NCBI GenBank assembly: GCA_015065085.1
Contig: SVQW01000002.1
Location: 132,197-196,196, forward strand
Reading direction: 5' to 3'
Length of the DNA stretch: 64,000 bases
Source of the DNA: Oscillospiraceae bacterium
GTDB lineage: Bacteria; Bacillota; Clostridia; Oscillospirales; SIG627
Positions within the stretch are counted from its first letter, which is position 1, and each line of letters starts with the position of its first letter. Positions 1-64,000 of the stretch are shown here, in pieces. A model generated the notes under the pieces. The model was not told the DNA's origin. It did no database searches and saw only the letters and a list, made by a program, of their open reading frames with translations. A program made the translations under genes and the position numbers.

Positions 1-1396
1 GTCCGCCAAGATAAAATGTCGGTGGAACATCATTGGGATCACTTAAAGGCGAAAATGCATGGGGGACATAGAAATTTATACCTCGCACCAGCATATGGTC
101 AAGCAGATACTTCATGAACTTAGTGCCTTCCGCCCAACCGAAAGCACCGAATATTTCACACATTGCCCTGCCCTTCATATGTGGCTGATAATGCGCAAGC
201 GATGAACCGAGCTTTGCAAGACAGTAGTTGAAGAAACGGTTTTCCATCTCTTTATAACTCACAAATCCGCTGTTGGCACACTCCGTAAGTCCCGGCATTA
301 TCTGGTGGAGCACCACATCTATACCCGACATATCCTGAGGACTGAGCGCTCTGAAATAATGTCCCGCGCCGTATGCAGTTCGGGCATGAATGTTATTATC
401 CTCAATAACATGTCCTATATATTCCACACCATGCTCATGACACCAGTCGGCCAGCATGGCAGGGAAATTATCATGATATGAATGTGTGATATAATCCATG
501 TATGCCACACGGTACTCTTCGTGGCCGATGTCACGGAACTCAAACCACAGTGCCAGAAGATTGCGCATACCGTTTGTACCGTACAGCTTTTCAAAATGCT
601 TTGCAACACTTTCATGCCAGGGATAATAGGTAAATATCTCACCGAGAACGGTAAAAGGGTTATTATGGTTATTTCTGAAACCGGGTTCATCCGAGAAAAA
701 TCCTGCAAAAACATTGCCGAAATATTCGCCCAGGTTTTCATAGTGCTTGTCATAAACTTCGCGTATGTATACCCTTGTTGCCTCAGGATTGAGCTTATCG
801 CAATATTGCAAAGTGCGGTCTTTCAGTACGCTTTGCGCCTTTATGAGAAACACTATACGCCACATACCCTCGGGAAGATCAAAATATACATTTCCGTCTT
901 TTAAATTACCGCTCAGATCGATAATATTACCGGTAAGTACCTTGCTGTCAGGTATATGCTCACAGGCGAACACTGCCAGTATTTCTTCGTCCTCCGCTTC
1001 CCGCCACACATCCGCCAGTGCGCACCCTTCGGTAACAGGTCCCGGGACATCCATATGACGCTCGGTTATATTCCATTGGGCATACTCACGGTGCTGTGCT
1101 ATATATCCGTTGGCATAGCCGGAAGGAAAATGCTTATCGTCCAATATCCACGCTTTCATGCCATGCGTTGCGCAGAAATCAAATATAAGACGGCAATCGC
1201 TCCACCAATCTGCGTTGCAGAATTCCTCGTGTGTCCGTGATTCCAGACAAACGGCACGTATACCGCTTTCGTATATTTTTTCAAGCTCAGCAACTATTTT
1301 TTCGTCATCCTCATTGTGGAGCCACAGAAACGGTGCAATGTAATTGTCCGGATTTTGTGAAAGTACATCAAAAATACGATTATCCAACTTCAACAC
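1..1396 (-). CDS. glycoside-hydrolase-like protein, N-terminal ~465 codons (3' end runs off the left edge, so it is absent from the ORF track)
   Basis: My own translation of the minus strand from GTG 1396 (or in-frame TTG 1387, preceded by AGAGGTG) is open to position 1. It reads VLKLDNRIFDVLSQNPDNYIAPFLWLHNEDDEKIVAELEKIYESGIRAVCLESRTHEEF...WILDDKHFPSGYANG...FFSDEPGF. The PFxW / G-I-R / DDxxFPSG-A-G pattern resembles cytoplasmic hydrolases usually annotated as GH106-like or 'GH2 sugar-binding' proteins. An extended -10 (TGTTATACT, 1415-1423 minus) lies upstream. Confidence 0.6.
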   Translation of the reverse strand, partial: MLKLDNRIFDVLSQNPDNYIAPFLWLHNEDDEKIVAELEKIYESGIRAVCLESRTHEEFCNADWWSDCRLIFDFCATHGMKAWILDDKHFPSGYANGYIAQHREYAQWNITERHMDVPGPVTEGCALADVWREAEDEEILAVFACEHIPDSKVLTGNIIDLSGNLKDGNVYFDLPEGMWRIVFLIKAQSVLKDRTLQYCDKLNPEATRVYIREVYDKHYENLGEYFGNVFAGFFSDEPGFRNNHNNPFTVLGEIFTYYPWHESVAKHFEKLYGTNGMRNLLALWFEFRDIGHEEYRVAYMDYITHSYHDNFPAMLADWCHEHGVEYIGHVIEDNNIHARTAYGAGHYFRALSPQDMSGIDVVLHQIMPGLTECANSGFVSYKEMENRFFNYCLAKLGSSLAHYQPHMKGRAMCEIFGAFGWAEGTKFMKYLLDHMLVRGINFYVPHAFSPLSDPNDVPPTFYLGG

Positions 1397-1585
1397 CTCT
1401 GATTTGTTTTACTCAGTATAACACAAAAAAGGACTTATGTAAAGCCCTTTTACATTTTTTGTTTATTTGGTAAAAGCACATCTGATGCTGAGTATTTACT
1501 TTTTGAAGAACGAAATCCGCTTTACATCACTGCAAAAACGGCTCTCATCGTAAAGATTTTATCCGTTAAAAACCAAATTACAACG

Positions 1586-1616
1586 AAAAAAGCACTTCGG
1601 TAAAGAAGTGCTTTTT
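1586..1616 (-). terminator. intrinsic terminator after the tRNA
   Basis: 8-bp stem AGCACTTC/GAAGTGCT (1591-1598 / 1605-1612) with a 6-nt loop. A T5 run follows on the minus strand. Confidence 0.6.
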
Positions 1617-1619
1617 CTA

Positions 1620-1692
1620 TGGAGCATAGGGGACTTGAACCCCTGACCCCCACACTGCCAGTGTGATGCGCTCCCAACTGCGCTAATGCCCC
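1620..1692 (-). tRNA. tRNA-Ala (anticodon GGC)
   Basis: The 73-nt reverse complement GGGGCATTAGCGCAGTTGGGAGCGCATCACACTGGCAGTGTGGGGGTCAGGGGTTCAAGTCCCCTATGCTCCA folds as a cloverleaf. It has a 7-bp acceptor stem with the G3:U70 alanine identity pair, a GCGC D stem, anticodon loop CTGGCAG and a GGTTCAAGT T-loop. CCA is not encoded. Confidence 0.93.
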
Positions 1693-1795
1693 GAATTCCG
1701 CCGATTGAATACCGACGGGAGCAGTATAACCAAAAAGAGCTGAACTTATATCGGATACTGCATAAAAACATGTTTTTGCAAATGATTATTGATCT

Positions 1796-2659
1796 TTACT
1801 CCTGGGACTTGTGATACTCCAGCATTTCGGCAAATATCTTTGATGCCACGCCGGAATTCTTATTTACGTATATGTAGGAATCGCGATGAAGTCCGTCATT
1901 GATATGTACAAGTTTTATATGTTCTTCAGACTCTCTTCCCCAGGAAACACGGGGGTACAGCGTAACACCCATACCCAGCTTTACATATTCTCTTATGAAG
2001 TAAGGGTCATCACATTCAATAATTACATCATGCTTTACACCGTTTTCGCGCAAAAGCTTTTCGGCATAATCGCCCATACTGGTGCCGCTGGGCATACATA
2101 TAAATTTTTCACCCGAAAGATGCTTTAGATTAACGGAAGACATTCTGGAAACGGGATTATCCTTATGAACCGCAAGAAAGATTTCATCATGAACAAAAAG
2201 CCAGCTCGTGAAAGCATCGTTTTTAATGTCGCTGTCTGAAATTATTATATCATACTGCGAACGGTTGATGTTGTCGCCGTGATCGGAGTGCTTGATGTTA
2301 AATGAAACAGCGGGATATTTCTGTCTGAAAAGCGAAATAACATTTGTTACTATGCGTCGGTTGGTCATAACAAGAAGATTTATTTCACCCGAAGGCTGAG
2401 AATTGAGATTGAGCATCTCGATAGTTGCCTTTCTTATCTCATTCTCGCTGTTTTCCAGCGCACGAAGAAATATCTTGCCGTATTCATTAAGACGCAAAGT
2501 GTTGGCTGTGCGATCAAAAAGCTTTACGTTAAGTTCGTTTTCCAATTTTTTTATAGTTGCCGAAACTCCCGACGGCGGTACCATAAAAATACTTGCCGTA
2601 TGAGAAATATTTTCGGTTCTTGCAACATGCATAAAATACTTGAGCTGTAATATTTCCAT
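1796..2659 (-). CDS. LysR-family transcriptional regulator
   Basis: N-terminal winged HTH (MEILQLKYFMHVARTENISHTASIFMVPPSGVSATIKKLENELNVKLFDR) plus a LysR substrate-binding-type C-terminus. ATG start with GAGGTAAAA RBS. Confidence 0.9.
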   Translation of the reverse strand: MEILQLKYFMHVARTENISHTASIFMVPPSGVSATIKKLENELNVKLFDRTANTLRLNEYGKIFLRALENSENEIRKATIEMLNLNSQPSGEINLLVMTNRRIVTNVISLFRQKYPAVSFNIKHSDHGDNINRSQYDIIISDSDIKNDAFTSWLFVHDEIFLAVHKDNPVSRMSSVNLKHLSGEKFICMPSGTSMGDYAEKLLRENGVKHDVIIECDDPYFIREYVKLGMGVTLYPRVSWGRESEEHIKLVHINDGLHRDSYIYVNKNSGVASKIFAEMLEYHKSQE

Positions 2660-2856
2660 TTTTACCTCGTTGCCACATTGAAGACTGTATACTTTTGTTT
2701 GTATAGTCGCATTATATCACAAATTACAGTAAATTTCAAGATATGCCACAATAATATTTACTATAATTTACAAATTATTAAACAAACGCGGTAAACGTTT
2801 TGAAAAAATTGTTTAAAAGCATGGCTGTCTCATCGACATTATCTACATAGATGCAC

Positions 2857-2884
2857 AAAAAAATGTAGGGGTCAATGCCTACAT
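2857..2884 (-). terminator. probable intrinsic terminator of the YitT/GH/M20 operon
   Basis: Hairpin ATGTAGG/CCTACAT (2863-2869 / 2878-2884). On the minus strand a T7 run follows (complement of A 2857-2863). It is part of a larger composite inverted repeat (see findings). Confidence 0.45.
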
Positions 2885-2970
2885 CAGCCCTAAAACAATG
2901 AACAGATGTGGGCGTCCGCCCCTACAAAATGTGTTTTTTACATTAAATCCGTTTAAAGATACCGTACATT

Positions 2971-4299
2971 TTATAATTTTATTTCCGCCTTGTCTTCACA
3001 ATAGGATATACGCTCTCCCGATGCCCAAAGTGTATCCAAATAATCAAAGAACTCCTGTTTTGATGCAAATGTGGGTTCAAACTCGTCTATCACCTTTTGG
3101 GCATATGAAGCATTGTCGCAAAGCAAACGGTACAGTGTTGCAAGCTGCCATTTTGCACAGCTTACGCACGCCTTTTCAACATCCGCAATGATATAATCCG
3201 CACCGTGGCTTGTTCCCCTTGCACCGGGTGCGTAAGGATGAAGCGCAGGAATAACCGATGAAATATCACCCATATCCGTACTGCCCGTAGATATGGCGGG
3301 ATTATCGAAGAATTCAACATCCGGATATGCTTTTTTTGCGGTCTCCATCATCAGTTTGTGCAGATTCATGTCATTTCTGAGAGGGCTGTAACCGGGAATA
3401 TCGTCAATTTCGATATTTGCTCCCATCGACAGTGCACCGCCGCAAAGAGCACGATTGATGCGCTTGTTTGCCAATCTTATTGCATCGAAGCTTGCTCCGC
3501 GCACATATGCCTCTATCGTAACCTTTTCGGGAATGGCGTTAACTGCCTCGCCACCATGGGTAATGATGGGATGGAAACGGATATAATCACTTTCCTTGAA
3601 GGTTTCACGTAACGCATTTGCGGCAGAAAGGCCCTGTGTTGCCGCATAAAGCGCATTGCAACCGTTCCAGGGGCTTCCGCCCGCGTGTGCAGACACACCC
3701 TTATACGTGATATTCTTTGCGACGCATCCAACACTTCCTCTGTTTGCCGAAAGTGCTGTGGAAGTGTGCACCATAAAAGCGATATCAACTCCGTCAAAAT
3801 AACCGCGGCGCAGAAATTCAGGCTTACCGCCGAAATATTTAATTATTCCCTTATCCTTAAGTTGTCTGCGATAGCCTATTTCAATAAGCTCCTCGGCAGG
3901 CACGGCACAAAGACGTATTCTTCCGCACATGCCCTCCAGTACACCGGGCTCCTTGAGTGACGCCGCTATTCCCAGCAATGCCGCGCTCTGAGCACTGTGT
4001 CCGCAGGCATGAACCGCACCCGTGTTAGGGTCAGCCTCCTTGTGGTTAGGACATATCAGAGAATCCATTTCACCCAGAATAAGCACCTCGGGACCGGGGA
4101 TACCTGTATCAAGAACAGTATAAAATCCGGGAATATCGCCCGCACGTATAAGCTCATACCCCAAGGCAGTAAACTTTTCTTCAAGATATGCCGAGGTCTT
4201 CCATTCCTTATAACCTGTTTCGGGATTTTTCCATATATAATCGTGTGCTTCAAAAATGAGATTACGGTTTTTATCTACCGCCGCAAAAAGCTTTTCCAT
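2971..4299 (-). CDS. M20-family amidohydrolase/peptidase (AbgB-like)
   Basis: HACGHSAQSAALLGIA metal-site motif and M20 dimerisation-type middle region. I moved the start to ATG 4299 (MEKLF...) because AAAGGAG lies 7 nt upstream. The track start at 4341 would overlap the upstream gene. Confidence 0.85.
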   Translation of the reverse strand: MEKLFAAVDKNRNLIFEAHDYIWKNPETGYKEWKTSAYLEEKFTALGYELIRAGDIPGFYTVLDTGIPGPEVLILGEMDSLICPNHKEADPNTGAVHACGHSAQSAALLGIAASLKEPGVLEGMCGRIRLCAVPAEELIEIGYRRQLKDKGIIKYFGGKPEFLRRGYFDGVDIAFMVHTSTALSANRGSVGCVAKNITYKGVSAHAGGSPWNGCNALYAATQGLSAANALRETFKESDYIRFHPIITHGGEAVNAIPEKVTIEAYVRGASFDAIRLANKRINRALCGGALSMGANIEIDDIPGYSPLRNDMNLHKLMMETAKKAYPDVEFFDNPAISTGSTDMGDISSVIPALHPYAPGARGTSHGADYIIADVEKACVSCAKWQLATLYRLLCDNASYAQKVIDEFEPTFASKQEFFDYLDTLWASGERISYCEDKAEIKL

Positions 4300-4316
4300 G
4301 TATTTCTCCTTTAAAT

Positions 4317-6029
4317 TCATAAATACAGTGCAAGGCTGCAATGCTTACGAAGTGTAAGCGAAAGTGTTCCGTTTCGGGAAGTATATTCTGCATTTTCAAA
4401 TATATCCGTCAGCTTAACATCACGTCCGAAAATCTTCATTACGTCAATATTATATGTCTTATCCTGCTCGGTAAAATTAAAGATATACAGTGCATCTGCA
4501 CCCTTTTTGAACCACACCTGCGGAAGCTCGGCTCCCGTGTCCACAGGTACCGACGCATAAAAGTCGGCGTACTTCACTGTGGTTTTCGCAAGCTTTAAGC
4601 CTTTATCGTTAAGAAGGCTGAGCTTATCACTCAGAATCACAGACGAACCGGTCATAAGTATCTGGGTACACCAGAACTTTGCTTCGTTGTAATTGAAATC
4701 CTCTCCCTCACGCCAACGGAATTTTTCGCTTTTTACCGCTTTGTAATATCCCTTTTTGGGATTAAGGACATTTGTGTCCCTTTCAAACGAGGTTTCGGGT
4801 CCGCGGACAACAAGATAATCCATATCATTCTGATATATATTTCTCTGTGCGGGTATGGCAGGATAGTATATTTCACTGCATTTCACGATATGGTTCCAGG
4901 TGTTGTGAATGTCAAGCCCCGTACGTCTGGAGTTAACTCCGTCTCCGCCGTATCCGTAAGGAAGAGAGCATCCCATTATGTGGCTTTCCTCTCCTACGCT
5001 TTCCCTGATAGCGGATATTAACTTCTTCAAAGCATCATAATGACCTGCGGTGCTGTCATGAAAACGATCGCATTTGAGAAGGTTACTGATAAAATCTATT
5101 TTATAAAATCCGAAGCCCGCATCTTTAAGGTAGGAGAAAATTTCCTTTACGAATTTCTCACCCTCGGGATGAGTGGGGTCAAGAACATAAAACTCCTCGT
5201 CCATTATGGGGTCGCCGTACTCATCAAGCACCAAAAAATCATTACGGCGCATAACGGTTCCGCACAGATAATGCAGTCTTGTCGGTGCCGTCCATATACC
5301 TGCGGTGTAGCCCTTTGAATTGATATATTCCGTTGTTTTCTTAAGTCCTCCGGGGAATCTTATACCCTCGCGCCAATCGCCCTCGCGCTGCTGCCAGCCG
5401 TCGTCTATGGCTATATACTTTATCCTTTCCCGCAAGGTATCATCGGCATATATAAAATCAGTGTTTTCCTTTACGTCATCCTCTGTGACGGAAGTGAAAT
5501 AGTAATCCCAGCTTCCCCAGCCTATAACATTTTCCCATTTCTGCGGAGTACCGTTTTTCTCCGCAATAAGCCTTAGCGCATCTCCGTGTGTCATACCGCA
5601 TGCAATGATGAAAGTCTCGGCAGGTATATCGCCTTTATAGGAAAAAGGCACAACGGTTTCAAGTACCATTTCATTTTTGTCGCGGAAATAATGCATCTCG
5701 GAATAAAACTTGCAGGGAAGCTTAACTGCAAATGTTATTCCCACGCCGTTTTTGTCCATCAGCGACATATAAAACTTACTTCTCGTATCCTCTTCAAGGT
5801 TTTTCACGCTTTTAAAGCCACTGTCAAAAAAGTCGTGAACCATAGCATACTCAAAATCCGCCTGTACATCAAAAACATACTTTATTTTGCGCACGGATTT
5901 ATTTCCATAAGGCACATTCAAAGACACTTCATACACATCTCTGCAAACATTTTTCAGGTTTGCTTCACGCAAGCAGGGTATAACCGTGCCATCCGCATAT
6001 TCGATAAACGTAGTTTTTAATTCAAACAT
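4317..6029 (-). CDS. alpha-galactosidase-like glycoside hydrolase (clan GH-D, GH36/GH27-type)
   Basis: IAIDDGWQQREGDW, GFGFYKIDF (K-x-D nucleophile motif) and RTGLDI. No signal peptide. The start overlaps the upstream stop by 8 nt. Confidence 0.75.
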   Translation of the reverse strand: MFELKTTFIEYADGTVIPCLREANLKNVCRDVYEVSLNVPYGNKSVRKIKYVFDVQADFEYAMVHDFFDSGFKSVKNLEEDTRSKFYMSLMDKNGVGITFAVKLPCKFYSEMHYFRDKNEMVLETVVPFSYKGDIPAETFIIACGMTHGDALRLIAEKNGTPQKWENVIGWGSWDYYFTSVTEDDVKENTDFIYADDTLRERIKYIAIDDGWQQREGDWREGIRFPGGLKKTTEYINSKGYTAGIWTAPTRLHYLCGTVMRRNDFLVLDEYGDPIMDEEFYVLDPTHPEGEKFVKEIFSYLKDAGFGFYKIDFISNLLKCDRFHDSTAGHYDALKKLISAIRESVGEESHIMGCSLPYGYGGDGVNSRRTGLDIHNTWNHIVKCSEIYYPAIPAQRNIYQNDMDYLVVRGPETSFERDTNVLNPKKGYYKAVKSEKFRWREGEDFNYNEAKFWCTQILMTGSSVILSDKLSLLNDKGLKLAKTTVKYADFYASVPVDTGAELPQVWFKKGADALYIFNFTEQDKTYNIDVMKIFGRDVKLTDIFENAEYTSRNGTLSLTLRKHCSLALYL

Positions 6030-6642
6030 TTTTATAATCCCCGTCTTTTTTGTGTTTTATAATCCCGATAACTGCATCTATACCGAGAGTTTTAATCAGA
6101 AGGCCAACAAAAGAGCATATCGCAATGCTCCACCCCGACAGCATTCCGCCTGCAACAACTATGGCAATATCAGTGACAAGAAGTGCCTTTCCTATGTCCA
6201 TACGGCTGAATTTTCTTACTATCAATGCAATAATATCTGTACCACCCGAGCTTGAATCAACATAAAACATTACACCGCTTGCAAGCGCTATTATTGCCGC
6301 GCCAACCACCGAAGAAATAAATACATCGGATACCACGGGAGAGCTGACAGGGAAAGCAATGTCCATAAGCCCTATAAAAAGAGTTGTAACAACCGAACCC
6401 ACCAATGTCCTTACAGCCATACCGCGTCCCAGAACCGCAAACGCCAGTATCAGTAATGCAAAATTTATAACCATAAGTATAACACCAGGGGAAAACGGCA
6501 AAAATGCTTCAAGTATAACGGATATACCGCTGGTTCCGCCCAAAAGCAGTGCATGGGGAAATATAAAGAAATTGGTACTGACGGCATAAAGCAATCCGCC
6601 GATTACTATCAGAGTATAATCCTTTACTTTCTCAAATTGCAT
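6022..6642 (-). CDS. YitT-family integral membrane protein (short form)
   Basis: Polytopic hydrophobic protein with the LLGGTSGISVILE motif typical of YitT/DUF161. At 206 aa it appears to lack the usual C-terminal soluble domain. Confidence 0.75.
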   Translation of the reverse strand: MQFEKVKDYTLIVIGGLLYAVSTNFFIFPHALLLGGTSGISVILEAFLPFSPGVILMVINFALLILAFAVLGRGMAVRTLVGSVVTTLFIGLMDIAFPVSSPVVSDVFISSVVGAAIIALASGVMFYVDSSSGGTDIIALIVRKFSRMDIGKALLVTDIAIVVAGGMLSGWSIAICSFVGLLIKTLGIDAVIGIIKHKKDGDYKNV

Positions 6643-6713
6643 ATAGCACCCCTTAAATTGTTACTTTGTTGATATTATACTGTCCGAGCAATAAAATGTC
6701 AACACAAAAACGT

Positions 6714-6762
6714 AAAAAAGAAAAATTCGGGCACGTTTCCCCTAAAAAGCAACGCGCCCGAA
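6714..6762 (-). terminator. intrinsic terminator after the GH127 gene
   Basis: Stem TTCGGGCACG / CGCGCCCGAA (6726-6735 / 6753-6762, 9 of 10 bp). On the minus strand TTTTTCTTTTTT follows. Confidence 0.55.
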
Positions 6763-6775
6763 TGTTTATTATTTA

Positions 6776-8647
6776 TCAAAAATAAATGCTGAAAAGTCTT
6801 TTATCATCGCTCATGATATTTGTTCCCGAGGCATAGTCGCATGCATCCGCACGGCTGCCGTCGGAAAATGTAAGTGTGTACGCCGTATTGACATTTGGCT
6901 TTTCAATTCTTTCGGCAGTGCAGGTGAGATTATCTGCCGTAATGGGAGAAGAGAACATTTCCTCCTCCGTATTTCCTATAAGCTTTGTACGGCAGAGAAG
7001 CGAAACACCCTTACGGATAATATAACGCGGTGCGCTCAAATACAAAACGGAATCCACGTTCCCGTCGGAATCCCACTCATCAAACCTTGACGCTTTCCAG
7101 TCAAATGCCTTTTCGGGCACAGGTGATATGAGGCGTACCTCCGTGCTGTCATCAAACTCAGCCAGTATTTTAACCTTGTCCGATTTTGCATCAAGGGTAA
7201 AGAACCCTCTTTCGGGTGTATAAGTCACACCCTCGGCAGTGATTTTGTTGACAGTGCTGTATGAGGGGATACGCATACGTATTTTTCTTATATCAGAGTC
7301 CCTGAAATCCACAGTTATTTCAGCCTTGCCGTCGGCTATATAATCACCATCGCAAATGACCTTGACCCCGTCGATGCACACCTCACAGGGTGAATAGAAA
7401 TTGATTACAACCGCCTCACCGTCCGTCATAATACAGCTTTCCGCCATATTCATAAAGCCGCGCGGCATATTGTTGACACAGCAGTGGTTGTATACAAATC
7501 TCGCCTGAAGCTTGGCAACAAGATGCCTGCCCGATGCCCTTGCGGCACGTGCTCCCCATTTGCCGTCCTTGAATGCACTGGCCATAAATGGATTATAGAA
7601 GGCCATTTCAAAGGTATCCATATATTTTGCTTTACCCGTAATGCAGAAAAGCTCATGGCACAGGCGCATAAGATGTATCACATCGCAAGGCTCGGTCAGG
7701 CTGTTGATACCGTAAGCTGCATCGCCGAAAACATCGTTATACGCAACGCTGAACAGCAAATTTTTCTCGTGCTCCATGAGAATATCGTAAAAGCTTTCGC
7801 AGGCATCAAGATACTTTTTATTTCCCGTCACGCGGTAAAGCTCGCATATGCCGTCGAAGCAGGACATCATTTCATAAGCCTTTGCCCATTTGTTGGACGG
7901 TCCCTCATACCACTGAGTAAGCGGTTTTTTGCTGAGAGCATTGGCAATCAGTCCGGGCATAATACGGGAATTTTCCCAGCGGTCGGCTATACTCAGACAG
8001 AAATCCAGATACTTTTTATCCTCCGTCAGACGGTAAAGAATAAGCATGGGCTTCATGATGGAGCAGCTGGGCATACCCTTGAATGTGCCCGTATCGCCTA
8101 TATCAGTATTTGTTTGTTTGAGTTCAGAAATAAGCTGGTTCGCCATACCCGTACAGCAATCAAGAACCCTTTTATCGTCTGTTATGCCGTAACACTCCAG
8201 CATTGCCCAAAGGGTATATTTTCTGCACCAGATATTCCAGTTCCAGTTATTTGAGGTCTTTTCTGGCGGAGCGGAAATAAAATTGTGCGAGGTTTTATAT
8301 GTTCCCAGATACCCGTCCTCTCTCTGCAAAGAAATAAGCTTTAATGCGCCTTTATGTATAAATTCCTTAAGGCTGCTCTCACCCGTATATCTGTACACAC
8401 GGCAGGCACTTATTATCCATTTACCCCAGAATTCGCCCTGCCATATTCCCACACCGTATATTTCGCTGTCATCATCCACACAGTTAACAAAGGCATCCTC
8501 CGCTTCTTTATAAACCATATTGCGGGCATGGTCGGAAAATATTCTCTGAGAAAAAAATGTATCCATGAGCTCTCCGGGATATCCCTTGACCTTTACATTT
8601 TCAAGTGGAGCTTTACGGACACGGTCTTTAACTTCATAATCAAGCAT
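6776..8647 (-). CDS. glycoside hydrolase family 127 (DUF1680, beta-L-arabinofuranosidase-like)
   Basis: GIWQGEFWGKWI and HCCVNNMPRG (Cys-rich catalytic/zinc motif of GH127). Start set at ATG 8647 (MLDYEV...) with AAAGGAG 8 nt upstream. The track start at 8665 lies inside that RBS. Confidence 0.8.
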   Translation of the reverse strand: MLDYEVKDRVRKAPLENVKVKGYPGELMDTFFSQRIFSDHARNMVYKEAEDAFVNCVDDDSEIYGVGIWQGEFWGKWIISACRVYRYTGESSLKEFIHKGALKLISLQREDGYLGTYKTSHNFISAPPEKTSNNWNWNIWCRKYTLWAMLECYGITDDKRVLDCCTGMANQLISELKQTNTDIGDTGTFKGMPSCSIMKPMLILYRLTEDKKYLDFCLSIADRWENSRIMPGLIANALSKKPLTQWYEGPSNKWAKAYEMMSCFDGICELYRVTGNKKYLDACESFYDILMEHEKNLLFSVAYNDVFGDAAYGINSLTEPCDVIHLMRLCHELFCITGKAKYMDTFEMAFYNPFMASAFKDGKWGARAARASGRHLVAKLQARFVYNHCCVNNMPRGFMNMAESCIMTDGEAVVINFYSPCEVCIDGVKVICDGDYIADGKAEITVDFRDSDIRKIRMRIPSYSTVNKITAEGVTYTPERGFFTLDAKSDKVKILAEFDDSTEVRLISPVPEKAFDWKASRFDEWDSDGNVDSVLYLSAPRYIIRKGVSLLCRTKLIGNTEEEMFSSPITADNLTCTAERIEKPNVNTAYTLTFSDGSRADACDYASGTNIMSDDKRLFSIYF

Positions 8648-8656
8648 AACAAAAAC

Positions 8657-8689
8657 TCCTTTCATGCGTACATTTTAACATGAAAGGAG
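8657..8689 (-). terminator. perfect 11-bp hairpin: araC terminator that also contains the GH127 Shine-Dalgarno
   Basis: CTCCTTTCATG (8657-8667) and CATGAAAGGAG (8679-8689) with an 11-nt loop. On the minus strand TTTTTGTT follows, then the ATG at 8647. Confidence 0.5.
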
Positions 8690-8710
8690 CTTTGTTACAA
8701 TATCATTTAT

Positions 8711-9580
8711 TTACTTATCCTCACTCTTTGGTGACAATTCTTTACTTTTTCTGTACTTTACGGGCGTTATGCCGTAATAATCATTGAAAAGACGGTAAAA
8801 CTGTGTCTTGCCCGCAAATCCGCAGTCAAGGCAGATATCCGTCACCGTCATATCGGTGTTTTCCAAAAGTTCCAGGGCTTTTTCAAGCCGTTTTTCGCGT
8901 ATATAGTCAGTCAGATTCCTGCCGTAGCACTCCTTGAATTTGCGGCTGAAATATGATGGATTATAAAAACAGTCGGCGGATATATCACGAAGAGTAATTC
9001 TTTCCGAAATATGGGTGTCGATATATGAAGTTATATCCGACACAAATTTACTGTACTCTGCACCCGTATGCTCGCGCAGCTTACGTATCATCATGGCAAA
9101 AATCACTTGCAGACAGCCATACAGAACAGTGTTGTAGCCATCCTTTTTCTGTTCATACTCCTCTATCATGACATCCACTGTTTTTTCAATCACGGCAAGC
9201 TCACTGCCGCGGAACGGTATACGCTCCAGTCCGTTATACTCCCCTGTTATGGAATCAAACCTTTCAAGAGCGAATATATCAAAAATGTTTTCAGAATTTA
9301 CCAGCTTTTCACTCATAAACTCAGGCTTGAACAGAATGTTTACAAACTCCATATCCGAGCGCTTTATTTCATGCACCTGAGAATAATTTATGAAAAGCAG
9401 ATCACCTTTGGTAACCTCATACACGCGGTCATTTATGATGTGCACTCCCTTGCCCGAGCGTATGTACACAAGCTCCACAAACTCATGTCTGTGACTGTAA
9501 GTGTCGTGGTCTGCCGCAAGACGCTTTACATTTATAATTTCTCCGTTTTTGAATGAATTTTTCGGTGTGAATATTTTCAT
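8711..9580 (-). CDS. AraC-family transcriptional regulator (cupin + HTH)
   Basis: N-terminal cupin (HRHEFVELVYIRSGKG) and a C-terminal double HTH (YFSRKFKECYGRNLTDYIREKRLEKALELL). Start moved to ATG 9580 (MKIF...) with AAGAGGT RBS. Confidence 0.9.
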   Translation of the reverse strand: MKIFTPKNSFKNGEIINVKRLAADHDTYSHRHEFVELVYIRSGKGVHIINDRVYEVTKGDLLFINYSQVHEIKRSDMEFVNILFKPEFMSEKLVNSENIFDIFALERFDSITGEYNGLERIPFRGSELAVIEKTVDVMIEEYEQKKDGYNTVLYGCLQVIFAMMIRKLREHTGAEYSKFVSDITSYIDTHISERITLRDISADCFYNPSYFSRKFKECYGRNLTDYIREKRLEKALELLENTDMTVTDICLDCGFAGKTQFYRLFNDYYGITPVKYRKSKELSPKSEDK

Positions 9581-9611
9581 AATACCTCTTTTACAAAGCA
9601 TTAAACGCTTA

Positions 9612-11462
9612 TTACTCTGCCGATATTTCAATCTGCATCATTTTGAAATTGCCCTCCGTTTTGCGGTAAATGCCGTTTTTATTGAGCTGTGCTCCGATTA
9701 CACGCTCACCGCCTGCGATATGGTAGGTTTTGTTTTCATCGACACACGGATACACGGTAACACCCGTCTGAACAAGCTTGTTTGAGAAGATCTGCACTTT
9801 TATGTTTTTAAAATCTCTGTCATTGAACTGGAGCACGGTAAAGGATTTTGTATCACACAAAATACGGCATTCAGCATTGCTCCAGAAAGCTCTCTGTTTC
9901 TTGAAATCCGCAACCATTCCGCACAGCATACTTTGCGTCTCGGGTGAAAAATGAGCCACATCACAGCTGAAGCCTATCGTCCCTGCAGAAAGAAAGCCTT
10001 TAAGCCAGCTTGGCGAAACATCACTAAGTCTTTCGCACACGGCATCTCCGGTAGCAAAAACATGCTCGGGATTCTCTTCATCATACCCATCCATACCAAC
10101 ACTTGACGCTCCAAGCACCGCCCAGCGTTCTATCACCTGGGGCGGAAGACGCAGCATTGATTCCTTGAATATTCTCATGCCGTGATAAGGGCTTTGGTTA
10201 TCCGAAGGCCAAAAGCTGTCAAAATCTCTGCAATTCGAAAGAGTCATTCTCAATCCACCCGAGGCACAATTTGTAATATAAAGCTCGGGGTATTCATTAC
10301 GGAAACGCTTTATGAGCTGACGGTAGCCCTCAAAATATTTTACAAAAGCCCTTCCCGTAGTATCAAATTCAAGGTCGGCATTGAAATCAAATTTGACATA
10401 TTCAACACCAAACCGGTCAATAACGCCGCTGACGGCATCAAATATAAAATCTCTTACCTCACTGCGTGAAAAATCCGCAAAATACGTACCCTTATATTTT
10501 ATAAAATAGTCACGGTGGCAATTCAGTGAATTGGTGTTCTCCATAGTACGCTCAGGTTCAAACCACAGTCCGAATTTCATTCCGTTGCGTCGCACTTCGT
10601 CCGCAATTTCCGCCATCCGTCCCTTGAATCCCGAATTGAGATTTTCCGTCCAATCGCCTATATTTGTCACCCAGCCCGCACTGTTTCCGAACCAACCCGC
10701 ATCAATCACAAAGTATTCCGCACCAAGTTTTGCGGCGGCAGGAATCTGCTTCATGGTGCTTTCAAAATCAATGCGGTCAAAGCGGTACAGCCATGTATTA
10801 TAAATAACAGGAAGAGCACGGCGAGGCATATTGATATTGCAGTAACGATGAAGTCTGTAACATTCAAAATCCCGTCTGTCTGTAAATTCATAGTATAGTA
10901 TTTCAGGCAAATCTATGCTTTCGCCGGCATTCACCGTGTACACCATGTTGTTCGACCACATTCCCAATTCCATAGCAACATAGCTGTTTTCACCGGGGGC
11001 GGCACATCGCTGTGCCGTCATGTTCCATGAGCAGTCGGCAATAAGATGGAACACCATGCCTCGGTTAGCCTGACAGCTCCACAGCGCCATAAACGGAGCG
11101 GCACCGTTTGCCGAACGCACAGAATCGGTATGCGCAGATATTTCGGTGTTAAGCATATGCCACTGACCCATACTTTCGTTCTGCCAGCTGTTAAACTGAG
11201 TATACACCTCATATTCACCGCCGTCAAAGGTTATGCGCGAGCGAAGTGCAGTAAATGTAAGAGGCGCGTCACTTGTATTTTCAAGGCGGTCTCTGCGGGA
11301 AAAAATACCATCGTTCTTTTGTCTTATATCTGCAGTGAGCGTATACTTACCGTAATCGGCAAATATTCTGCCGTCGGAAATTTCAAGCGTCGCCTCGGGG
11401 ATTTCCGAAAGTGAGCACACATTCCAAAGCTGAAAATGATTTTCGGTAAGAATTCTGTTCAT
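9612..11462 (-). CDS. GH36 alpha-galactosidase family protein
   Basis: YFVIDAGWFG, FGLWFEPE, YVKFDFN and NCASGG motifs, characteristic of GH36. No signal peptide. Confidence 0.85.
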   Translation of the reverse strand: MNRILTENHFQLWNVCSLSEIPEATLEISDGRIFADYGKYTLTADIRQKNDGIFSRRDRLENTSDAPLTFTALRSRITFDGGEYEVYTQFNSWQNESMGQWHMLNTEISAHTDSVRSANGAAPFMALWSCQANRGMVFHLIADCSWNMTAQRCAAPGENSYVAMELGMWSNNMVYTVNAGESIDLPEILYYEFTDRRDFECYRLHRYCNINMPRRALPVIYNTWLYRFDRIDFESTMKQIPAAAKLGAEYFVIDAGWFGNSAGWVTNIGDWTENLNSGFKGRMAEIADEVRRNGMKFGLWFEPERTMENTNSLNCHRDYFIKYKGTYFADFSRSEVRDFIFDAVSGVIDRFGVEYVKFDFNADLEFDTTGRAFVKYFEGYRQLIKRFRNEYPELYITNCASGGLRMTLSNCRDFDSFWPSDNQSPYHGMRIFKESMLRLPPQVIERWAVLGASSVGMDGYDEENPEHVFATGDAVCERLSDVSPSWLKGFLSAGTIGFSCDVAHFSPETQSMLCGMVADFKKQRAFWSNAECRILCDTKSFTVLQFNDRDFKNIKVQIFSNKLVQTGVTVYPCVDENKTYHIAGGERVIGAQLNKNGIYRKTEGNFKMMQIEISAE

Positions 11463-11551
11463 AACGCATCCATCCTTGTTTCTGTTTGTTTACAGGAACA
11501 TTATACAATATCAGACAGGAAATTTCAACATATTTTTTGTATTTTACTTAC

Positions 11552-11580
11552 TTGATTTTAAAAGCCTGCAGGTGTATAAT
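11552..11580 (+). promoter_or_regulatory. sigma-A-type promoter for the EamA transporter gene
   Basis: TTGATT (11552-11557), 17-nt spacer, TATAAT (11575-11580), about 30 nt upstream of the ATG at 11611. Confidence 0.5.
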
Positions 11581-11610
11581 GTATGAGTTGACTGCAAAAC
11601 GAGGTGAATT

Positions 11611-12462
11611 ATGGATAATATCTGGGTATTATTTGTTTTTTTATACAGCTTGCTTAAAGGCTCACGTGACGGAATGAAAAAAGCCGCCATCAAAAAAAGC
11701 GGAGCAAACGAAATTTTATTTTTCTATACACTCATAGGTCTGATACTGACAATTCCATTTTCGGCATCGGCATTTTCACTTAAGCCGTTTTACATATTCC
11801 TTATATTCATTAAAGCGGCAGTGGTGTGCACTGCATGGCTTTTCTCCTTTATAGCGCTGAAAAGCATGTCGGTCAGCCTTTTCGGAATAATGGATCTGTC
11901 GCGTATGGTATTCTCCACAATGCTGGGAGTTTTTGCACTGGGTGAAAGCTTCACCTGGCAGAAAGCCGTGGGGGTTATACTGGTAGTAACAGGACTTATG
12001 CTGGTAAATCTAAAAAAGGATACATCTTCAAAGGGTATGTCGTTTTCCATTCTCATGGCTGCACTTCTCAACTGCTTTTTCAATGCACTTTCGGGTACAA
12101 TGGACAAGGTACTGATGCAGTACATGGAATCCGCACAGCTTCAGTTCTGGTTTATGCTTTTCATGACGGTAATTTACGGTGCAGTGCTTGTGATAAAGAG
12201 AGAACGCATTTCGGTAAAGCACATAAAAACCAATTACTGGATACCGCTTATGAGCATTTCCCTTGTTGTTGGAGACAAGCTCCTCTTCGAAGCCAATGCT
12301 TCTCCCGCCAGCGAAGTAACACTTATGACGATAATAAAGCAATCTTCGGTGATTGTCACGGTACTTACGGGCTGGCTGGCATTTAAAGAAAAGCACATTC
12401 TGTACAAGCTTATGTGTACGGCAATCGTTCTTACAGGTATTTTCATTGCCGTGTTATTATAA
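11611..12462 (+). CDS. EamA/DMT-family transporter
   Basis: About 10 predicted TM segments in two halves. GAGGTGA RBS 4 nt upstream of the ATG. Confidence 0.85.
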   Translation: MDNIWVLFVFLYSLLKGSRDGMKKAAIKKSGANEILFFYTLIGLILTIPFSASAFSLKPFYIFLIFIKAAVVCTAWLFSFIALKSMSVSLFGIMDLSRMVFSTMLGVFALGESFTWQKAVGVILVVTGLMLVNLKKDTSSKGMSFSILMAALLNCFFNALSGTMDKVLMQYMESAQLQFWFMLFMTVIYGAVLVIKRERISVKHIKTNYWIPLMSISLVVGDKLLFEANASPASEVTLMTIIKQSSVIVTVLTGWLAFKEKHILYKLMCTAIVLTGIFIAVLL

Positions 12463-12500
12463 AAAGTGCTCCCGAAGCTTTGCTTCGGGAGCATATTTTT
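12461..12500. terminator. bidirectional intrinsic terminator between convergent genes
   Basis: Perfect 12-bp stem TGCTCCCGAAGC / GCTTCGGGAGCA (12467-12478 / 12482-12493), flanked by A5 and T-rich runs. Confidence 0.8.
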
Positions 12501-13558
12501 TACAGTAATCTTACCAGCTCGTCGCCTACCTGACTTGTTGTTGCTTTTCCACCCATATCGGGAGTGAGTACTTTGCCGTCCACCATAATCTGTTCAATGG
12601 AATCAATCAGCTTCCTGCCCCATTCTTCATGACCGAAGAAATCCAGCATCTGACTTGCAGACCATACCGAAGCAAGAGGATTTGCAATCTGTTTGCCCGC
12701 AATATCCGGTGCCGAGCCGTGGATAGGCTCAAACATAGAGGGATATTTTCTCTCCGGATTTATATTTGCTCCTGCCGCAAGTCCCATTCCGCCGGAAATT
12801 GCCGCACCAAGGTCGGTAATTATATCGCCGAACAAATTGGAGGTAACAACCACCTCAAATCGTGAAGGGTTCTTCACAAAAAACATGCTTGCCGCATCAA
12901 CCAGAAGCGAATCTGTCTTTACATCAGGATATTCCTTACCTACTTCGGCAAAAATACTGTCCCAGAACACCATAGAATAGTTAAGAGCGTTTCCTTTTGA
13001 AATGCTGGTAAGCTTTTTGCCGGCTGCACGTGCCGTTTCGTAGGCATAGCGTATAATTCTTTCTGTTCCTTTACGTGAAAAAACGCCCGTCTGCAACACA
13101 ACTTCATTGGGCTGACCCTTGAAAAGCCAGTTACCCTCGCCCGCATATTCGCCCTCGCTGTTTTCACGTATTACCAGCATATCAATATCACTGCACTTTA
13201 CATCTTTAAGCGGACAGGGTGCACCCTTCAACAGCTTGACCGGGCGCAGGTTTACATACTGATCGAACTCATGGCGTATTGTAAGCAAAAGATCCCAGAG
13301 AGAAATATGGTCGGGAACGCCGGGATAGCCCACCGCGCCGAGATAAACAGCATCAAATTGAGAAAGTATCTTTATTCCGTCCTTCGGCATCATTCTGCCG
13401 TTTTCAAGGTAATATTTACATCCCCACGGGAAATGTGTAAATTCAAAGGAAAAACCGCCGTCCAGCTCTGATGCACGGTTAAGCACCTTTATTCCCTCGC
13501 TGAGTACCTCGGGACCGATTCCGTCACCTGCGACAACTGCTATTTTATATTTTTTCAT
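12500..13558 (-). CDS. tartrate dehydrogenase / D-malate dehydrogenase (decarboxylating), isocitrate-isopropylmalate dehydrogenase superfamily
   Basis: Full-length similarity by eye to DmlA/TtuC-type enzymes: KIAVVAGDGIGPEV, YVNLRPV, IRENSEGEY, NLFGDIITDL, EPIHGSAPDIAGK. Confidence 0.9.
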   Translation of the reverse strand: MKKYKIAVVAGDGIGPEVLSEGIKVLNRASELDGGFSFEFTHFPWGCKYYLENGRMMPKDGIKILSQFDAVYLGAVGYPGVPDHISLWDLLLTIRHEFDQYVNLRPVKLLKGAPCPLKDVKCSDIDMLVIRENSEGEYAGEGNWLFKGQPNEVVLQTGVFSRKGTERIIRYAYETARAAGKKLTSISKGNALNYSMVFWDSIFAEVGKEYPDVKTDSLLVDAASMFFVKNPSRFEVVVTSNLFGDIITDLGAAISGGMGLAAGANINPERKYPSMFEPIHGSAPDIAGKQIANPLASVWSASQMLDFFGHEEWGRKLIDSIEQIMVDGKVLTPDMGGKATTSQVGDELVRLL

Positions 13559-13575
13559 ATCTTTTACCTTGCCTT

Positions 13576-13785
13576 TCAGTTCTGCTTGCGAACGAATTTA
13601 TACTCATCGTAAAATTTATAATACGGACAATCGTACTTTTTGCCGTATGCCATGCGCGCCATTTCGTCCTCGTCAAAGCTTACGGTACATTCGTTTTGTT
13701 CGGTATCAATATTGTAGTCGTAATATGCACAGGTTTCGCACTGTGCATTTTTGTTTTCGCCTGCCACATCCATTCCTCCATGCAT
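13576..13785 (-). CDS. 69-aa acidic/aromatic four-Cys miniprotein (uncharacterised)
   Basis: The ATG overlaps the upstream stop (TAATG). An alternative GTG at 13767 lies behind GGAGGA. Has CxxC plus two more Cys (CETC...C...C). The C-terminal KKYDCPYYKFYDEYKF repeats the tail of the upstream protein. Confidence 0.6.
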   Translation of the reverse strand: MHGGMDVAGENKNAQCETCAYYDYNIDTEQNECTVSFDEDEMARMAYGKKYDCPYYKFYDEYKFVRKQN

Positions 13786-16070
13786 TAAAAGTCATAAAAC
13801 GGATAATCGTATTTTTTGAAGTCGTAATAGGAATAGTCCTTGTTCTCTTCTTTTTCTTCCTTTTTATTCTTTTCCATCTTTACTTCACGCATTTTAAGGC
13901 TGATTTCATCAAGCATATCAAGCGCCTCGGTCTTTGTGCCGTCCGCCACACGGTCAATCGGCTCGCCCTTTTCGGTCAATTCAAGCTTCATTTCGCTTTC
14001 GTCACATTCCACCAGACATGGATGGAGCTTTAATGAAAGGCTTTTATGCGTTCCGAATTCTTTGTAGTAATGCACATACATATCCGTAAATCTGAAACCG
14101 CTGACGCGCATGAAAGCATTCCATCTGCGGTGCTCCAGCCAGGCAAGTCTGTGACGCATCCATGCATCCTCCGTCACAACAAGATCGCCCTTTGCAAAGC
14201 TTTCATACTTTTGGTAATCCTTTTTGAGCGCTTCAAGATAAGTATCATAGTCCTTTTCGTCAAAAACAGAGGCGGTTGCCATACCACAGGAAAACATCTT
14301 ATACGGGATATGCACCGCACGTGCCGAATTAGCCCAGAAGGTGTAATCATCCCTTGTGCGCTTCTTGTTACTCTTAGCTCGTTTTTCGGCATCCGCGGCA
14401 AAATTATACTTTTCATCCAGCGAATCCGCCTTTATGCTCAGTTCGGGACTCAATACATTTCCCGCACTGTACATCTCGCCCATCGAGCCGAAAGCATACA
14501 TATATATGTCGGGATAAAACATTTTGGAAGAGGTGAAGAGCCTTGCGTTGTTGAGCGCCTTGCACATTTCAGTATCATATATTGCGTATGCTATGACCGT
14601 TTTTTTGTTGTGCGCGGATTCAAGATGATATTTTCCGATTTCACGTCGCAACGCATCCGCAACAGTAAGATTAAGCTCGTCCGAACCCAATGCCACAACG
14701 AAATAGTCGGTGTCAAGAAGAGAAATGCCGTCCTTGTTCTTTTTCTCGAGCAGCTGAGGAATGTTTTCGAATCTCACATCTGCGCCAAAAAAGCTGAAGG
14801 AGCAATAGGGATTAGAAAATTCTCCTCTTTTATTCTTGACGAGTATTGGGTCATTTTCCGTTGCGGATTTTATTATATCGCAATTTATGCGGTTGAGTCT
14901 TCCCTCAAAATCCTCCTTGGTTTCATTGGCAACAACATTTATTCTGAGCTTACTGTCCAGTACCTGTCCGCACCAGTAAGTACCGGTAAGTACCTCGGTT
15001 CCGATAGAACCTGTACCGAAAACAGTTACGTTAAGGTCGGTATTAAGCCCCGGCTTTCTTCTGTGGATAAGCGGCTGATACAGCGGCACCTTCTGCAAAA
15101 GATTGCAGGCCAGCTTGCGGTAGCACTGAGCGGGAGTAACCGACGGCATTTCGCCTTCCTCAAGCCTTGAAGAAAGCATTTCAATAAAGCTCTTTTCTGC
15201 CAGAACATACGAATCATCCTGGCTAAACATGAATATTTCGGAATTTTTGAGATAACCCACATCCTTGCCGTCAGCCATTTTAGTCAGAGTGTGAAGGTTG
15301 TTTATCTCCTGCTCATCAATAAGAAAATACTTATTTTCAATATTCTTTTTCTTTTTTACATGTAAAATGTCATCCTGCAGGCAGATAGCGCCCATTGACT
15401 TTGCGGTTTTAATAAGCTCACTGCTCTTTTCGCTTTCGTCATCATGATATGCGTCGGTAAAAATAATCAGGGGCTTGGGGCTGTCTGCGTTATTCTCGGA
15501 CAGACTTGAAGCAAGTACTGCCGAGCGGGAATTAAGCTCGCTGAAATAGCAACGCATACGGCGTGAAAATTTCATAATGCACCATACTTTAAGCTTGGGG
15601 AATATATTAACCAGCACATCCAGTATTATTGCGCCCCCTGCAATGGGCGAGATAATATTGAGAACAGAGGCAAATATTCTGAAGCCTACACACATCCACT
15701 CACGTCCGAAAGCATAAAGAGAAGCCTGCTTCAAGCTCTGCATATATCCCTCGTAATCCGCATCCATACTGAAGGTCTGAAGCGATGCCACAACCGAAGA
15801 AAACAGTTCCTCCCACCAGGTAGATACCACAGCATCCCTTTCGGGCGATCGTACAACGTACAGACTTACGGCATACCTCATAAGAAATACCGCCAAAAGA
15901 AGTATTCCTGAAATTATAAATACGCTTTTTTCATTGAAGAAAGCAGTTCTGCACTCATTCTTTTTGCAGAAGTACCTGATTATCTTATATATGTACCAGC
16001 CAAGCATTGCCAGTACCATCAAAAACGCAGCCATCATAAGTGCGCCTATCAATTCATGGGGCCATACCAT
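13785..16070 (-). CDS. membrane-anchored protein with Rossmann-like (TrkA_N-like) domain and C-terminal RyR-like domain
   Basis: N-terminal hydrophobic helices (LIGALMMAAFLMVLAMLGWYIY; VFIISGILLLAVFLM; ISPIAGGAIILDVLVNIF). GxGxxG at NVTVFGTGSIGTE (about 15001-15038). C-terminal LAWLEHRRWNAFMRVSGFRF...KLHPCLVE (13998-14147). Start set at ATG 16070 (GAAAGGAAG RBS spanning the esterase stop). The track start at 16121 has no RBS. Confidence 0.8.
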   Translation of the reverse strand: MVWPHELIGALMMAAFLMVLAMLGWYIYKIIRYFCKKNECRTAFFNEKSVFIISGILLLAVFLMRYAVSLYVVRSPERDAVVSTWWEELFSSVVASLQTFSMDADYEGYMQSLKQASLYAFGREWMCVGFRIFASVLNIISPIAGGAIILDVLVNIFPKLKVWCIMKFSRRMRCYFSELNSRSAVLASSLSENNADSPKPLIIFTDAYHDDESEKSSELIKTAKSMGAICLQDDILHVKKKKNIENKYFLIDEQEINNLHTLTKMADGKDVGYLKNSEIFMFSQDDSYVLAEKSFIEMLSSRLEEGEMPSVTPAQCYRKLACNLLQKVPLYQPLIHRRKPGLNTDLNVTVFGTGSIGTEVLTGTYWCGQVLDSKLRINVVANETKEDFEGRLNRINCDIIKSATENDPILVKNKRGEFSNPYCSFSFFGADVRFENIPQLLEKKNKDGISLLDTDYFVVALGSDELNLTVADALRREIGKYHLESAHNKKTVIAYAIYDTEMCKALNNARLFTSSKMFYPDIYMYAFGSMGEMYSAGNVLSPELSIKADSLDEKYNFAADAEKRAKSNKKRTRDDYTFWANSARAVHIPYKMFSCGMATASVFDEKDYDTYLEALKKDYQKYESFAKGDLVVTEDAWMRHRLAWLEHRRWNAFMRVSGFRFTDMYVHYYKEFGTHKSLSLKLHPCLVECDESEMKLELTEKGEPIDRVADGTKTEALDMLDEISLKMREVKMEKNKKEEKEENKDYSYYDFKKYDYPFYDF

Positions 16071-16090
16071 AAAATCTCTACTTCCTTTCG

Positions 16091-16723
16091 TTACAGCTTC
16101 CTGTTTTTGCTCATAAGCCATTCTATAAGCTTATCATTATAGGCGTGCTCCCAGACATTGTGTCCGACACCTTCAACACGTGAATAGGTAACATCCCCTC
16201 CGCGTGCTTTAATACTTTGTACCATATGGTCGGAATTGACAACGCTTACAACACTGTCCTCCACACCGTGAAATACCCACACCGGCATATCCAGCACTCC
16301 TGCATTCCAGGGCATTCCGCCGCCGCATACAGGCGATATAGCGGCAAACATTCGGGGGCATGCCATTGCGGTGAACCAAGTACCGTAGCCTCCCATACTC
16401 AGACCGGTAAGATAAATTCTTTGCTTATCAACCTCAAATTCCTCAGAAATCTTCTGAATGAAGCTTATTATCGACTCCACCTTTGCTGCCCAGAAAGTAT
16501 CAGGAGGGCACTGAGGCATAACAAAAATACAATCATATTCGTTTTTTGCCATAAGCTTCGAAAAGCCGTGAACATCCACCTTTGATAGGTCATCACCGCC
16601 CTTGCCCCTTTCACCCGCACCGTGAAGCTGGACCACAAGGGGGAGATTGCTTTTTTCGTTTTCGGGTGAATACTTAACAAACGGGAAAGCCCATTGTGAG
16701 CCTCTGCATTCTGTTCTTTTCAT
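16091..16723 (-). CDS. alpha/beta-hydrolase, esterase/serine-hydrolase family (LpqC/carboxylesterase-like)
   Basis: Oxyanion region LHGAGERG, nucleophile elbow GLSMGG, acid FHGVEDSVV and His in GVGHNVW. No signal peptide. The ATG lies 4 nt after the upstream stop, with a GAAAGG RBS. Confidence 0.85.
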   Translation of the reverse strand: MKRTECRGSQWAFPFVKYSPENEKSNLPLVVQLHGAGERGKGGDDLSKVDVHGFSKLMAKNEYDCIFVMPQCPPDTFWAAKVESIISFIQKISEEFEVDKQRIYLTGLSMGGYGTWFTAMACPRMFAAISPVCGGGMPWNAGVLDMPVWVFHGVEDSVVSVVNSDHMVQSIKARGGDVTYSRVEGVGHNVWEHAYNDKLIEWLMSKNRKL

Positions 16724-16727
16724 AAAA

Positions 16728-19700
16728 TCAGCCTTTCAGTATACTTTCGATTTCGGCACCTGAAAGATGATTTTGGGTTATCAGTGCATCTACCAGTGCA
16801 TCCATCTTTTTCCTGTTCTTTTCTATTATTTCAACAGCAAGCTGAAGCTGTTCGGCAAGTATCTTATTTACCGATGAGCGGACCTCGCGTGACAGCTCAC
16901 CGCTTCTTGCAGACTCGCTTTCTATGGTGGCAAGCCCGAATTCTTCGTCCATGCCGTAGGTACAGATTATGTGCTGTGCCATATTGGTTGCAGAATTCAA
17001 ATCTCCGCTTGCTCCTGTGGAAATACCGTCCTTATTACCGTAATAAACAATTTCCGCTGCTCTTCCGCCCAGTGCAGTGCGTATACGGCTGACAAGCTCA
17101 TCCTTTGTGTAGCTTCCTTTATTTTCGGTATCACCATGTTGCATATATCCGCCGTGGTCGCCACGTGCAACCACCGTAAGATATGACGGTGTTTCACCGC
17201 TTTCGTAGCATATAAAGGCGTGTCCCGCTTCATGTCTTGCGGTGCGCTCCAGCTGAGACGGATCCCACTTTTTCTTTTCACCGCTTGTAAAGGTTTCAAA
17301 GGCTTCCTCAAATGCTTCGTCGGTAACCTTAATATCACCCTCGCGGATGGCAGTTCTTAAAGACATTTCAAAAACCGATTCCAGTGCGGCAAGGCTCATG
17401 CCGGTGGAACGCACGGCTATATTTTCAATTTTTTCTTCACTGATGGTGTATATTGGGTTTTCAGATGCTTTAAGCCTCATGTAACGGATTCGTTCCTGCT
17501 TATTCGGCAAATCGATGTATACCCGTCTGTCAAAACGGCGCATAAGCGCACCGTCAAGGCTCTTGGGACTTCCCGGCTCTACGTCGAAATTGGTGGCAGC
17601 CAATACGAACACAGGCTTTGTAACATCGTTCTTGAAGCCGTCCATTTCCGTAAGAAACGCTGTGAGAATTTCCTCTGCTCCGCTGTTGTTGTCACCGCCC
17701 TTACGTTCTTTGGCAATGGCATCTATTTCATCCACAAAAACTATGGCAGGCGCGTATTTTCTTGCCGTTCTGAACAGCTCATGCACCTTTTCGGGGCCTT
17801 CGCCTACATACTTTTTCAAAAACTGGTTTCCCTCGGCAGTAATAAAAGTAGCGTCCGATTCACTCGCCATTGCTTTTGCAAGCATGGTTTTACCCGTGCC
17901 GGGCGGGCCGTAAAGCAATACACCTCTGGGAGCTCTCACACCCGTACCTATGTACTTTTTGGGGTTTCTGAGATATTCGGCAAAGTATTTCAGCTCTTTC
18001 TTGGCATCCTCGGCACCGATAACTTTATCAAAGCTTATATTGGGCTTGGACACATTACTGAGTATATTCTCGGAATCCTCAGCATCAAGCGCGATCTCCA
18101 TTCTGAAATCAAAAAGTCTTATTTCAGCCGTCTTGCCTCCGTTCTTAAGGCACTGGGCGGTTTCAAACCTCACCAGTTTATTGGCCTTTGCAAGTGTCTC
18201 CATGCTGTTTTGCTGGTGAAGGGCGGCACAGATAATATCCATATCCTGCGAAAAGCTCTTTTTATTTCCCTCAAGAGTTATTACACCCCTGACGCCCTGG
18301 CGCATGAAGGAAACCTTTTCCTCGTCGTTGAACTGATGGGCGCGGGTTTCCAGCAGATACGTGGGAAGCTGATTATAATTCTCGCGTATAAAGTGCAAAA
18401 AGTCGCGTGCGGAGGAATCCACATCCTCTACATTGAGATACTCGTTAAGCGGATTTCTTATGCCGTAATTCACATCAAAAAGCGCCAATGCTATTTCGTT
18501 TTCCCGTATTACCTTTTTGGCACTGTCAAGGTCAGAAACATGTATAAAACTGCATCCGCATCTTGCGTCACTGCACAGCTGTGCAATCTCTTCCTGAGCG
18601 AAAACGATAACCTTTGGAGGCTCCATTCCTTCAAAGAGCGACAGCACCTCGTCATTGTCACTTGGCAAATCAAGAGTAATATTTATATTGTTTATCTTTT
18701 TTACAGAGCCTTTGAGTGAGTCTGATGCGGCAAGACGGAAAAGCTCGAAAAGCTCATCGTCAAAAAACGCCTCCGCACGGCTTCGTACCGTTCTGGCATC
18801 CGTAGCTCCGCCCTCTGCAAACAGCAGTGCAGTATACACCTTTTCGTCTATATCTACCTTTACACCTATCTCGTTCTCAAAGTCGCGGGCATGTCGCAAT
18901 ACCTCATTCTTGGCAATCATGCGCAGGCTGTGGGCTGAAATGTGATTGAACATAACCACGTTTCCCGAAGCAAAGCGGGAGCATATGGCACCCGGGAAAA
19001 ACGGAACACCCGTTTCGGGATTTTTGTCATTCTGAAGTGCTTTTAGAATAACCTTACGTGTAACGCATGAGAAATCTCCGTTTTCGGAGTTTTCATAAAG
19101 CTGTTTTCCCGCATTGGTGGTAAGTATTATTATGGTATCCGAGAAGGACACCTCGTTATCGGTATAGTTGTCGCGCAGTCTGCCTGCATCCAGCATCTGC
19201 AAGAACAGATGTATAACGCACATATGAGCCTTTTCAATTTCATCAAACAGCAGTACGCATCTGGGGTTCTTCTCAACAAAGCTTGTAACATTACCGGCCT
19301 TGCCGTTTTTATATACCTTGTCCGAACCGCAGAATTCAATATTTGCTTCCTTATCGGCATACTCACTCATATCAAAACGCATGAAAGGAAGCCCCAGCTC
19401 CATTGCGGCACTTTCCGCCAGAAAAGTTTTTCCCACTCCGGGAGGACCCGCAAAAAGAAATGTAGCGCGGGGTCTGGTGCGGGTTTTGTCGGTAAGTGCG
19501 AGAAGCTCGGAGCGAAAATACCCCGAGGCAAAAACGCTTATGGCATTATCCTGTCCGAAAATTTTACCGGACAGTGCCTTTTGTATATTCTTCACCTTGT
19601 TTACAAGGTATTCCATCTTTTCCTTGGGATTGTCAGGCAGCTTTTCCTGAGGCAGCTTCACCTCGGGCTGAGGCTTTTTTGCGGGCTTCTTTTCTTCCAA

Positions 19701-20246
19701 AGCGACATCTTCATCGCAATCCATTTTGAATTTTTTGGCAAAATTTTCTTTTATTTTTTTCTTTTCTTCATCTGAAATCGAAGAAAGCGGTTTTTCACCT
19801 TCATTGCCGTTTTTCTTGCCCGATTCCCATTCGGTGCCGTAGCTTTTACGTATACAATTTCTTATTCTTTCGTTGGGAACGGCAAATATGACCTCGAGAA
19901 GCAGCTCGGGGGTAAGGCAGGGATGCTTTTTTTCAACCGCTTTTTCGGTTGCTTCCTTCAATTTACGCTTCATATACAATTCATCCAGGAATCCCGTAGA
20001 TTTGGGGTCGGACACATACTCATTGAGTATGTCGGAAGCAACATCCATGTCTATTCCGTTTTTAATGAATATTTCCTTAAAGATTGTTATTATCGCCGTT
20101 TCTTTCGTTCCGGTACTTTCCTGCACCGTTTTTATTACCGCCAGAAGAAACCGCTCCACCGTGAGAATTCCCAAAGTATTGTTGCCTATAAACTTTGAGT
20201 AAGACAGCAACGAATCCAGCAAAGCACTGTTTTTTATTTCAGCCAT
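16728..20246 (-). CDS. 1172-aa soluble hybrid AAA+ protease: Clp_N-like + ClpB-D2-type AAA + REC-like + FtsH-type AAA + M41 metalloprotease
   Basis: N-terminal double Clp_N-like repeat (LTVERFLLAVIK / LTPELLLEVIF). AAA_2 module: IFGQDNAI, GPPGVGKT (~19423-19450), DMSEY, LLFDEIEKAH. Central CheY-like segment: KVIVFAQEE...ALALFDVNYG (~18270-18625). Classic AAA module: GPPGTGKT (~17886-17915), VFVDEIDA, ATNF, RRFDR. HEAGH zinc motif at 17220-17234. No TM segment. Confidence 0.9.
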   Translation of the reverse strand: MAEIKNSALLDSLLSYSKFIGNNTLGILTVERFLLAVIKTVQESTGTKETAIITIFKEIFIKNGIDMDVASDILNEYVSDPKSTGFLDELYMKRKLKEATEKAVEKKHPCLTPELLLEVIFAVPNERIRNCIRKSYGTEWESGKKNGNEGEKPLSSISDEEKKKIKENFAKKFKMDCDEDVALEEKKPAKKPQPEVKLPQEKLPDNPKEKMEYLVNKVKNIQKALSGKIFGQDNAISVFASGYFRSELLALTDKTRTRPRATFLFAGPPGVGKTFLAESAAMELGLPFMRFDMSEYADKEANIEFCGSDKVYKNGKAGNVTSFVEKNPRCVLLFDEIEKAHMCVIHLFLQMLDAGRLRDNYTDNEVSFSDTIIILTTNAGKQLYENSENGDFSCVTRKVILKALQNDKNPETGVPFFPGAICSRFASGNVVMFNHISAHSLRMIAKNEVLRHARDFENEIGVKVDIDEKVYTALLFAEGGATDARTVRSRAEAFFDDELFELFRLAASDSLKGSVKKINNINITLDLPSDNDEVLSLFEGMEPPKVIVFAQEEIAQLCSDARCGCSFIHVSDLDSAKKVIRENEIALALFDVNYGIRNPLNEYLNVEDVDSSARDFLHFIRENYNQLPTYLLETRAHQFNDEEKVSFMRQGVRGVITLEGNKKSFSQDMDIICAALHQQNSMETLAKANKLVRFETAQCLKNGGKTAEIRLFDFRMEIALDAEDSENILSNVSKPNISFDKVIGAEDAKKELKYFAEYLRNPKKYIGTGVRAPRGVLLYGPPGTGKTMLAKAMASESDATFITAEGNQFLKKYVGEGPEKVHELFRTARKYAPAIVFVDEIDAIAKERKGGDNNSGAEEILTAFLTEMDGFKNDVTKPVFVLAATNFDVEPGSPKSLDGALMRRFDRRVYIDLPNKQERIRYMRLKASENPIYTISEEKIENIAVRSTGMSLAALESVFEMSLRTAIREGDIKVTDEAFEEAFETFTSGEKKKWDPSQLERTARHEAGHAFICYESGETPSYLTVVARGDHGGYMQHGDTENKGSYTKDELVSRIRTALGGRAAEIVYYGNKDGISTGASGDLNSATNMAQHIICTYGMDEEFGLATIESESARSGELSREVRSSVNKILAEQLQLAVEIIEKNRKKMDALVDALITQNHLSGAEIESILKG

Positions 20247-20248
20247 TA

Positions 20249-20548
20249 TTAAATATCCCCTTTTGAATCATTTTTTTCTATTTTATATCCCAGTGCGATT
20301 ATAAGCTTCAGCGTCCCGATTGCCGTTATGCGGTCGTATTCCTTTTCTGATTCGGGAAGCTCATTATACGGCACAAGGCAGGGTGTGGTCTTTTTTATGT
20401 CGTCCCTTTTTTCGCCTAATGTCCAGCCCTCGGCAATACGCGCCTTTGCCCAGGTTTCATGAACATTTTCGGCTATTTTTTCCGTAAGCTCAATAAGCTC
20501 GCGGTCAAGACTTATATTATCTGTATTTATGGGTTTTGGTGTATACAT
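20249..20548 (-). CDS. stand-alone RyR (ryanodine-receptor-type) domain protein, 99 aa
   Basis: IAENVHETWAKARIAEGWTLGEKRDDIKKTTPCLVPYNELPESEKEYDRITAIGTLKLIIALGY matches the bacterial RyR-domain signature (HExWa...GWxxGexrd...kxxPxLvPyxeLxexeKexDR). GGAG RBS. The stop lies 2 nt before the next ATG. Confidence 0.85.
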   Translation of the reverse strand: MYTPKPINTDNISLDRELIELTEKIAENVHETWAKARIAEGWTLGEKRDDIKKTTPCLVPYNELPESEKEYDRITAIGTLKLIIALGYKIEKNDSKGDI

Positions 20549-20617
20549 ATTTTCTCCGTTATTATAGAATTCTGAAAATGCTTCTTATGCGACAGGCAAT
20601 TCAAATTTTATTTATCA

Positions 20618-21559
20618 TCAGTAGAAAAGTCCCAGCGAATTAAGAATGAATATCCATCCGAAAAGAGTAACAAGGCAGAAGGCAGAGGTCAATACCACCG
20701 CTTGCGCCGCCAGCTTTTCGTCACCGCCCATCTGCTGTGCCATAGTGAATGATGAAACGGCAACAGGCGAGCCGAAGGTGACCAGCAGGCACACAAGAGG
20801 CTCTCCGCGAAAGCCCATAAGCACCGCCGCCGTAAGAGCTATAACGGGAACTATGATAAGCCTTGCCGAAAGAATTATAAGGTTTTCTTTTTCGTATCCC
20901 TTTATGCTTGAAAAAGTGAAGCTTGCACCCAGTGTTATTATGGCAAGAGGGGTTGCAGCCTTTGAAATATCGCTCACCGACTTTTCAATAAGCTGAGGCA
21001 TTTTCAAGCCGGTTGCAAAAAACAATACACCGATAAGACAGCCTATTATAAGAGGGTTGGTAATAATTCCTTTGATGAGCTTTTTGAAATTTACATTTCC
21101 GTCGCGGAAACGTTCCAGGCAAACCACTGCAAGCACATTGAAGGTGGGCACAACTATCGCAACCATAAGCGAGGTAAGACCCGTGGTTTTATCCGAGCAG
21201 ATATAGTCCGCAAGAGGCACACCGAGAATTGCAAAGTTAGAGCGGAAAAAGCCCTGAAGCATAACGCCGCGTCGGGTATTGTCCTTTGTTACTGATTTGA
21301 CGAAGAAATAGCCCGCCGTAAACACGGCTATAACGCATATTTCGGTAAAAACAATGAGCTTTATGTCAAACACATCGCCCGACTCTGTTTTATAGATATT
21401 ATAAAACAGCAGTACCGGCAAAAACACCTTGAATACAAGCTTATTTATGCCGTCAAAAACCTTTTGGTCGGCTACTTTAAGATTTTTAAGCACATAGCCT
21501 ACCAGCATAAGTATGAATATGGGCATTATAGAGTCAAATGACAACTTGAGACTTTCCAT
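20618..21559 (-). CDS. AEC (auxin efflux carrier / malate-permease-like) family transporter
   Basis: 313-aa protein with about 10 TM segments, a two-half topology and a central loop, as in the Mem_trans family. Confidence 0.85.
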   Translation of the reverse strand: MESLKLSFDSIMPIFILMLVGYVLKNLKVADQKVFDGINKLVFKVFLPVLLFYNIYKTESGDVFDIKLIVFTEICVIAVFTAGYFFVKSVTKDNTRRGVMLQGFFRSNFAILGVPLADYICSDKTTGLTSLMVAIVVPTFNVLAVVCLERFRDGNVNFKKLIKGIITNPLIIGCLIGVLFFATGLKMPQLIEKSVSDISKAATPLAIITLGASFTFSSIKGYEKENLIILSARLIIVPVIALTAAVLMGFRGEPLVCLLVTFGSPVAVSSFTMAQQMGGDEKLAAQAVVLTSAFCLVTLFGWIFILNSLGLFY

Positions 21560-21577
21560 AAATTCTCCTTAAATCCG

Positions 21578-22546
21578 TTAAAGTACAACAACAAACAAAA
21601 GATACATAAGAGGTATTGTTATGACCGCCAGTGTGTGAGATATCATGGTCATGGCGGCACCTGTTTTGGTATCTCCGCCGTATGCCGCAGGGTATACAAT
21701 GGTGTTCATTCCCAGCGGTGTTGCAAAAGCAACAAGCGCCAGTGAAACGATTTCGTCATTTGTTCCCAAAAGCTTCAGTATTGAAACTATAACGGCAGGA
21801 ATGACTATAAGTCTTGCTGCTGTAACAATATAGACTTTTTTATTGACAAACAGACTTTTGAACTCATATCCGCCGATAACAACACCTGCCAGCACCATAG
21901 CAACAGGGCCCATACAGCTTCCCGCGTTGGAAAACGCCGTAAGCAAAAATTCCGGCACAAAGCGTTTTAAATTGAGAAGTCCGAAAGCGACACCCACAAC
22001 AAGCGCCAGCATTGGAGGTGCAAGAAATCCCTTCATGATGTTTTTTATAACACCTGCATTCTGTTCCTTGGGAATGAGTATGTAAAGTCCCCAACTGCTG
22101 CAAATTATACCTACTATCAGGGTAAACATGGAGTATTTGAAAAACATTTCGCTTCCCCATACACCCAGTACAATAAAGTTACCCATAAATCCGTAGTTGC
22201 CGAAGGTAAGTGCATATTTATAGATATTACGCTGATAGGCAAGCTCGGCACTTTCACGGTGGCGTCTGACAAACAATGCAGACAGCGGGTACGCCGCGGC
22301 GACAGCCACAGCCACTACAACAGCGCCGTACAGAATCAGCTTGGAGTTTTCTTTAAAGGTTTCAACGGTACAGTTAGTCATCTGATTATGCAGGCTTAGT
22401 GCAGGAACAAATATGTAGGTCTCCAGACGCGACATGGTGACATAAGCATTGGAGGGAAGTATATTACTCTTTCTGAGCACAATTCCCAGCACAATAAAAG
22501 TGAACATCAACAGCATCTGATTGAGCGTCAAACCAAAAATTTCCAT
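21578..22546 (-). CDS. AEC family transporter (tandem paralogue)
   Basis: 322-aa polytopic protein with the same architecture as the adjacent gene. Confidence 0.85.
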   Translation of the reverse strand: MEIFGLTLNQMLLMFTFIVLGIVLRKSNILPSNAYVTMSRLETYIFVPALSLHNQMTNCTVETFKENSKLILYGAVVVAVAVAAAYPLSALFVRRHRESAELAYQRNIYKYALTFGNYGFMGNFIVLGVWGSEMFFKYSMFTLIVGIICSSWGLYILIPKEQNAGVIKNIMKGFLAPPMLALVVGVAFGLLNLKRFVPEFLLTAFSNAGSCMGPVAMVLAGVVIGGYEFKSLFVNKKVYIVTAARLIVIPAVIVSILKLLGTNDEIVSLALVAFATPLGMNTIVYPAAYGGDTKTGAAMTMISHTLAVITIPLMYLLFVVVL

Positions 22547-22577
22547 TTATCTGACCTCGCAATTTTTTATTTGTGTG

Positions 22578-23039
22578 TTATTCTTTATATATCATGTCGT
22601 CGGTACCCAGATTTTCAAGTACCGGCAGCATCCCACGCGCCTCGGATTTTGCAGTTTCGAGGTCATGCTCAAGGTAATTTCCGCATTCAATTTTTGTATT
22701 TCCCGGAATTTCACCTTCATAATTCGCCGTGAAGCTAAAGGCGTCCTTCACCAGCTCAAGTGCATCGGCACGGCTGACTGTATCGCGGAGCAAAAGATAA
22801 AAGCCCGTTCTGCAGCCCATTGGACCGAAGTATATCACACTTTCGCCGAAACGGCTGTTTCTCACGTATGTTGCAAATATATGCTCCATGGTATGCATGG
22901 AGCCGTTGGTCAGGTAATCCCCTCCGTTGGGCTTCTTCACACGGATATCGTATGTTACAACATCGCCGTCGATGCGTGAAATATACACGCCTCTTTCAAG
23001 AATATCGTGGTTGACCTTAAAGCTTTCGATTTTTTTCAT
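22578..23039 (-). CDS. luxS: S-ribosylhomocysteine lyase
   Basis: HTMEH metal motif, GCRTGFY, N-terminal FKVNHD and a length of 153 aa. Confidence 0.95.
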   Translation of the reverse strand: MKKIESFKVNHDILERGVYISRIDGDVVTYDIRVKKPNGGDYLTNGSMHTMEHIFATYVRNSRFGESVIYFGPMGCRTGFYLLLRDTVSRADALELVKDAFSFTANYEGEIPGNTKIECGNYLEHDLETAKSEARGMLPVLENLGTDDMIYKE

Positions 23040-23049
23040 CGTTTTTTCC

Positions 23050-24102
23050 TTACCTTATGTAAATCTTAAAATTATCTGTTTTATAGCCATCAAAGGCTCC
23101 CTGCGCCTCCACGCGGACAGTATGCAGTCGGCCCTCCTTTTTAAAGGCACGCAACACCTCATACACTGCTACCGACGACTGTGGAACACTGTCCTTATCC
23201 CATATATCATCACAAGCATCAATTGCATCCTGAACAGCGACAGGATCACTTTGTCTGCCTGTCAGAAATTCTTCCAGACGTACATATACACGGTGCCATA
23301 TATCCGGGGTAAGAGGTGCGATGCTCCGTATTGCAAGGGCGTGTGGCGAAAGCTTATAACCGCCTTCAAACACTTCTACCGTTGATGCCGGCGGAAGGGA
23401 TTCGATAATTCTGAACTTCACATCCTCGGGAAATGCCAGTGCAGTGGTCGCAAGATAGGTATCTCCATCCTCGGAAATGCCTATCATCATGGGAAAATTA
23501 ATGCGGGTAACAAAAATTCTGTCCGGAATCTGTTGGCGCATCACCAGCCCAACCACCTCGGACGGAATATATGAAAATGAACAGCTCATAGCCTCGTCGG
23601 TTGCCATGCCGTTATTCACAAGACAGGATATGTGCTGACACGCAAGGTCGCTCATGTGTATTGCGGTACCATCCGAAAGGTGCGGGTAATTGCTGATAAC
23701 ACCCTCGGTTTTAGAAGAAAATACGTATCCTTTTTTCTCCAGCTCCAGAGCTAATTCACAGCGCTTTTTATCCGTTTCCTCGTTGAGAAAAACTCCTGCG
23801 GTGCCGTTGGCAATATACGAAAGAGTTCCGTCGGAGCTTACAAAGGGATGACCCCACCGTACATCTCCGCCTGATTTTGAACGGCTGTGAAGAAAACCCA
23901 TATTCCCCTCAAATTTTATGCCGTCGGTTTCGTTGAGAAAATCAGCCATGTCACCCACTACCTTTACGCTGTTGAGCTTTTTGCCGTCATGGGTGGTAAT
24001 GCCCGTATAATAACCACCGCCATAGCCTTCCTGTTTTTTCATCATTTCACACAGAATGGGTGCAGCTCTTCTTTTTCCTATATATCCAGCTATATTACAC
24101 AT
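23050..24102 (-). CDS. class-II (Ntn) glutamine amidotransferase-domain protein
   Basis: Start moved to ATG 24102 so that the product begins MCNIAGYIG (N-terminal nucleophile Cys). GGGAGAG RBS upstream. The C-terminal half is uncharacterised. Confidence 0.75.
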   Translation of the reverse strand: MCNIAGYIGKRRAAPILCEMMKKQEGYGGGYYTGITTHDGKKLNSVKVVGDMADFLNETDGIKFEGNMGFLHSRSKSGGDVRWGHPFVSSDGTLSYIANGTAGVFLNEETDKKRCELALELEKKGYVFSSKTEGVISNYPHLSDGTAIHMSDLACQHISCLVNNGMATDEAMSCSFSYIPSEVVGLVMRQQIPDRIFVTRINFPMMIGISEDGDTYLATTALAFPEDVKFRIIESLPPASTVEVFEGGYKLSPHALAIRSIAPLTPDIWHRVYVRLEEFLTGRQSDPVAVQDAIDACDDIWDKDSVPQSSVAVYEVLRAFKKEGRLHTVRVEAQGAFDGYKTDNFKIYIR

Positions 24103-24175
24103 ACTTATCTCTCCCAAAGTCATACTTTTACCGATACATTATACAACATATAAAGCGAAAAATCAACATTAAAAC

Positions 24176-24205
24176 ACAAAAAAACAGGCTGTTGCCTGTT
24201 TTTTG
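24176..24205. terminator. intrinsic terminator (bidirectional shape) after the PHP gene
   Basis: Stem AACAGGC / GCCTGTT (24183-24189 / 24194-24200), flanked by A-rich and T-rich runs. Confidence 0.7.
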
Positions 24206-24213
24206 CGTCAGTA

Positions 24214-24999
24214 TTATACATCTTTTTTCTGTATATCCGTAACAGTGGGTCTGCCAATATAGTTAAGCCCGTATTTTTCAACCATCTCATAAGCTTTCTT
24301 AAGCGATTCGCCGTCAAATGCCGCATTCACATCATGGGCATCAAAGCCGAAAACCACAGGACATTTTTCCTGACCTGCCATTTCCCAAAAGCTTCCGTAC
24401 GGATAGTTGCGCCCGTCGCGTATTCCCAAAAAGTTCAATTCCAACGGAACATTATACTCGCGGGAGTTAACACATATTCTACGCATTTTTTCGTTATATA
24501 CCGCTTCGTTCCCCGTAAATCTCACCATATCGGGATGTGCAATATATGTGAATACGCCGCTTTTAATACCTGAAACAATACAATTTACATACTCTTCGAG
24601 CACCCCTTCATCTTCGGTTCTCTTGTTGCAATGAATTCCGTCGGGAAGCTCCTCGTGCATGTAATGCTCGCCCAGAATCAGATATTCCGCTCCGCTTTTT
24701 TTGACAAAATTGAACATATCATTGAACTTTTCAGGGTAATATTCCATTTCAAAGCCGATTTTGATGTCAATCTTGTCCTTATATTTTTCACGAAGACCGG
24801 TGAGCATGGAAAAATATTCCCCTACCCTTGCCGTCGGTACTCTGTAACCTGCTTCCTTTCCGCATGAGCATATAAATGGTGCATGATCTGAAAATCCCAT
24901 GTGCGTTATTCCGCAATCAATTGCTCTGAGTATATACTCCTCGGGCGTTCCGGTAGCATGGGAGCACATAAAGGTATGTGTGTGGTAGTTGTATGTCAT
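24214..24999 (-). CDS. PHP-domain histidinol-phosphatase family (HisJ-like) protein
   Basis: YHTHTFMCSHA, GFSDHAP and a later HPD motif, as in the PHP metal-dependent phosphoesterase fold. Confidence 0.85.
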   Translation of the reverse strand: MTYNYHTHTFMCSHATGTPEEYILRAIDCGITHMGFSDHAPFICSCGKEAGYRVPTARVGEYFSMLTGLREKYKDKIDIKIGFEMEYYPEKFNDMFNFVKKSGAEYLILGEHYMHEELPDGIHCNKRTEDEGVLEEYVNCIVSGIKSGVFTYIAHPDMVRFTGNEAVYNEKMRRICVNSREYNVPLELNFLGIRDGRNYPYGSFWEMAGQEKCPVVFGFDAHDVNAAFDGESLKKAYEMVEKYGLNYIGRPTVTDIQKKDV

Positions 25000-25017
25000 G
25001 ATATTGCCTTTCCTGAT

Positions 25018-26463
25018 TTACACTCTGAAAAATTCCTCGCCCAGTTTTTCAAGTATTGCCTTTGCAAGGTTTATACCGGCAACCTGGGCACCCGCTCCGT
25101 CGGGATGAACGCCGTCGATAAAGGTAATATTCCAGTCCTTGGTTTCCACAACGGTTATATTCTCATATTCCTCGGTTACAAAGCGGATAAGACCTGCCTT
25201 CTGCTGACCGAAGGGAATTGCATAGAAAATGGGAGTGGAGGGATACTTCTCAACCATGACATCCAGCGCCTTTTTAAGTTCGTTTTTAAACTGGTTATCT
25301 GCGAACCGTGAGTCGTTTGTACCGTGGTTAATAACGATAACATCGGGAACAAAACCCTCGATCTCGCTTACGTTTTCGCTGATATTGGTAATGGCGTTGA
25401 TAAAGGTGTTAAAGGAGCCGACGGAAATAATACCCGTAGCGCCATAGCCCACACTGTGAGTAACCGCGCCCAGCATTTTTGAGCAATAATAAGGATATGC
25501 ATGAGTAGCGCTGTTTCCGTCGCTGTCTGCAAGCATATTGAGGGCACGTATGCCTTCGGTTATGCTGTCGCCGTAGTACGCAATAACCTTGTTCTGAGGA
25601 ATTATTCCGTAAACCTTACCGTCATTTACCGTAATATCCTTAAGTGCAAAACCCTTTTCCTCAACCCATTTGCCTTCGCCCTCGGTCATACCGTCCGCCC
25701 ATATACAAACCGTATGTTTGCCGTTGTCGGGGAGCTGAACCGTGGGAATTGTTATATGCTGACGTATGGGCTGTGCACCGTCTATTGAATAAGCAAAGAA
25801 CGGTGTTTTGCCTGTGGTTATGACGGTAAAATTCACATCAAAGCTGTTTGCGCCGTCCGTCATAAAGTGGAAGGTGCTTCCGTCTGACAGAGTGACATTG
25901 TGCTTTACACCGTCAATATCCTTTTCAAACCAACGGCCTACAAAGCCGGGGGTACTTTTGCCAAGCAACTTATATGAGGGATAAGCAATACCCTCCAGCC
26001 AAATCTGGTATTCCGCCATTTTCACATCCTCCTCGTCCGAACCTTCGACGCTGAAAATATAAGCTTCTCTCATCTTATCCGACCACAGCACCTTGCCATC
26101 AAACGCTTCCGCAACAAAGCGTGCAGGCGCAAGAGTTCTTCCGCCCAAAAGAAGCGGTGCCACATCCATAGCGTATTCGGTGCCGTTAATGTACATAATG
26201 TTGCTTCCGATAGTGGCAACAACCGTTTTATCGCCCTTGGTTGCAGTAACGGTTCTGGTAGGATCATCCCATTCAACAACTGCACCCATCTTTTCAAAAA
26301 CAGCACGTAACGGAACCATAGTTCTTCCGCCTATTATCTGCGGTTTCACGTCAAATTCTACTATTTCACCGTCCAAAAGCACTGTCACTGTCTCATTTTC
26401 GTAAGCCAAAGCAGTAAAAATACATACTGTCAGAAGTAACATACAAACAAGAAACTTTTTCAT
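25018..26463 (-). CDS. secreted SGNH/GDSL hydrolase with copper-amine-oxidase-N-like 'stalk' domain
   Basis: Signal peptide MKKFLVCMLLLTVCIFTALA. GRTMVPLRAVFEKMGAVVEWD stalk repeat. SGNH blocks YYGDSITEG and DGVHPD. Start set at ATG 26463 (AGAGGTG RBS). The track start is a GTG inside that RBS. Confidence 0.8.
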   Translation of the reverse strand: MKKFLVCMLLLTVCIFTALAYENETVTVLLDGEIVEFDVKPQIIGGRTMVPLRAVFEKMGAVVEWDDPTRTVTATKGDKTVVATIGSNIMYINGTEYAMDVAPLLLGGRTLAPARFVAEAFDGKVLWSDKMREAYIFSVEGSDEEDVKMAEYQIWLEGIAYPSYKLLGKSTPGFVGRWFEKDIDGVKHNVTLSDGSTFHFMTDGANSFDVNFTVITTGKTPFFAYSIDGAQPIRQHITIPTVQLPDNGKHTVCIWADGMTEGEGKWVEEKGFALKDITVNDGKVYGIIPQNKVIAYYGDSITEGIRALNMLADSDGNSATHAYPYYCSKMLGAVTHSVGYGATGIISVGSFNTFINAITNISENVSEIEGFVPDVIVINHGTNDSRFADNQFKNELKKALDVMVEKYPSTPIFYAIPFGQQKAGLIRFVTEEYENITVVETKDWNITFIDGVHPDGAGAQVAGINLAKAILEKLGEEFFRV

Positions 26464-26487
26464 ATAAAACACCTCTTCAAATTCTTT

Positions 26488-27684
26488 TTACATACTCAGA
26501 AATATTTCCCACAGTGCCAGCACAAGTCCCACAACAGTCAGTATAAATACAAGGACGTTGTTGAACTCGGAATGGGCAAGCTCCAGGTCGCTTTCCAGCA
26601 TTTCCAGAAGGTCCTTTACCTGCTCGACAATGGGGGCAATATGCTGGCTTTCCAGAAGCATTGCGCTGAGCTGACCGATTTCGGAAATTTCAGCCCTTTC
26701 CACCTTTTCCAGCACCATTATTATCTTTCTTCTCAAATCGCGGGTCTTGCCCATACGCAGAAAGAAAAATATTTTTTTCTTTTTGTAAAACTTGCTCTGA
26801 TAGCTCAGAACATTATTCACCAACGCCTTGAGCGTCATGGCGAATTCCACCGAAAACAGTATTCCGTGATTTACTGTTAACGGGCACTCTCCCATAAGAA
26901 AATACGGGTTTACGGCACCGTAGGCATTAACTCCGTATTCTTTCTGATGCTCTATATACTCATTGTGCCGTTTTGTGCCTATGAGGTTTATAAACAGAAA
27001 AGACTGACCGAAGGCGTAAATTCTCATGAAATCGCGGCTGCTCCAGCTAAGCTTCAATCGGTCACTTGCCAGATTGTCCGAAACAAATTCATATCCCTCA
27101 TCTCCCGTTATAAATCCGTACAAACGCTTTTTTTCTGCTTCTTCAAGTGACTGTGCCGTCTGGTAATTACCGATTTTTGTTATTTCGCAAAGAGTGCTGT
27201 ACTCAGAACGCTCGGCAGTAATTCCCAGAGCGGAGCAGATATCTTCCGCAAGCTGATAACAGGACATTTTTCCAAATCCGAAATCATACTGCTTTATTCC
27301 TCCGCTCTGGCGGAGCTTTATTATATTGTCGGTATCGGTATTCTTGAGGGAATAGTGAAAGGAAAGAGCTACTATATTAAGCTCCGGAAAATAAGCAATC
27401 ATGGTTATCCAGTCGCTTATGCCCTCTTCCTTCATATTTTTGGGCTTATGCTCCGTCAGAAACACACGACAGACATCATAAGTCTGCATTCCGCCGTGCA
27501 GAAAATTCTCTGCAACGCTGAGGTCCTTGAGATACTGCTCGGTCTTGTTTGACTTAGAGTCATAAACATATGCATCACAGTATTTTTCCTTCACCTTTTT
27601 TACAAATCCGACAGTGTTTTTCCACTTGTTGGATTCATAGTACAAAGAATGCGTAAGGTTTAAATCTATACTAAGATCCTTCAT
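26488..27684 (-). CDS. hypothetical protein, 398 aa, C-terminal single TM (tail-anchored)
   Basis: ATG with AAAGGAAG RBS. I recognise no motif. A long helical region is followed by VLVFILTVVGLVLALWEIFLSM at the extreme C-terminus. Confidence 0.65.
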   Translation of the reverse strand: MKDLSIDLNLTHSLYYESNKWKNTVGFVKKVKEKYCDAYVYDSKSNKTEQYLKDLSVAENFLHGGMQTYDVCRVFLTEHKPKNMKEEGISDWITMIAYFPELNIVALSFHYSLKNTDTDNIIKLRQSGGIKQYDFGFGKMSCYQLAEDICSALGITAERSEYSTLCEITKIGNYQTAQSLEEAEKKRLYGFITGDEGYEFVSDNLASDRLKLSWSSRDFMRIYAFGQSFLFINLIGTKRHNEYIEHQKEYGVNAYGAVNPYFLMGECPLTVNHGILFSVEFAMTLKALVNNVLSYQSKFYKKKKIFFFLRMGKTRDLRRKIIMVLEKVERAEISEIGQLSAMLLESQHIAPIVEQVKDLLEMLESDLELAHSEFNNVLVFILTVVGLVLALWEIFLSM

Positions 27685-27701
27685 TTTTCACTTCCTTTCA
27701 G

Positions 27702-28808
27702 CTATGCTTTGCTGATTACATCTATTTTGAACTCATAGCTGTCGTCCATTATATCATCTTCGGTGAAAGAGGTGAAAAGTATTTCCTTTGCCCCTGTTCT
27801 TTCGCGGTCATAGGTAAGATAAATCCTTCCGTCGTGAAAGTCGATATCGGGATAGGAAATATCCGGTCTTGGGTCTATCAGCTTTTTGTACTTCCATGTT
27901 TCGCCGTCATCTTCCGAAAGATACGCCGTCATTTTACAGCGTGTTTTGCTGTCATCGTTAAGTACAAGCAACACTCTTCCGCTTGGTGTGCGTGACACAT
28001 AGAACCTGCTGTTTGCCGCCACAATTCCGCTGTTTTCAGCCTTTTCCCAGGTGTTTCCGTCATCGTGGGAAACGCTTTGTGCAAGGTATCCCACATCTGT
28101 TCTTGCGAACATACGTATTGTGCCGTCTTCTTTCTGATACGCCATAGCCTCATCAAAAGGGGTGCTGACTTTTTCAGCGCCGTAAAGATGTGTGTAGCTC
28201 TTGCCGTTGTTGTCCGAAATACTGTAACCGTATCGTTCGCTCATCTGGTCATAATTGAAATTTATCCATCTGCCGCTTTTTGTAACAAGCGGCTTGCAAC
28301 GTAAAAAACCTATATCAAGATATCTCGGCTGTGAAAAGCTCAGCACCTCTGCATCCGGTTCATCACATACACTCACCCACTCCGCATGCAGAAAATCAGG
28401 GAACTGATATCCGTCCACACAGACCCACGGCTGATTGGGCTTTAAGTTCTCGGGCTTGGGGTCTGTTTCGTAAGCGGTATTGTTCTGCACCCAGAACACA
28501 TAAAGCTTGCCCTCGGGAGATGTCCAAAGCTGAATGTCCAGCGCGTGAATGAATTTTTCTTTATTACCGGGTATAACCAGTACGGGATGTGACCAGGTCT
28601 TGCCTTTATCATCGCTGTAAATGAGCAGGTTATAGTTATCCATGTGCGGCTCGCGCGTTCCACCGGAATACCAGCCTGCAAATATTCTTCCGCCTTTTGT
28701 TACGGCAAGAGTGGGACAGCCCTGAAAATGACGTATTTTTTCTGAATACTTTTCGTCCGTGGGATACATGAGCAGTTCACATTGGATTTTTGATGCGTTA
28801 TTATTCAT
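27702..28808 (-). CDS. BNR/Asp-box repeat glycosidase-like protein (sialidase/GH33-superfamily fold)
   Basis: Four Asp-boxes (SDDKGKTW, SDNNGKSY, SHDDGNTW, SEDDGETW). No signal peptide. Confidence 0.75.
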   Translation of the reverse strand: MNNNASKIQCELLMYPTDEKYSEKIRHFQGCPTLAVTKGGRIFAGWYSGGTREPHMDNYNLLIYSDDKGKTWSHPVLVIPGNKEKFIHALDIQLWTSPEGKLYVFWVQNNTAYETDPKPENLKPNQPWVCVDGYQFPDFLHAEWVSVCDEPDAEVLSFSQPRYLDIGFLRCKPLVTKSGRWINFNYDQMSERYGYSISDNNGKSYTHLYGAEKVSTPFDEAMAYQKEDGTIRMFARTDVGYLAQSVSHDDGNTWEKAENSGIVAANSRFYVSRTPSGRVLLVLNDDSKTRCKMTAYLSEDDGETWKYKKLIDPRPDISYPDIDFHDGRIYLTYDRERTGAKEILFTSFTEDDIMDDSYEFKIDVISKA

Positions 28809-28834
28809 TTCGAAGTCCCTCGTGACTTACAGCT

Positions 28835-31078
28835 TTAAAGACATTTTACCGTATACTGACCGGAAGCCACCTTTTTGCACGCTGTGCCGTCCTCGAACGC
28901 AAAGCCATTTTCCAGATATGCAGTGGCTTTCACACCATCGGGTATTTCCAGCGTAAGAGTTATCTTTCCGTTTTCCTTCTTCCAGCCCGAAACAATCTTG
29001 CCCATAGGTGCTTCATAATAGCCCTCGGCATTGTCAAGAGCGGTGGCAAAGCAAGGTCTTATATCCACCTCGGAAATATCGTTGAGATTGGGGTTGAATT
29101 GTATACCTGCAAGGCATTTTATAAACCATGCGCTGATATCGCCCCAGAAATGGTGGTTCATGGAGTCTACTCTGTCGGTCAGGAATCTTTCCCAAAGCGT
29201 GGTAGCACCCTGCGCAATCCAGTTACCGTAGGAGGGGAAGTCGGGTCTTATTATCATTTTCAGTGCAAGGTCGGTGTAACCGAAACGGGAAAGCACGTGG
29301 AAAATAACCCTTGCGCCCAAAACACCTATATCTATATGTTCATCCGCCTCATGAACAAAATCAATAAGGCGCTCAACGGCTTTTTCGGTTTCCTCGGGAG
29401 TGAATACACCATAATAAATGCACATCGCCTGGCTGCTCTGACAGCTTCCCTTGACGGTCATTGTTTCAAAATCGATAAGGTTTTTGCGTATAGCCGCCTT
29501 ATAATTGCCCGCAACAGTCAAAGCAAAATCACGCTGAGGCACCATGCCTACGGCATCAAACATAACCGCCATCTTATTGGCTATATCCATGGAAATAACG
29601 GTATCGGTAACTACCAGAGGAGCCTTGGGAGGACGGATATCGTTGATATGACACCAGTCGCCAAGACCTATGTGTATAGTTCCGTCCGCGTCATTGCGTG
29701 TTGTGAGATAGTGCAGATATTTCATGAACGCATGGGCACAGTCTTTTATTGTATCGGTATCACCACGGTAAATGTACATGTAGTAAGGCAGATATGCCAG
29801 CACGCAGTCCCATGCAGGTCCGTTGCCCCAGTGGAAGCCCCATCCGGTGGTGGGAATAATTCCCGGAAGAGCACCAAGTTCGTTCTGAGCCTTGCAAATA
29901 TTTTTTAACCATTCTTTGTAGCTTTTTTCGGGAGCAAAGTTCAGCATAACGTGCTCGCAGGACAGTGCCGCATCAGCAGTCCAGCCGTTTTTCTCACGCT
30001 GAGGGCAGTCCGTGGGAAAATAATGGAAGTTTGAGATATCGCTTCTGCGGGTTATTTCCTGAAGTGTGTTAACGGTTTTATCGGAACAGGTAAACCCTCC
30101 GCGGGATTTAATATTTGAATGTATTACAAGATATGTAAGAAGCTCCTTGGTAGCCTGCCCGGGAGTTATTCCGGTAACCTTTACATAGCGGAAGCCGTGG
30201 TAAACAAATGTTGGGGTGTAGGTCTCATTTCCCGAGCCGTTGCACACATAAATATCTTTATGAACTATGTCCTTATCGAAATCCCATTTCTGGTTGAACC
30301 ACAGATTCTTCAAAAGCGGCTCGCCGTTTTTATCAAGGCCCTCAAAGTGTACCATTTCCACCTTCTGACCTTTTTCGCCCTTTATATTGAGGCGGCAGAT
30401 ACCGGCATTCACAATGCCGAAGTCATAGATATATCCATCCTCCGCTTTTATGATTTCAACGGGCTTTATTTCGGTTTCCTTAACAATGGGTTCAACCGTA
30501 CACAGACGAAGCTCACCTCTCGGAGGGAGTGTTTCTATTGCATTATTCCATGCACTGTCATCAAAGTTCTTTTCGTTCCAGCCCGAAATTTCACAGTTTG
30601 CATCATAGTATTCACCAAAGCGGTAATCATCAGAAAGTATTGGAGACGGAAATGTTTTAAATGTACTGTCGGTTTCCACCACAATCTCGTTGCCGTCAGC
30701 CGATTTATAGCTGAGTGTCATGGCGACAAGAGGGGCACTTCGGAAAGGTGCCTTATCAAAATCCCATATATGTCCGCCGGGGTTATTCTGGAAACCGTTG
30801 CCCAGAAGAAGCCCGATTACGTTTTCCCCTTTATCAACGGGAATTTCGTACTCATCGCAATAAATGTAGTCATCGGTGTTGGATATATATGGTGCAAGAT
30901 AGCCCTTGGTGTATCTCTTTCCGTTGAAATACAATTCGTAAAATCCGCATGCCGCTATAACTATCTTAGCCGTTGAATCAGTATCCGAAACAAAGCTTTT
31001 TCTCAGATACGGTGCGGGAACATTTTTTTCAAAGGTATTAAACTCATTGGTTGCTTTAATAAACTTATTGATGTTCAT
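28835..31078 (-). CDS. alpha-L-rhamnosidase (GH78)
   Basis: FYELYFNGKR N-terminal domain, YHGFRYVKVTG, and TDCPQREKNGWTADA (the GH78 six-hairpin signature DCPQRE..GWTgD). Confidence 0.88.
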   Translation of the reverse strand: MNINKFIKATNEFNTFEKNVPAPYLRKSFVSDTDSTAKIVIAACGFYELYFNGKRYTKGYLAPYISNTDDYIYCDEYEIPVDKGENVIGLLLGNGFQNNPGGHIWDFDKAPFRSAPLVAMTLSYKSADGNEIVVETDSTFKTFPSPILSDDYRFGEYYDANCEISGWNEKNFDDSAWNNAIETLPPRGELRLCTVEPIVKETEIKPVEIIKAEDGYIYDFGIVNAGICRLNIKGEKGQKVEMVHFEGLDKNGEPLLKNLWFNQKWDFDKDIVHKDIYVCNGSGNETYTPTFVYHGFRYVKVTGITPGQATKELLTYLVIHSNIKSRGGFTCSDKTVNTLQEITRRSDISNFHYFPTDCPQREKNGWTADAALSCEHVMLNFAPEKSYKEWLKNICKAQNELGALPGIIPTTGWGFHWGNGPAWDCVLAYLPYYMYIYRGDTDTIKDCAHAFMKYLHYLTTRNDADGTIHIGLGDWCHINDIRPPKAPLVVTDTVISMDIANKMAVMFDAVGMVPQRDFALTVAGNYKAAIRKNLIDFETMTVKGSCQSSQAMCIYYGVFTPEETEKAVERLIDFVHEADEHIDIGVLGARVIFHVLSRFGYTDLALKMIIRPDFPSYGNWIAQGATTLWERFLTDRVDSMNHHFWGDISAWFIKCLAGIQFNPNLNDISEVDIRPCFATALDNAEGYYEAPMGKIVSGWKKENGKITLTLEIPDGVKATAYLENGFAFEDGTACKKVASGQYTVKCL

Positions 31079-31113
31079 AAAATCACCTCATGTTAATGTA
31101 TTTATTTTAATTG

Positions 31114-32397
31114 TTATTCAATTGATGAACACTGGTCGGATTTTATAAATTTCTTCCAGAAGAAATACGATATAAAAGCAAGAAGCACCGATACCGCCGC
31201 AAATGCCATCCACACCGCAACAACAGGTACCCAGTTATTGTCAAACGCATCAGCCACTCTGGGAGAAACGTAGTTTGCAACAACTATTCCCAGAGAGGTC
31301 GTGGCATTAAGCAGTCCCGAAACCGTTGCCGATTTCCCCATTTTTGAAAACCGCATTGTCATATGGGAAAAAGGTATGGTAGCGGATGCGGAGGAAATCA
31401 TTACCACAAGCGAAACCATCAGAAGCATAAGCCATACATTTATTTTGCCAACAAAAAGCATTACGCCGAATATAGGCAAAAGAGACATAAGGCAAATCAT
31501 AATGGTCATACATTCGTTGTATACTTTTTTTCGGTATATGCACTTTATAAGAAGCTTGCCGACAACACCCAAAACTATCGGAATAACCGTAATTACACTT
31601 GCAACAGCGGAAGAAACACCGTCATAGCTTTCGGCAAGCATACTGGGCGTCACGGACGGTACACCGAGAAAGAACACCGACTGCAATACAGTAAGCGGAA
31701 GGAGAAAGCACATACCGCTGGTTATCATAACCTTTGCAAAACCCGCATCTTTTTTATTCCTCTCGGTTTTTTGCTCTGTCACGTTTGGGGCGGTATGATC
31801 AATATTTTCGTTTTTCACCATTTTAATATCAAAGAATTTTCCGGCAACTATCCAGTAAACCGAGCATACTGCCAGAACGATTGCCGAAACCGTGAAATTC
31901 ATTTTCCAGCCCGAAACCGAACCTGCGAGCAAATAGCTCATTATAAGTCCCAAAGTGGACGAAAAGTTTATGTAAAACACACCGTTGTATCTGTGCTCGG
32001 GCGCAAGGCAAGAAGCAACTATTTTGAAAACACCCGGCCATACGCCGAACTGCACAATACCGTTGAGCGCCCACACGGCCATCATGAAATAATAATTGCT
32101 GTTTAAGGTTATAAGTACGTTTGCAACCGCAGCACCTATAAAACCTATGGTAATAAGCTTATATGGCGAGTATTTATCTGCCGCCATACCTCCCAATATC
32201 TGAAAGGGTGCATATATCAGATAAAACATGGCTGAAATGGTGCCCGTCTGGCTTTTGGTGAGAACTCCCTCCTCCACCAGTCGTACCATTGCGGCACTGT
32301 AACAATTTTTGGTCATGTAAATTATGGCATATAAAATTGCAAGACTGAGAAACAACGCAAGACTTAATTTTTGATTTTTTAAATACTTGTTTTTCAT
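31114..32397 (-). CDS. MFS transporter
   Basis: 12-TM-type hydrophobic profile. Start moved to ATG 32397 (MKNKYL...) because the track start at 32544 would overlap 128 nt of the upstream SGNH gene. Confidence 0.85.
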   Translation of the reverse strand: MKNKYLKNQKLSLALFLSLAILYAIIYMTKNCYSAAMVRLVEEGVLTKSQTGTISAMFYLIYAPFQILGGMAADKYSPYKLITIGFIGAAVANVLITLNSNYYFMMAVWALNGIVQFGVWPGVFKIVASCLAPEHRYNGVFYINFSSTLGLIMSYLLAGSVSGWKMNFTVSAIVLAVCSVYWIVAGKFFDIKMVKNENIDHTAPNVTEQKTERNKKDAGFAKVMITSGMCFLLPLTVLQSVFFLGVPSVTPSMLAESYDGVSSAVASVITVIPIVLGVVGKLLIKCIYRKKVYNECMTIMICLMSLLPIFGVMLFVGKINVWLMLLMVSLVVMISSASATIPFSHMTMRFSKMGKSATVSGLLNATTSLGIVVANYVSPRVADAFDNNWVPVVAVWMAFAAVSVLLAFISYFFWKKFIKSDQCSSIE

Positions 32398-32416
32398 AAT
32401 GTTTAAACCAACCTGA

Positions 32417-33430
32417 TTAAAGCTGTGATTTGATTTTATCGTAGAGATTGTTAAAATAGTGCTCAAAACCGCTGTCATTGGGGTGAAGCCGCAAATCAGC
32501 GTAATACTTTGAATCGTGAGGCACAAAATCAATGCCGTCAACAAATACCGTATTATCCATACTTTCCGCCAATTCTTTTATATATCTGCTGACGCTTTCA
32601 AAGGGACCGAGGTCTCTTTTTTCATGCATATCGCTGCGCCATATGGGTGATATTGCAAATATCTTTGCAGTGGGGTGGCTTTTTCTGAGATTCGTGTAAA
32701 AGCCCTTGCACTTGCTCTTGAAGGTCTGTTCGTCATAAACGCTCCAGTCGTTTGTTCCATATGCTACGGTTATGTAATCCGGCTCAAAACTGTCTTTAAG
32801 CTGTGCCAGCTCGGGTGAAAACCTCTCTGCACCGATAGCCTTGTTGAATTCCTCCGCATTCATCGCTTCCGCAAGCATTGCAATATAGCGGTTTGACGGG
32901 CGCAGAGCATCGTAGCCGTGGGTTATGGAATCGCCGTATGCAATCAGCTTCTTCGGGGGCTTCAATGCCTTGATAAAAGCGTTATCATCAACCGTAAGTT
33001 TTTCTATTGCCGTGCTTACCGACCAGGGCAGATGTATACATACCGTTTTTGTTCCGCCGCCAAGCTTAAATTCCTTTTCAAAACCGCCCAATCCGGCATT
33101 TATGCCCGCGTAGTTATCCGGAATTTCCATATGTGAAAAATTATCAATACAGCCGACGGTTTTTTTATCGGCAAATACATCAATCGAAAAATACTTACGC
33201 GAAGATCCCTGCGCCGTAATCCCCTTCACAAGCAGGCTTTCGCTGTTTGTTTCAAACAAGAATTTTATTCCCGCCGAAGAAAGACTCTTCATATAAAAAT
33301 CAGGATTTGTTGTCTTGTAAAATTGCTCCTGATCCTTTGTGAATCTGTAAAAATGTATCAATCCGTCCCGCAATTCAACACGAACTGCGCCTGTTGTGAT
33401 TTCCTTTATTTTTTCAAAACTGAGTTCCAT
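32417..33430 (-). CDS. SGNH/GDSL hydrolase (esterase) with N-terminal beta-sandwich-like domain
   Basis: Blocks IAYGDSITHG, YGTNDW and DLRLHPNDSG. Cytoplasmic (no signal peptide). Confidence 0.8.
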   Translation of the reverse strand: MELSFEKIKEITTGAVRVELRDGLIHFYRFTKDQEQFYKTTNPDFYMKSLSSAGIKFLFETNSESLLVKGITAQGSSRKYFSIDVFADKKTVGCIDNFSHMEIPDNYAGINAGLGGFEKEFKLGGGTKTVCIHLPWSVSTAIEKLTVDDNAFIKALKPPKKLIAYGDSITHGYDALRPSNRYIAMLAEAMNAEEFNKAIGAERFSPELAQLKDSFEPDYITVAYGTNDWSVYDEQTFKSKCKGFYTNLRKSHPTAKIFAISPIWRSDMHEKRDLGPFESVSRYIKELAESMDNTVFVDGIDFVPHDSKYYADLRLHPNDSGFEHYFNNLYDKIKSQL

Positions 33431-33453
33431 ACATTAACCAACCTTTTATAGTA

Positions 33454-34641
33454 TCATTTGAGATATTCCATTGCAATGGCACAGTACGCCGCAACACCCC
33501 GCCAAAGCACGTCCTCGTCCACGTCAAAAGCAGGATTGTGATTGGCATTGGTTATTCCCTTGTCAGAGTTATTGGTGCACAGAAAGAAATACACTCCCGG
33601 CACTTTTTGGGCATAGTTTGCAAAATCATCCGACCCCATAAGTGCAGATGAAACTTTTGATACAACCTTTTCTTCGCCCAATTTTTCACTCACTGCTTTA
33701 TACACAAGGTTGCTCAACGCCTCATCGTTGACAACGGTGGCAGAGCCCTTTTTCAATTCCACATCGCACTCTGCCCCAAACGCCGAGGCAATGTGAGTGC
33801 ATATGCATTTCAATCTTTCCCCTATAAACTCACGTGTTTCGGGATTCTGTACTCTTGTACTGCCTTTGAGTACGGCGGTATCGGGAATGGTATTATGGTC
33901 TATACCTGCATGAAAGCTTCCGAAAGACAGCACCGCAGCCGTTCCCGCCGGAAGCTCTCTTGCAAAAATCTCTTCACAGGCATTTACAATTCTTGCCGCT
34001 ATGAGAATGGGGTCAATGCCCTTTTCGGGAAAAGCGGAATGTGTTCCCTTGCCTTTTACGGTGATGGTGAATTTGTCCTTACCCGCCGTAACCGGTCCCG
34101 AAAGCACTGCCAGAGTACCTGCGGACAGTTTGTCTCCTGCCAGATTGCCCACATGAAGAGCACAAATCGCATCAACACACTCCAGCGCACCCTCGGAAAT
34201 CATGTTAAGTGCACCCGTTCCGGTTTCCTCACCGGTCTGAAACAGCAGACGAACAGTTCCGTTCAATTCGTTTTTATATTCATTGAGCACCTCCGCCGCC
34301 GCAAGAAGTATTGCGGTATGTGCATCATGTCCGCATCCATGCATCTGACCTTCAATTTCCGAGCGAAACTCAAGTCCCGTACCCTCATTTATGTGAAGTC
34401 CATCCATATCTGCACGAAATGCAATTGTTTTTCCGCCGCTTTTGCCCCTTATTTCGGCAACAATACCGTCATCCGACTCATTAAGCTTATACGGTATACC
34501 CAAGGCATCCAACGCACTGCACACAATTTTCCGTGTTTTGGGCAGCCTTTCGCCGATTTCGGGATATCTGTGCAAATTGCGCCGCATATCAATAAGCTTT
34601 TTTTCATTTTTTCTTATTTTATCAATTATTGATTCTGACAT
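33454..34641 (-). CDS. M20D amidohydrolase (N-acyl-amino-acid / hippurate-hydrolase type)
   Basis: LHRYPEIG, MHGCGHDAHTAILLAAA, FQTGEE. Confidence 0.9.
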   Translation of the reverse strand: MSESIIDKIRKNEKKLIDMRRNLHRYPEIGERLPKTRKIVCSALDALGIPYKLNESDDGIVAEIRGKSGGKTIAFRADMDGLHINEGTGLEFRSEIEGQMHGCGHDAHTAILLAAAEVLNEYKNELNGTVRLLFQTGEETGTGALNMISEGALECVDAICALHVGNLAGDKLSAGTLAVLSGPVTAGKDKFTITVKGKGTHSAFPEKGIDPILIAARIVNACEEIFARELPAGTAAVLSFGSFHAGIDHNTIPDTAVLKGSTRVQNPETREFIGERLKCICTHIASAFGAECDVELKKGSATVVNDEALSNLVYKAVSEKLGEEKVVSKVSSALMGSDDFANYAQKVPGVYFFLCTNNSDKGITNANHNPAFDVDEDVLWRGVAAYCAIAMEYLK

Positions 34642-34663
34642 ACAATCACCGCTTTGTGTATTT

Positions 34664-35959
34664 TTAAATGCGTTTGGTTTTCATTTTTCTCGCAAACAAA
34701 GTAAGCGCCAGGAGAATTATATAAAGACATCCGATGGTGGCAAAAACAGCAGTCCAGCCGAAAGTGTCCTTTACGAAGCCGAAAATTGAAGCCTGAATAG
34801 CAGCACCCATATATACTGCCCAGTCAAATACACCCACGATGGTTGAGGAAAAAGCTCTTCCGCCCATATCACCCGCTATTGCCCATATAACACCCGTAAC
34901 CATGGCAAACACGCCCAGAATGAACAGCATAGCCGATGCTGCGCCCTGGCTCCTTATGAACGGGAACAGAATCATTCCGAAGAATGTGATTACCGACGCA
35001 AGAATAAGCATTGGTTCGCGTTTTCCTTTGAATATCTTATCTGTAATAAACGGGAACACAAACATTGCACATGCCTGCCCGAAAGGAAGCAGTATGGAGC
35101 TGAAAATTCCGCTCTTTATGGACAATCCCAGTTCTTCCATGAAGTACGTGGGAACCCAGGTCAGAAGTCCGTAACGTCCCACACCCGCAATAGCGGAAAT
35201 AAGGCAGAAAACGAGCACCTTAGGCTCAGTGAAAAGCACTTTATACGGGTAAAGATAGCCCTTTTCGTCAATAGATTTGGCAAGCTCCGCATCGCGTTGT
35301 GCCGCCGTCGCATCCGTTTCTTCAAAAGCCTTAAGCCCCACATCTTCGGGCTTTTCCTTGAAGAATGCCGCAAAAGCAATAAGCATCAGTACCATTGGTA
35401 TCATGGGATATCTGAACGCCGCTCGCCAGCCCCACTCGGGATTCCAGTCCATGCAAAGGAGTATGGTAAGATATGTAACAACCTGCGCCATACCGGAAAA
35501 AGCGGTCGTCAGTCCGGAAGCAAATCCGCGTTTTTCCTTGGGCCACCATTTATTCAGAACACCCAGGCCGTTCGCCCACACGGTGGACTGGAAAAAGCCG
35601 TTTAGTCCCCACAGTACCGCAATAACAGGTATTGAAGTCTGGAAAGAAATTATTACATTTATCACGGCAGAGGCGATAATGCCTATCATCATAAAGCGTT
35701 TATATCCAAAAAACGCACCCAGTCTGCCGTTAATGAGCTGTCCGAAAGCATAGCACCAGAAAAGTGCCGAAGACACAACGCCCAGAGCCGCCGTAGAAGA
35801 GCCGAGCCCCTCTGCCATCTGCGTCATGACAAGATTTATATTCTGTCTTCCGTTATAGAAAAACAGATATGTAAGACCGAAGCTGAGAAGCATAAGCCAG
35901 GCATATTTTTTGAACTTACCATAGTCTTTCTGTGAATATCCGTATGTATTTTGCTGCAT
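34664..35959 (-). CDS. MFS transporter (sugar-acid / organophosphate-permease-like)
   Basis: 431 aa, 12-TM profile, NGRLGAFFGYKR loop motif between TM2 and TM3. Confidence 0.88.
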   Translation of the reverse strand: MQQNTYGYSQKDYGKFKKYAWLMLLSFGLTYLFFYNGRQNINLVMTQMAEGLGSSTAALGVVSSALFWCYAFGQLINGRLGAFFGYKRFMMIGIIASAVINVIISFQTSIPVIAVLWGLNGFFQSTVWANGLGVLNKWWPKEKRGFASGLTTAFSGMAQVVTYLTILLCMDWNPEWGWRAAFRYPMIPMVLMLIAFAAFFKEKPEDVGLKAFEETDATAAQRDAELAKSIDEKGYLYPYKVLFTEPKVLVFCLISAIAGVGRYGLLTWVPTYFMEELGLSIKSGIFSSILLPFGQACAMFVFPFITDKIFKGKREPMLILASVITFFGMILFPFIRSQGAASAMLFILGVFAMVTGVIWAIAGDMGGRAFSSTIVGVFDWAVYMGAAIQASIFGFVKDTFGWTAVFATIGCLYIILLALTLFARKMKTKRI

Positions 35960-36069
35960 ATTTTTTCTCCTTACAGAATGGATATTTATTTGATTCTTGC
36001 TTAAACTGATTTTGGTTTATCGGCGATAAAGCCTGCGGCTGTTAATATTTATGAATACCGTTTTTATAA

Positions 36070-36750
36070 TCAAATTATGCCAAACAATATAAAGCCAACC
36101 GTATTTATTGCAAAATTGGCAAACATATGTACCAGCCAGGAGGGATAGACAGTACCGCTTTTTTCATTGAGATAATTGAAAATCAAACCGCCCGCGAAAA
36201 GCCCCGCCATAATGATAATGAATACATCAGGCTTGAACCAGCCCACCATCATGGCTATGTGGTACACCGCAAATACTGCTGCGCTGAACAGATAGGCAAA
36301 TTTTTTGCCCGTTATTCTTTTGAGTGTCAGGAAAGCAAATCCGCGGAAGAAAAATTCCTCCAGAAGCGAATTCACAAAGGATATATACAGTGAAACGTAT
36401 ATAAAGTTATTCCCCGTAACACCGATATTATTTGTCAGTGAACCCGTAACTGCCGAAAAATCAAACACTCCTCTGAGAAGCAGGTAACCACCCAGAATAA
36501 CCACATACACCAAAACGGCAAGTATGAGTGCAAGCTTCACTCCCTTTTTATCGGGCTTGAATATCTCTTTTATTTTTATATTCCTGTCATAAAATGAATA
36601 CAGTGCAGGAAGCACCAGAAACAATACAAGCTTTATGACCGATTTGGTGAAATAGTCTGCCTTGAGTACTCCGTCGATAACCGCCATAACGGCACAGAAC
36701 GCTACTATGAGCGACACCATTAAAATCGGTTTTTTGATATTGTTTTTCAT
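36070..36750 (-). CDS. CPBP-family intramembrane glutamic endopeptidase (CAAX protease/Abi type)
   Basis: EEFFFRGF, FAVYH and HMFANF motifs. The start overlaps the dagK-family stop by 4 nt (ATGA). Confidence 0.85.
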   Translation of the reverse strand: MKNNIKKPILMVSLIVAFCAVMAVIDGVLKADYFTKSVIKLVLFLVLPALYSFYDRNIKIKEIFKPDKKGVKLALILAVLVYVVILGGYLLLRGVFDFSAVTGSLTNNIGVTGNNFIYVSLYISFVNSLLEEFFFRGFAFLTLKRITGKKFAYLFSAAVFAVYHIAMMVGWFKPDVFIIIMAGLFAGGLIFNYLNEKSGTVYPSWLVHMFANFAINTVGFILFGII

Positions 36751-37646
36751 TTTTCTCCTTTATCGGGCACGGCCGCAGTATCCCTATGGGTGATAATCCG
36801 TATTGCCTTATTGAGATTTTTCACTTTGATAATCTTTTCGCCCTCGGCATATTCGCCGTCCAAAGTCCAGTTTATGTTTTCTTGTGTTTCGACGGTAATG
36901 CTGCTTGCACTCATGAATGTTATCATTTTTGTTTTATATTTTTTGGAGCTTAGTGCAATAACGATTTCATTAAGCTCGAAAAGGTCCTTGGGCAGTCTTA
37001 TCAACAAAAGTTCAAACATACCGTCGCTCAAATCCACCGTTTTGGGATCCAGGTTAAGTACACCCCCCACAGAAGTGGAGTTGCAGATAGCGCCGAAAAT
37101 AAAATCATCCTCTATAACAGTGCCGTCCGCCGTAAAGCGCAGATGCTTGCTTTTTAAATTTGCAATATCCTTTATTCCCTCAAACGCATAAGCAAGATAA
37201 CCAAGTGTATTTTTGGCGTTCTGGGGTGTTTTGTAGGAAATCTCGGTGAATGCGCCGAAGGACGCCACATAAGAAAAACTTCTGCCGTTAAAAGAGCCGA
37301 TGTCTATTTCACGGGCAGTACCCTTCATTATATCGTCCGCAGCCTTCATAATGTTTTTTGACAGCTTAAGGCTGTTAGCAAAATCGTTGGTACTGCCGGC
37401 GGGAATATAACCGATTTGTGTATCGGTGCCTGACTTCAGCACTCCTTCAACAACCTCATTGAAGGTACCGTCGCCGCCTATTGCCACCACAAGGTCATAG
37501 CCTTTGGAGTTTTTACTTGCAAATCTCCCGGCGTCCCCCACCGATTCGGTAAGATGCACCGTTGTATTATAGCCGTTTTTGCCGAACAGCACAAGAATAT
37601 CGGTTAAATACTTATTTGCTTTTCTGGTACCGGCACATGGATTCAT
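36747..37646 (-). CDS. diacylglycerol/lipid kinase family protein (YegS/DagK-like)
   Basis: NPCAGTRK and VAIGGDGTFNEVVEG. The N-terminus looks truncated (see the finding on the A7 tract). Confidence 0.85.
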   Translation of the reverse strand: MNPCAGTRKANKYLTDILVLFGKNGYNTTVHLTESVGDAGRFASKNSKGYDLVVAIGGDGTFNEVVEGVLKSGTDTQIGYIPAGSTNDFANSLKLSKNIMKAADDIMKGTAREIDIGSFNGRSFSYVASFGAFTEISYKTPQNAKNTLGYLAYAFEGIKDIANLKSKHLRFTADGTVIEDDFIFGAICNSTSVGGVLNLDPKTVDLSDGMFELLLIRLPKDLFELNEIVIALSSKKYKTKMITFMSASSITVETQENINWTLDGEYAEGEKIIKVKNLNKAIRIITHRDTAAVPDKGEK

Positions 37647-37779
37647 TATGAGTAAAAGATTTTTGTTTTTTTCAAATCATATCACTCCGCTTTTATTTAA
37701 ACAAAACTTTACTGTTTTATTTTTATATTTTGTGTTTTGATAATCCATCCATTGAATATTGTGTACTGCCGCAAATTAT

Positions 37780-38637
37780 TTAAAAGCTCATCATTACAAG
37801 CGAAACCAAACCGAGAATTACGCCCACCGTCTGCCGTCTTGTAAATCTGTCTTTAAAAATCAGCACTCCCGAAAGGGTGGCAAAAACTATTGTTGCTCCC
37901 GTTTGGGCAGGAAAAAGAAAGGTTCCGTCGATATTTGCAATGCCGTATGTATAAATCATCTGATACACCGCAAGAGAAAGCCCTACCGCGGCGGCATATT
38001 TTATCACACCAAATTCGATTTTGAAATTCAGTTTTTCCCTTTTTCTCAAAATGGGAAAAACAAGAATTCCTATAACGGCTGCCCACATATAAAGGCAGGA
38101 AATAAATGCCTGATTTTCATTCCCGATGGGAGATTCGCCAAAGAACTTCTGCACCGATGTGCCCAGCGAGGTTGACAGCATGGCAAACAGAGTAAGCATC
38201 AGCCATTTTCCCCGATTACCCTGCGATTGCTTACCACCGCCATTACAGATTATAAATGACAGTATTGTCAGAATGATTGCAATAAAGCGTATGAGCGAAA
38301 TGGGCTCATCAAAAACAAAATACGAAATAATGACGCACACCACCATACTGAAGTTTACTATCAATACGGTCAAAGACACGTTTCCGATCGACAATGCCTT
38401 GGTGTACAAAAGCTGAAATGCAACCGTACACACCGCACCGGCAAGGGCATACAGCCACACCGTCGGCGAACATCCGAAAACCCGTGGAAGAAAAAGAAGC
38501 GCCGAGAATATGAACACAAAAATATTAAAGCACAGCGCATCGGCTGAGTTTTTTACGTTTTTCTTGCTGAATGCCGTCTGAAAGCTCATTTTTGAACTGG
38601 ACAGTACCCCCAGCAAAATAACAAGTATATATTCCAT
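37780..38637 (-). CDS. EamA/DMT-like membrane transporter
   Basis: About 10 TM segments. Start set at ATG 38637 (MEYILV...) with AAGAGGA RBS. The track start is a GTG upstream. Confidence 0.75.
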   Translation of the reverse strand: MEYILVILLGVLSSSKMSFQTAFSKKNVKNSADALCFNIFVFIFSALLFLPRVFGCSPTVWLYALAGAVCTVAFQLLYTKALSIGNVSLTVLIVNFSMVVCVIISYFVFDEPISLIRFIAIILTILSFIICNGGGKQSQGNRGKWLMLTLFAMLSTSLGTSVQKFFGESPIGNENQAFISCLYMWAAVIGILVFPILRKREKLNFKIEFGVIKYAAAVGLSLAVYQMIYTYGIANIDGTFLFPAQTGATIVFATLSGVLIFKDRFTRRQTVGVILGLVSLVMMSF

Positions 38638-38791
38638 TGGTTTTCCTCTTTTCCGCACACGTTACCGTACAAATCACACTGTCGGGTATATTGCAAATTC
38701 CGTCAGGAATTTATATCGCTGATGAATTCACATAGTGAATTCATCATATAAAGACTGTATAATCCGGATACCGGTGTTTTCATCAGTATAA

Positions 38792-39445
38792 TTATCTGAC
38801 TACCGAAGAATGACTGTAAATGTAGAACTCTTCCTGACTCGGCATCCATTTCTTTTCTTTAGGCATGAATGTTTTATCAAACAACTCTACTGCGGCGGTA
38901 TCTTCACAGCAGTCGGCAGCGGTACTTGGAATATACATCCATTTTCTGCCGTCAAGTGCATTAGGTACAAGTTCACAAACAAGAAGTGCAGTCGGGAAGT
39001 TTCCTTCAACAACAAAACTAATATTTTTCTTTTTGCAACTTACAAACCCTCTGCTAACATAGTTGCCGGGATTTCCGAAATTGATATTGACATCATATCC
39101 CATTTTTCTTGCAACATCAAACGAATGTTCAATAAGCATCTTTCCGAATTTTTGCCTCTGATATTCGGGTGCAACGCAAAGTGGACCGAAAGAAAGGATC
39201 TCTTTTCTTTCACCATTTTCATCTTCAAGCCATGCCTTTGTATACATAATATTACCAATAATCTCGCCATCCATTTCAAGAACAAAGGCAAGTTCAGGAA
39301 TGAAATCGGGGTGATTCCGCATCTCGTGCACAAAATAATGCTCGTCAGCGCCCGGCTTATAAACATTCCAGAAAGCCTCGCGGGTAAGCTCTTCTACTGC
39401 CCTATAATCTTTTTCTTCTTCTAATCGTATAATCGAATTTTTCAT
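38792..39445 (-). CDS. GNAT-family N-acetyltransferase
   Basis: Acetyl-CoA motif YQRQKFGKMLIE. Start moved to ATG 39445 (MKNSIIRLEEE...) with AAAGGAA RBS. The upstream extension is hydrophobic junk. Confidence 0.75.
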   Translation of the reverse strand: MKNSIIRLEEEKDYRAVEELTREAFWNVYKPGADEHYFVHEMRNHPDFIPELAFVLEMDGEIIGNIMYTKAWLEDENGERKEILSFGPLCVAPEYQRQKFGKMLIEHSFDVARKMGYDVNINFGNPGNYVSRGFVSCKKKNISFVVEGNFPTALLVCELVPNALDGRKWMYIPSTAADCCEDTAAVELFDKTFMPKEKKWMPSQEEFYIYSHSSVVR

Positions 39446-39544
39446 TTCGTAATTCCTTTCGCCAAAATTCGACAATCTTACTGTCTTCACACCAAGCCAA
39501 TCCAAAAACACGGCTGACGTGTAAATTATAACACAAAAATGCAA

Positions 39545-39582
39545 AAATAACAATACTCTTATACAAGAATATTGTTATTTTT
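39545..39582. terminator. AT-rich long hairpin terminator after the ABM gene
   Basis: 16-bp stem with one mismatch (39545-39560 / 39565-39580), loop ATAC, flanked by A and T runs. Confidence 0.5.
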
Positions 39583-39591
39583 GAAATGTTA

Positions 39592-39879
39592 TTATTTCAG
39601 TTCAAATTCGCCCAGATTGCTGGTTTCGATATAGTCCTTTTTGATTTCGCGCAGGCGTGCCATGTGGGGCTGTTCTATGTGTGTCTGCTGGTGCTGTTTG
39701 GACTCCCATGCTTCAATGAGAAGTATCTCGTTGGGGTCCTTTTCGGAATAATAGTAATCGTATCGGATGCAACCGTCCTCTTTCCTTACCGCATCAACAA
39801 TATTTTCACTGTGCAGTTTTTCGATAAATGCCTCACGCTTGCCGGGAAAGCTTTTGAAAACAACGTAAATTGTATACAT
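39592..39879 (-). CDS. antibiotic-biosynthesis-monooxygenase (ABM) domain protein
   Basis: 95 aa, ferredoxin-like ABM pattern (YVVFKSFPGKREAF...LLIEAWESKQHQQTH). Confidence 0.8.
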   Translation of the reverse strand: MYTIYVVFKSFPGKREAFIEKLHSENIVDAVRKEDGCIRYDYYYSEKDPNEILLIEAWESKQHQQTHIEQPHMARLREIKKDYIETSNLGEFELK

Positions 39880-39907
39880 TTTTATTTCTCCTTTATGTAA
39901 AATATTT

Positions 39908-41167
39908 TCAACCCAACATTTTTATCACGTATGCCGCAATGGTTTTGGCGTAATCAACCAGCTTATCACACTCGATAAACTCATTGGGCTGGTGAGCACC
40001 GCCGATTTTGTTGAAGTCGCGTCCGATACCGAAGCCGAAAGCACGGTCGCTTCCGTACTTGGAAATAACAGAAAGGTCTGAAAGACAGGAACCGCATACA
40101 AGAGGCTCTTTTCCGGTAGTCTCTCTTGAAGCCTCCAGCATGAGCTTTATATCCTCGCTGTCCGGCTCGCAGTGTACATAGTGGAAGAAGCGTGTGTTTG
40201 GCACAAAGCCGTCACCCACAATGCCCATGGCATCCAGCTTTTTGGAGATAACTTCATGAAGCTGTGCAAATTCCTTATATATCTCATCCTTGGTCTTGTC
40301 GGTGTAGAATACAAAGTATACCTCGCCCATGCCAAGATCCGAACCGCCGTTTCCTGCACGCACACCCATATAACGCATAGCGGTTGAGGGAATAATGGTG
40401 CCTTTATAGTAGCGATTGTTTCCAAGCTCTGTTCTGCGTCTTTGGGCAAAAGCCTCCAGTTCTTCCATTATAACGGGAATGGCAGATGCCGTAAGTCCAG
40501 CGCTGTCCACAGGTTCTTTGGTGTGGAACAGATACTTCATTTCTCCTCCGCCCGAGCCGCAGTGCCAGATAAGATTTTCCTTGCAGTCCATATTTACAAT
40601 ATGCTTGCAAGGATACTTCATAACAGCCGCCATTGCACCGTGCGATCCGCCGTATTCTTCATCGGAATATGCGGCAAACACAAGGTTCTTTTTGGGCTTG
40701 AAGCCCTGCTCCTTGAGTAGCTTTATAATAAAAAGTGCAGTTGCAAGGGCATATTTATCGTCGCATGCACCTCTGCCGAACACCTTTCCGTCCTTTACAA
40801 ATCCCGCAGTGGGCTCAAATTCCCAGTTATTCAAGTCGCCTATTCTGACGGTATCGCTGTGTCCCATCAGCATAAGGTGATCACAGTCCTCCTCGCCTCT
40901 CCAGCGCGCTACGGTATTGTAGCGGTTTTCAAGATTTCTGCCGGGCATGTAGTCGGGGTGTTCGCTGAAGCCCTCAATTTCAAGCGGAGAATACATATCC
41001 GTCTCCATGCCCATTTCAATGCATAAATCGCGTATGTATTCAGCACATTCCTGCTCGTTTCCGTGATCGCCGAAATCTTCGGAATTGATTCTTATAAGCT
41101 TGCACAAAAGCTCAAAAAGCTCTTCCTTCTTACTGTCAATAAGCTGACAGATATTTTTGATTTCCAT
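39908..41167 (-). CDS. M20-family metallopeptidase (ArgE/DapE/CPG2-like)
   Basis: LMLMGHSDTV, GACDDKYALA, YSDEEYGG. Confidence 0.88.
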   Translation of the reverse strand: MEIKNICQLIDSKKEELFELLCKLIRINSEDFGDHGNEQECAEYIRDLCIEMGMETDMYSPLEIEGFSEHPDYMPGRNLENRYNTVARWRGEEDCDHLMLMGHSDTVRIGDLNNWEFEPTAGFVKDGKVFGRGACDDKYALATALFIIKLLKEQGFKPKKNLVFAAYSDEEYGGSHGAMAAVMKYPCKHIVNMDCKENLIWHCGSGGGEMKYLFHTKEPVDSAGLTASAIPVIMEELEAFAQRRRTELGNNRYYKGTIIPSTAMRYMGVRAGNGGSDLGMGEVYFVFYTDKTKDEIYKEFAQLHEVISKKLDAMGIVGDGFVPNTRFFHYVHCEPDSEDIKLMLEASRETTGKEPLVCGSCLSDLSVISKYGSDRAFGFGIGRDFNKIGGAHQPNEFIECDKLVDYAKTIAAYVIKMLG

Positions 41168-41178
41168 ATCAACACTCC

Positions 41179-42108
41179 TTATAATGATTTGAAGCTGAAT
41201 TTAAGATTGGTTTTATATTCCTCAAATGAGCCAAGCGGAATAAACTTATTGTTTTTAACAATATTCTCTCCTCCCAGAGAGGTGGTGCGTGGTTCAAGCC
41301 CCACGGCATACTCACTCTCGCCCAGCATCTTCCACAACAGAAAATCCGGAATAGTTTTTCTGCCGTAGGTGACGTATGCACTTATTTCACCATTTTCAAT
41401 TCCGACCGTAACGATATCATCGGTATACTTAACATCGACACATTCCTCCTGTGCCTTGTGTACCGGCGCTGTTATCTCCGACACCTCGGACGGAACGTTT
41501 ATAATTTTTGCACCGGGACGGACAAGCGGATAACCAAAATTGCAATGATAGCACAATGCGATATTTTCGGTATCAAAGCCCTCGTTGACAACCGTATCCT
41601 CGAGAGTAAATTCATCCGAAAACAGTTTGGTGGAAATTGTTCTTTTTAAAACAAGATTCTCGCCGCCCACGACACTTTCACGCATCTCGCCCGAAATTTT
41701 CATGACATATTCATCTCCCACCCAATCGGCAAAAACACTTACCTTTTGAGCAGCAATATTTGAAATTCTGCCATGCAGACCCAACTCCGGGGTAGGTCTT
41801 CCGATATTCTTGAGACCGCAGGTGGTTACAAGTCCACCGTAAAAACCGCGCATAAAGCTTTTTCCGTCCTTTTCATAATACATGGGCGAGGTTATTCCCG
41901 TCTTGGAAATCCAGCTTACAGCGCTTGTTTTATAAAAAGCCTGGGCAATGTCAAGACATCTGTCGGGCAAAACGGTAAAACGCAGATTGCCTGTGTTCAC
42001 CTCAACAGCATCTACACCCTTTGCCCTGCCGTCGTTGAAGGTAAATCGTCTGATGCCGCCTATCTGCTCCACAGAGCCTATATGTCTCAGCAATTCCTGT
42101 TTGTTCAT
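41179..42108 (-). CDS. aldose-1-epimerase-superfamily protein (DUF4432-like)
   Basis: N-terminal IGGIRRFTFNDGRAKGVDAVEVNTG and LHGRISN, matching the mutarotase-like fold family. Confidence 0.75.
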   Translation of the reverse strand: MNKQELLRHIGSVEQIGGIRRFTFNDGRAKGVDAVEVNTGNLRFTVLPDRCLDIAQAFYKTSAVSWISKTGITSPMYYEKDGKSFMRGFYGGLVTTCGLKNIGRPTPELGLHGRISNIAAQKVSVFADWVGDEYVMKISGEMRESVVGGENLVLKRTISTKLFSDEFTLEDTVVNEGFDTENIALCYHCNFGYPLVRPGAKIINVPSEVSEITAPVHKAQEECVDVKYTDDIVTVGIENGEISAYVTYGRKTIPDFLLWKMLGESEYAVGLEPRTTSLGGENIVKNNKFIPLGSFEEYKTNLKFSFKSL

Positions 42109-42126
42109 GCAGTACTCCTTTTGAAT

Positions 42127-43056
42127 TTAGTGGTTTTCACATCTTTCCGTCAATAACCGCATATCCTGCGGAATAGGGCAGAAAAGCTTGATTTCTTTTT
42201 TCGTTATGGGGTGCAGGAAAACGATACCCGCACAGTGAAGCCGCGTCCTTTCGTTTAACTGCGGTGCGCCGTAAAGGTCGTCACCGTAAATGGGCATGCC
42301 TATATAGCTCATGTGCACGCGCAGCTGATGGGTTCTGCCGGTACGGGGCACAAGATGCACCAGCGACAGCGAGCCGCATGTTTTGTGCACCTCATATTCC
42401 GTCACTGCCTCTTTTCCGTCGGGCGAAACACAGCGTAATATGACGCTTTCCTGCATTCTTTTTATGGGTGCCGATATAATATCCTTGGCAGGACAGGGCA
42501 CTCCGTTCACGACGGCAAAATACTCTTTTTGTATTTTCTGCCGCTTCATATCCTCGTTGAGCAGTTGTGCGGAAAGAGAATTTTTGGCAATCAGCACAAT
42601 GCCCGATGTATCACCGTCCAAGCGAGTTACGGCACGGAACGTAAAATCATGCTCACGGAAATAGTAAGCTATACCGTTGGCAAGCGTATCGTCATAATGT
42701 CTGTGGGACGGATGTGTGGGCATACCACGGGGCTTGTTGACGGCTATAACGTCCTCATCCTCGTAAATTATGTCCAGCGGAATGTTTACGGGCACTATAT
42801 TTTCGGACGGCTCATCGCGAAGAGTTACGATAAGCACATCACCGGTGTTTACGGTTTTATTGACATGCACAGAGTGACCGTTCAAGAGAATTCCGTCCTC
42901 GTGCTTTTTAAGGTCGCGCAGATTCGCGGAAGAGAAGCCGTTGCGACGCAGTATTTCCTTAACGGTTTTACCATCAAGGCTGAAATTTACAGTTATGGTA
43001 AGACTTTTATTCATATCATATAAATTATACAACAATAACAGCTCATTGTCAAGCAT
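42127..43056 (-). CDS. RluA-family pseudouridine synthase (S4 domain + catalytic domain)
   Basis: TRLDGDTSGIVLIAKN (catalytic Asp motif) and RTHQLRVHM. The start is uncertain (ATG 43056 or 43014, neither with a clear RBS). Confidence 0.88.
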   Translation of the reverse strand: MLDNELLLLYNLYDMNKSLTITVNFSLDGKTVKEILRRNGFSSANLRDLKKHEDGILLNGHSVHVNKTVNTGDVLIVTLRDEPSENIVPVNIPLDIIYEDEDVIAVNKPRGMPTHPSHRHYDDTLANGIAYYFREHDFTFRAVTRLDGDTSGIVLIAKNSLSAQLLNEDMKRQKIQKEYFAVVNGVPCPAKDIISAPIKRMQESVILRCVSPDGKEAVTEYEVHKTCGSLSLVHLVPRTGRTHQLRVHMSYIGMPIYGDDLYGAPQLNERTRLHCAGIVFLHPITKKEIKLFCPIPQDMRLLTERCENH

Positions 43057-43163
43057 ATATACAAAAATACGGAAATTTTATTTGCATCGAAAACAAAAAG
43101 AGATATACTCATAAAATAGCATAAAACGTCACAAACATATGTGTTTATGGCACGTGTTTTTTA

Positions 43164-43193
43164 TTGACAGCCTCACGTGATATATGGTATAAT
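43164..43193 (+). promoter_or_regulatory. sigma-A-type promoter for the 822-aa orphan gene
   Basis: TTGACA (43164-43169), 18-nt spacer, TATAAT (43188-43193). The track ORF start (TTG 43164) is actually the -35 box. Confidence 0.5.
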
Positions 43194-43241
43194 TGTGGCA
43201 TAGATCTGCGAAAAACAAGTCACGAAAGGTACTGTATACAT

Positions 43242-45707
43242 ATGGACAAAAAGCTTATTTTGCATGTGGATTGTACAAAGGAATATAATAAGGAGAACTA
43301 TTTTGAAATAGGAACTACGGCAATCACGGGAACTTCGGCAGGCAGATACAGAGAAACCGACGGCGCGCATCTGTCGCGATTCGGATACAGATTCATGCTG
43401 GAGAACAAGGACAAGCCTCATCTTATTGTGGTTAAATATCCGGACGACAAAGAGCGCTTCATGTGCGTGACAAATGATTCGTCATACGACCTTGACAGCG
43501 GAATAACCTGTGGCGGTGTGAATGCCGTAAGCGGTAAAATGCTGGAATCGGAAATTTATTTTTATCCAAGATGGCAAGAAGAAACCGTTGTATTTACTTC
43601 GTGGGGTAAAAATTGTCCTGCGGCAGTATCGGAATTTTCTGTTTATGAAATTGACGGCTTCAACAAAGCCGAGCTTTCGGACGAATGCTACAAAACCGAC
43701 AGACGCTCATTCGGCATCCAGTATGAAGACCCCTGCAATGTAGGCTTGAGCGTCGGAGCAAAAAATTTAAACGAGTTTATTGAGCGACACATAGAATATA
43801 TGAAATTCAGCGGAAGAAGCCATCTTACATATCCCGTCAACTGGTATCACGGTCCCATCGTGCCGGTGGAATGTCAGCCCTCCAGCCGCTTTATTCTTGT
43901 GGGCATGCAGAACAGAAAAAGGTATATAGTTGCACGCAAGAATAATATCGATGATTGGCTGGAATACTGGCTTACACGCTTTGATGAAGAGGGATTTACC
44001 TTCAAGGGCTCCATGACTCTGATGAGACTCGGAAGACTTATGCAGGGAATGAATGCCGATTCGGAAAGTGTAAAAAACGGTGCAGATACATATAATAATG
44101 TGCTGTTCAACGGTGAAATCCAGCAATCGCTCAACGATTGGACCGCAGTATTTAATCCAATTACTTTTGAAAGCTGGTATGACAGCTTTACAAAGGGTAT
44201 CCCCATGTCCTTTGCGTACGGTGAGCAGCGCCCGCAGAAGAACGAGCTTTCCGACAGTGTCCGCGTGCCGATCTTCAATCCGTTGCATCCCGTTGTTCAA
44301 AACCAGGTACTGGAGCTGTTGGAGGAGCTTTGCAAAAAATATGCAAAGCATCCGTCATTTAAGGGGCTTTCCGTAAACATGTGGCACGGCACCATGCTGT
44401 GGTACGGCAACCTGCTTGCAGGATATGATGACGTAAGTACAGGCATGTTTGAAAACGAAACAGGTATTTCGCTTGGAATATCCCCGGACGATCCGAAACG
44501 TTTTGAAAAGCGCCATATAAAGCTTACAATGACGCTGCGTGATGCTTTTATCAACTGGAGATGCAAAAAAATACATGAATTTATCTGCCGCTGCAGAGAC
44601 ACAATATCTGCCGTAAGAAGCGATCTTACACTTACTCTCACCTTGTGGAACGAGACCTCCGCATCCTACGGATATCTGAATACTGTTCCCGGCGCACTGA
44701 CCGGATATGGTGCCAGACGAAGCTTTGACGAGATATACAAAGAAGGCGGTATCGACCTCAGACTTTACGGCAACGAGAAGAATATTGAAATCGCCATTGA
44801 AAAGACCTCAACACGCGATCAGAGTGAAAATGCACTCAGAGGCGAGGAATTTACAAATATGTTTGTCGACACGGCTTTTTTGGATGAAAACATTGCCAAG
44901 GCATTGCAGCACAGCAAAAACTCAACCGCCTTTATTTTCGATTCATGGGTTGAAATGTGGGGCAGAACAGTGCTTGAAGAGCGCCGCGATGATGACACAA
45001 ATATTGCCGCACTGTCACATTTTGAATTCGGAGACACCGATTTTATCGCGCAGGAAAATTCTTACTACGCCGATGATACACAAAACAAATTCTGGTTTGA
45101 CAGTCAGATGAGAATAACCTCGGCATTTCCTTCGGGTCATTATCTTGAGTGGCTTGCCAACGAGATTGCCGTGCATGACGCTCTTGAGGTAACACAGGGC
45201 GGACTCTATATGGATATGGCACATGCAAAGGAACAGCTCAGCTTTGCCGCACAATACCGCAAGCTTCCCAAGTGCAAATTCAAAACACTTGACGGTGAAA
45301 CGGGAATTGTGGTTGTGCGTTATCTCGAGAAAGACGGAAAAACCTATATATACGCGGTAAACCGTGAGCCTTACACCGTGGAAACAGAAATTAAAACAAA
45401 TGGTGCAACATACAAAATGACTCTCGGAAAATTCGAGCTAAAAAGCGAAATTCTCGATGCGGGCCTTATCCCGTACAGTTACACCGTCGAAATCCCGTCA
45501 GGTATAGAAGAATGTTATATATCCGACGTCAAAAAGGCAATAAACAAAATCGAAGAATCGTTTGAAAAAGGATTTTTTGCAGCAGGTGCTGAGGAGCTCA
45601 AGGAAAGAATGTCAAATGCCGTGGTACAACGCAATTTTTCTTTTATACGCCATGCACTTAAAAGCCAGATCATGAACAATGTATATAAGCTTCTGAGCAA
45701 AAAATAA
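43242..45707 (+). CDS. large uncharacterised cytoplasmic protein (822 aa), possibly glycoside-hydrolase-like
   Basis: Long uninterrupted ORF from ATG 43242 (MDKKLILHV...). No signal peptide or TM segment. I see only weak resemblance to GH-like TIM-barrel proteins (HPVVQNQVLELLEELCKKYAKHPSFKGLSVNMW). Confidence 0.75.
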   Translation: MDKKLILHVDCTKEYNKENYFEIGTTAITGTSAGRYRETDGAHLSRFGYRFMLENKDKPHLIVVKYPDDKERFMCVTNDSSYDLDSGITCGGVNAVSGKMLESEIYFYPRWQEETVVFTSWGKNCPAAVSEFSVYEIDGFNKAELSDECYKTDRRSFGIQYEDPCNVGLSVGAKNLNEFIERHIEYMKFSGRSHLTYPVNWYHGPIVPVECQPSSRFILVGMQNRKRYIVARKNNIDDWLEYWLTRFDEEGFTFKGSMTLMRLGRLMQGMNADSESVKNGADTYNNVLFNGEIQQSLNDWTAVFNPITFESWYDSFTKGIPMSFAYGEQRPQKNELSDSVRVPIFNPLHPVVQNQVLELLEELCKKYAKHPSFKGLSVNMWHGTMLWYGNLLAGYDDVSTGMFENETGISLGISPDDPKRFEKRHIKLTMTLRDAFINWRCKKIHEFICRCRDTISAVRSDLTLTLTLWNETSASYGYLNTVPGALTGYGARRSFDEIYKEGGIDLRLYGNEKNIEIAIEKTSTRDQSENALRGEEFTNMFVDTAFLDENIAKALQHSKNSTAFIFDSWVEMWGRTVLEERRDDDTNIAALSHFEFGDTDFIAQENSYYADDTQNKFWFDSQMRITSAFPSGHYLEWLANEIAVHDALEVTQGGLYMDMAHAKEQLSFAAQYRKLPKCKFKTLDGETGIVVVRYLEKDGKTYIYAVNREPYTVETEIKTNGATYKMTLGKFELKSEILDAGLIPYSYTVEIPSGIEECYISDVKKAINKIEESFEKGFFAAGAEELKERMSNAVVQRNFSFIRHALKSQIMNNVYKLLSKK

Positions 45708-45743
45708 AAAAACGGCTGAGTCAATGACTCAGCCGTTTTTTTA
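45704..45743. terminator. bidirectional intrinsic terminator between convergent genes
   Basis: AACGGCTGAGTC / GACTCAGCCGTT inverted repeat (45711-45737), flanked by an A-rich run (AAAATAAAAAA) and T7. Confidence 0.8.
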
Positions 45744-46847
45744 TTTCTGTTCAGCTGTTATCTTTTCAAAATAGTCCATGGCATTATCCCAGTCAAAAGC
45801 TGTCTGGGAATGGTCACCGCTTTTAACATGGTAAGCAATGCGACCTTCGTGGTACACTTTATTAAGCTCTGGCTTTTCGGGAGCAACAAGACCCTTGAGT
45901 CCGTAAAGCTCATATGCACAGCTTGCAAGCTGTGCAGAAAGGAATTCTGCATCGGGGTCTGCCCATTCGTCCTCGATTGAGCTTGTTATGTACAAATATC
46001 TGGGAGCCATAAGTGCACACAGCATGTGCTGGTCTACCGGCAGAAGCTCCTCACAGTCATTATACTCGTGAAACTTGTCGCACAGCCAGTCGCTGATGTT
46101 TATATCCACCGCATGCTCACCTTTTTTGTCTCGCAGAACAGCAGCACCCATACAACCCGAGTTATTTGGTACGGCAAGAAGTATACGTTGGTCGGTAACG
46201 CCTGCCCAAAGAGCCGCCTTGCCGCTTCTGGAGTGGCCGATACTGCATATCTTGGAACAATCAATATCACCGTCGGTTTCAAGATAATCTATAACACGGC
46301 TTGCGCCCCATGCCCAGGCTGAAAGGCTTGCCCAGGAGTGCTTATTTCTGCCCATAGGTGTTTTGACATGTGCAAAAACGCCTTTTTTAAATTCTGCGTG
46401 CCAGGTCCACTCGGGGTATATCTCACGGGTGGGCATAGCCGCAACGGCAAAGCCTCGGTCGGTTATGTCCTTAAGAGGAAGAGTTGCCTCCGACTCATCG
46501 CATCTGTACATATTACCCTTGTCATCATATCTGAAAAACTTTTCCATATTTTCATGCATGACGTAAACAAATACGGGAAGCGGTCCGTTTTGCTTTTTGG
46601 GCAGGTAAAGCTTGAAATTGAAAGCAAAATCGTCAAACCCAACCTTTATGCACTTAACGCGCATGCCGTATTCCTCGATTTCTCCCGTGTTTTCGAAATA
46701 CAGGTTTTCGGGGCGCTCAATGTCTCTTATACCGTAAACATAACGGCAAAACAAATCCATTATTTCGTCTCGGCGGTAGTTTTCCCAGGTTTTTACGTCC
46801 TTTACCTCTACACCGCCCAGTGTCGTAAGTATTTCGGGTAATTTCAT
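45741..46847 (-). CDS. alpha/beta-hydrolase, glucuronoyl-esterase (CE15)-like
   Basis: IGHSRSGKAALWAG matches the G-x-S-R-x-G-K nucleophile motif of bacterial CE15 esterases. No signal peptide. Confidence 0.65.
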   Translation of the reverse strand: MKLPEILTTLGGVEVKDVKTWENYRRDEIMDLFCRYVYGIRDIERPENLYFENTGEIEEYGMRVKCIKVGFDDFAFNFKLYLPKKQNGPLPVFVYVMHENMEKFFRYDDKGNMYRCDESEATLPLKDITDRGFAVAAMPTREIYPEWTWHAEFKKGVFAHVKTPMGRNKHSWASLSAWAWGASRVIDYLETDGDIDCSKICSIGHSRSGKAALWAGVTDQRILLAVPNNSGCMGAAVLRDKKGEHAVDINISDWLCDKFHEYNDCEELLPVDQHMLCALMAPRYLYITSSIEDEWADPDAEFLSAQLASCAYELYGLKGLVAPEKPELNKVYHEGRIAYHVKSGDHSQTAFDWDNAMDYFEKITAEQK

Positions 46848-46850
46848 TTG

Positions 46851-47732
46851 TTACTCTCCTATGTTTATGTCAAACTCTTTTTGCAATAGCTTTATTGTAA
46901 TGCTTGTATTAAGCTCCATGGCATCAATAGGATATGTTTCCTTTACGTAGCCTCGGTAAAACTTCTTTTTGAAAAAATCCATTATATACTGCGTAGATAT
47001 GTTTTCCTTAAGCATTGCTAATATTTCCGATGCGGTAACGGTAGCACTTTCCCAAGCTTTTTTAAGGAAAAAGTCCGCTTTTTCATCACTCAGAAGTCCG
47101 TAGTGAGGTACAAGAATATGCCGTACACCCAGTTTTTCCGCTCTTTTTATGGCATCACAGGTCATTTGATACCCCACAAGATATGACGGTACCACATCAT
47201 CCTCGCCGTTATACACTCCCAGTGTTTCACAGCCTAAAAGAAGCTTTTTTGCGGGACACCAGTAACCAACCGAGCATTTTGTATGCCCGGGAAGATTGAG
47301 TACGGTAAACTCCAAATCCCCTGCCTTGACTGTGTCACCGTCGCTTACCGCCATATCAACACTCAGCTCGTCAAACAAATCCTCGTATTCCGTCACACCG
47401 CACTTGACGGCAAATTTCATATCAAGGTCACGCATAACCGCTTTTGCGGTGGGCTTTTGAAATATTTTTGCGGCATATTCCCCTGCCACAACCTTAGCTG
47501 ACGGAAAACGTCTTTTCACATATGCCGAGCCGGCGGCATGGTCGTAGTGGGAATGGGTGAGAAATATATAGTCAAGCTCTCTTTCTCCCAGAACAGCTTT
47601 TACCTTATCAGCCACAGCGTATCCCGTGAAAGCAAAGCCCGTATCATACAGTATCGCAGTCTTTCCGTCATCCAGAAGAAACGCACTGTCGCCCGGCAAC
47701 ACTCTCACATCGGTAATTTTAAAATTTTCCAT
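46851..47732 (-). CDS. MBL-fold metallo-hydrolase
   Basis: LTHSHYDHAAG (HxHxDH) and a later LPGHT motif. Confidence 0.85.
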   Translation of the reverse strand: MENFKITDVRVLPGDSAFLLDDGKTAILYDTGFAFTGYAVADKVKAVLGERELDYIFLTHSHYDHAAGSAYVKRRFPSAKVVAGEYAAKIFQKPTAKAVMRDLDMKFAVKCGVTEYEDLFDELSVDMAVSDGDTVKAGDLEFTVLNLPGHTKCSVGYWCPAKKLLLGCETLGVYNGEDDVVPSYLVGYQMTCDAIKRAEKLGVRHILVPHYGLLSDEKADFFLKKAWESATVTASEILAMLKENISTQYIMDFFKKKFYRGYVKETYPIDAMELNTSITIKLLQKEFDINIGE

Positions 47733-49070
47733 TTATTTCAAGGAGTTAAGAAGCTTCGTCATTCCCTCGACGATAATATCATCTCCGCCGGGTTTAAGAG
47801 AAGAGCTCTTTGCCTCATATCCGCCCTCATCATAAGCTTTGGTTGTCGGAACATATCCGCCGGCGGTATTTGTCAGACAGCAAAGAATGGTCTGCTCAAA
47901 GGGAGATGCTTCATTTATGCGGTTGCCGATTTCGGTAAAGGGCTCACCGCCGATACCCGCAAACACAATGTCGCCTATCTTAACCGCGGACAGATAGTAA
48001 GGGAAGGATTCGGGACCTTTTTCCAGCTTGATTATACGGCTTGCTTCTGCAACTGCAGTGGTAAGTGCCATTTCCTTGTAAGGCAGTTCGTTTGCTCGTC
48101 CCGCTGTGTACAGATCGTAAATCTTTCTCATTTCTTCAATGCGGTCGTTTTCCTGATGTGAAGGCAGGTCAACACGCGAGAAAGCATAGGAAATTTCATC
48201 TGCATTCACCTTTTCGGTAATGGAACAGATGGAAAGCACTGCACCTGCAATTATTCTGCCCATGTGCTCGGCATGCTTTATGCTTCTGGGAACGCTGTCA
48301 AAGTCAATAACCGAAATAGCACTTTCTCCGGGTGTGGGATTTACGTTAACGTGGTTTACGTCGCCTTGTGCACCCTGAAGGAAAATACATTTTGTACCGG
48401 GAACTGCTTTTTCAAGAATATCACATACAAATCCCATATAATCGGCACTTATGTACTCACCGCCCACAGAATCGGGATGTGTACCGAAGTTTACAACAAA
48501 AATATTATCTCCGCCGTCCCTGAGAATTTTTATAAGCTTAACAGTCTCGTTGGGCGTACCAAGCGCGTGGTCAATTTCGGGGTTCTTTACACCGGGGTTG
48601 GTAGCCACACTTCCGTCCTTCATACGGTAACGGCGAATAAAGGAAATATTCTTTGCCTGAGTCTGACCGATTTCAAAGGTAGATTCCTTAAGGTCGTTAA
48701 GTGCATATACCGCCGCATCACGCGCGCAGGCAACAAAAAAGTCATCATATGCCTGAGTGCTGTACAAATCTGAAGCAAAATCCTTGCCCAGCAGAGGACC
48801 TGTATGAGTGTGGGAAAGATTTATAAAAATACCGTTGCTTTCAATTCCGGTAGCTTCTACAATGGCATTTTTTATAGCATCGAAATACTTTTGAGCCAAT
48901 TCGCAAACGTCAATTGCAATAACAACCGCCTTTTTCTTGCCGTCGTCAAAGGCAACCGCTCTGGCATAAAGGTTGTCCAGTATGCCTTTTACAAAACGCT
49001 TTTCATAATAACCCACAATCGGGGCACCGTAAGGGGGATTGATACAAACCTGTGCAAAACCTGTTTTCAT
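47733..49070 (-). CDS. neutral/alkaline-ceramidase-N-terminal-like hydrolase family protein
   Basis: INPPYGAPIVGY, LYARAVAFDDG and NLSHTHTGP resemble the Ceramidase_alk N-domain pattern. Abuts the next gene with no gap. Confidence 0.65.
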   Translation of the reverse strand: MKTGFAQVCINPPYGAPIVGYYEKRFVKGILDNLYARAVAFDDGKKKAVVIAIDVCELAQKYFDAIKNAIVEATGIESNGIFINLSHTHTGPLLGKDFASDLYSTQAYDDFFVACARDAAVYALNDLKESTFEIGQTQAKNISFIRRYRMKDGSVATNPGVKNPEIDHALGTPNETVKLIKILRDGGDNIFVVNFGTHPDSVGGEYISADYMGFVCDILEKAVPGTKCIFLQGAQGDVNHVNVNPTPGESAISVIDFDSVPRSIKHAEHMGRIIAGAVLSICSITEKVNADEISYAFSRVDLPSHQENDRIEEMRKIYDLYTAGRANELPYKEMALTTAVAEASRIIKLEKGPESFPYYLSAVKIGDIVFAGIGGEPFTEIGNRINEASPFEQTILCCLTNTAGGYVPTTKAYDEGGYEAKSSSLKPGGDDIIVEGMTKLLNSLK

Positions 49071-49117
49071 TTTATTCTCCTTATATATTAATTTTTATTT
49101 TTGCAAATCTGAGTTTT

Positions 49118-49828
49118 TCAAAACTTTGTCATGTTAAGATACTGAAAAAGTCTGTCGGGAAAATTAACTGTCATGCCGTCAACTCCAAGTGCGCACATTT
49201 TTTTCATAAGAGCTGTATTTAAAACTCCCCATGCACGTATTCCAAGACCCTTTTGACGCCATTTACGGCACATTTCTTCATCAATAAGCTCTGCCTTGGG
49301 TGCGATTTCCTCACCACCTGTTGCAATAAAGCTTTCCGTCTCTTCATCTGTGGGTACATTAGTCAGCCAGCCTGTTCTTGCACTGCTGTCAAGAGATTTA
49401 ATCTTTGCTATATAGTCAAACTTGAAAGAAGTGAATGTGGTTTTATCCATTATACCGTACTTTTTTACCAGCTCCAGGGTGTCCTTTTCCACGCCTTTGC
49501 CCTTAAGCTCAACAGCGAAGCTTATGCCGTAGCAAGAGAATTTATCAAGAAATTCTTCAAATGTAACTATTCTGTCAAAAAAGCCTGCGGTGCTGTTGCC
49601 ATATACCTTCAGCTCCTTAAGTTCATTCAGTGTAAAGTCCTCCACCCTGCCGCTGCCGTCGGTAACCCTGTCCACCGTGTCATCATGGAAAAGCACGAGA
49701 TGACCGTCCTTCGTGCGCTGTACATCCGTTTCAATTCCGTTTGCTCCCTGCAGAAGCCCAAGGTAAAACGAACAGAGTGTATTTTCCGGTGCATATTCAC
49801 TTGCACCTCTGTGTGCGTAATTTATCAT
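49118..49828 (-). CDS. glycerophosphodiester phosphodiesterase (GDPD)
   Basis: INYAHRGASEYAPENT and ETDVQRTKDGHLVLFHDDTVDR. Start set at the second ATG (49828), 8 nt after AGGAG. Confidence 0.88.
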   Translation of the reverse strand: MINYAHRGASEYAPENTLCSFYLGLLQGANGIETDVQRTKDGHLVLFHDDTVDRVTDGSGRVEDFTLNELKELKVYGNSTAGFFDRIVTFEEFLDKFSCYGISFAVELKGKGVEKDTLELVKKYGIMDKTTFTSFKFDYIAKIKSLDSSARTGWLTNVPTDEETESFIATGGEEIAPKAELIDEEMCRKWRQKGLGIRAWGVLNTALMKKMCALGVDGMTVNFPDRLFQYLNMTKF

Positions 49829-50008
49829 ATTCATTTCTCCTGAAATACTGTATAATATCCTGCAATTTTTTATGTATGCCGTTTTTCCGTTACAGCACCC
49901 GTAACGCCATCCTTCAAATAGGTGCAGCACAATCGGTACGGAAATAAAACTTTAATATATGCATCAGATAAAAACCATTCGCTTTAATTATAAAAGCTCT
50001 TTATGGTG

Positions 50009-50758
50009 TCAAATCCCTGCCAGTTTCTTAAAACATCCGAATACATATTTTGCCATGATTTCGGAAGCAAGCGGTGTGGGATGGCAGGCATCCACTCCTC
50101 CGGCAAGCCAATCGCCGTGACCGAAATTATCAGCATCGTCACTGTAATGGTCGGTCCACAACTTATGCGTATCTATCAAGTCCAGACCATATTGCCGTGC
50201 AACTCTGATTGTCGCCTCGCAATGTCCGTCCACCGACCAGTCATTATAGGTTGCCGTCATAAGTACGATAGCCGTTTCAGGGTCACGCTTTTTCACATCA
50301 TGAATAAGCTTTTTATAGTTTTCCTCGAATTGCTCCGGAGTAGTATATCTCGTCGGGTCGGGCTTAAGCGCATCATTGATACCAAACATCATAAAGGTTA
50401 CGTCAGATTTTCTGCCGTTAGCAAGAATACCTGTAAAATCATCAATTCTGTTGTGGGCACGGGTAAGAGTGTTTCCGCCTATTCCGTTTCTTATCACATC
50501 GATTCTGCCCGAAGCACCGTCAGAAACCAATATGGGACCGTCAAAGTACTTCATGGGCAGAAGTCCGTTTTCGCAAATTCCGTCGTATCTGAAAACCTTG
50601 TGTCCGTAAAAATGCTTGCTCAGTTCAACTGCGAATTTCGCAACATATGTTTCCTCCGCACGGCAGTGTTCAGTTCCTAACGTAATACTGTCACCTACAA
50701 AATTCAACGTGATGTGCTCACCGTTTTTTACAGCCTGTCCCATGTTGTAAAAGCTCAT
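50009..50758 (-). CDS. SGNH/GDSL hydrolase
   Basis: Blocks NFVGDSITLG, MFGINDA and DACHP. Confidence 0.8.
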   Translation of the reverse strand: MSFYNMGQAVKNGEHITLNFVGDSITLGTEHCRAEETYVAKFAVELSKHFYGHKVFRYDGICENGLLPMKYFDGPILVSDGASGRIDVIRNGIGGNTLTRAHNRIDDFTGILANGRKSDVTFMMFGINDALKPDPTRYTTPEQFEENYKKLIHDVKKRDPETAIVLMTATYNDWSVDGHCEATIRVARQYGLDLIDTHKLWTDHYSDDADNFGHGDWLAGGVDACHPTPLASEIMAKYVFGCFKKLAGI

Positions 50759-50975
50759 AAGCGAACTCCTTCATCTGTTTGTATTAATGTAAAAAACAAA
50801 TATCCTTCTGACTTTAACTAGTGTATCACAAAAACGTTTTAAAGTCAATCTGTTAAGTGAAAAAATATCAATTATATCGCAAAGTTGCAAAAGGCACATT
50901 GCACAACGTGACAGTTAATTATTATGCAATATTTACAAATTCATCGCTTTACTTTGATAAATTACTAAAATGCTA

Positions 50976-51005
50976 TTGCCTTTTTTTTCAAAAGTGTGAT
51001 AGAAT
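50976..51005 (+). promoter_or_regulatory. putative promoter of the amino-acid ABC operon
   Basis: TTGCCT (50976-50981), 18-nt spacer, TG-extended TAGAAT (51000-51005). Confidence 0.4.
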
Positions 51006-51041
51006 AGCTGTACAATTTTTAAGAAAGACGAGGAAAATCTC

Positions 51042-51872
51042 ATGAAGAAAATTCTTTCCATCCTTTTGGTACTTACAATGGCATTTGCTGTTCTCGGTCT
51101 GGCTTCCTGCACACAGGCACCCGTCGAGACTCCCGATGATGAAACTCCCGCAGAGCCCGACACCCTTGTTTGCGGCGTTACCATCTTTGAAAACATGAAT
51201 GAAAAAGACGAAAACGGTAACTGGACCGGCTTTGAGTCCGACTTTGCAGTAGAAGTCGGCAAGCTTATCGGCATGAACGTTGAGTTCCAGGAAATTGACT
51301 GGTCTCAGAAGTACAATGAGCTCAACTCCGGCGCTATCGACTGCATCTGGAACGGCTTCACCGCAAACTCCGCAGACAACGGAATTGCACGCTCCGAGCT
51401 CGTTGATTTCTCCTACGGCTATATGCTCAACCAGCAGTGCATCGTAACAAAGGCTGACAAGGTTGCTGAATTTGCAACTGCCGCTGACCTTGCAGGCAAG
51501 ACTGCTTGCGTTGAAGGCGGAAGCGCAGGTGCTGCTTACGCAGAGTCCGTAACCGACGCTGACAAAATCTTCGCTACCACCGCTCAGATCAATGCTTTCA
51601 CCGAAGTTAAATCCGGTGCTGTTGACTTTGCAGTAGTTGACATCATTCTTGCTCAGAACATTTGCGGAAACGGTGACTATGCAGACCTTGCTATTGTTGA
51701 AGCAATCGAGCTTGACTCTGAAATCTATGCTATCGGCTTCAAGAAGGGCAGCGAGCTTACCGCAAAGGTAAACGAAGCCATCAAGACTCTGGAAGCAAAC
51801 GGCAAGCTTATGGAGCTGGCTACAAAATACGGCTTTGAAAACGTTCTGAAGGTTTCCGAAACCATCGAATAA
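51042..51872 (+). CDS. amino-acid ABC transporter substrate-binding lipoprotein
   Basis: Lipobox LGLASC. Periplasmic-binding type-II fold pattern (FESDFAVEVGKLIG, DCIWNGFT). GAGGAAAA RBS. Confidence 0.9.
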   Translation: MKKILSILLVLTMAFAVLGLASCTQAPVETPDDETPAEPDTLVCGVTIFENMNEKDENGNWTGFESDFAVEVGKLIGMNVEFQEIDWSQKYNELNSGAIDCIWNGFTANSADNGIARSELVDFSYGYMLNQQCIVTKADKVAEFATAADLAGKTACVEGGSAGAAYAESVTDADKIFATTAQINAFTEVKSGAVDFAVVDIILAQNICGNGDYADLAIVEAIELDSEIYAIGFKKGSELTAKVNEAIKTLEANGKLMELATKYGFENVLKVSETIE

Positions 51873-51896
51873 TATTCACTTTAAAGGAAATAAATA

Positions 51897-52541
51897 ATGG
51901 GATTCTGGGATGTAAATTTAAGCCTTTTCGGCGGATTAAAATACACCTGCCTGATATTTGCGCTAACACTTGTGTTAGCGCTTCCTTTAGGTTTGGTGAT
52001 AGCATTCGGCTCAATGTCAAAATTCAAACCGCTTTCCTACCTTGTCAAAACCTTTGTATGGGTAATACGCGGCGTACCATTGATGCTTCAGGTAATCATA
52101 TTCTTCTACGTCCCCGGCTTTATGCTGGGTACACCTATACTTTCGCGTTTTAATTCCGTTATTGCGGCGTTTGTGATAAACTACGCCTGTTATTTTTCGG
52201 AAATCTACCGTGGTGGTATTGAGTCCATCTCAAAGGGTCAGTACGAGGCAGGTCAGGTGCTGGGCATGACGAAAAGCCAGATATTCTTCAAGGTTGTGCT
52301 CATGCAGGTGGTAAAACGCATTCTTCCCCCTATGTCCAACGAGGTCATAACACTTGTAAAGGATACCGCACTTGCCAGAGTTATAATGATTGTTGAAATT
52401 CTCCAGGCGGCACAGAATTTCGCTGCCTACGGTCTTATGTGGCCCCTGTTCTACACGGCTGTATTCTACCTTGCATTTGTCGGAATACTTACGCTTCTGT
52501 TCGGATATTTTGAGAGAAAGCTCTCATATTACAGAGTTTAA
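51897..52541 (+). CDS. amino-acid ABC transporter permease
   Basis: HisM/GlnP-type permease with an EAA-like loop ([24 protein letters not shown]). Confidence 0.9.
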
Positions 52542-52552
52542 GGAGGGTATGT

Positions 52553-53347
52553 ATGGCATTTCTTAATGTTGAAAGCATAAAAAAGCGCTTCGGCTCAAAC
52601 GAGGTTCTCAAGAACATCTCCTTCAGCCTCGAAAAGGGCGAGGTGCTCGCCATAATAGGCTCCTCGGGAAGCGGTAAAACCACTCTTTTAAGATGTCTCA
52701 ATTTTCTTGAAAAAGCAGACAGCGGAAAAATAACCGTTGGTAACGAGCTTCTTTTCGACGGCGACGACAAAAACACCTTCAACGAAAAAACAATCCGCGA
52801 AAAAAGGCTTCATTTCGGTCTTGTTTTCCAATCGTTCAATCTTTTCCCGCAATATACGGCGCTTAAAAATATAACTCTTGCACCCGAAATGCATCTCGCC
52901 GAGCGTGCGTCAAAAGCAAAAATGTCTCACGCCGAAAAGCGTGCAGAGCACGATAAAATTCTGCAAAACGCAAAAACGCTTCTGGATAGTGTGGGGCTTT
53001 CAATGAAAGCAGAAGCATATCCCTGCGAGCTTTCGGGCGGTCAGTGCCAGCGTGTTGCCATCGCCCGTGCATTGGCGCTCAGTCCCGACGTACTGTGCTT
53101 TGACGAGCCCACTTCGGCTCTTGATCCTGAGCTTACAGGCGAAGTACTGAGAGTTATCAGGGACCTTAAATCCAGTGACCGCACTATGATAGTGGTTACG
53201 CACGAAATGGAATTTGCGCGCAATGTTGCCGACCGTGTTATATTTATGTCGGACGGTGTAATTGAGGAAGAAGGCACTCCCGAAGAAGTTTTTGACAATC
53301 CAAAAAGTCCCAGAACACGTGAGTTTCTCACACGGCCTGAATTTTAA
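52553..53347 (+). CDS. amino-acid ABC transporter ATP-binding protein
   Basis: Walker [10 protein letters not shown], signature [15 protein letters not shown], Walker [12 protein letters not shown]. Confidence 0.93.
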
Positions 53348-53352
53348 ATACA

Positions 53353-53388
53353 ATCGGTATGCGTACATACGCATGCCGATTTTTTTTG
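53353..53388 (+). terminator. intrinsic terminator of the ABC operon
   Basis: 13-bp stem ATCGGTATGCGTA / TACGCATGCCGAT (one G-U pair), followed by a T-run (7-8 T). Confidence 0.8.
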
Positions 53389-53408
53389 ATTTTTTTACAA
53401 AAAGGTAC

Positions 53409-53437
53409 TTGACAAACGCATTTTTTTCTGATATAAT
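53409..53437 (+). promoter_or_regulatory. consensus sigma-A promoter driving the T-box leader
   Basis: TTGACA (53409-53414), 17-nt spacer, TATAAT (53432-53437). Confidence 0.65.
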
Positions 53438-53459
53438 ACGTGACAATATTAAACGCGTT

Positions 53460-53727
53460 GACGCGGAATAGTATGCAACAGAATTTCACCTTCAGAGAGA
53501 TGCCGTACGGTGCGAGGCATTGGGAAAGAATTGCAGAACTCACCGCCGAGCGGCTGCCATGAAAACAAGAAGTAATGACAGACGGGCGCTCCCGTAACAG
53601 AGTAAAGATGTGTTTGCATCCGAGTGCATCCTTTAAGGATGAAAAAGAGTGGTACCGCGGAAGGTTAAAAATTTTGCAATTAACGCTTTCGTCTCTTTGA
53701 AACAACAAAGAGATGAAAGTTTTTTTG
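53460..53727 (+). promoter_or_regulatory. T-box riboswitch leader, leucine-specific (specifier CUC)
   Basis: Stem I with S-turn AGUA (53470-53473), AG box AGAGAGA (53494-53500) and distal loop GGUGCGAG. Specifier loop GAA-CUC-A (CUC at 53539-53541). F-box-like CCCGUAA. Stem III CATCC/GGATG. T-box AGAGUGGUACCGCG (53646-53659). 14-bp terminator stem 53686-53719 plus T7. AAAGAG of the T-box can pair with CUCUUU of the terminator (antiterminator). Confidence 0.85.
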
Positions 53728-53762
53728 TTGTTCGGAACAATGCCGAAAGGAGTTCATATTTC

Positions 53763-55151
53763 ATGAAAAAAATCAACATTTCTGACATCACCCTGAAAAA
53801 GCTGTCTCAGAGCCGTGAGGTCTCACTGCTTTTCCGTGAAAAAACCGCCATTGCTTCAGCCGCAGACAGCCTGGGGGCGGATGCCATAGAGCTTGCACCC
53901 GTAAAAAACATCCGAGAGGATACAATAATTTATAAAACAATTTCCGCCAATATCAAAAAATCCGCCATTGCTCTTCCGGTCGGTTTCACTGTTCAGGAGG
54001 TAGAAGCAGCATGGGAATGCATAAAGGATGCGGTTCACCCGCGTCTGCAGGTGGAGCTTCCCGTTTCCACCGTTCAGATGGAATATGCTTATCATGTGAA
54101 AGCTGACAAAATGCTTGAAAAGATAGCCGAGCTGACCGCAAAAGCAAAGTCACTGTGCGAGGATGTGGAGTTATGCGCACTGGATGCCACACGCGCAGAT
54201 GAGGATTTTCTTTTAAAGGCAATAAGCACCGCTCAGCAAAACGGTGCGGGTATCATTACGGTATGCGATGATGCCGGAACAGCTTTGGTGCAGGAGATAT
54301 CGGCACTCACTGCAAAAATTAAAGCTCACACCGAGCTTCCCGTATACATTCAGGTTTCCGATGCGCTTGGTATGGCAGTCGCATCCGCTGTCGCCGCCAT
54401 CGGTGCCGGCGCAGACGGTCTTAAATGTGCAATGGCAGGCGAAAATGCACTTTCAATGGGCGCTGTTTCCAATGCTGTGGCTGCACGCGGAGACGCTATC
54501 GGTGCGAAAATTTCTCTCGAGCATACCCGTATACACGCAGGTATTGACGACCTGCTGTCAAAAATAAACCACGAAAGCTATGAAAGCGTCAACAATGTAA
54601 GCGAGAAGAAAAAAATACTTCTGGACACAGAAAGCACACTTTCCGATGTAGCTCATGCTGCATCCATTCTGGGCTATGACCTTTCGGACGAGGATGCGGG
54701 CAATGTTCACAAGGCTCTTTGTCAGGTGTGTGAGAAAAAGGGCTCGGTTGGTTCCAAGGAGCTGGAAGCTCTTATTGCAAGCTTTGCAATGCAGGCTCCA
54801 TCTACATATCATCTTGAAAGCTACACCACCACCAGTTCAAATGTTTCAAGCTCCATGTCCCAGGTAACACTTAAATGCGGCGAAGAACTGCTTTGCGGTG
54901 TCAGCACGGGCGACGGACCTATCGACTCGGTGTTCCGCGCCATTGAGCAAAGCATCGGACATCACTACGAGCTGGACGATTTCCAGATCCAGGCTGTCAC
55001 CGACGGAAAAGAGGCTCTCGGCTCCGCAGTGGTCAAGCTGAGAAACAACGGCAAGCTGTATTCCGGCAACGGTATTTCCACCGACATTGTGGCGGCAAGT
55101 ATAAGAGCTTATATCAACGCACTTAACAAGATAGTTTTCGAGGAGGCTTAA
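53763..55151 (+). CDS. 2-isopropylmalate-synthase-like protein with degenerate catalytic site and intact LeuA C-terminal regulatory domain
   Basis: Collinear with LeuA, but DTTLRDGEQ is replaced by SDITLKKLSQ, HxH...AN by IQVSDALGMAVAS, and GIGERAGNA by AGENALSMGA. The C-terminus is GDGPIDSVFRAIE...GISTDIVAASIRAYINALNKI. Start moved to ATG 53763 (AAAGGAG upstream). The track start lies inside the T-box leader. Confidence 0.8.
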   Translation: MKKINISDITLKKLSQSREVSLLFREKTAIASAADSLGADAIELAPVKNIREDTIIYKTISANIKKSAIALPVGFTVQEVEAAWECIKDAVHPRLQVELPVSTVQMEYAYHVKADKMLEKIAELTAKAKSLCEDVELCALDATRADEDFLLKAISTAQQNGAGIITVCDDAGTALVQEISALTAKIKAHTELPVYIQVSDALGMAVASAVAAIGAGADGLKCAMAGENALSMGAVSNAVAARGDAIGAKISLEHTRIHAGIDDLLSKINHESYESVNNVSEKKKILLDTESTLSDVAHAASILGYDLSDEDAGNVHKALCQVCEKKGSVGSKELEALIASFAMQAPSTYHLESYTTTSSNVSSSMSQVTLKCGEELLCGVSTGDGPIDSVFRAIEQSIGHHYELDDFQIQAVTDGKEALGSAVVKLRNNGKLYSGNGISTDIVAASIRAYINALNKIVFEEA

Positions 55152-55157
55152 TTTAAA

Positions 55158-57617
55158 ATGAAGCTTACCTTTTCGACAAAACACGTAAACCGCACGTCAT
55201 TTCTTGAAACTTGCAAATTTGCTTACGATTACGGATTTGCAGGCTTTGAGATCTACGATGCAATAAAGGAAAGAAAACAACATTACGACAGCATTCTCAG
55301 AAGTGACCGCGTTTCGGACTCAAAACGCAAGCTGGTTAACCGCAATCTCAATGTTTCGGCGCTGGTATATCCTTATGAGCTGGAAAGCGAGCAGGCAGAT
55401 GCTCAGACCATTCTCAGATATGTGGAGATGGCGCGCAACGCAGGTATAGAGCGTGTTATACTGCACATTGACGAAAAAACCGACAATGAAAATCTCCGCC
55501 AAAAGCTCAGCGATGCAATAAAGTACGCAGAAACGGCGGATATTCAGATACTTTTTGAAACATCGGGCTTTCTCTGCGAGACCGAAAATGTTATAGATAT
55601 TATCAACTTTTTCTCCTCCGCTGTAATAGGAGCTTCGTGGAATGTGCGCGAAACATATTTCACCGCCGGCGAAAGTGCGGAAACCACTATAAAAAATCTC
55701 GGTGCGTATATAAAATATGTCCGTCTGGGTGACAAAAAAGACGGCAGAACGGTGCTTATCGGTGAGGGTGAACTGCCCGTCAACAGCTTTTTAAACGCTC
55801 TTTCATCCCTCAATTATGACGGCTATATCTGTGCTGCCTGGAACGAGGAGATAAATGATGCGGATATAGTTCTTACCCATTTCACAAATTATATATCCGG
55901 GCTCTCGCGTGATAAAAAGGAATTCGACCGCACTTACTATAACCGTGACAAGTCGGGAACCTTTGTATGGAAAAAATACGACGTTATCGATGCAACCTTC
56001 TCCGACGTACTGGATACCATGGCTGAACGGTATCCTGACCAGTACGCTTTTAAATACACCACACTGGATTACACCAGAACCTACACCCAGTTCAGACGTG
56101 ATGTGGACGAATGTGCCGCCGCACTTATTTCACTGGGCGTAAAGGCGGGAGACCATGTTGCAATATGGGCAACAAACGTGCCCGCATGGTTTATAACCTT
56201 CTGGGCAACTACAAAAATCGGTGCAGTGCTTGTAACGGTTAATACGGCATACAAAATACACGAAATAGAATATCTTCTGCGTCAGTCAGACACACACACA
56301 CTGGTAATGATAGAGGAATTAAAAGATATTAATTACCGAGAAATAATCAAGGAGCTTTGTCCCGAGCTCAAGAGTCTTACACCGGGTCAGCCGCTTTATT
56401 CCAAGAATCTCCCATTCCTGCGCAATGTAGTAACAGTGGGCTTTTCCATGGACGGCTGTCTTACCTGGGAACAAATGCTGGAGCGCAGTAAGCTTATTCC
56501 TCACGAAGAAGTACGCCGCCGCGCCTCTCTTGTCAAGCCCGATGACGTGTGCAATATGCAGTATACCTCAGGAACAACAGGCTTTCCCAAGGGTGTTATG
56601 CTTACCCACAGAAACATTGTCAACAACGGCAAAACAATTGGAGACAGAATGGATCTTTCAACTGCTGACCGCATGATGGTACAGGTACCCATGTTCCACT
56701 GCTTCGGAATGGTGCTTTCCATGACCTCCACCATGACTCACGGCGGAACGCTGTGCCCTATGCCGTATTTCTCACCAAAATCCTCACTGGCATGTGTAAA
56801 TGATGAACACATCACCTGCTTCAACGGTGTCCCTACCATGTTTATCGCAATGTTCAATCACGCAGATTTTGCAAAAACTGACTTTTCGTATATGCGCACC
56901 GGCATTATGGCAGGTGCAAACTGCCCTGCCGACCTTATGCGCCGTGCCGCAGCCGAAATGAACATGAGAGAAATCATCTCGGTTTACGGACAGACCGAAG
57001 CTTCCCCCGGATGCACCATGGGCGAAGTGAATGAGGATATCGACCACCGTGTCGAAACAGTGGGAAGTCCTTTCCCGGGTGTAGAATGCAAAGTTATTGA
57101 CCCGGAAACGGGCGAAGAGCTTCCGGACGGCGAAAGCGGTGAATTTGTGGCGCGCGGCTTCAACATTATGAAAGGCTACTACAAAATGCCGGAAGCCACC
57201 GCACAGACCATTGATGCAGACGGATGGCTCCATTCCGGAGATATATGCTGCCGCACTCCAGACGGATACTACAAGGTTACAGGCCGTCTTAAAGATATGA
57301 TAATCCGCGGAGGTGAAAACCTGTACCCCCGCGAAATAGAAGAATTTTATCTCACAAATCCCAAGGTTCGCGACGTTCAGGTAGTAGGTGTTCCGGACAA
57401 AACCTACGGCGAAGAATGCTGTGCATGGATAATTCTTCACAATGGCGAAACAGCTGACGAGGCTGAAATGAAAGACTTCGGTAACGCATCCATAGCAAAG
57501 CACAAAGTGCCCAGATACTTCCTGTTCGTGAAGGAATTCCCCATGAATGCCGCAGGAAAAATACTCAAATACAAAATGCGTGAAGAATCGGTTGAAATAC
57601 TGGGAATAAAAAAATAA
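55158..57617 (+). CDS. fusion protein: xylose-isomerase-like TIM barrel (AP_endonuc_2 family) + AMP-forming acyl-CoA/acyl-adenylate ligase
   Basis: N-terminal ~260 aa have the sugar-phosphate isomerase/epimerase pattern (GFAGFEIY...ARNAGIERVILH...ILFETSG...YVRLGD...YDGYICAAWNEE). C-terminal ~550 aa carry YTSGTTGFPKGV, GWLHSGD and IIRGGENLYP. Confidence 0.85.
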   Translation: MKLTFSTKHVNRTSFLETCKFAYDYGFAGFEIYDAIKERKQHYDSILRSDRVSDSKRKLVNRNLNVSALVYPYELESEQADAQTILRYVEMARNAGIERVILHIDEKTDNENLRQKLSDAIKYAETADIQILFETSGFLCETENVIDIINFFSSAVIGASWNVRETYFTAGESAETTIKNLGAYIKYVRLGDKKDGRTVLIGEGELPVNSFLNALSSLNYDGYICAAWNEEINDADIVLTHFTNYISGLSRDKKEFDRTYYNRDKSGTFVWKKYDVIDATFSDVLDTMAERYPDQYAFKYTTLDYTRTYTQFRRDVDECAAALISLGVKAGDHVAIWATNVPAWFITFWATTKIGAVLVTVNTAYKIHEIEYLLRQSDTHTLVMIEELKDINYREIIKELCPELKSLTPGQPLYSKNLPFLRNVVTVGFSMDGCLTWEQMLERSKLIPHEEVRRRASLVKPDDVCNMQYTSGTTGFPKGVMLTHRNIVNNGKTIGDRMDLSTADRMMVQVPMFHCFGMVLSMTSTMTHGGTLCPMPYFSPKSSLACVNDEHITCFNGVPTMFIAMFNHADFAKTDFSYMRTGIMAGANCPADLMRRAAAEMNMREIISVYGQTEASPGCTMGEVNEDIDHRVETVGSPFPGVECKVIDPETGEELPDGESGEFVARGFNIMKGYYKMPEATAQTIDADGWLHSGDICCRTPDGYYKVTGRLKDMIIRGGENLYPREIEEFYLTNPKVRDVQVVGVPDKTYGEECCAWIILHNGETADEAEMKDFGNASIAKHKVPRYFLFVKEFPMNAAGKILKYKMREESVEILGIKK

Positions 57618-57659
57618 CGAACCGTTTTGAAACGTCCGTTAAATTTCCAAATCCGCATT

Positions 57660-57692
57660 GAAACCCGTGGACGATTGTCCACGGGTTTCTTC
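57660..57692. terminator. hairpin terminator between convergent genes
   Basis: 13-bp perfect stem GAAACCCGTGGAC / GTCCACGGGTTTC with loop GATT. The U-tracts are modest on both strands. Confidence 0.55.
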
Positions 57693-57719
57693 ACTTATCG
57701 CGACGTTGAGCACTCAGCA

Positions 57720-58568
57720 TCACATAAAACTCTTTCTGTATTTTGCGGGAGTCACACCTTTAACCTGCTTGAAGGTTTTGATAAAATAGCTAAGATCGTT
57801 AAATCCGCATGAAAATGCCACTTCCGTTACGCTCATGTCGGAATTTATAAGCTTTTTTATTGCCATTTCAATGCGATAGAAGTTAAGATACTCGATAGGG
57901 GTCTTGGTTGTCATTGCTTTGAAAAAATGGCAGAAATACTTAGGAGACATTTCAGCCGACTCAGCCATTTCATTCAAAGTTATCTGCGCATCATAATTAC
58001 CGCGTATAAAGGCAAGCACCATTCTCAGCTTATTTACGTTTTTGCCAAGTGTGACAGGCATGATTTCGGTGGGGTGATACAGATTCTCCTCCACTATTGC
58101 GGCAAACAAATTGTTCAATGCACCCATTACCTTGAATTTGTATGATGGATTAGTGCATTTCATGGCGCTGAAAACATCTCTCATGGCTCGGGAATACTGT
58201 GAATCCCTATTCGCATAAAACTCCTCCACCACATACTCATGGTTTTTAAGAGCCTGTGCGAGAGAAAAACTGCCCATAAGATACTCGGGAAGCAAATCCG
58301 TGCTGAAAACTATGCATTCATACACACAATCATCGGGTGAAAAATAATGCACTGTTTCGGAATTAATGAATAATATATCCCCTCTTTGTGCACAGTATGT
58401 ATTGTTATTAAGTCTTACGGTAAGCTTGCCCGAAAGAATGTGCAGAAACTCCACTTCTCCGTGCCAATGGGAATAAGATTCGCCGTATCTTACATGTTGT
58501 TTATCCACATGATAAAGCTCTATTGGGAAGTCACTTGTGCCCCTTTGAAGCACTTCATTATATATCAT
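57720..58568 (-). CDS. AraC-family transcriptional regulator (cupin + HTH)
   Basis: Cupin HWHGEVEFLHILSGK and C-terminal HTH PKYFCHFFKAMTTKTPIEYLNFYRIEMAIKKL. Divergent from fucI. Confidence 0.9.
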   Translation of the reverse strand: MIYNEVLQRGTSDFPIELYHVDKQHVRYGESYSHWHGEVEFLHILSGKLTVRLNNNTYCAQRGDILFINSETVHYFSPDDCVYECIVFSTDLLPEYLMGSFSLAQALKNHEYVVEEFYANRDSQYSRAMRDVFSAMKCTNPSYKFKVMGALNNLFAAIVEENLYHPTEIMPVTLGKNVNKLRMVLAFIRGNYDAQITLNEMAESAEMSPKYFCHFFKAMTTKTPIEYLNFYRIEMAIKKLINSDMSVTEVAFSCGFNDLSYFIKTFKQVKGVTPAKYRKSFM

Positions 58569-58694
58569 AATTCACCAACTCTGAAAATATTTACATTTTA
58601 TATTATTATAGCACAAGTATTATACTTATTTCAAGTATATAATTATCATGTAATATAGTGTTTTAAAAATATTTACAAATCAGGAGGAAATAAT

Positions 58695-60491
58695 ATGTCT
58701 AACAACAGATATGTAGGTGGCTATCCCGTTATAGGAATACGCCCCGTAATTGATGCAAGACGCGGCCCATTAAAGCTGCGTGAAAGCCTCGAGGCTCAGA
58801 CCATGGAGCTTGCCATGGCGGCAAAAAAATTATTCGAGGAAAACCTCAACTACTCCAACGGCGATCCCGTTAAGGTAGTTATTGCAAATCACAGCATCGG
58901 AAGAGTTCCCGAAGCAGCGGCTTGTGCCGAGCAGTTTAAAAAAGAAGGCGTTGATATCACGTTGTCTGTGACTCCCTGCTGGTGCTACGGCTCTGAAACA
59001 ATGGACATGGACCCTAACACCATTAAAGGTGTATGGGGATTTAACGGCACCGAAAGACCCGGTGCAGTTTACCTTGCAGCAGTGCTTGCCTCACACGCAC
59101 AAAAAGGGCTGCCGGCCTTTGGCATTTACGGCCATGAGGTTCAGGACAGAGACCAGGTAAGCACCATTCCCGAAGATGTAAAGGAAAAGCTTCTTCGCTT
59201 TGGACGTGCGGCTGTTGCAGTTGCTACCATGAGAGGCAAGTCTTATCTTCAGATCGGTTCTCAGTGCATGGGTATCGGCGGCTCTATCATGGATCAGGAT
59301 TTTGTTGAATCCTATCTTGGAATGAGAGTTGAATCCGTTGACGAGGTTGAAGTTCTCCGCCGTATGGAGGAAGGCATCTACAACGAAGAAGAATACCGTA
59401 AGGCTCTCAAATGGACCAAGGAGCACTGCAAAATGGGTCGCGATGACAACCCCGATTCCGTACGCTTTTCTGACGAAGAAAAGGAAAAGCAGTGGGAATT
59501 CACCGTTAAAATGTACTGCATTATAAAAGACCTTATGACAGGCAACAACGACCTTCCCGAAAGATTCGGTGAGGAAATGCTGGGTCACAATGCCATCGCG
59601 GGCGGATTCCAGGGTCAGAGACAGTGGACAGACCACTGGCCCAACTGCGACTATCCTGAGGCTCTTCTCAGCTCCACCTTTGACCACAACGGCGCACGCG
59701 AGCCCTACACTCTGGCTACTGAAAACGACGTTCTCAACGGTCTGGGCATGCTGTTCATGAGATTGCTCACTCACCGCGCTCAGATTTTCGCAGACGTTCG
59801 TACCTACTGGTCTCCCGAGGCTACAAAGCGTGTTACCGGCTACGATCTGGAGGGCAAAGCGAAGGAAAACGGCGGTATCATCCATCTTCTCAACTCCGGT
59901 GCGGCTTGTCTTGATGCCTGTGGCGAATGCAAGGACGAAAACGGCAACGCCATCATGAAGAAGTGGTGGGAAGTTACCGAGGAAGATATAAAGAAAATGA
60001 CCGACGCAACCGTATGGTGCGAGGCAGGCTTCGACAACTTCCGCGGCGGCGGATTCTCCAGCCACTTTACAACCCGTGCCGAAATGCCCGCAACCATGAT
60101 AAGACTCAATCTTGTCAAGGGTCTGGGTCCCGTTCTTCAGATTGCTGAGGGCTGGACAGTTCATCTTCCCGACGAGGTTTCCGACACTCTTATGGAAAGA
60201 ACAAATCCCACCTGGCCCTGCACATGGTTTACCCCCAGATGCACAGGCGAGGGTGCTTTCAAGAGTGCATATGACGTGATGAACAACTGGGGTGCAAACC
60301 ACGGCGCTATCAGCTACGGTCACATCGGTGCTGACCTTATCACCATGTGTTCCATGCTGAGAATTCCCGTTTGCATGCACAATGTACCCGAGGATCAGAT
60401 TTTCAGACCTGCGGCATGGAATGCCTTCGGTATGGACAAAGAGGGACAGGATTACAGAGCCTGCGCAGCTTACGGTCCTCTTTACAAATAA
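58695..60491 (+). CDS. fucI: L-fucose isomerase
   Basis: 598 aa. [12 protein letters not shown]...RESLEAQTM...[15 protein letters not shown] is collinear with E. coli FucI. AGGAGGAAATAAT RBS. Confidence 0.93.
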
Positions 60492-60504
60492 TCCGATTAA
60501 AAAT

Positions 60505-60540
60505 AAAAAATATCCAACCTTACGGTTGGATATTTTTTTG
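60505..60540. terminator. bidirectional intrinsic terminator (fucI / dnaJ)
   Basis: 10-bp perfect stem ATATCCAACC / GGTTGGATAT with loop TTAC, flanked by A6 and a T-run (6-7 T). Confidence 0.8.
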
Positions 60541-60542
60541 TT

Positions 60543-61688
60543 TTACTTTTTCAAATAGTCTTTCAGTTTGTCCACAAAGCTCTTCTTTTTGGCGTTATTG
60601 TTATTGCCCAGTGAGGACTCGAACTGTCGGAGTATTTCTTTTTGCTTGTCGCTGAGGTTTTTGGGTATTTCGACCTCTATTTGAATTATCTGGTCGCCTC
60701 GACGGGTGGAATTTATGTTCTGGATACCACGGTTTTTCAATGTAAACTGCTTACCGTTCTGCGTGCCCTCGGGAATTGTGTACTTTATGTTGCCATCCAG
60801 TGTGGGAACATCTATTTCTGCGCCAAGCGCCGCTTCAACCATGGTTATGGGCACTTCGCAAAATACTGTGTAACCGTCGCGCTCAAACACAGGATGCGGT
60901 CTTATCTGCACCTCAACTATAAGGTCACCGCTGGGGCCGCCGTTACGTCCTGCATTACCCTGGCCTCTTGCAGAAACGCGCTGTCCGTCATCGATACCTG
61001 CCGGAAAATTGATTTCCAGCTTTTTGCTTTTCTTTTCCAGGCCTGCGCCATTGCATTTTTTACATGGAGTTTTTATTATTTTACCGGTTCCGCGGCAATT
61101 ATCACACGTCTTTGTAGTCTGGAACATACCGAAAGCGGTACTCTGACGTACATTCATCTGACCCGTTCCGCGGCACTTAGGACAAGTTTCCGCAACAGTA
61201 CCTGCCGCCGCACCGCTTCCGTTACACTCGGAGCACTGCTCAATACGGCTGTAAGAAATCTCCTTTGTACAGCCGAAAGCCGCTTCCTCGAAGGTAAGCA
61301 TCATGCGATAACCTATATCATCGCCTCTGACGGGGCCGTTACGACTGCGTCCGCCGCCACCGAAAATTCCGCCGAACAGATCGCCGAAATCCATATCAAA
61401 GCCACCGAATCCTCCTCCGAAGCCGCCGAAGCCGCCACCTGCGCCTGCACCGTACTGAGGATCGACACCTGCGTGACCATACTGGTCATAAAGCTTTTTC
61501 TTTTCGGGATTGGAAAGTATCTCGTAAGCCTCGTTTATTTCCTTGAACTTGTCCTCTGCTTCCTTATCCCCGGGGTTTCTGTCGGGGTGGTATTTCATGG
61601 CAAGCTTTCGGAAAGCTTTTTTTATCTCATCGTCACTTGAGGTTTTGGGCAAGCCCAAAACCTCATAAAAATCTCTTTTTTCAGCCAT
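60543..61688 (-). CDS. dnaJ: molecular chaperone DnaJ
   Basis: J domain (DFYEVLGL...HPDRNPGD), G/F-rich linker and four CxxCxGxG zinc-finger repeats. Confidence 0.97.
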
Positions 61689-61708
61689 TTAGTGAAAAAA
61701 CCTTTCGA

Positions 61709-63538
61709 TTAATTATCGGATTTATCAGTAAAATCGGCATTGTAGGAGCCATCGGAGTTCTGCTGTGCACCGCCTGCATTGGGGTCAAAACCGCCCTGCG
61801 CATTGGGGTCACCCTGGTAAAGCTTTGCTGAAATTGCGTAAACCGCCTGTGTGAGTGCCTCGGTATCCGCCTTAATGGCTTCAATGTCCTCGCCCTTTAC
61901 AGTTTCGCGGAGTTTATCGATTGCCGCCTTTACGGGAGCCTTGTCCTCGTCAGTCAGCTTGTCGCCTGCATCAGTCATCGCCTTTTCAGCCTGGAACATA
62001 AGAGTTTCAGCCTGGTTTCTGGTCTCGATGTTTTCCTTTGCCTTCTTATCCTCTTCAGCGTGAAGCTCTGCATCCTTTATGGCTTTTTCGATGTCTTCCT
62101 GAGACATGTTGGTGGAAGCGGTAATGGAGATGTGCTGTTCCTTACCTGTGCCCTTGTCGCAAGCGGTAACGTTTACAATACCGTTGGCGTCAATATCAAA
62201 GGTAACCTCAATCTGAGGAATTCCGCGGGGTGCAGGTGCAATGCCGTCAAGATTAAATCTGCCCAGAGTCTTATTATCACGCGCCATTTCACGTTCGCCC
62301 TGAAGTACATGGATTTCAACAGAGGTCTGGTTGTCGGCAGCAGTGGAGTAAATCTGGCTCTTTTTAACGGGAATGGTGGTGTTTCTTTCGATAAGCTTAT
62401 TGAAGATACCGCCAAGAGTTTCGATACCCAAAGACAGAGGTGTGACGTCCAGAAGCAGAAGATCTTTTACATCGCCGCCCAATACACCTGCCTGAATAGC
62501 TGCGCCCATTGCAACACATTCGTCGGGGTTGATGCCCTTGAAGGGCTCTTTACCGATGAAGTTCTTAACCGCATCCTGTACAGCAGGAATACGGCTGGAG
62601 CCGCCTACGAGAAGGACCTTATCTATCTGAGAGGGCTGAAGACCTGCGTCGCTGAGAGCCTGACGGGTGGGACCCATTGTGTTTTCAACAAGGTCCGCGG
62701 TAAGCTCATTGAACTTTGCTCTGGTAAGAGTTGCATCGAAGTGCTTGGGGCCGGTAGCATCTGCTGTGATAAAGGGAAGATTGATGTTGGTAGACATTAC
62801 GCCGCTAAGCTCAATTTTTGCTTTTTCAGCAGCTTCCTTGAGTCTCTGAAGGGACGAACGGTCATTTCTAAGGTCGATACCGTTATCTCTCTTGAACTCG
62901 TCTGCCATCCAGTTAATAATACGTTCGTCAAAGTCATCGCCGCCCAGACGGTTGTTACCCGCGGTTGCGAGAACCTCAAATACACCGTCGGAGATTTCCA
63001 AAATAGAAACGTCGAAGGTGCCGCCGCCAAGGTCGAATACAAGAACCTTCTGTTCATTTTCCTTGTCAACGCCGTAGGAAAGAGCCGCCGCGGTAGGCTC
63101 GTTGATTATACGAAGAACCTCAAGACCTGCAATTTTACCTGCATCCTTAGTTGCCTGGCGCTGTGCGTCGGTGAAGTATGCGGGAACTGTGATTACCGCC
63201 TGGCTTACGGTAGTGCCGAGGAATGCCTCTGCATCCGCCTTAAGCTTCTGCAGAATCATTGCGGAAATTTCCTGGGGAGTATAGCTCTTATCGTCGATAT
63301 TTACCTTTTTGTCGGTACCCATATCACGCTTGATGGAGCTGATGGTTCTGTCGGGATTGGTAATAGCCTGTCTTTTTGCTATCTGACCTACCATTCTTTC
63401 GCCTGCCTTGGAGAAAGCAACAACGGAAGGAGTGGTACGTGCTCCTTCGGGATTGGTTATAACAGTGGGCTCACCGCCCTCGAATACTGCTACGCAGGAG
63501 TTGGTTGTACCTAAGTCGATACCTATGATTTTTGCCAT
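61709..63538 (-). CDS. dnaK: molecular chaperone DnaK (Hsp70)
   Basis: [24 protein letters not shown] and the rest of the full-length Hsp70 pattern. Confidence 0.98.
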
Positions 63539-63581
63539 ATCTGTTACCTCTTTCTTTATGATGGATTATTTTTTACGTTGA

Positions 63582-64000
63582 TTAGTTGACTACCTTTACC
63601 ATTGCATGGCGAAGCACCTTATCGCCGATTGTGTAGCCCTTCTGGAACACCTCAATAACGGTGTTCTGCGGTGCATCCTCGTTGTCCTCATGCATTACCG
63701 CGTTGTGAAGCTCGGGGTTGAATTCGCAGTCCAGCGCAGGTATTTCCTTAATATCCAGCTTTTCAAGATATTCGTTGAACTGCTTTATAATCATTTTAAG
63801 ACCTTCAAGAACCTTTTCGGGCTCATTATAAAGCTCGGCACGCTCCAGATTGTCTATAACCGGAAGCAATTTTTCTATAACATCGGTTTTTGCCGCGGAA
63901 TATATGTCTGCCTTTTCCTTGACAGTGCGCTTTTTATAGTTATCAAACTCCGCCACAAGACGCACGTACTTATCGTACATTCCCGCGTAATCCTCTTTCA
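63582..64000 (-). CDS. grpE: nucleotide exchange factor GrpE (5' end beyond the right edge)
   Basis: VRLVAEFDNYKKRT and the C-terminal beta-domain pattern. The frame stays open upstream of the track's internal Met through position 64000. Confidence 0.9.
   Translation of the reverse strand, partial: KEDYAGMYDKYVRLVAEFDNYKKRTVKEKADIYSAAKTDVIEKLLPVIDNLERAELYNEPEKVLEGLKMIIKQFNEYLEKLDIKEIPALDCEFNPELHNAVMHEDNEDAPQNTVIEVFQKGYTIGDKVLRHAMVKVVN

Follow-up and report, generated by a model that had tools for sequence, protein, structure and literature searches.

A LeuA-like protein without catalytic motifs, encoded beside a proposed isovalerate-CoA ligase, as a probable leucine sensor

Analysis of a 64,000-nucleotide stretch of an Oscillospiraceae bacterium contig (SVQW01000002.1, positions 132,197 to 196,196, assembly GCA_015065085.1; hereafter the window) showed that the ORF at 53763-55151 encodes a 462-aa paralogue of 2-isopropylmalate synthase (LeuA/IPMS) that has lost its catalytic machinery but has kept an intact LeuA regulatory domain. 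The protein belongs to a widespread family without functional annotation and is probably the leucine sensor for a neighbouring ligase, inferred to be an isovalerate-CoA ligase, that would let gut and rumen bacteria make leucine from isovalerate. The sequence-only reading, which took the gene for a pseudoenzyme repurposed as a leucine-sensing or scaffolding subunit that may regulate the co-transcribed ligase fusion, was confirmed in its observation and supported in its interpretation. The protein is identical to NCBI MBE6688310.1, all named members of the family are annotated "hypothetical protein", and no paper describing the family was found. The features of the locus were as follows:

53352..53381 (+), intrinsic terminator (13-bp stem followed by a T-run) that closes the upstream amino-acid ABC transporter operon and separates it from the unit described here
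53409..53437 (+), σ70-type promoter of the unit, TTGACA-17-TATAAT with an extended -10 TG (consensus match only)
53449..53699 (+), T-box leader, with the leucine specifier CUC at 53539-53541, the T-box core AGTGGTACCGCG at 53648-53659 and a terminator hairpin at 53685-53720
53745..53752 (+), ribosome-binding site GAAAGGAG, 10 nt before the ATG
53763..55151 (+), LeuA-like pseudoenzyme, 462 aa
53763..54542 (+), degenerate DRE-TIM (HMGL-like) barrel, residues 1-260, with the former catalytic motifs at 53784-53810 (DITLKKLSQ for DTTLRDGEQ), 54348-54377 (IQVSDALGMA for HxHxDLGxA) and 54435-54464 (AGENALSMGA for GIGERAGNA)
54576..54605 (+), remnant of accessory subdomain I, where about 40 residues including the canonical HESGIHQDG motif are deleted (between residues 276 and 277)
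54753..55148 (+), intact LeuA regulatory/dimerisation domain (PF08502), residues 331-462, with the invariant helix N-cap motifs GDGPID (54909-54926) and GNGISTD (55065-55085)
55158..57617 (+), partner gene, an 819-aa fusion of a xylose-isomerase-like TIM barrel and an AMP-forming acyl-CoA ligase, starting 6 nt after the LeuA-like stop codon
55158..55967 (+), N-terminal xylose-isomerase-like TIM domain of the fusion
55983..57614 (+), AMP-forming acyl-CoA ligase domain, proposed to be an isovalerate-CoA ligase

The Pfam search showed an HMGL-like barrel (PF00682, 93 bits, residues 3-226) and a LeuA_dimer domain (PF08502, 108.6 bits against a cutoff of 24.9, profile positions 4-130 of 131). E-values of 1e-26 to 1e-31 for the two domains exclude a chance match. 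HMMER alignments to the solved IPMS structures 3EWB, 3RMJ and 6E1J placed DITLKKLSQ opposite DTTLRDGEQ (R to K, D to K, G to L, E to S), IQVSDALGMA opposite HCHDDLGMA (H to Q, H to S), and AGENAL opposite GIGERAGN with a 4-residue deletion. The sequence-only reading had given LKKLSQ for RDGEQ, which is off by one residue, as the aligned pentapeptide is KKLSQ. Further losses that it did not list were revealed by alignment with canonical LeuA: the His of TSxxH is Gln, the Glu of EDAxR is Leu, the Thr of DTVG is Asp, and the segment of accessory subdomain I that includes HESGIHQDG is deleted. In MtIPMS, R80K, R80A and E218A destroy activity (PMC10464499), and subdomain I is essential for catalysis (PMC9860122). 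All NCBIfam LeuA equivalogs scored far below cutoff, the best being NF002086 (238.2 bits against 532), while TIGR00973 scored 221 against 599.

The structure model (AF2, pLDDT 92.7) was a confident IPMS-type barrel plus a βββα×2 regulatory domain, and Foldseek gave an RMSD of 1.7-2.4 Å to the IPMS barrels (3EWB, 3EEG and 3RMJ). The predicted barrel was well folded (pLDDT above 95), and the only segment below 50 was residues 272-281, at the subdomain I deletion. A total of 265 representatives had E below 1e-30, and about 105 full-length clusters (at 50% identity) of 453-497 aa all lacked the motifs, whose metal ligands were present in the canonical sequences of the same alignment. The alternative that this is a genuine LeuA/CimA/NifV-type synthase with merely shifted residues, or a decaying pseudogene, has in its favour the collinear domain order and the significant LeuA HMM matches. 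However, three independent alignments placed the substitutions exactly at the motifs, the scores were less than half of every equivalog cutoff, and hundreds of intact, length-conserved orthologues down to 30% identity exclude decay, so that this alternative is effectively refuted.

The regulatory domain was the most constrained part of the protein, with a within-family identity of 57% and a column entropy of 1.34 bits, against 35% and 2.32 bits for the barrel. Of the 10 invariant residues, 7 are in this domain, and 5 of them (G383, G385, G435, G437 and D441) sit just before helices 386-398 and 442-461 of the model, at the helix N-termini where the leucine carboxylate binds in MtIPMS (PMC11057210). 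A phmmer search of PDB sequences with the regulatory domain alone gave no LeuA or CimA hit, so the helix N-cap positions of the model and the published description were used in place of a one-to-one mapping of pocket residues onto 3FIG. An isolated PF08502 domain is a ligand-specific sensor (PMC13381585), but PF08502 domains bind Leu in LeuA and Ile in CimA, so the proposed specificity for leucine rests on the T-box and on LeuA-type ancestry. It is also possible, although doubtful, that the sensor reads isovalerate, 2-ketoisocaproate or isovaleryl-CoA, giving feed-forward activation or product control in place of end-product feedback. These ligands share the isobutyl side chain, and near-invariant barrel residues could still form a keto-acid or CoA site. 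Against this, the GDGPID and STD N-cap motifs that hold the amino-acid carboxylate are the same as in canonical LeuA, the T-box logic points to leucine, and the metal that holds the keto acid in LeuA is gone.

The former catalytic columns lay at the 85th-98th percentile of barrel variability, and no new invariant residue appeared there. Nine inherited barrel residues (D8, T10, S102, E107, Y108, K113, D141, R144 and D169) stay nearly invariant, so a residual ligand site or activity in the barrel is not excluded. A neo-functionalised enzyme, in which the barrel alone or together with the TIM domain of the ligase catalyses a new metal-independent reaction in the pathway, was considered unlikely. 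Its support is the well-folded barrel, these nine residues, and the full xylose-isomerase-type metal site that the TIM domain of the ligase still has in many distant lineages. However, all conserved barrel residues are inherited from LeuA, the isovalerate-to-leucine route needs no further enzyme, and a ligand table across 77 loci showed that the TIM-domain metal site is lost in the whole clade that includes the window (signature E-N-R-Y-R-D-A), yet the pairing persists.

The downstream fusion contained AP_endonuc_2 (PF01261, 55.6 bits), AMP-binding (PF00501, 322 bits) and AMP-binding_C (PF13193) domains. The TIM domain weakly matched MJ1311 (3WQO), while the fusion was PRK12583-like (665 bits against a cutoff of 832) and the ligase was below every curated cutoff. 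The fusion followed the LeuA-like gene in all 80 related loci with downstream DNA, including members at 30-33% identity, as a single ORF in 77 of 80 loci and with a gap of mostly -4 to +10 nt. The ligase was 67-94% identical across all loci. Divergence of the LeuA-like protein tracked the TIM domain (partial r 0.73) and not the ligase (0.18), although this could come from two fast-evolving segments saturating alike, and no Rosetta-stone fusion of the LeuA-like protein with the ligase appeared among the 150 representatives. A structural or activating subunit without leucine sensing, which would stabilise or activate the ligase or tether it to a 2-oxoisovalerate-type ferredoxin oxidoreductase (VOR) for channelling of isovaleryl-CoA, with PF08502 serving only for dimerisation, remains an unlikely alternative. 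The universal, translationally coupled pairing, the dimerisation role of PF08502 in LeuA, the co-variation with the TIM domain and the precedent of HisZ, a dead paralogue that activates its partner (PMC9734150), favour it. On the other hand, the invariant residues concentrate at the ligand-site helix N-caps and are not spread over a dimer surface, and a pure scaffold would not need the regulatory domain to be the most conserved part. As HisZ both activates and mediates feedback, the two readings are not exclusive.

The promoter was a 12 of 12 consensus match and the only perfect match in the 4.6 kb scanned. The leader matched Rfam RF00230 (128.1 bits against a gathering score of 93, full model 1-219), and the CM alignment showed the specifier CUC followed by a purine. 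Of 60 upstream T-box leaders in related loci, 53 were readable, and all 53 specified leucine (CUC, CUG or UUA), as verified by CM alignments in the window and in three related loci. The T-box was absent or unreadable in some loci, and a few heuristic specifier readings (His CAC in three loci; Pro, Ser, Trp and one UAG), made without CM alignment, may be mis-registered.

Branched-chain aminotransferase (BCAT, 506 bits against 307) and VorB (541 against 399) clusters lay within 10 kb in 22 of 31 long related loci, while tblastn found no BCAT, VOR or ferredoxin in the window, where the unit has only two genes. No canonical leuA was found in the window or in any fetched locus. Neighbouring ligases in related loci, for which MbcS of Staphylococcus aureus was the best curated match (441-443 bits), sat behind Ile (29 of 32) and Val (11 of 13) T-boxes. 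MbcS activates 2-methylbutyrate and isobutyrate but hardly accepts isovalerate (PMC10026030), feeds fatty-acid synthesis and is not fused to HTH-cupin domains, whereas the Leu-branch ligase in the window belongs to another family (PRK12583-like) and has the LeuA-like partner.

Taken with about even confidence, the gene encodes a non-catalytic paralogue that keeps the barrel as a scaffold and the allosteric domain as a working amino-acid sensor, and is made by translational coupling with the fusion from one transcript that a leucine-specific T-box switches on when tRNA-Leu is uncharged. From genomic context only, the ligase most likely activates isovalerate to isovaleryl-CoA, which VOR would reductively carboxylate to 2-ketoisocaproate and BCAT would convert to leucine. 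In the proposed mechanism, the pseudo-LeuA, probably a dimer, docks on the ligase, most plausibly on its N-terminal TIM domain, and when leucine fills the pocket between the two helix N-termini, the assembly rigidifies and the ligase is inhibited. This would give the ATP- and CoA-consuming first step fast feedback control on top of the slower T-box control. Leucine binding, contact with the fusion, and inhibition rather than activation or scaffolding are inferred. More tentatively, the LeuA allosteric domain may work in trans, clamping the degenerate TIM domain to form a heteromeric, feedback-inhibited first enzyme of a route that supplies, or replaces, de novo leucine synthesis in many uncultured gut and rumen anaerobes. 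With the sister Ile and Val T-box/HTH-cupin/MbcS-like ligases, this would be the genetic and regulatory blueprint of the 60-year-old isoacid to branched-chain amino acid pathway.

Compared with LeuA and its relatives CimA, MAM and homocitrate synthase, the protein has the same predicted barrel fold, domain order and C-terminal domain with the GDGPxD and STD motifs, but lacks every catalytic determinant tested. Offshoots such as MAM (6E1J) and plant citramalate synthase appear to have kept catalysis and lost the regulatory domain, and this family did the reverse. In HisZ, a catalytically dead HisRS paralogue and the regulatory subunit of short-form ATP phosphoribosyltransferase (HisG_S), a dead paralogue likewise keeps its ligand-binding ability and gives end-product control to an unrelated first-step enzyme (PMC9734150). 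The ancestry and the partner differ, and complex formation and allostery are demonstrated for HisZ and only inferred here. If confirmed, the family would add a clear bacterial example of pseudoenzyme-mediated feedback beside HisZ. IlvN/IlvH, the small subunit of acetohydroxyacid synthase, is also a separate polypeptide that binds a branched-chain amino acid, feedback-regulates a first-step enzyme and is usable as a stand-alone sensor (PMC13381585), but it is an ACT-domain protein and not a dead enzyme, and it regulates the de novo pathway, not a salvage route.

Rumen and gut fibre degraders have been known since the 1960s to need isoacids, which are used as feed additives, and to turn isovalerate, isobutyrate and 2-methylbutyrate into leucine, valine and isoleucine (PMC7356843). 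The classical work defined labelling patterns, not genes or regulation, and no paper was found that assigns these genes, the three T-boxes or the LeuA-like protein to the pathway. The gene set found with this family in related loci (an acyl-CoA ligase whose isovalerate substrate is inferred, VOR, ferredoxin and BCAT) matches that physiology, and comprises three ligases, each behind its own amino-acid-specific T-box, that share one VOR and one aminotransferase. If confirmed, the family would improve annotation of thousands of hypothetical proteins, could serve as a marker for isoacid-dependent leucine synthesis in metagenomes, and would offer a natural leucine-binding module for biosensor design. 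Members of the family were also present in Ruminococcus MAGs.

Analysis of the window showed that the ORF flagged in the sequence-only reading is real. An ATG at 53763 was located 10 nt after the RBS GAAAGGAG and the ORF ended at 55151, giving a protein of 462 aa. It was the first gene of a cleanly delimited unit, the features of which were as follows:

53352-53381, terminator after the upstream ABC-transporter ATPase gene
53409-53437, 12/12 σ70 consensus promoter with an extended -10 TG
53449-53699, T-box leader (Rfam RF00230, 128 bits against a gathering score of 93)
53685-53720, terminator of the T-box leader
53763-55151, LeuA-like gene
55158-57617, six bases later, an 819-aa gene that fuses a xylose-isomerase-like TIM barrel (PF01261) to an AMP-forming acyl-CoA ligase (PF00501 and PF13193)

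In the covariance-model alignment, the specifier position of the T-box read CUC followed by A, which is leucine. Directly upstream of the unit, but separated by its own terminator, was a three-gene polar-amino-acid-type ABC transporter (51042-53347; binding protein, permease and ATPase) which is not under the T-box. The Rfam scans also showed a tRNA gene in the window (1620-1692, minus strand) and a c-di-GMP-I riboswitch in a related locus, L005 (3634-3718, plus strand), neither of which is related to the finding.

The sequence-only reading, that the protein is a LeuA homologue which has lost its catalytic metal and substrate residues but kept the LeuA regulatory domain, was confirmed, and the losses extended further. 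Pfam showed an HMGL-like barrel (93 bits) and a full-length LeuA allosteric domain (108.6 bits, profile positions 4-130 of 131). HMMER alignments to three solved IPMS-family structures and a MAFFT alignment with canonical LeuAs agreed on the substitutions. DTTLRDGEQ was replaced by DITLKKLSQ, HCHxDLGxA by IQVSDALGMA, and GIGERAGNA by a shortened AGENAL, while the His of TSxxH was Gln, the Glu of EDAxR was Leu and the Thr of DTVG was Asp. About 40 residues of accessory subdomain I, including the HESGIHQDG motif, were missing. Published mutagenesis has shown that R80K, R80A and E218A destroy the activity of MtIPMS (PMC10464499) and that subdomain I is essential for catalysis and allostery (PMC9860122). 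Every NCBIfam LeuA/CimA/NifV model scored far below its cutoff, the best being 238 against 532. The protein therefore fails membership of LeuA as an enzyme while being a clear structural homologue, and it is almost certainly not an IPMS. The AlphaFold model had a pLDDT of 92.7, and its barrel superposed on IPMS barrels at 1.7-2.4 Å.

The protein belongs to a maintained family and is not a decaying gene. A word-indexed search returned more than 120 clusters at 71-79% identity, all of 461-462 aa. An exhaustive search of 50%-identity representatives showed 265 proteins with E below 1e-30, of which about 105 were full-length sequences of 453-497 aa, down to about 31% identity, while canonical LeuAs of 500-516 aa only appeared below about 218 bits. 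Every short-form representative lacked RDGEQ, HxH and GERAGN, while the canonical sequences in the same alignment kept them. Two full-length LeuA-like representatives from this search showed partial motif loss and kept the long subdomain I: P0251 (503 aa) read DSTLCEGER and HSQND, while P0262 (511 aa) read DTTLCDGEQ, IRAYND and GIGKRAGCA. These may be other, independent degenerate LeuA paralogues. All named members of the family are annotated as “hypothetical protein” in NCBI, and no NCBIfam or Pfam family is specific to them.

Within the family, the regulatory domain was the most constrained part (57% identity, 1.34 bits of mean column entropy), while the barrel had 35% and 2.32 bits and the linker had 26% and 2.65 bits. 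The former catalytic columns were among the most variable in the barrel, with the metal Asp at the 96th percentile, the first metal His at the 88th and the GERAGN Glu at the 98th, which argues against a rebuilt active site at the old location. However, nine inherited barrel residues remained nearly invariant and could form a residual site. Seven of the ten invariant residues were in the regulatory domain. G383 and G385, and G435, G437 and D441, were located immediately before the two helices of that domain, which start at residues 386 and 442 in the model. An isolated PF08502 domain from CimA has been shown to work as a stand-alone, ligand-specific sensor (PMC13381585). Leucine binding by the present protein is inferred and somewhat more likely than not. 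PF08502 can be Ile-specific, as in CimA.

A total of 80 loci were retrieved from named genomes. Most were rumen or gut MAGs of Acutalibacteraceae, Oscillospiraceae, Christensenellaceae, Lachnospiraceae and Ruminococcus, and they also included Synergistaceae, Salinivirgaceae, Eggerthellaceae and Coriobacteriaceae. In every locus with downstream DNA, the LeuA-like gene was followed by the TIM barrel and the ligase. These formed a single ORF in 77 of 80 loci, and the intergenic distance was mostly -4 to +10 nt, which indicates translational coupling. Two members at only 30-33% identity showed the same arrangement. The ligase was very conserved (67-94% identity, mean distance 0.25), while the LeuA-like protein (0.52) and the TIM domain (0.60) evolve fast and together. 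The partial correlation of LeuA-like divergence with the TIM domain, controlling for the ligase, was 0.73, and the converse was 0.18. This is suggestive, but it could partly reflect similar saturation of two fast-evolving segments. It is highly likely that the LeuA-like protein is a functional partner of the fusion.

The xylose-isomerase-like TIM domain fused to the ligase (55158-55967 in the window, and the same domain in loci L001-L081) was itself degenerating. The ancestral metal-ligand signature E-D-H-H-H-D-E was complete in some lineages, the first Glu was Lys in at least 9 loci, and the Asp or the last Glu was replaced in others. The signature was fully lost (E-N-R-Y-R-D-A) in the whole clade of about 33 loci that includes the window. 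In the window, therefore, both TIM barrels of the pair lack their ancestral metal sites. The gene pair also occurred outside Firmicutes, in L034 (Synergistaceae), L038 (Salinivirgaceae, Bacteroidota), and L072 and L077 (Eggerthellaceae, Coriobacteriaceae), with the ligase still 67-72% identical, which suggests horizontal spread. The Leu T-box travels with the pair into Synergistaceae and the Actinobacteria, but none was detected in the Bacteroidota locus.

The link to leucine was family-wide. A T-box core was located within 450 nt upstream of the LeuA-like gene in 60 loci. The specifier could be read in 53 of them, and all were leucine (CUC 47, CUG 5 and UUA 1). Rfam confirmed leaders at the gathering score in 9 of 18 diverse loci, and also in L007, L034 (Synergistaceae) and L072 (Eggerthellaceae), and the covariance-model alignments put CUC at the specifier position.

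In many loci, the gene pair was flanked by a class-IV aminotransferase that passed the BCAT equivalog cutoff (506 bits against 307), a ParA/CbiA-like protein, a ferredoxin, and a three-subunit 2-oxoacid:ferredoxin oxidoreductase, the α subunit of which passed the VorB model (541 bits against 399). Of 31 loci of at least 19 kb, 22 contained them, while the window itself had no VOR or BCAT. The ParA/CbiA-like protein is a conserved P-loop protein of about 225 aa that always sits between BCAT and the ferredoxin/VOR genes (L001 12939-13628, L007 20188-20856 and L083 10664-11335). It matched no NCBIfam family at E below 1e-10, and it may be a maturation or Fe-S delivery factor for VOR.

The same neighbourhoods carried one or two further ligases fused to, or preceded by, an HTH-cupin module. 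These were behind T-boxes with specifiers that read AUC (Ile; 29 of 32 precede such a ligase) or GUA/GUC (Val; 11 of 13). In these sister modules (L007 13908-19108, and also L001 16272-17386 and L083 13983-15071), T-box (Ile, AUC) and T-box (Val, GUA) leaders each preceded an HTH_XRE-cupin domain fused to an MbcS-like acyl-CoA ligase of about 770 aa, while in some loci the HTH-cupin was a separate 183-aa gene placed before the ligase. Three T-box leaders that precede paralogous ligases, at about 1014 in L015, about 6076 in L017 and about 5503 in L018 (all minus strand), were read heuristically as CAC (His) where sister loci have Val (GUA), which is either a register error of the heuristic or a real change of specifier. 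The best curated match of the further ligases behind the Ile and Val T-boxes was MbcS, which activates 2-methylbutyrate and isobutyrate with KM below 10 µM but hardly accepts isovalerate, with KM above 500 µM (PMC10026030).

Thus, three ligases, each keyed to one branched-chain amino acid, share one VOR and one BCAT. The leucine branch uses a different ligase family, which fits the substrate limits of MbcS-type enzymes. This matches the classical rumen physiology of leucine from isovalerate, valine from isobutyrate and isoleucine from 2-methylbutyrate (PMC7356843 and the Allison papers it cites). T-box control, which switches genes on when the cognate tRNA is uncharged, fits the biosynthetic direction. 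The gene pair is likely part of an isovalerate-to-leucine route, although the substrate of the ligase is inferred.

The mechanism proposed here is an inference. When leucine is scarce, the T-box would let the pair be transcribed, the ligase would convert isovalerate to isovaleryl-CoA at the cost of ATP and free CoA, and VOR and BCAT would then complete leucine synthesis. The dead LeuA keeps the part of LeuA that senses leucine and rigidifies the protein (PMC9860122). It would dock on the ligase, most plausibly on the degenerate TIM domain of the ligase itself, and shut the ligase off as soon as leucine returns, which would protect the CoA pool in an environment rich in isoacids. Inhibition of the ligase remains tentative. 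Dead-paralogue regulators and the LeuA regulatory domain are both known ideas, while a LeuA-derived pseudoenzyme tied to an acyl-CoA ligase is a variation on them for which the literature searches showed no description, and it makes an old physiological pathway testable at the gene level. The closest precedent in logic is HisZ with HisG_S (PMC9734150). The HTH-cupin modules on the Ile and Val ligases may play the analogous role, and the cupin may be the Ile/Val counterpart of the LeuA-like sensor.
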